Shown here: positions 1 to 18,470 of the stretch, piece after piece
Position numbering within the stretch: the first letter of the stretch is position 1
How the letters are laid out: every line of letters begins with the position of its first letter
NCBI GenBank assembly: GCA_043803815.1
Contig: JAZDJR010000013.1
Span: 1 to 18,470, forward strand
Source of the DNA: Candidatus Micrarchaeota archaeon
Lineage (GTDB): Archaea; Iainarchaeota; Iainarchaeia; Iainarchaeales; JAGVWC01
DNA length: 18,470 nucleotides
Direction: 5' to 3'
Made by a program: the position numbers and the translations under genes
The notes under the pieces: generated by a model
What the model was told of the DNA's origin: nothing
The model's input: the letters and a program-made list of their open reading frames with translations, nothing else
The model's database searches: none

Positions 1-87
1 GCCACCAGTGAGTTAGGCATGACGCAAGAGGCAGCCATCAAGTTCTGGGCGTACCAAAAAGTCAAAAGATACGGAGAAAACGCATAA
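1..87 (+). CDS. 3' end of an unidentified protein (partial, ...ATSELGMTQEAAIKFWAYQKVKRYGENA*)
   Basis: Frame +1 is open from base 1 to TAA at 85-87, reads as protein-like sequence, and is followed directly by a hairpin. Too short to assign a family. Confidence 0.5.
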   Translation, partial: ATSELGMTQEAAIKFWAYQKVKRYGENA

Positions 88-93
88 CTGCAC

Positions 94-113
94 CGGGTTT
101 TTCAGAAAACCCG
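94..113. terminator. Hairpin between convergent genes (putative terminator)
   Basis: Perfect 8-bp inverted repeat CGGGTTTT-tcag-AAAACCCG, 6 nt after the TAA at 87. Confidence 0.45.
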
Positions 114-142
114 AAAAACTTCAGAATCATGCAACACAGCAC

Positions 143-241
143 AAAAAAACAGGCGGCAAAATTAAAAAAAAAGAATAAACGGCGATTCAAAAATCAAAAA
201 AGGCAAAAATAAAAAAAATCGGCGATTCAAAATAAAAAAAA
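143..241 (-). terminator. Oligo-T tract region downstream of the Tyr-rich genes, containing a 13-bp direct repeat
   Basis: Several A5-A9 runs on + (U-tracts in the minus-strand transcript). CGGCGATTCAAAA occurs at 180-192 and 220-232. Confidence 0.5.
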
Positions 242-251
242 TTTCCCTTCA

Positions 252-515
252 TTAACCAAAATTAAAGGTGAACAGGGAACGCGGGGAGTAATAATACACC
301 GGATAAGTCGGAACGTAGTAGGTCGGCGCGTAATAATACGTCGGGTAAACAACCGGCGCGTAATACGGCTGGTAGTACGTCGGATAATACGTCGGATAAG
401 AGTAATACGTCGGATAATAGGAATAGCTCGGAGCGTAATACCACGCACTGACATTAGATGCCAAAGCAATCAAAACCAAAGCCGCAATCCCAAACCAAAA
501 TTTTTTTCCCGTCAT
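252..515 (-). CDS. Small secreted Tyr/Pro-rich repeat protein (87 aa)
   Basis: ATG at 515 lies 1 nt after the upstream stop and follows an SD-like GGGATGATG. Sec signal peptide MTGKKFWFGIAALVLIALASNVSA. The mature part has 24 Tyr in 63 aa and five PTYY repeats. Confidence 0.8.
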   Translation of the reverse strand: MTGKKFWFGIAALVLIALASNVSAWYYAPSYSYYPTYYSYPTYYPTYYQPYYAPVVYPTYYYAPTYYVPTYPVYYYSPRSLFTFNFG

Positions 516-516
516 T

Positions 517-786
517 TTAATCATCATCCCTGTCAAACAAATTATGCGTTATATAATGAAACACGGGAAAACGATGATGCGAATAAACCGGAGCATACGA
601 CGGATAATAATACACCGCGGGCAAAACAGGCGCCTGATAATTGGACCAATAATACGGCGTATACGTGGTAAACGAATTGGTCGGAAAATAAGAAGTTTGA
701 TACACGACATTGGCATAATAGGCGTTGGCGGACAAAGCCAAGGCTAAAACGCCTAAGATCAATGCAAGTAAGCCAGTCCATTTCAT
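517..786 (-). CDS. Small secreted Tyr/Pro-rich protein (89 aa), probable paralog of the downstream gene
   Basis: Signal peptide MKWTGLLALILGVLALALSANA with an A-x-A cleavage site. The mature part starts YYA, has 14 Tyr in 67 aa, and shares YAPV and VYYY words with its neighbour. Confidence 0.75.
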   Translation of the reverse strand: MKWTGLLALILGVLALALSANAYYANVVYQTSYFPTNSFTTYTPYYWSNYQAPVLPAVYYYPSYAPVYSHHRFPVFHYITHNLFDRDDD

Positions 787-947
787 AAGTAACTCTTTCC
801 AATGAAGAACATAAAAAACCTTCGTTTTTGGCTTTTAACCCACAATCAAGGTTTTTAAAGGATTCCCATCCAATAATCCTAATTAACCGTTTTTTGGCTT
901 TGCATCAAACAAACAGCCCAAACCGCGTTTTATGAAATAATTGATTC

Positions 948-952
948 GGTGA
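948..952 (+). promoter_or_regulatory. Archaeal Shine-Dalgarno site of rpl10e
   Basis: GGTGA 4 nt before ATG 957. The same GTGAAACCATG context precedes truD. A TTTTTAAA TATA-like box lies at 852-859. Confidence 0.7.
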
Positions 953-956
953 AACC

Positions 957-1706
957 ATGGGATTAAGACCCGCCAAGTGCTACAAAAGCGTTAACAAGCC
1001 AGCCTACACACGCACCGCTATTACGGTTCCGAAGCGAAATTACATCGGAACTTCCCCAGGAAACAAAATCCGTCAGTACAACCTGGGAAATCCCCACAAG
1101 GAATTCACGCACATTTTAGATTTGCAAGTCATGGAAAAAATCCAAATCCGCGACAACGCAATCGAATCCAGCCGAACCACCTTAAACCGCCAGTTCACCA
1201 ACGACTTGGGCAAAGACACTTTTTTCATGAAAGTACGCGTTTATCCCCACCAAATCCTGCGCGAAAACAAGCAGGCCACAGGCGCGGGAGCGGACCGAAT
1301 CCAAAAAGGAATGAGCAACCCTTTCGGACGCCCCATCGGACGCGCGGCACGCACCCGAGTCGGCCAGCCCATTTTCAGCACCTTGGTTGACGAAGAAAAC
1401 GTCGAAAAAGCCCGCAAAATTATGCTTAGAATCGGAAACAAGCTCGGATGCAAAGTCAATGTCCGCGTCGGAACCGACGTTCAATCCTTAGGCTCCAAGC
1501 CAAAGCAAGTCCGCGAAATCAAAGAAGAAACAAAAGAAGCCGCGGAGGGCGAAGCAAAGGCGGAAACCGCGGAAGCGGCAGGCGAGCCAGCAGCCGAAAC
1601 CAAGGACGCCAAAAGTGGCAAAGGCGGCAAACCGGAAGCCAAGACCGCAGGCAAACCCGACGCCAAAAGCGGAAAAACCGACGCCAAAAAAGACGCCAAA
1701 AAATAA
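957..1706 (+). CDS. rpl10e: 50S ribosomal protein uL16 (L10e) with a ~77-aa low-complexity C-terminal extension
   Basis: Motifs MGLRPAKCY..PAYTR, QIRDNAIESSR and KVRVYPHQILRENKQATGAGADRIQKGM..PFGRPIGRAAR. Confidence 0.97.
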   Translation: MGLRPAKCYKSVNKPAYTRTAITVPKRNYIGTSPGNKIRQYNLGNPHKEFTHILDLQVMEKIQIRDNAIESSRTTLNRQFTNDLGKDTFFMKVRVYPHQILRENKQATGAGADRIQKGMSNPFGRPIGRAARTRVGQPIFSTLVDEENVEKARKIMLRIGNKLGCKVNVRVGTDVQSLGSKPKQVREIKEETKEAAEGEAKAETAEAAGEPAAETKDAKSGKGGKPEAKTAGKPDAKSGKTDAKKDAKK

Positions 1707-1780
1707 CCCCGCTTCCAACCCGAAAACTGATTTTTAATTTACAATTATTTTTTATTTTCTATAATAATTCGCGGATTATT

Positions 1781-2803
1781 ATGACCGAACTTGAATTCGA
1801 ACTTGACAAAACCGTTTTTGAAATCAAAAAACGAAAAGCCAAACTTGTTGCCCTGCAATTTCCCGAAGGCCTCAAAACAAAAAGCCAAAAAATCGCGCAA
1901 GAAATTGAAAACAAAACCGGCTGCACAACAGTTTCAATTATCGACCCTTGTTTTGGCGCGTGCATGCTGGCCGACGAACAAGCCAAAAAACTCGGCGCAA
2001 ACCTGCTCGTGCACTTTGGCCATTCCCGATTTTATAAGGAAAGCATTCCGGCGGTTTTCGTTCCGGTGCATTACAAAATTTCGGATTTGCAAATTAAAAA
2101 AACAGCTCAAAAAATAAGCGAAGAATTGGAATTGAAAAATAAAAAAAATAATTCAAAAATTAAAAAAATCGGATTGGCCGGAACCGTCCAGTACCTAACC
2201 GCCTTGCCCAAAATCAAAACCGAACTTGAAAAACTCGGGTTTATCGCAAAAATCGGAAAAGGACACGGAGTTTTGGACGGGCAGGTGCTGGGCTGCAATT
2301 ATTCCGCGGCCAACCGCATCATTTCAGAAGTCGATTGCACGGTTTACGTCGGCGACGGACAATTTCATCCCTTAGGAATCGTTTTTGCCACCAACAAGCC
2401 GGTTTTTACCATCGAACCGTTCGAGCAAAAATTCCGCGAAATCACGGAAGAAAAAGACCGGTTTATCCGAAAGCGGCTGGTCTTAATTGGAAGCGTATTG
2501 GACGCCCACTCATTCGGCATTTTGGTCTCCACCAAAAAAGGGCAATTTGGAATCCAAAAAGCGCTTTTAGCCAAAAAAACAATCGAAAAACAAGGCAAAA
2601 TCGCGATTATTTTAGCCGGCGACCTGGTCAAACCTGAATACGTTTTGGGAATCAAAGTCGATTGCATGGTAAACACTGCCTGCCCGCGCATCGCAACCGA
2701 CGATTACAACAATTATTCCGCGCCGGTAATTTCGCTTGACGAACTGCCCTATGCTTTGGGAATAAAAACATTGGAAGAATTTGAAAAACAAAAACAGGTT
2801 TAA
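1781..2803 (+). CDS. dph2: Diphthamide biosynthesis enzyme Dph2 (2-(3-amino-3-carboxypropyl)histidine synthase), 340 aa
   Basis: Motifs LQFPEGLK, CFGAC..AD, LVHFGH, GQVLGCN, GDGQFHP, STKKGQ and NTACPRI; the three Fe-S cysteines are present. Start moved to ATG 1781. Confidence 0.95.
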   Translation: MTELEFELDKTVFEIKKRKAKLVALQFPEGLKTKSQKIAQEIENKTGCTTVSIIDPCFGACMLADEQAKKLGANLLVHFGHSRFYKESIPAVFVPVHYKISDLQIKKTAQKISEELELKNKKNNSKIKKIGLAGTVQYLTALPKIKTELEKLGFIAKIGKGHGVLDGQVLGCNYSAANRIISEVDCTVYVGDGQFHPLGIVFATNKPVFTIEPFEQKFREITEEKDRFIRKRLVLIGSVLDAHSFGILVSTKKGQFGIQKALLAKKTIEKQGKIAIILAGDLVKPEYVLGIKVDCMVNTACPRIATDDYNNYSAPVISLDELPYALGIKTLEEFEKQKQV

Positions 2804-2809
2804 AAAACA

Positions 2810-3625
2810 TCACAATTTTTCATCAGACGCCGAAGCTTCGCCGGTTTCTTCTTCGCTTTCCTGCACCACGGTCCCATTAAATGGCTTTCCCTGCACCGCG
2901 GATTCGAAATTTTCCAACGTGTTTCCGTTCACGAAAATCACGGGCACTTTGGAGCGCTTGACAATCATGCACGCCAACAAGTCGAGCGGAACGTGCGTTC
3001 CTGGTTCAAGGCTTTGCTTGGCAACAATTTCAAACAGCTTTTCAAACGACAATTCTCGGTAAAGCCGTGCGCGCGAATTAGTTTTAGGGTCGGAAGAATA
3101 AACGCCGTCCACATTGCTCAAATTGACAACCGTTCCGCTCCATTTTTCAGCCAGCAAAGCGGCAACCGCGTCCGTGGTGTGGCCGGGAAACAATCCACCC
3201 ATTACGGGAACCGTGTTTTTTTTAAGGACAGACCCAATCGATAAAAGTTTGGTTGGAAGCATATAACGCGAATTCGGCAAAAATTTGGAAAACAGCAAGG
3301 CGTTTTGGCGGGTAGCCAAAATCCCGAGCTCGTCGCATTCAAACAAGGTTGCCCTTGCTTCTTTGGCGGCTTCAATCGCAAAACGCGCGGGCCTTCCGCC
3401 GCCGACCACAACCGCAAACCGGTTGCCTTCGCGGTGCAGGCCCGCAATCGAACCCGCGATTTTCTGGAACGCGGAAATGTTCGGACCGCCGGTTTCGTCA
3501 AACAGCAAAGAACCGCCGACAGAAATCACAAACACCGTCGAATTGGAACCGCTGGAAGGCGAAGCTGCAGGGGAATTTTCCTTGTCGGCTTCAGCCATTG
3601 CGGATTCAAAAAACTCGGGGAACAT
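2810..3625 (-). CDS. pyrH: UMP kinase, archaeal type
   Basis: Motifs VISVGGS, VVVGGGRPAR, DELGILATRQNA, GGLFPGHTTDAVAALLAE and NVDGVYSSDPK. The start could instead be ATG 3598. TTTTAAAA at 3647-3654 fits a TATA box. Confidence 0.93.
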   Translation of the reverse strand: MFPEFFESAMAEADKENSPAASPSSGSNSTVFVISVGGSLLFDETGGPNISAFQKIAGSIAGLHREGNRFAVVVGGGRPARFAIEAAKEARATLFECDELGILATRQNALLFSKFLPNSRYMLPTKLLSIGSVLKKNTVPVMGGLFPGHTTDAVAALLAEKWSGTVVNLSNVDGVYSSDPKTNSRARLYRELSFEKLFEIVAKQSLEPGTHVPLDLLACMIVKRSKVPVIFVNGNTLENFESAVQGKPFNGTVVQESEEETGEASASDEKL

Positions 3626-3712
3626 GGCAGAATAAGGATTTTTGGGTTTTAAAAGAATTATGGAGTCTTTTTGGTATAAGAGAACCCAAAACCGGTTTTT
3701 TGAGTTGAATTT

Positions 3713-4966
3713 ATGGCTAGTATCAAGCAGTCCTTTGAGGAAATCGACGAAAGCGAAGCAACGGTTTTCAAAAAACGCCTGGCGAAACTAAAAGAATACA
3801 GCGGACGCGGAACCGAATTAATCAGCCTGTATGTTCCAAAAGACGCGGATCGAAGCACGGTCATGGGGCAGCTCACCGAAGAAATGGGGCAAAGCTCCAA
3901 TATCAAAAGCGCCAACACGCGCAAAAACGTGCAAGGCGCCTTGCGAAAAATTCTGCAATTTTTAAAAAGCAACGATTTTAACATTCCCGAAAAAGGAATC
4001 GTCGTGTTTTCGGGAAACATTTCGGAAATGGAAGGCAAAACCGACATCCGGTTGTTCACCATTCACCCGATTCGGCCGCTGAAAACCAAATTGTACTGGT
4101 GCGACTCGGAATTCCATCTCGCGCCGCTGGAAGAAATGGTCCAGCCGACCGAAATTTACGCGCTGATTGTGCTGGACAAGCGCGAAGCGACCGTTGCCGT
4201 GCTCACGGGAAAAAAATTCGAAATCGTGGGGCATTTCACGAGCGCGGTTGCGGGAAAAACGCGCGCGGGAGGACAAAGTTCAGTTCGCTTTGAGCATTTG
4301 CGCGAAGAAGCCGCCAAGGATTTTTACCGCCGCGTATCCGAAAAAGTAAACCAATTGCTGACGGAATACGAAAACAAGCTCAAAGGTTTTATCATCGGCG
4401 GCCCCGGCATGACCAAGCACGAATTCCTAAAGCAAAGCACGTTGGATTACCGGCTCAAGGACAAAATCATTGGCATGCTGGACGTCTCCTATACCGATGA
4501 CAGCGGAATCCGCGAACTGATTCAGCGCTCCGAAGATTTGCTTTCCCAGTCCGCGATTACGCGCGAACGCCAAATCGTCAACCGGTTTTTGGAAGAAGCC
4601 GTTCGCGACGGACTGGCCGCCTACGGCCAAAAACAAGTCGAAGAAGCGCTTCTAAAAGGCCAGGTTTCCGACCTTTTGATATCCGAAGGAATCGAATGGA
4701 TGGTTTACAAGGTTTTGTGCGACAAAGACGGGTTTGCCAAGGAAATCATAGTCAAAGACCCCAAAAAAATGGACCCAAACGCCCTAAAATGCGAAAAATG
4801 CGGGTCTAAAACCGAAATTCTGGAAGAAGTCGACTACATGGACTGGCTCGTCGAAAAAGCCCATAATACCAGTTCCAAGACCAATGTCATCAGCCAGGAC
4901 ACCTCCGAAGGCCAGACCTTTTACCGCGGATTCGGGGGAATCGGGGCGATATTGCGGTATAAGTAA
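3713..4966 (+). CDS. prf1: Peptide chain release factor aRF1
   Basis: Motifs GRGTELISLY, SNIKS, YWCDSEF (YxCxxxF), AGGQS, IIGGPGMTK and FGGIGAILRY. Confidence 0.98.
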   Translation: MASIKQSFEEIDESEATVFKKRLAKLKEYSGRGTELISLYVPKDADRSTVMGQLTEEMGQSSNIKSANTRKNVQGALRKILQFLKSNDFNIPEKGIVVFSGNISEMEGKTDIRLFTIHPIRPLKTKLYWCDSEFHLAPLEEMVQPTEIYALIVLDKREATVAVLTGKKFEIVGHFTSAVAGKTRAGGQSSVRFEHLREEAAKDFYRRVSEKVNQLLTEYENKLKGFIIGGPGMTKHEFLKQSTLDYRLKDKIIGMLDVSYTDDSGIRELIQRSEDLLSQSAITRERQIVNRFLEEAVRDGLAAYGQKQVEEALLKGQVSDLLISEGIEWMVYKVLCDKDGFAKEIIVKDPKKMDPNALKCEKCGSKTEILEEVDYMDWLVEKAHNTSSKTNVISQDTSEGQTFYRGFGGIGAILRYK

Positions 4967-4981
4967 AAAAACGGAATAAAA

Positions 4982-5701
4982 ATGATAGAACTCGTTCCAT
5001 GGACCCATGTTGCCGAAACCCAAAAACATGAAGATGTCATAAAGTATGTTGAATCCCTTCCCAAAGGAACCATTATTTGCCTTGAAGTTTCCCAATCCCG
5101 CCTTGAAGAGCTCAACCGAATTATTTCAAGCCCGCAGCAACACGACTGGTCAAACAACGAGAAAAAAAGTACGCTTGCCCATATCGAACTCATTTACGTG
5201 TGCGAAAAAAACTGCTTGAAAATTGCGCCGCTTGGACAGCGCTCCGCATTGCGAAAATATCAAAAAATTGTACGCAACAAACAAGTTCGCGAACATTCAA
5301 ACGAAACCGACGAGTACGAATTTGCCATGGCCCAAAACGCAAAGAAAGTATCCGATTCAAGACCCGGTAAAAAAATTGTCATAATAACCGGCGCTTTACA
5401 CACAATTCCGCTTTTTATAAATCTGAGAAAACTGGGCGCACAGCCCAATATTGTTACGGCAATATTTCGCGATGCCACAAACCGCAGAAAAATGATTGCA
5501 TTAAATCATCGTTTTCGCCGTACACTGCTAACCAACAGCCCTGAAAAAAGACCGCAGTATATGCGAGAATACGCAAAATTCCCGCCTCAGTCCCTTCGAA
5601 AGATTGAAAAAGGCCAAGAGATTGGCGCATTAATAAAAAAACAAATAGAAGAAAGGGAAAAAAAACGGCAAGAGCGCAGGAATAAAAAAATACGAAAGTG
5701 A
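4982..5701 (+). CDS. Hypothetical protein, possible TraB/Tiki/ChaN (EreA-like) fold, with a highly basic C-terminus
   Basis: Ordered motifs IELVPWTH, IICLEV...R, EFAMA and KKIVIITGALH parallel the TraB-family LVGTxH, VxVEL...R, RExxMA and VVVVGAGH. The ORF fits tightly between prf1 and truD. Confidence 0.6.
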   Translation: MIELVPWTHVAETQKHEDVIKYVESLPKGTIICLEVSQSRLEELNRIISSPQQHDWSNNEKKSTLAHIELIYVCEKNCLKIAPLGQRSALRKYQKIVRNKQVREHSNETDEYEFAMAQNAKKVSDSRPGKKIVIITGALHTIPLFINLRKLGAQPNIVTAIFRDATNRRKMIALNHRFRRTLLTNSPEKRPQYMREYAKFPPQSLRKIEKGQEIGALIKKQIEEREKKRQERRNKKIRK

Positions 5702-5705
5702 AACC

Positions 5706-6971
5706 ATGCAAAACCCGTTTTCCACGAAATCAGAGGGCATCGGCGGCGACATCAAGCGCCGCTACGCGGATTTTATTGTCGAAGAAATCCAGACCGACCA
5801 CAGCAAAAGAGCAGTAACACGGTTCGTGCAGGAAAACGCGTCGGAAAGCGCAACGCCGATTGAAATACCCGAAAAACCCAAGGACTCCGCGTACCAGCAC
5901 CTGCATTTTGACTTGGAAAAAATAAACCTTGACACCAATTCCGCGGTCAGCCGCATCGCCAGGTTTTTTCATTTGAGCCGCAAACGAATCGGCTATGCGG
6001 GTCTCAAAGACAAGCGCGGGATTACCTGCCAAAGAATCTCCGCTTACGAACCCGACGTTGAAACGATTAAAAAATTCCAGTCCCGCGGAATCGACCTTAG
6101 AAATTTCGAATGGAAAAAAAACAAAATCGAAATCGGCGATTTAACCGGAAACGCGTTCACCTTAATCATCCGCCACATTGACTTCGACATAACTGAAACG
6201 GGTAAGCGCCTTGAAAAAAACCTGATGGAAATCGAACAAAACGGAGTGGCCAATTATTTCGGCGAACAGCGATTCGGCGGCATCCGCAACATTACCCACA
6301 AAGTCGGAAAAGAACTGGTTAGGGGAAATTTTGAAAATGCCGTCATGATGTACCTGACCGAACCAAGCGAAAAAGAGCCCGTTGAACTGACCAATGTGCG
6401 AAAAGAACTGAAAGAAAGCAAAAATTTTTTGGCGGCCGCAAGGACATTTTCCGAAAACAACCGCTTTGAAGCCGCGTTGTGCCAGCACCTGCATCAGCAC
6501 CCCAAGGATTTTGTGGGCGCGTTGGCGGTCCTTCCCAAAGCCATGCGCTACCTGTTCACGCACGCGTACCAATCGCATTTGTTCAACGAAATCATTGCAG
6601 AACGAATCAAGCAAGGATTCGGCATAACGCCGATTTCAGGAGATGTTTTGGAAAACGGAAGCCCGACCGCGCCTTTGTTCGGATATGAAACCAAATTTTC
6701 CGACGCTGACGCGGGAAAAATCGAAAAAACCGTGATGGCAAGCCAAGGAGTATCACTGACCCAGTTTCGGATTCCCCAAATGGCGGAATTGTCCTCCAAA
6801 GGCAGCAGAAAAAAAATCGTGTTGCACCCAAACAACATGAAAGTGCTGGAAATTACAGAAGACGAACTAAACGAAGGAAAAACAAAAGTCAAATTGTATT
6901 TTGAACTGGAAAAGGGAAGCTACGCCACCACAGTATTAAACGAAATCATCAAAAACACGGGTTCCGCGTAA
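5706..6971 (+). CDS. truD: tRNA pseudouridine(13) synthase TruD/Pus7
   Basis: Motifs GDIK...DFIVEEI, GYAGLKDKRGITCQ (catalytic Asp), GDLTGNAF, NYFGEQRFG, AYQSHLFN and FELEKGSYAT. Confidence 0.97.
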   Translation: MQNPFSTKSEGIGGDIKRRYADFIVEEIQTDHSKRAVTRFVQENASESATPIEIPEKPKDSAYQHLHFDLEKINLDTNSAVSRIARFFHLSRKRIGYAGLKDKRGITCQRISAYEPDVETIKKFQSRGIDLRNFEWKKNKIEIGDLTGNAFTLIIRHIDFDITETGKRLEKNLMEIEQNGVANYFGEQRFGGIRNITHKVGKELVRGNFENAVMMYLTEPSEKEPVELTNVRKELKESKNFLAAARTFSENNRFEAALCQHLHQHPKDFVGALAVLPKAMRYLFTHAYQSHLFNEIIAERIKQGFGITPISGDVLENGSPTAPLFGYETKFSDADAGKIEKTVMASQGVSLTQFRIPQMAELSSKGSRKKIVLHPNNMKVLEITEDELNEGKTKVKLYFELEKGSYATTVLNEIIKNTGSA

Positions 6972-6994
6972 TGTATTAAAAAGAAGGAAAAAAC

Positions 6995-7975
6995 ATGGAT
7001 TCCATAAAACCAAATTTATTGCTTCGGCTGGTTCCGCTTCTGCTTGGAATCGCATTGCTGTTTGTTTTGTTTGCCCAAACCGATTTTTCAATTTTTAACG
7101 AACTTTCAAACGCCAATGTTTTGGGGGTGCTTATTGCCATTGCCTTGGTTTTGGTGACGCTACTGTTTCGTGGAATCAAATGGAATTATATTTTGGGATT
7201 TTACGGGGTTAAGCAATCCAACTGGCGGGCCACGCAAGTATTTTGCATGGGAACCATGGTGGGATTTTGGACGCCGCTCAAACTCGGAATTTTTGTGCGT
7301 GCACTTTACGTCAAGCCTCTCGCGTTAACCAAAAGCACGGCATCCATTCTAATCGACCGCTTAACCGACATTTTGCTGGTCGTAATCATGGCCATTATTT
7401 TGTTTTCGTTCTTTTTGGTAGCGGCCACTTTTGAACACGCCGCACCGCCCTTGGAAGGAGTTTTTTTGGTCTTAATTATTATCGCGGTTGGAATTTTGGC
7501 TTTTTTGCTGCAGTCCAAAACCGTCATCGGTTTTTTGGAAAAAGTTTTTTCCCGGTTAATCCCCTTTTCAAAGCTTCGCGTAGCCGTTACCCAAACCTTT
7601 GACGAAATCGGCGCATATTTAAGCAGCCCCAAACGAGCCGCACTTGTTTTGGGGTTGGGCGCTTTGGGGTTTGTCAGCACTATCGGATACTATTTTTTTA
7701 CGGCGTTTGCCCTGCACGTTTCGATTCCGTTCACCTGGCTTTCAGCCATGGTGGCACTTACAATCCTGATTGAAACCATCCCTGTCACCGCTTTGGGATT
7801 TGGAACCCGCGAAGGGGCATGGCTGCTGGCAAGCCCAATATTGCAAATCACGCCAAGCCAGGCCGTTGCCTTGCCCCTACTCGCAACACTCATCAATTAC
7901 GCCACGCTAAGCGTCATCGGATTGAGCTTGTCGTTTGAAAAAAAAGACACGAAGACAGCGGCACTTGAAAAGTAA
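6995..7975 (+). CDS. Lysylphosphatidylglycerol-synthase TM / flippase-like (UPF0104-type) membrane protein
   Basis: About 8 hydrophobic segments. Motifs RGIKW, TPLKLG..VRA, SILIDRL.D and IPVTALGFGTREG match this family's pattern. Confidence 0.8.
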   Translation: MDSIKPNLLLRLVPLLLGIALLFVLFAQTDFSIFNELSNANVLGVLIAIALVLVTLLFRGIKWNYILGFYGVKQSNWRATQVFCMGTMVGFWTPLKLGIFVRALYVKPLALTKSTASILIDRLTDILLVVIMAIILFSFFLVAATFEHAAPPLEGVFLVLIIIAVGILAFLLQSKTVIGFLEKVFSRLIPFSKLRVAVTQTFDEIGAYLSSPKRAALVLGLGALGFVSTIGYYFFTAFALHVSIPFTWLSAMVALTILIETIPVTALGFGTREGAWLLASPILQITPSQAVALPLLATLINYATLSVIGLSLSFEKKDTKTAALEK

Positions 7976-8070
7976 AATTAAAACGATTAATTTTGCTATT
8001 TTTTGAATTAAAAAAGAAATTAAAAATCCGGTTAATCAAATCGTTTTTGAATCAAAAAGGCGCTTATTTT
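7976..8070. terminator. AT-rich gap between convergent genes with oligo-T tracts on both strands
   Basis: T and A runs between the two stop codons, e.g. TTTTTTGAATTAAAAAA. Confidence 0.4.
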
Positions 8071-10212
8071 TTATTTTTGGGGAACCGCAAAAACAGAATA
8101 TTTGGCCGATGAATACACTTTGTCCAAAAACGAAAACCGCTTGTCCGAATCAAATTCGGCGATGTTCGTGACGCTGGTCGAGGAACGGTTTGTATACACC
8201 AAAACCGAAGAGACATTATAGTCGCTAAGCACATTCGGATCGGCATTAAGCAAAAAATCGTACACGGCTTTTAACTGTTCTTCTTTTGAAAACTCGACAT
8301 ATAAATCAGCCACTACTTTTCGCTGCGAAAAAAAAGCCGTCGCATGGCCCAAAACAGGCTCGGTTAATACCGCGTCACCGGGGTTTGAAACGCTTTTTAA
8401 AAAAATAAACGGCGACAAGTCCTGATTGGAAAAAACCGTGGCGGGTTCGCGCGGCAATTGCAAAAACAACGCGCTTGCCAGCACCAGTACCAGCACGACT
8501 TGAGCCGCGGAAAAAAACCGCTTGGAAAAAAGCGGGCGAAGCGAAGCTGAAAAAAGGGATTCCAGCACAAAAACCCCCAACACAATTCCGATCAGCACGT
8601 TGACCCGAAACGAAATCAGCCAATGCAATGCTAAAAGCGCAATCAGCCCAAGCCACAAAATGCGCAGGCGAAACGGCATTTTGAAAAACGCGATTAAGCC
8701 GCCAATCACGCAAAAGACCAAAACCGCAAAAACCGGCGGAGTCAGTTCGCCGGCCAAAAAATAAACCGAGCCCTGAACGGCGTATCCCCACTGGTCGGAA
8801 AGTGACTGGTTTGGAATTCCGCCGTTCCACACCAAGGGAACAAACAATCCGGCAAAAAAAATCCCGCCGAGCGCAAAACTGGCGGCCATTGATTTCCGGT
8901 TCTTTTTCCATCCGGTAAACGCGACCGCAAACAAAGCGGTTAATCCGGCGGCCGCCAAAAACAGCGGAATTTGAATAAAGGCAAGCACGGCCAAAAGCAC
9001 GGCTGCTTTAATCACTGAAAAGCGTTCGGATAGCAATTCTGAAACGCAAAAAAACATCAGGCCGAGCGCCAACACGTGGCGGGGAGAAACAAACGTCATG
9101 TTAAAAGAAAAAAATACAAGCCATGCAAAACCGAGCAAACAGGCCTGTTGAAAAAAGCCAAAACCAAGGCGACGGCCCAATTTTAATATTCCAAAGCCAA
9201 AAAACAAAATGGCGACGAGGCTGGCCCAGGCAAACGCGGCAAAAAAATTGGTTCCATTTATACTTGCCAATGCGGATTCCAGCACAAAAAAACCAGGGGC
9301 AAAAGTTTGAGGCCTTCCCAAAAAACTATAGTTGTCCCAAGTTACCAATCCTTGGTGTTCAAACACGGCTTGGCTTTGGCGCTCATAAAAAACATTCCAT
9401 TCCCACCAATGCGACGGCAAAACGAATTGAACCAAGACCACCAAAACCAACACGCCAATCAAAAGTGCGATGGCGTAATAGTCGCTGCGGCTCCAATGAA
9501 ACGGCCGGGCATTTTTAATCCAGTGCCGCCACGCAATCAAAAAACCGAGCCAAACCATCCATTGGGTAAGCGCGTTCCATGGAATTCCCAGCCAAAAAAA
9601 AACAATCGGAATGACGATTAGGGCGGCCAAAAAGCCCAGGGCAAAACCCGCAAATCCTTCCCAAGGCCCTTTTTTGTATAGGCTATAAAACAAAGCCCCA
9701 AACCAGGACAGGGCAAACAATGCAAACAAAATCGGCTGTTCCAATGCGGGTTTTCCAAACGGTTCGGCCGGCACGGCGGACACTTTCCAGGCCGCAAGTT
9801 TTGTTTCTGTGCCCGCGTGAAAAAAAACAGTTTGTCCGCCGGCTTGCATTTTTATTGCATTGGATTTTTTTTCTAAAAGTGCTGCCGCAAGGCAATGCTC
9901 GATTTTGCCATTGGAAAAAAAGGCGGTCGCGATTTTGGTTTCATTGACCAAAATATCCGCGTTTAACGGGGTTTGGGCATTGGACGAATTCCAGGTCGCG
10001 CCAAAACAAACCGGGCTTTGCGGGGTTGCTTGATTATAATAGTCCATTTGCAATTCGGAAAAGTCCGTGGTTTGGGCGGCGGAGTGCCAAAAAAAACCGG
10101 AAACCACAAAGCCAAAAGCAAGTATTGCAAAGAAGCCAGCCAAAAGAAGTCGGGGAGTCAGCCATTGGCAGGGTGTTTTTTTTTCTGCGGCGGTTTTTGG
10201 GGTGCGAGCCAT
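8071..10212 (-). CDS. Polytopic membrane protein, probable GT-C superfamily (AglB/STT3-like architecture, lacking WWDYG)
   Basis: Many TM helices. External-loop motif FYERQ..AVFEH.GLVTWDNYSFLGRPQTFAPG and C-terminal soluble domain FLK.....DAVLTEPVLGH....FSQRKVVAD..YNVSSVLV echo the STT3/AglB layout. Confidence 0.65.
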   Translation of the reverse strand: MARTPKTAAEKKTPCQWLTPRLLLAGFFAILAFGFVVSGFFWHSAAQTTDFSELQMDYYNQATPQSPVCFGATWNSSNAQTPLNADILVNETKIATAFFSNGKIEHCLAAALLEKKSNAIKMQAGGQTVFFHAGTETKLAAWKVSAVPAEPFGKPALEQPILFALFALSWFGALFYSLYKKGPWEGFAGFALGFLAALIVIPIVFFWLGIPWNALTQWMVWLGFLIAWRHWIKNARPFHWSRSDYYAIALLIGVLVLVVLVQFVLPSHWWEWNVFYERQSQAVFEHQGLVTWDNYSFLGRPQTFAPGFFVLESALASINGTNFFAAFAWASLVAILFFGFGILKLGRRLGFGFFQQACLLGFAWLVFFSFNMTFVSPRHVLALGLMFFCVSELLSERFSVIKAAVLLAVLAFIQIPLFLAAAGLTALFAVAFTGWKKNRKSMAASFALGGIFFAGLFVPLVWNGGIPNQSLSDQWGYAVQGSVYFLAGELTPPVFAVLVFCVIGGLIAFFKMPFRLRILWLGLIALLALHWLISFRVNVLIGIVLGVFVLESLFSASLRPLFSKRFFSAAQVVLVLVLASALFLQLPREPATVFSNQDLSPFIFLKSVSNPGDAVLTEPVLGHATAFFSQRKVVADLYVEFSKEEQLKAVYDFLLNADPNVLSDYNVSSVLVYTNRSSTSVTNIAEFDSDKRFSFLDKVYSSAKYSVFAVPQK

Positions 10213-10248
10213 AACTAAAACAAAATCAATCCAAAAAGGTAAAAAGAA

Positions 10249-11595
10249 CTATGCGTCGATTTTGTTGCGGTTTTTGGAGAGCAAAAACCAGTCCATGGGC
10301 TGTCCGGCCAAGGCTTTAAAGATGCCAAGGGAAACATAAAATACGACGATTAAGCCGACGGAAAACGATGCCGCCAAAAACCGAATCGCGTCTTTAAAAC
10401 CGTGGTTGGCCAAAAACGCGATGAGAATGGCAAACAAAAAACCCGTGGTTAACAGCATGTTAATCGCGGTTGACTTAAGCAAAAATGCCACGTTTTCATA
10501 CGTTGGATAGGTCGGATTTGAAAACGATGAAAGGGTTCCCAAAACCATTAGCCCCAGCAGCAATACGGTGAAAAGGTAACCGGACGCGTTAATCAATATC
10601 GCCCACTTTTTTTTGCTGTCGGTTTTGGAAGAAACGGCAATGGAAACGGCATGCAATTGCAGCGCGTTAATGCAGCCGTAGGCCCATCGCATTTGCTGGC
10701 GGCTTAAATCCTTTAATCGAAACGGAACTTCGCATTCGCACGTTAAATCGCTTAAATACAAAATCCGCTTGTTTTCCCCGAATAAGCGGTATGAAAATTC
10801 GACGTCTTCCGTCAGGCTGCCCATTTTCCAGCCGCCCAACGCGTCCAGGTCTTTTTTTCGAATCGCTTCGGCGGAACCGCACAGGGTAATTGTTCCCATG
10901 TTTTGGCTTAAAAACGGCAATACCAATTGGTGATACAGGTACAAAATGGATGCTCCTGCAACGGAAACAATGTTTTGATTCGCGTTGGTGGGAACCCATC
11001 GCGCCTGAACCGCGGAAAGCGTGCGGTCTTGCTGAAATGGCGCGATGATTCGCTTTAAAAAATCGGGAGCCGGCGCAAAATCCGAGTCAAACACGACAAT
11101 TATTTCTCCGGACGAATTGGCCAGCATGTTGTTCAGATTGCCGGCTTTAAATCCCGCGTTGGTTTCGCGTTTTAAAACCCGGACTTGTTTGGAAAATTTT
11201 TTTTCAAACTCTTTGAGTTTTTTGGACACGGCGGGATTGCTGCTGTCGTCCCCGATTAAAATTTCAAACCGGTTTTTGGGATAATCAAACGCCATGCAGC
11301 TTTTGGCGCATAAAAGCACGGCCAGTTCGTTTCGCGTAGGAAGATGAATGCTAATCATCGGCGCTTTTTTTTCGTCAAACGCCGCTTGTTTTTTGGGGGG
11401 GCTTGAAAAAAAACTGGCAATGGCCATGATCAAATAAAAAGCCGATACCAGGACCGCCAGCGGAAACAGCACGGTAAAGGCAAGGGCGGATATGGCATGA
11501 ATCGGGTTTAACACGGGCGAAAAAACAAGCAATTTGGAAGTTAACGGCCACAGTCCCTGCAAAAACTGCGTAAAAACAAATGCGATATCAAACAT
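10249..11595 (-). CDS. Cellulose-synthase-like processive family 2 glycosyltransferase
   Basis: Motifs DDS, KAGNLN, FDSDF (DxD), VQARW, GGW...LTED and QQMRW (QxxRW); TM helices at both ends. Confidence 0.9.
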   Translation of the reverse strand: MFDIAFVFTQFLQGLWPLTSKLLVFSPVLNPIHAISALAFTVLFPLAVLVSAFYLIMAIASFFSSPPKKQAAFDEKKAPMISIHLPTRNELAVLLCAKSCMAFDYPKNRFEILIGDDSSNPAVSKKLKEFEKKFSKQVRVLKRETNAGFKAGNLNNMLANSSGEIIVVFDSDFAPAPDFLKRIIAPFQQDRTLSAVQARWVPTNANQNIVSVAGASILYLYHQLVLPFLSQNMGTITLCGSAEAIRKKDLDALGGWKMGSLTEDVEFSYRLFGENKRILYLSDLTCECEVPFRLKDLSRQQMRWAYGCINALQLHAVSIAVSSKTDSKKKWAILINASGYLFTVLLLGLMVLGTLSSFSNPTYPTYENVAFLLKSTAINMLLTTGFLFAILIAFLANHGFKDAIRFLAASFSVGLIVVFYVSLGIFKALAGQPMDWFLLSKNRNKIDA

Positions 11596-11645
11596 CGGAT
11601 TCTCTTCCCAAAGAACTTAAAACATGCAAAATATGTAAAAAAAAG

Positions 11646-11653
11646 TATTTAAA
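11646..11653 (-). promoter_or_regulatory. TATA box for the GT2 / GT-C gene pair
   Basis: TTTAAATA on the minus strand, about 50 nt upstream of ATG 11595. A small hairpin AGCCGTT-gga-AACGGCT at 11665-11681 separates it from the upstream gene. Confidence 0.5.
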
Positions 11654-11680
11654 CACACCATTATAGCCGTTGGAAACGGC

Positions 11681-12301
11681 TTAATTTTGAATTTGCCCCG
11701 CTACGGCATTAATGTTGTCCAATTGGGATTGGGCGTTTTCAAACATTTTGACCAGGGTTGAAAAGGACGCAATGGCAATGTCTTGCGGGTTTTTCGGCGA
11801 AACCGTTACTTGATTAGAGGAAACGACTACTTGGGTTTTGGGTAGGGCGCCGTTCGGCAATAATACCTTGATTTTTTTTCCTTCAAACTCTTTTTCAAAC
11901 AATTCGCATTGCGAAACCGTCAATTCGTCATCGGTTAATACGTCGCCGCGGTTGGTCCGGCAGGTTAACAGCGCGTTTGAACCGGATTTGACCAAAGTCA
12001 GCGTCGTGACTTCTTTGTGGTTGGCAATCAAAATCACCGAAAACAAATTGAGGCTGTTGGACATATACTGGTTCAAAGGGCCCTGAACCTGGGTTTCAAC
12101 CGCAACCAAAAAATCGCTTCCTTGGCCAAACTGCTTTAAGCCGTCGCTAACGGGCTGTTCGTTGGAAACAAAAGACACGCTTTTTTCGTTCAGTTCAAAC
12201 GCGTACGGCTTGAAAAAACTCAAAAGCCCCAAAACGGCAAAGCCCAAAATCAACACGATTACTAAAACCAAAACCGGTTTCCATTGGTCGATTGTTTTCA
12301 T
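11681..12301 (-). CDS. Hypothetical membrane-anchored extracytoplasmic protein (206 aa)
   Basis: One N-terminal hydrophobic helix followed by a soluble alpha/beta-like domain with two Cys. ATG at 12301; TATA-like TTTAAAA at 12358-12364. Confidence 0.75.
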   Translation of the reverse strand: MKTIDQWKPVLVLVIVLILGFAVLGLLSFFKPYAFELNEKSVSFVSNEQPVSDGLKQFGQGSDFLVAVETQVQGPLNQYMSNSLNLFSVILIANHKEVTTLTLVKSGSNALLTCRTNRGDVLTDDELTVSQCELFEKEFEGKKIKVLLPNGALPKTQVVVSSNQVTVSPKNPQDIAIASFSTLVKMFENAQSQLDNINAVAGQIQN

Positions 12302-12427
12302 CAAAAGATTTTCCCTGCAAAAAAACTATAAACCAATCCAAATGAATGGGAAAACGCTTTAAAATTGGCCAAGGCAAATCCGACCAAAAAAAAACAATTC
12401 ATTAAAAAGTCATTAAAAATTCCGGCA

Positions 12428-12546
12428 AAATCCAATCCGTTTAAATTCAATCAGTCCAAATCCGATTCGTCCAAATCCAATCGGTTCCAATTCAACCAAT
12501 TCCAATTCAACCCCTTCCACTTCAATCGTTTAAATCCAATCGTTCG
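12428..12546. repeat. Degenerate 15-bp tandem repeat, about 8 units
   Basis: Units: AAATCCAATCCGTTT / AAATTCAATCAGTCC / AAATCCGATTCGTCC / AAATCCAATCGGTTC / CAATTCAACCAATTC / CAATTCAACCCCTTC / CACTTCAATCGTTT / AAATCCAATCGTTCG. Confidence 0.8.
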
Positions 12547-12600
12547 ATTCCAAACAAACCCGTTGCGGATTTTTTGCCGGACGATTCTTACGACCTGTTC

Positions 12601-12643
12601 AAAATAAAAAAAAAGAAAAAGAAAAAAAATCCCCTTTCGGGGA
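12601..12643 (-). terminator. S-layer gene terminator: GNRA hairpin plus long U-tract
   Basis: Minus strand reads TCCCC-GAAA-GGGGA (12630-12643) followed by about 29 nt that are almost all T, starting 14 nt after the stop. Confidence 0.85.
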
Positions 12644-12657
12644 CCTTTTTTTTAGAC

Positions 12658-15435
12658 TTATTGCAACAAACCGGTCAAGGCGGTGATGAGTTCTTTGGCC
12701 GCGTTCATGGTGTCCGTAGCTGTATATCCGGCAACAACGATGTTACCGCTTTCCAGTTTTTGGGCTACCGTTTGACCCGAGGTTTGGAGTTTGTCTTCCA
12801 AAGTCAAGGTTCCGTCGACTTCCAAATTCTTTGCCAGGTTGTTGGCAAGGTATCCGCCGACAATGATGTAGTTTCCTGACGGGGGTGACTGGTCCGTGTA
12901 TACCAGCTGGCCAACAGGCATGATGGCTTCGTAGGATGCCGGAACACATGCTCCGCTTCCTGCGCTGCAGGTGCCGTTGATGCCGGTAATGGTTACCGAG
13001 GTTCCACCGGTCGTAGTGAACGTGTCGCCGTCACTCAAATCATTCGAGTCTTCTCCACCCGAAGTTGAGGTCGTGACTTCGTTGCTTTTGACAAGGAAGT
13101 AGGACTTCATTTGTCTGTCCGGCAACGTCATGGTGACATCGCGGTTAGCCAGTTCGATTTTGGAACCGTTGACAGTGTAGGCTTTTTTGTAGTTTCCGCT
13201 GGACTGTCCCGGGTCTCCGTTGTATTCGCTGAAGTTGACCAAGTTCTGGTCGCTTTCGATGTACATGACAGCCGTGTTGAGCGTGGTTAGGCTCGCGGGT
13301 GCACCTGTCAAGGTTCCGGCCCAGTTTTGTTTTCCGCCGTTTCCAATGGCTTGCGTGTCGATTGTTCCTTGGCTGCCGTTTTCGGTATCCCATAGGATAA
13401 AGGCTTGCGCGTTGGCGGCATTGGGGCCTCCGGTTGGAATGGTGGTGCTGGTGGTTCCGAGTCTTTCTGCGACTTTGAAAACCGCGGTTCGGTAGATGTT
13501 GGTTGTGCTACCAGGCTGATTTCCGTTAAAGTCGTAGATATCCGGCCAGTAATAGGGCCTGTGGGTACGGTTGCTGTCGGCAGGACCCGTGTTGGCATCG
13601 CTGATTTCGATGTATCCTTGCTGGGCTTGGTTAAGCAAGATGTTGACATCGTTGACCGCGGTTCCGAGTAGGAACAAGTCGCCGGCGCTGTACTGCAACG
13701 AATCAATGTATCCGCTGTAGTTGGTTGTGTCGCCGCTATTTTGGCTTCCGCCGACTAATAGGAGCCAAAGTTGACTGGATAGGGTTGTGCTTTTTCGGGC
13801 CAAATACTTGTATTGGGTTCCGTTCTTTCCTTTGAGTACGACAATGGCCGAGCTATCCCAGTTGACATCGTTTGCAAGGACGCTGACGTTATAGTCCGTT
13901 GTTATCATGGGAATGCTTGCGCTGTCGTTTTCAACTGCGAACTTGTTAATGTCGCTTTCCGAGCTGGTCCAATAGGCTTGCGTGCTGGTTCCGTCAAAGT
14001 TCAGGACTGTTCCTGTTGATGACGTTGCCTGCAATTTGATGGCCATTGGAATCCAGTGTTCGGTTCCGCTGACATCAAAGTAGTGGATGGTTCCATAGGT
14101 GTCGCCCGTGGTTCCTGCTGCCGCGCCTTTCAAGAACTCCACTTTGGTTTTTTGGACGCCGGCATCGTAAAATCCTTTGAATTCAAAGGTTCCGAGCTGG
14201 TCTAATCCGGTTCCGTGGAAGAACTCGAATTGGGTTGGATGGGTACCCGGGTAAAGAGCTTGTGCTGACCATAACGGTGAACTAGTGGTAAAGTTATAGT
14301 TGCTGCTGTTTTTGATTGTGATTCCCGTTACTGTGCCTGCGCTGGTTGTAAACGATGCGACCCATGGAATGTTGCTTCCGTTGCTGTTCGGGTCGTAGGG
14401 CACTTCGCGTCCGCTTTGAATTTCAACGCGCGAGGTTCCGACAACAGTTTTGAACGTGTATATGGTCGAATTGTTTTGGGTCGTCGAACCGACTGCGGTT
14501 AATCGGATGCGGGTTGCCAAAATTTCTACGCCGTTGTTGCGGAAGATGATATCGGTGCCGCCGCTGAATTGGTCGCTTTTGACGACAACGCCTTGGTCGT
14601 CAAGCAATGATACACCGGCTACGTTAACTCCGCTGACCAGCGAACCGCCGTCAAATCGGATGGTGTAGGTTTTGCCGTCTCGGCCAAGTGCCGTAAAGGT
14701 ATCGCCGGATGTGTAGATATGGTCTGCGCCGTCTTCTACCAATACGACGTCTGAACCGCTTGAGTTAATGGAGTCTACGACGTAGCTTTTTCCCAAAAAG
14801 TGGATGGGAATATAGTCGTCGCTTCCCGTGTCCGTGAACGGATAGGGAACTCCGGGCGAAAGTGATACGTTGTAGTTCATATCGCTGGAGTTGATGGTAG
14901 CCACGAGGTCTTTGATGTTGCTGGTCGTATCCATTTTTCCGTCGGCTTTGATGCCAAGGGTTTCAATGACAGTCATGCTTGTTGCGGCGTTTCCATCAAT
15001 GATTCGGTTAACGGTTCCGTTGAAGAACTGGGGAAAATAGGTGCTTCCAATGGATTCGTAGTATTCGACTCCGCTGGTTACACTATTAAGGTTTGCGTTG
15101 TTATATTCGCGTACGCCTCCGCTAAAGGTTTGGGTTCCGCCGACATTTACGTTGACAGTTAAGTCGGTTGGGGTTCCTGCGCTTCCTTCAGTTCCCTGAG
15201 TAACGCTGGTCGTTTTAGTCGACAGTTGCGCTACTTTGGCGGCGATGTTGCCCGCCCAAACTACGTCGCTTACCGCGGCATTTGAACCGACAACGACGCT
15301 GACAACCGGTGTTCCGGTCGCTGAGACAATGTCGCTTTTGGTTAAATCCGTGAAAGCTGCTGTTGCAAACGCTGCACCGACCAATACGGTCCCTGCGGCA
15401 ATTGCAGCCAGCTTTTTGATGTTCAGTTTTCTCAT
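12658..15435 (-). CDS. S-layer protein (925 aa), with Methanococcales/Thermococcales/DPANN-type N- and C-terminal domains
   Basis: Signal KKLAAIAAGTVLVG; N-domain VVVGSNAAVSDVVWAGNIAA; C-domain IIVGGYLAN...IVVAGYTATDTMNAAKELI. Thr/Ser/Gly/Asn-rich. Start set at ATG 15435 behind the SD GAGGTGA. Confidence 0.92.
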   Translation of the reverse strand: MRKLNIKKLAAIAAGTVLVGAAFATAAFTDLTKSDIVSATGTPVVSVVVGSNAAVSDVVWAGNIAAKVAQLSTKTTSVTQGTEGSAGTPTDLTVNVNVGGTQTFSGGVREYNNANLNSVTSGVEYYESIGSTYFPQFFNGTVNRIIDGNAATSMTVIETLGIKADGKMDTTSNIKDLVATINSSDMNYNVSLSPGVPYPFTDTGSDDYIPIHFLGKSYVVDSINSSGSDVVLVEDGADHIYTSGDTFTALGRDGKTYTIRFDGGSLVSGVNVAGVSLLDDQGVVVKSDQFSGGTDIIFRNNGVEILATRIRLTAVGSTTQNNSTIYTFKTVVGTSRVEIQSGREVPYDPNSNGSNIPWVASFTTSAGTVTGITIKNSSNYNFTTSSPLWSAQALYPGTHPTQFEFFHGTGLDQLGTFEFKGFYDAGVQKTKVEFLKGAAAGTTGDTYGTIHYFDVSGTEHWIPMAIKLQATSSTGTVLNFDGTSTQAYWTSSESDINKFAVENDSASIPMITTDYNVSVLANDVNWDSSAIVVLKGKNGTQYKYLARKSTTLSSQLWLLLVGGSQNSGDTTNYSGYIDSLQYSAGDLFLLGTAVNDVNILLNQAQQGYIEISDANTGPADSNRTHRPYYWPDIYDFNGNQPGSTTNIYRTAVFKVAERLGTTSTTIPTGGPNAANAQAFILWDTENGSQGTIDTQAIGNGGKQNWAGTLTGAPASLTTLNTAVMYIESDQNLVNFSEYNGDPGQSSGNYKKAYTVNGSKIELANRDVTMTLPDRQMKSYFLVKSNEVTTSTSGGEDSNDLSDGDTFTTTGGTSVTITGINGTCSAGSGACVPASYEAIMPVGQLVYTDQSPPSGNYIIVGGYLANNLAKNLEVDGTLTLEDKLQTSGQTVAQKLESGNIVVAGYTATDTMNAAKELITALTGLLQ

Positions 15436-15443
15436 GTTTTTAT

Positions 15444-15450
15444 TCACCTC
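15444..15450 (-). promoter_or_regulatory. Strong Shine-Dalgarno site of the S-layer gene
   Basis: GAGGTGA 8 nt upstream of ATG 15435. Confidence 0.85.
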
Positions 15451-15475
15451 ACATGATTCTGGTTAAGATCACAAA

Positions 15476-15528
15476 CAAGTCGTTCTTTGGGTTACCGGCT
15501 TTCGCTGGTTCAACCTAAGAAAGACTTG
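15476..15528 (-). promoter_or_regulatory. Long stem-loop at the predicted 5' end of the S-layer mRNA
   Basis: Minus strand CAAGTC-TTTCTTAGGTT-GA-ACCAGC-GAAA-GCCGGT-AACCCAAAGAAC-GACTTG, an imperfect stem of about 22 bp capped by GAAA. Confidence 0.7.
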
Positions 15529-15549
15529 CAAGTAACGTGCCCGCCATGG

Positions 15550-15579
15550 TTTAAATTGGTTTCGTTTTAGGCCTAAAAC
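15550..15579 (-). promoter_or_regulatory. S-layer promoter (BRE-TATA) with an abutting 16-bp palindrome
   Basis: Minus strand CGAAACCAA-TTTAAA (TATA at 15550-15555). Perfect palindrome GTTTTAGGCCTAAAAC at 15564-15579. Confidence 0.65.
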
Positions 15580-15715
15580 CCCCTTTTGAAAGGGGTTTTG
15601 TAAGGCGATTTTTTCGTTTTTTTCCTAAAGCCTTATCGGCAATCCCCGAAAGGTGGTACAAACACCTTTTTTTCGTCAAAAGCAGTAAAAACAGGTTAAA
15701 ATAGGCTTAATCTCT

Positions 15716-16351
15716 TTATTTGTATAATTGGCGGTTTAACCTTTCGATTTCGGTCCGGTTCATGAGTTTAACCAGCTGGTTGGAATACGCGTGAATCATT
15801 TGCGCCATGTCCAATAAGCCTTCCTGCAAATCGTGGCCGTCAAATTGGATTGTGCTGGGTTTTAGGACTTCGATGGAAGAAGGGCCGTAGTAATACATGA
15901 ATTTGACCAGGGTTTTGAAGTCTTTGATGCCGATAGTCAAATCCAAAAAAGTGGAATACCAGTCGTCGTCTTTGAGCGTGGTTGCTTTGGAAATATTGTA
16001 AACCGTAAACTCGGGGTCGTTTTGGATGGCTTCGCCGAGTTTATCCAGTTGTTTTTTGAGCAATTCCGGTTCAATGGCTTTTAGTTCGATGGTGGCGCGA
16101 ACCCGCAGGCCGAATTTGTCTTTTTCCGCGATTTCTTTTCTGCGCGACAGTTCTTCAGCGATTTCTTTTTTCAAGGAATAGCGCGTCGGAAAGCCGTCTT
16201 TTTTTTCCACCAAATCGAGTTTGACGAGTTCTTTCAGTTCGTTGGCTATTTTGCCGGACGAACAACCGGAAACCTTGGCGAGTTCATCCGCGGTTTTAGG
16301 CGCGTTTATCAGGTGCAAGGCCAGTTTTTTTTGTTCTTCTGAAAAAGACAT
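15716..16351 (-). CDS. Winged-HTH (ArsR/TrmB-like) domain fused to an uncharacterised archaeal domain
   Basis: The N-terminal PKTADELAKVSG.S..KI..ELKELVKLDLVEK....TRY is a wHTH pattern. The C-terminal alpha/beta domain carries YGPSSIEVLKP. Confidence 0.75.
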   Translation of the reverse strand: MSFSEEQKKLALHLINAPKTADELAKVSGCSSGKIANELKELVKLDLVEKKDGFPTRYSLKKEIAEELSRRKEIAEKDKFGLRVRATIELKAIEPELLKKQLDKLGEAIQNDPEFTVYNISKATTLKDDDWYSTFLDLTIGIKDFKTLVKFMYYYGPSSIEVLKPSTIQFDGHDLQEGLLDMAQMIHAYSNQLVKLMNRTEIERLNRQLYK

Positions 16352-16405
16352 ACTAAAACAGGTTAACCAAGTTATTTTAATCCCTTATTCAGCTCAATTC
16401 GTAGT

Positions 16406-16726
16406 ATGGTGCTGGATACTATTCCCAATCAGCTGGGCCAGACAACCGCCGATTCCGCGGTTCAGGCGGGCCGGCAGGCGTTAGCGTTTGTCGGCGACCC
16501 CGCGATATTGATTTTTGGCATTGTTTTGGTCATTGCCGCGGTTTTGATATTGTATTTTTTAAAACAATTCCTCGTTAACTCGATTCTTGGAGTCGTTGCA
16601 TGGGTAATTCTTAATTTTGTGTTTAATATTCACCTGCCGTTTTGGCTTAGCCTGATTGTCGGCGTTATTTTCGGGCTTGCGGGCATCGGCGTACTTTTGG
16701 TGCTGCGTTTTTTGGGAATCCTGTAA
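16406..16726 (+). CDS. Small membrane protein resembling the BofA (pro-sigmaK processing inhibitor) family
   Basis: Three hydrophobic segments. NSILG....ILN.....LP......GVIFGLAGIGVLLVL matches the BofA pattern N...G.....N...IP......G..G.PG. Confidence 0.65.
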   Translation: MVLDTIPNQLGQTTADSAVQAGRQALAFVGDPAILIFGIVLVIAAVLILYFLKQFLVNSILGVVAWVILNFVFNIHLPFWLSLIVGVIFGLAGIGVLLVLRFLGIL

Positions 16727-16774
16727 AACCAGCATATAGTATAAATTATAAGCGGTATTTTCCCTATTTTTCTT

Positions 16775-18052
16775 ATGCAGCCATTCGATTGCGACTTGCA
16801 TTTGCACGGCAAATTCGCGGGCGGAGTTTCCAAGGAATGCACGATTCCGGTTTTGGCGGAACAATCCCGCAAAAAGGGCCTGCAATTGCTGGTTACCGCC
16901 GATATTTCGCACCGTGACTGGCTAAGCCACGTCAAAAGCGAATTGGTCGAGGAATCCAACGGGATTTTTTCAGACAAGGAAAAAAAATGCCAATTTATTG
17001 TCGGAACCGAAGTTGAAGACAACCTGCGTATTCATCATCTGGTTTACCTGCCCGACCTGACGCGGGCAGCGGAATTCCGCGAAAAAGTCAAGCCGTTCGG
17101 GACTTTGGATTGTTCCATGTGCGGACGCCCAAAGCTTCGCCTGACCGCGGAACAAATCGCGCAAATCGTGCATGATATTGGCGGAATCATCGGACCCGGC
17201 CACGCGTTTACGCCTTATTCCGGAATTTTTGCGCACCATGATTCGTGGAAAGCGGCATATGGAAGCCAAGCGGAAAAAATATTATTTTTAGAATTAGGGC
17301 TTTCGGCGGATACCGCTTGGGCCGACCAAATGAAGCAAAACCACGAACTCGCATTTTTATCCAGTTCTGATGCACACTCTCCGTGGCCCCATAGACTGGG
17401 GCGCGAATGGAACCGGATTTTGCTTAAACAGCCGTCGTTTTCAGAATTAAAAAATGCGCTTTCCGAACGGACAGAACCGGCAATCATCATGAACGCGGGG
17501 CTGGACCCTTGCGAAGGAAAATACCATGCCACCGGTTGCAACGGCTGTTTCAAGCAATTTGAAATCGGCTTTGCTGAAAAACTCAAGTGGAAATGCCCGT
17601 TTTGCAAAGGCGAAATCAAGCGCGGAGTAAAAGACCGCATCATCCAATTAACCGATACGCCGGTTGGAAAGCATCCGGTTCACCGCGGAAAATATTTTCA
17701 TTCATTGCCGTTAGCCGAAATTTTGCAGCAAGTGTATCAAGTCGAAAATCCGCTTTCCAAAAAAGTGCAGAGCGCATGGGAAGACTTGGTGGAGCGCTTT
17801 GGCAATGAAATCCGGGTGCTGACGGATGTTTCCGAAAGCGAGTTGACGGAATTCAATCCGCAAATCGCAAAATACGTTTTGGCGTTTCGCAACGGCTGGG
17901 TGCACTACGAACCCGGCGGAGGAGGGCAATACGGAAAACCAACCGTGTGCCTTTCGCAGGAAGAATTCGAACGAGAAAAAAACCAGTTAAAAAAATCAAG
18001 CACCACGCAAAACAAGTTCCGCGGGCAAAAAACAATTGGGGAATACCGCTAA
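16775..18052 (+). CDS. endoQ: Endonuclease Q (PHP-family, TIGR00375-like) with Zn finger and C-terminal PIP box
   Basis: Motifs DLHLHGKF, EVED..RIHHL, GRP, GHAFTP, ELGLSAD, SDAHSP.PHRLGRE, GKYH.TGCNGC...CPFC, GVKDRI and PGGGGQYG; terminal QKTIGEY. Confidence 0.9.
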   Translation: MQPFDCDLHLHGKFAGGVSKECTIPVLAEQSRKKGLQLLVTADISHRDWLSHVKSELVEESNGIFSDKEKKCQFIVGTEVEDNLRIHHLVYLPDLTRAAEFREKVKPFGTLDCSMCGRPKLRLTAEQIAQIVHDIGGIIGPGHAFTPYSGIFAHHDSWKAAYGSQAEKILFLELGLSADTAWADQMKQNHELAFLSSSDAHSPWPHRLGREWNRILLKQPSFSELKNALSERTEPAIIMNAGLDPCEGKYHATGCNGCFKQFEIGFAEKLKWKCPFCKGEIKRGVKDRIIQLTDTPVGKHPVHRGKYFHSLPLAEILQQVYQVENPLSKKVQSAWEDLVERFGNEIRVLTDVSESELTEFNPQIAKYVLAFRNGWVHYEPGGGGQYGKPTVCLSQEEFEREKNQLKKSSTTQNKFRGQKTIGEYR

Positions 18053-18330
18053 CTTTCCTGTGCTTGACGCTTGGCCGCCAGACCATCCATGAGGTCATCT
18101 ATCTTTTCAATTTCGTGCAGCATGGTTATGAGCTGCACCTGCCTTCTCACTGCGCCGGGAAATCCGGCGTTCAAAGCGCTTCTAACCGCGGAAATCCATT
18201 CAATGCTCATGCGATGCTGTGCTTGTTGCATTTCTTCCAAGTATTGGATTTCCCGTCTTAAGCCTTGGAAATCAACCCATTTGGAGTCCAGCGCCTGCTT
18301 AAGAACTGCAATATGCCTGTCACTCGTAGC
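18049..18330 (-). pseudogene. 3' remnant of a hypothetical gene interrupted by an IS
   Basis: The frame stays open and protein-like (ATSDRHIAVLKQALDSKWVDFQGLRREIQYLEEMQQ...QAQES*) up to the IS boundary. There is no start codon in its first 30 codons. Confidence 0.6.
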
Positions 18331-18470
18331 GGCTCCGTTGAAAGTCTCATTTTGTGCCTCCGATGTTGAGGTTGTCGGCTATCATGCGTAGCAGGACTTC
18401 TTTTCGTTGTTGGCGGGTTTGGCGGGAGTAGAGGAACCCGCCGAACAAGCGTTTGAGTCGGCTGATGGCC
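18331..18470 (-). mobile_element. Downstream end of an IS5-family (IS903-like) insertion sequence, truncated by the window edge
   Basis: The terminus GGCTCCGTTGAAAGTCTC resembles the IS903 inverted repeat GGCTTTGTTGAATAAATC and lies directly after the transposase stop. Confidence 0.8.
18347..18469 (-). CDS. IS5-family DDE transposase, C-terminal 40 aa (partial)
   Basis: Manual translation AISRLKRLFGGFLYSRQTRQQRKEVLLRMIADNLNIGGTK* fits the IS5 C-terminal pattern (E)..FS.LKR.FG..L.SR....Q..E......NL. Not in the supplied ORF track. Confidence 0.85.
   Translation of the reverse strand, partial: AISRLKRLFGGFLYSRQTRQQRKEVLLRMIADNLNIGGTK

Follow-up and report, generated by a model that had tools for sequence, protein, structure and literature searches.

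Why does the S-layer protein encoded at this locus carry about three times as many Asp-x-Asn (D-x-N) tripeptides as its composition predicts? The window, that is, the whole stretch of DNA analysed (18,470 nucleotides), comes from a DPANN archaeon with a genome of roughly 1.1 Mb, whose relatives are labelled Micrarchaeota, Iainarchaeum or Diapherotrites. DPANN archaea live attached to hosts, and their surface proteins are the point of contact. An initial annotation of the DNA had suggested selection as the source of the surplus, either for a modification signal or for Ca2+-binding or Asx-turn loops.

The S-layer gene and its product

The gene lies on the minus strand; the plus-strand reading of 12658-15435 is ruled out by stops throughout. 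Its ATG at 15435 is preceded by a Shine-Dalgarno-like GAGGTGA, and its stop codon occupies 12658-12660 (minus strand). The product belongs to family TIGR01564/PF05124 (Methanococcales-DPANN type), scoring above the curated cut-offs of both TIGR01564 S_layer_MJ (E 1.9e-13; 49.9 bits versus 25) and Pfam S_layer_C PF05124 (E 1.8e-10; 41.2 bits versus 23.9).

12658..15435, minus strand: S-layer protein gene (open reading frame and translation), 925 aa plus stop codon
15361..15435, minus strand: putative signal peptide, residues ~1-25 (MRKLNIKKLAAIAAGTVLVGAAFAT...), hydrophobic N-terminus
15196..15351, minus strand: N-terminal half of the anchoring domain, residues ~29-80, match to 9fsa_A, without D-x-N
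12661..12933, minus strand: C-terminal half of the anchoring domain, residues ~835-925, match to 9fsa_A, without D-x-N

An AlphaFold2 (AF2) model of the 925-aa protein reached a mean pLDDT of 85.8, with values below 50 over residues 1-25, where the sequence is basic and then hydrophobic. VIA-align superposed the model on 9fsa_A, the cell-wall anchoring domain of the Methanococcus voltae S-layer, with Z 15.9 and rmsd 2.5 (120 of 135 residues, 32% identity, model range 29-921), and both halves match 9fsa in an HMM search as well. A single anchoring domain of the M. voltae type is thus built from the N- and C-termini. The central part resembles DUF1608 of Methanosarcina acetivorans MA0829 (PDB 3u2g/3u2h; Foldseek E 5.5e-7; VIA Z 9.1 over model residues 105-786, rmsd 8.4), sharing its beta-sandwich fold; sequence identity is only ~14%, however, and the high rmsd makes the superposition a loose one. 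The protein is like Methanococcales-type S-layer proteins (TIGR01564, S_layer_N/S_layer_C, 9fsa) in its putative signal peptide, its two-terminus anchoring domain and its beta-rich middle, but it is far longer (925 aa, whereas residue numbering in the title of 9fsa ends at 576 for the M. voltae protein) and its central part matches at fold level only. We propose that the two termini would come together as an anchoring domain close to the membrane and that the middle, residues ~90-830, would form an outer beta-sandwich part of DUF1608/MSTP-like type. The available text of one preprint places Micrarchaeota S-layer proteins in an 'MSTP-like' class (10.1101/2024.05.28.596244), and that of another reports a surface lattice for a cultivated Micrarchaeon (10.1101/2021.04.28.441871).

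D-x-N excess in the S-layer protein

Our recount reproduced all the numbers of the initial annotation. With 56 Asp and 66 Asn in 925 aa, 3.99 D-x-N are expected and twelve are present (DGN, DMN, DPN, DIN, DYN, DVN twice, DAN, DSN twice, DFN and DQN), a ~3-fold enrichment; the mirror control N-x-D occurs four times. The shuffle test that the annotation had suggested was significant for the whole protein (P = 2e-4, 1 in 5000, and 1e-4), and the Poisson value for twelve occurrences is 8.9e-4. P lay between 5e-5 and 4e-4 when residues were shuffled inside blocks of 20, 30, 50 or 100 aa, and at 2.5e-4 when they were shuffled inside the DSSP classes of the AF2 model; together these tests rule out local composition or loop richness as the cause. 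Counts of GAYNNNAAY by frame are 12, 0 and 5, and this frame specificity rules out a motif at the DNA level. The annotation had also noted that seven sites cluster; they do fall within residues 495-637 (13525-13953), but the clustering is weak (scan P = 0.024).

A single protein leaves room for chance, that is, for a compositional fluctuation among many possible tripeptide patterns. Once all 400 a-x-b pairs are considered, 5.2% of 1500 shuffles contain at least one pair whose P is as small, so the enrichment in the query protein taken alone is borderline; other residue spacings were also open to choice, about four sites are expected by chance and one of the twelve, at residue 796, is unique to this protein. 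What decides the matter is replication in relatives. The D-x-N ratio exceeds 1.5 in 80 of 97 homologues, and the excess recurs in 45 of 56 S-layer ORFs of other genomes. Site positions are conserved across homologues, local composition is excluded as above, and D-x-N heads the well-populated pairs family-wide. Unless the alignments are grossly wrong, the family data already refute a chance origin, to which we assign next to no probability; the D-x-N excess in the S-layer protein is confirmed as real.

Enrichment and positional conservation across the family

The 97 family members contain 952 D-x-N where 441.6 would be expected (2.16x), although these homologues are kin and their counts are therefore not independent events. 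D-x-N is the top i,i+2 pair among those with more than 100 expected, the next being K-x-Y at 1.77x, and the controls N-x-D and D-x-D stand at 0.82x and 0.87x. In the 56 S-layer ORFs extracted from contigs of other genomes the ratio was nearly the same (524 versus 241.1, 2.17x), with E-x-N at 0.83x. The surplus has both direction and residue specificity.

It is also fixed in position. Columns of the family alignment with more than 10 occurrences hold 514 of the 952 D-x-N, compared with 38 of 364 N-x-D, whereas columns with three or fewer hold similar numbers (270 D-x-N versus 230 for the N-x-D control). Judged from this alignment, nearly all of the surplus sits in recurrent columns (more than 10 sequences) and is inherited rather than diffuse. 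The query's ~3x excess would thus arise because the family keeps about twenty triplets at fixed loop positions; about eight of the query's twelve sites fall at conserved family positions. Asn residues of D-x-N are better conserved than other Asn (identity 0.675 versus 0.43 in 10 homologues; Mann-Whitney P = 0.0025). Site conservation is given below for 11 sequences (the query and homologues 39-83% identical to it) and for the 97-member family alignment.

14989..14997, minus strand: D147-G-N149, hairpin-loop coil; D-x-N in 9/11 sequences
14875..14883, minus strand: D185-M-N187(-Y188), entry of strand 186-197; D185, N187 and Y188 invariant among the 11; D-x-N in 41/97
14386..14394, minus strand: D348-P-N350, coil, the sole site fitting D-x-[DN]-x-[DN]-G; D invariant, N replaced by S or A in 5/11; family N column T 31, S 24, N 16, D 11
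13945..13953, minus strand: D495-I-N497, coil right before strand 498-502; D-x-N in 58/97
13888..13896, minus strand: D514-Y-N516, coil; D-x-N in 41/97
13861..13869, minus strand: D523-V-N525, coil, the best-conserved site; both residues invariant among the 11; D-x-N in 68/97 (D 81, N 76)
13642..13650, minus strand: D596-V-N598, 3-10 turn preceding strand 599-600; D invariant and N nearly so among the 11; D column in the 97, E 50 / D 26
13591..13599, minus strand: D613-A-N615, low-confidence loop (pLDDT 52-58 in blocks 601-620)
13570..13578, minus strand: D620-S-N622, short turn; kept in 6/11
13525..13533, minus strand: D635-F-N637(-G), short helical turn; D-x-N in 8/11; family N column G 23, N 21
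13243..13251, minus strand: D729-Q-N731, hairpin turn into strand 731-735; D-x-N in 8/11
13042..13050, minus strand: D796-S-N798, inside strand 795-800; D-x-N in 1/11 and 1/97

To judge from its absence in relatives, site 796 is probably a chance site. The part of the original proposal that invoked selection on the triplet is borne out by the conserved Asn, the invariant D185/N187, D523/N525 and D596, and the recurrent columns; its other half, a modification signal, did not hold up (see below).

Structural setting of the conserved sites

DSSP assigns six of the twelve sites to coil, three to three-residue helical turns, two to strand entries and one to the inside of a strand. In the AF2 model, a confident one, ten of them occupy loops or short turns within the outer beta-sandwich region, and none of the twelve is in the anchoring domain. 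Likewise, Asn lies outside strands in 23 of the 29 recurrent family columns. Around the 952 family sites, F, M, Q, I, V and L are enriched at the x position and Y, F, W, R, V and I directly after the Asn, while K, E and D are depleted nearby. Substitutions at weaker sites are of the turn or cap type (N to S, T, G or D; D to E).

A generic turn preference does not explain the specificity of the motif, because Asx-type turns accept N first and D third, so that N-x-D, D-x-D and N-x-N should all rise. They did not: the first two stay at 0.82x and 0.87x in the family, and the query has seven N-x-N. Nor is the motif a strand N-cap. Of the 29 recurrent D-x-N columns, 8 have their Asn between -1 and +2 relative to the start of a strand, and among other Asn columns the figure is 72 of 244 (Fisher P = 0.66); in the query alone, 5 of 12 Asn are at most one residue from a strand start, against a background of 20-26%.

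Beyond the directly observed excess, specificity, conservation and loop location, we consider it an even call that the conserved D-x-N are position-specific structural loop motifs with a capping or contact role. The outer part would have inherited roughly twenty fixed positions of the form Asp-hydrophobic-Asn-aromatic/hydrophobic, of which the query protein would retain about eight, plus ~4 chance sites. The two hydrophobic neighbours would pin the segment to the domain core. With a spacing of two residues, the carboxylate of Asp and the carboxamide of Asn would face the same side and could cap backbone NH groups in the manner of an Asx-turn, holding the loops at the edges of the sandwich in a set shape. 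Sites 495, 514 and 523, which are deeply conserved and lie in neighbouring loops, may also line a cation or subunit contact. If the sites are loop caps only, they would make a useful family signature and nothing beyond.

Calcium and other cations

EF-hand-like DxDxDG calcium loops occur also in dockerins, FG-GAP and SdrD B domains, and they resemble the D-x-N sites in having Asp at position 1 and allowing Asn at position 3. They differ in that the sites here show no enrichment at positions 5 and 6 (D/N/S, G), D-x-D is not enriched and the flanks are hydrophobic. Ordinary Dx[DN]xDG calcium loops, which the initial annotation had named as an outcome that would refute its proposal, do not account for the sites: only 1 of 12 fits, and later positions carry no D/N/G enrichment among the 952 family sites (D stands at 0.7x at +4, and the residues enriched at +5 do not include G). 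The sole fit, D348-P-N-S-N-G, has a continuation that is not conserved among the 11 sequences. The cadherin-type calcium motif is D-x-N-D-N; its nearest counterpart, D796-S-N-D-L, is unique to the query protein, which rules that type out.

Conserved D-x-N loops might instead supply non-EF-hand Ca2+ or Mg2+ ligands that stiffen the sandwich domains or bridge lattice subunits, as in the calcium-dependent S-layers of Caulobacter, Geobacillus and Bacillus. Sites 495, 514 and 523 stand in three successive loops of one domain, alongside conserved F-D-G and N-G; Asp is the commonest Asn substitute at the two best-conserved columns (5/97 at column 525, 10/97 at column 497); and D and N are gained or lost together at columns 185, 495 and 514. 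Many S-layers need Ca2+ for assembly, according to the available part of a review (PMC12175726). Against such ligands stand the unenriched D-x-D (0.87x), the depleted E-x-N (0.83x), the depletion of acidic residues near the sites and the single EF-hand fit with nothing at +4 or +5. In known calcium loops D-x-D is no rarer than D-x-N, and searches by HMM, Foldseek and VIA-align found no metal-bearing solved homologue of the central part. We regard a cation role as possible but doubtful, and the structural loop motif as the better account of the S-layer sites.

Other surface proteins of the genome

The excess extends beyond the S-layer protein. Six further surface proteins of the same genome, differing in Pfam content, show a 4-7x D-x-N excess; in the 7 predicted surface proteins D-x-N number 211 versus 41.2 expected, while the remaining 907 ORFs are close to expectation (695 versus 660.3). 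In one surface protein 57 of 79 Asp (72%) are followed by x-N. Ig-like proteins rich in D-x-N lie at G000 C16:10133-13594 and C24:23954-28249. E-x-N in the six other proteins totals 2, versus about 13 expected. A universal bias of secreted proteins is ruled out, since ORFs with a hydrophobic N-terminus reach 1.5x overall and many large ones are near 1x. For the D-x-N-richest protein, a profile search for a solved structure of its family gave 0 matches, and an AlphaFold2 model of one repeat (11-row alignment) had a mean pLDDT of 44.9 and was not used.

A 4-7x excess in six proteins of differing domain content looks more like an organism-level than a fold-specific rule. Asp-hydrophobic-Asn-aromatic could, tentatively and with the chances against it, be a lineage-specific code of surface proteins, either for an undiscovered Asn modification that disregards N-x-S/T or for a new non-EF-hand cation clamp that would hold the surface structures together; its carriers would be S-layer, Ig-like, fibre-like, beta-propeller/VWA and pilin-like surface proteins. 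The conserved two-residue signature, specific in direction, is present in the S-layer protein and much stronger in several further surface proteins encoded by this genome; it points to an undescribed structural or chemical requirement that is common to that surface.

Asn modification and neighbouring genes

The modification half of the original proposal would make D-x-N a lineage-specific acceptor of Asn modification on surface proteins, independent of N-x-S/T and possibly an unusual N-glycosylation. The strict direction and identity of the motif (D not E, N not D), its extreme form in other surface proteins and the restriction of the excess to 7 predicted surface proteins are what such an acceptor would lead one to expect. 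The S-layer protein of a cultivated Micrarchaeon also stains as a glycoprotein, as the available text of a preprint has it (bioRxiv 10.1101/2021.04.28.441871), and a GT2 gene and a gene for a GT-C-like membrane protein lie downstream of the S-layer gene. The neighbouring genes are as follows.

15716..16351, minus strand: TrmB-like winged-helix gene, directly upstream of the S-layer gene (Pfam TrmB E 3.2e-6)
11681..12304, minus strand: 207-aa protein whose N-terminus holds a single membrane helix, immediately downstream of the S-layer gene
10249..11595, minus strand: GT2 glycosyltransferase, downstream (Pfam Glyco_tranf_2_3 E 5e-22); matches in 16/108 loci
8071..10212, minus strand: 713-aa polytopic membrane protein with a possible GT-C-like fold, a lead from structure matches only

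The sites themselves behave otherwise. Only 2 of the 12 are followed by +2 Ser/Thr (D-x-N-x-[ST]), the number first reported, and in the family T is 1.4x at that position and S is not enriched; as a set, these asparagines do not follow the canonical N-x-S/T glycosylation sequon. The query has 18 N-x-S/T (N-[^P]-[ST]) against 14.0 expected; the initial annotation had called them roughly what the high Ser/Thr content would predict. The WWD motif is linked to the +2 Ser/Thr specificity of STT3/AglB, and an oligosaccharyltransferase reading a sequon without Ser/Thr would be expected to have altered or lost it. The genome's single STT3/AglB match reads NWWDEGHW, aligning with WWDYGY and the following stretch of human STT3A; it retains WWD (WWDEG) and should read +2 Ser/Thr. 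Because D-x-N is uncoupled from +2 Ser/Thr and the AglB carries WWD, D-x-N is unlikely, as far as these comparisons go, to be a glycosylation sequon.

The bacterial PglB extended sequon, D/E-x-N-x-S/T, shares an acidic residue two positions ahead of Asn. It differs in that here Glu is not accepted, +2 S/T is not required and the enzyme is an archaeal STT3-like AglB; a PglB-type sequon is ruled out by E-x-N at 0.83x in the 56 ORFs together with +2 S/T at 2 of 12 sites. Sequon turnover would not be expected to place the surplus at conserved columns and leave sporadic sites at the level of the N-x-D control (270 versus 230), and it is common for Asp to persist where Asn has given way to S, T, G or D. 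Several large secreted proteins of the genome lack the excess (for example, 12 versus 9.9, 9 versus 10.1 and 8 versus 8.5). In the literature on archaeal D-x-N glycosylation, the matches listed dealt only with oligosaccharyltransferase mechanism or PglB.

The distribution of the GT-C-like gene does not match that of S-layer proteins rich in D-x-N. The gene itself has no Pfam or NCBIfam match, and ESM Atlas relates it to DUF6541, RgtA-like and STT3 structures at TM 0.55-0.65. Its presence in 16 of 41 genomes, independent of D-x-N richness, rules it out as the cause: G029 and G039 carry it with S-layer D-x-N of 2 versus 3.0 and 2 versus 4.4, and it was not found in the D-x-N-rich G001, G002, G003 and G017 among the 41 genomes searched. 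All told, we think an Asn-modification acceptor improbable.

No tRNA or Rfam RNA was found within the window. The 207-aa protein has no Pfam or NCBIfam match, and tblastn matched it in 25 of 108 loci. The TrmB-like gene had a tblastn match in 96 of the 108 related loci, and in the loci inspected it sits immediately upstream of the S-layer gene and shares its strand; judged by this gene order, it is a conserved partner of the S-layer gene.

The S-layer gene and its D-x-N count

The S-layer gene is a single minus-strand open reading frame (ORF) at 12658-15435; a plus-strand reading of these coordinates is ruled out by stops throughout. It starts with an ATG at 15435, eight bases behind GAGGTGA, and the N-terminus of its 925-residue product is signal-like, basic at first and then hydrophobic. 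The product matches Pfam S_layer_C (PF05124, E 1.8e-10) and NCBIfam S_layer_MJ (TIGR01564, E 1.9e-13), both above cut-off, and its relatives carry the source labels Micrarchaeota, Iainarchaeum, Diapherotrites or plain 'archaeon', which marks the source as a DPANN archaeon. The remaining genes of the window are archaeal housekeeping genes (eRF1, TruD, diphthamide synthase, L10e), and no tRNA or Rfam RNA was found within it. The genome assembly totals 1.08 Mb over 36 contigs, at 85.6% completeness.

The initial annotation reported an approximately threefold excess of Asp-any-Asn tripeptides (D-x-N) in this protein, and recounting bears it out: 56 Asp and 66 Asn predict 3.99 occurrences and 12 are present, with exactly the middle residues listed (Gly, Met, Pro, Ile, Tyr, Val twice, Ala, Ser twice, Phe and Gln). 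Its other counts were reproduced as well, with four mirror N-x-D tripeptides, Ser/Thr at +2 in 2 of the 12 D-x-N, and 18 N-x-S/T sites compared with 14.0 expected, which is no enrichment; D-x-D occurs once and N-x-N seven times. In the shuffle test proposed there, 12 D-x-N were reached in one of 5000 whole-protein shuffles (P 1e-4 with 20,000). Shuffles inside blocks of 20, 30, 50 or 100 residues, or among residues of the same class (strand, helix or coil) in a structural model, remained significant (P 5e-5 to 4e-4), ruling out local composition and loop richness as the source of the excess. The DNA pattern GAYNNNAAY is frame-specific (12, 0 and 5 occurrences by frame), which places the signal at the protein level. 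Seven sites do fall within residues 495-637 as claimed, but they form a weak cluster (scan P 0.024). In 5.2% of 1500 shuffles, at least one a-x-b pair reached a Poisson P as low as this; after multiple testing, the excess in this protein alone is borderline. The adjacent dipeptide D-N is absent, compared with about 4 expected, and N-D occurs four times, a minor point (Poisson chance about 0.02).

The surplus lies at recurrent family positions

An exhaustive profile search yielded 633 relatives (E <= 0.001), and 97 full-length members were picked by length from the best 150 of these plus earlier matches. Their alignment holds 952 D-x-N versus 441.6 expected (2.16-fold) and 364 N-x-D (0.82-fold), counts that come from kin proteins and hence are not independent events. 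The per-sequence D-x-N ratio exceeds 1.5 in 80 of the 97 and falls below 1 in 8. D-N ranks top of all i,i+2 pairs expected more than 100 times, followed by K-Y (1.77-fold), with D-x-D at 0.87-fold. Independent retrieval of 56 S-layer ORFs from species-representative genomes gave 524 D-x-N versus 241.1 (2.17-fold), with N-x-D at 0.79-fold and E-x-N at 0.83-fold; the remaining 395 ORFs of those loci, some S-layer fragments included, showed 1.35-fold D-x-N. Chance, the last-ranked explanation, accords with the borderline value of the single protein and is highly improbable given the family-wide surplus.

Of the 952 D-x-N, 514 fall in columns where over 10 sequences carry the tripeptide, and the equivalent figure for N-x-D is 38 of 364. 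Sparse columns (three sequences or fewer) contain 270 D-x-N, near the 230 of N-x-D. The surplus is thus borne by some twenty recurrent positions and is no diffuse increase of motif density. The leading columns, in residue numbers of the window's protein, are 523 (68 of 97), 495 (58), 185 (41) and 514 (41), and the 12 sites of this protein comprise about 8 inherited positions and about 4 by chance. In a closer alignment of 11 sequences, the protein itself included (39-83% identity to it), D185, N187, Y188, D348, D523, N525 and D596 are invariant; D-x-N is kept in 8-9 of the 11 at sites 147, 514, 635 and 729 and in 5-8 at sites 495, 613 and 620, and site 796 is unique to the window's protein. 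Conservation is higher for the Asn of D-x-N than for the 54 remaining Asn (0.675 versus 0.43, P 0.0025), and the Asp does not differ significantly from other Asp (0.76 versus 0.63, P 0.11). At weaker sites Ser, Thr, Gly or Asp substitutes for Asn and Glu for Asp, as in columns 350 (T 31, S 24, N 16, D 11) and 596 (E 50, D 26) of the larger alignment. The selection proposed by the initial annotation therefore stands, acting at set positions within an S-layer family of DPANN archaea; the canonical sequon, with 2 of 12 sites, fails as a description of the motif.

Structural context of the sites

An AlphaFold2 model built from the 97-sequence alignment has a mean pLDDT of 85.8 and a pTM of 0.73. 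The N- and C-termini jointly match the Methanococcus voltae S-layer anchoring domain 9fsa (Z 15.9, rmsd 2.5, 120 residues), with a sequence match too, and this domain contains no D-x-N site. The middle loosely matches the DUF1608 domain of a Methanosarcina S-layer protein (Foldseek E 5.5e-7, VIA Z 9.1, rmsd 8.4), in agreement with a preprint on the MSTP-like class, which assigns Micrarchaeota S-layer proteins to a DUF1608-type beta-sandwich class (10.1101/2024.05.28.596244). Six of the 12 sites lie in coil, three in three-residue helical turns, two at strand entry and one within a strand, and in 23 of 29 recurrent family columns the Asn does not fall in a strand. A role as strand-start cap is rejected (8/29 versus 72/244 other Asn columns, Fisher P 0.66).

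In the family, the middle residue tends to be hydrophobic (F 2.6-fold, M 2.1-fold, then Q, I, V, L), the one following Asn aromatic or hydrophobic (Y 2.4-fold, F 2.1-fold, W, R, V, I), and K, E and D are depleted nearby. Ordinary calcium loops, which the initial annotation named as grounds for refuting its reading, are excluded as a description of the motif, as the 952 sites show no EF-hand continuation: Asp at +4 stands at 0.7-fold and +5 is enriched in V, F, I and N. A cation or contact role of non-EF-hand type ranks second and is a minority possibility. We rank position-specific structural loop motifs first, with an about even chance of being correct; whatever probability the four ranked explanations leave belongs to roles we have not thought of.

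D-x-N-rich predicted surface proteins elsewhere in the genome

Among 914 ORFs of at least 100 residues in the same genome (a crude set called by the longest-ORF rule with Met starts, with no curated annotation), only seven have a D-x-N Poisson P below 1e-3, the weakest being the S-layer protein. Together the seven hold 211 D-x-N versus 41.2 (5.1-fold); the other 907 hold 695 versus 660.3 (1.05-fold), with N-x-D at 0.96-fold. The six beyond the S-layer protein are predicted surface proteins of differing Pfam domain content with 4-7-fold D-x-N (loci L031-L035).

D-x-N-rich ORFs of the window's genome, by contig (D-x-N observed versus expected)
C16:10133-13594, plus strand: 57 vs 8.1; signal peptide and C-terminal anchor, Ig-like leads only
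C24:23954-28249, minus strand: 61 vs 11.3; polysaccharide deacetylase, Big_7 and PKD domains
C5:9742-13017, plus strand: 29 vs 6.1; YadA-head repeats
C36:17906-21334, minus strand: 25 vs 6.1; LVIVD repeats and VWA domain
C36:16938-17906, minus strand: 13 vs 2.1; no family match
C17:9245-11998, minus strand: 14 vs 3.5; CarboxypepD_reg domain

In the C16 protein, x-N follows 57 of 79 Asp (72%), the invariant columns of its family alignment are mainly the D and N of D-x-N motifs, and its relatives hold 21-55 D-x-N versus 3.3-11.4 expected. E-x-N occurs twice in the six proteins combined, compared with about 13 expected. D-x-N richness does not belong to one fold; nor is it a general property of secreted proteins, as the excess is absent from other large secreted proteins of the genome, for example two giant CarboxypepD_reg proteins and an FG-GAP-repeat subtilase (observed/expected 12/9.9, 9/10.1 and 8/8.5). 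This wider surface-protein pattern is the strongest argument for something beyond ordinary loop capping.

Modification machinery and neighbouring genes

The genome has one STT3/AglB gene (G000:C35:9612-11786; L036:1435-3609), whose product carries the motif NWWDEGHW, aligned to human STT3A across WWDYGY and the stretch after it. The WWD motif of oligosaccharyltransferases holds the +2 Ser/Thr; with WWD kept, this enzyme should require N-x-S/T. It has WWDEG where WWDYG is usual, and by sequence is closer to eukaryotic STT3A (E 1.2e-12) than to solved archaeal AglB chains. At family D-x-N sites only Thr is raised at +2 (1.4-fold). A PglB-type sequon is excluded by the E-x-N ratio of 0.83 and the 2 of 12 sites with +2 Ser/Thr. 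That D-x-N marks an Asn modification of a novel kind ranks third and is doubtful, since the sole AglB keeps WWD and the Asn mostly lacks +2 Ser/Thr. The S-layer protein of a cultivated Micrarchaeon stains as a glycoprotein, according to a preprint (10.1101/2021.04.28.441871); such staining does not show which residues bear the sugar. None of the papers listed by the literature searches describes a stand-alone D-x-N signal or contains the phrase 'DxN motif'; those listed on D-x-N and glycosylation concern oligosaccharyltransferases or PglB.

Genes beside the S-layer gene
15716-16351, minus strand: TrmB-like winged-helix gene, 211 aa, adjoining upstream
within 8071-12304, minus strand: 207-aa membrane-anchored protein with a single helix, downstream
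within 8071-12304, minus strand: GT2 glycosyltransferase, second gene downstream
within 8071-12304, minus strand: 713-aa polytopic membrane protein, third gene downstream, no Pfam or NCBIfam match

In an Atlas model, the 713-aa protein appears to resemble GT-C enzymes (DUF6541, RgtA-like, STT3; TM 0.55-0.65), a lead only; an HWWEWN stretch follows a membrane helix. The 207-aa, GT2 and 713-aa genes have matches in 25, 16 and 5 of 108 related loci, whose flanks are too short to judge the last. Homologues of the 713-aa protein occur in 16 of 41 related genomes, some of them incomplete. G029 and G039 have them despite D-x-N-poor S-layer proteins (2 versus 3.0 and 2 versus 4.4), and they were not found in G001, G002, G003 and G017, where the S-layer protein is rich in D-x-N. 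The gene thus does not track the trait and is rejected as its cause.

The TrmB-like gene is matched in 96 of the 108 loci (best matches 50-56% identity), is conserved above the S-layer protein and may encode a dedicated regulator or partner of the S-layer gene. Downstream of the S-layer gene in five related loci (L060, L065, L081, L090 and L105), ORFs of 200-231 aa hold 4 D-x-N versus 0.8-0.9 expected.
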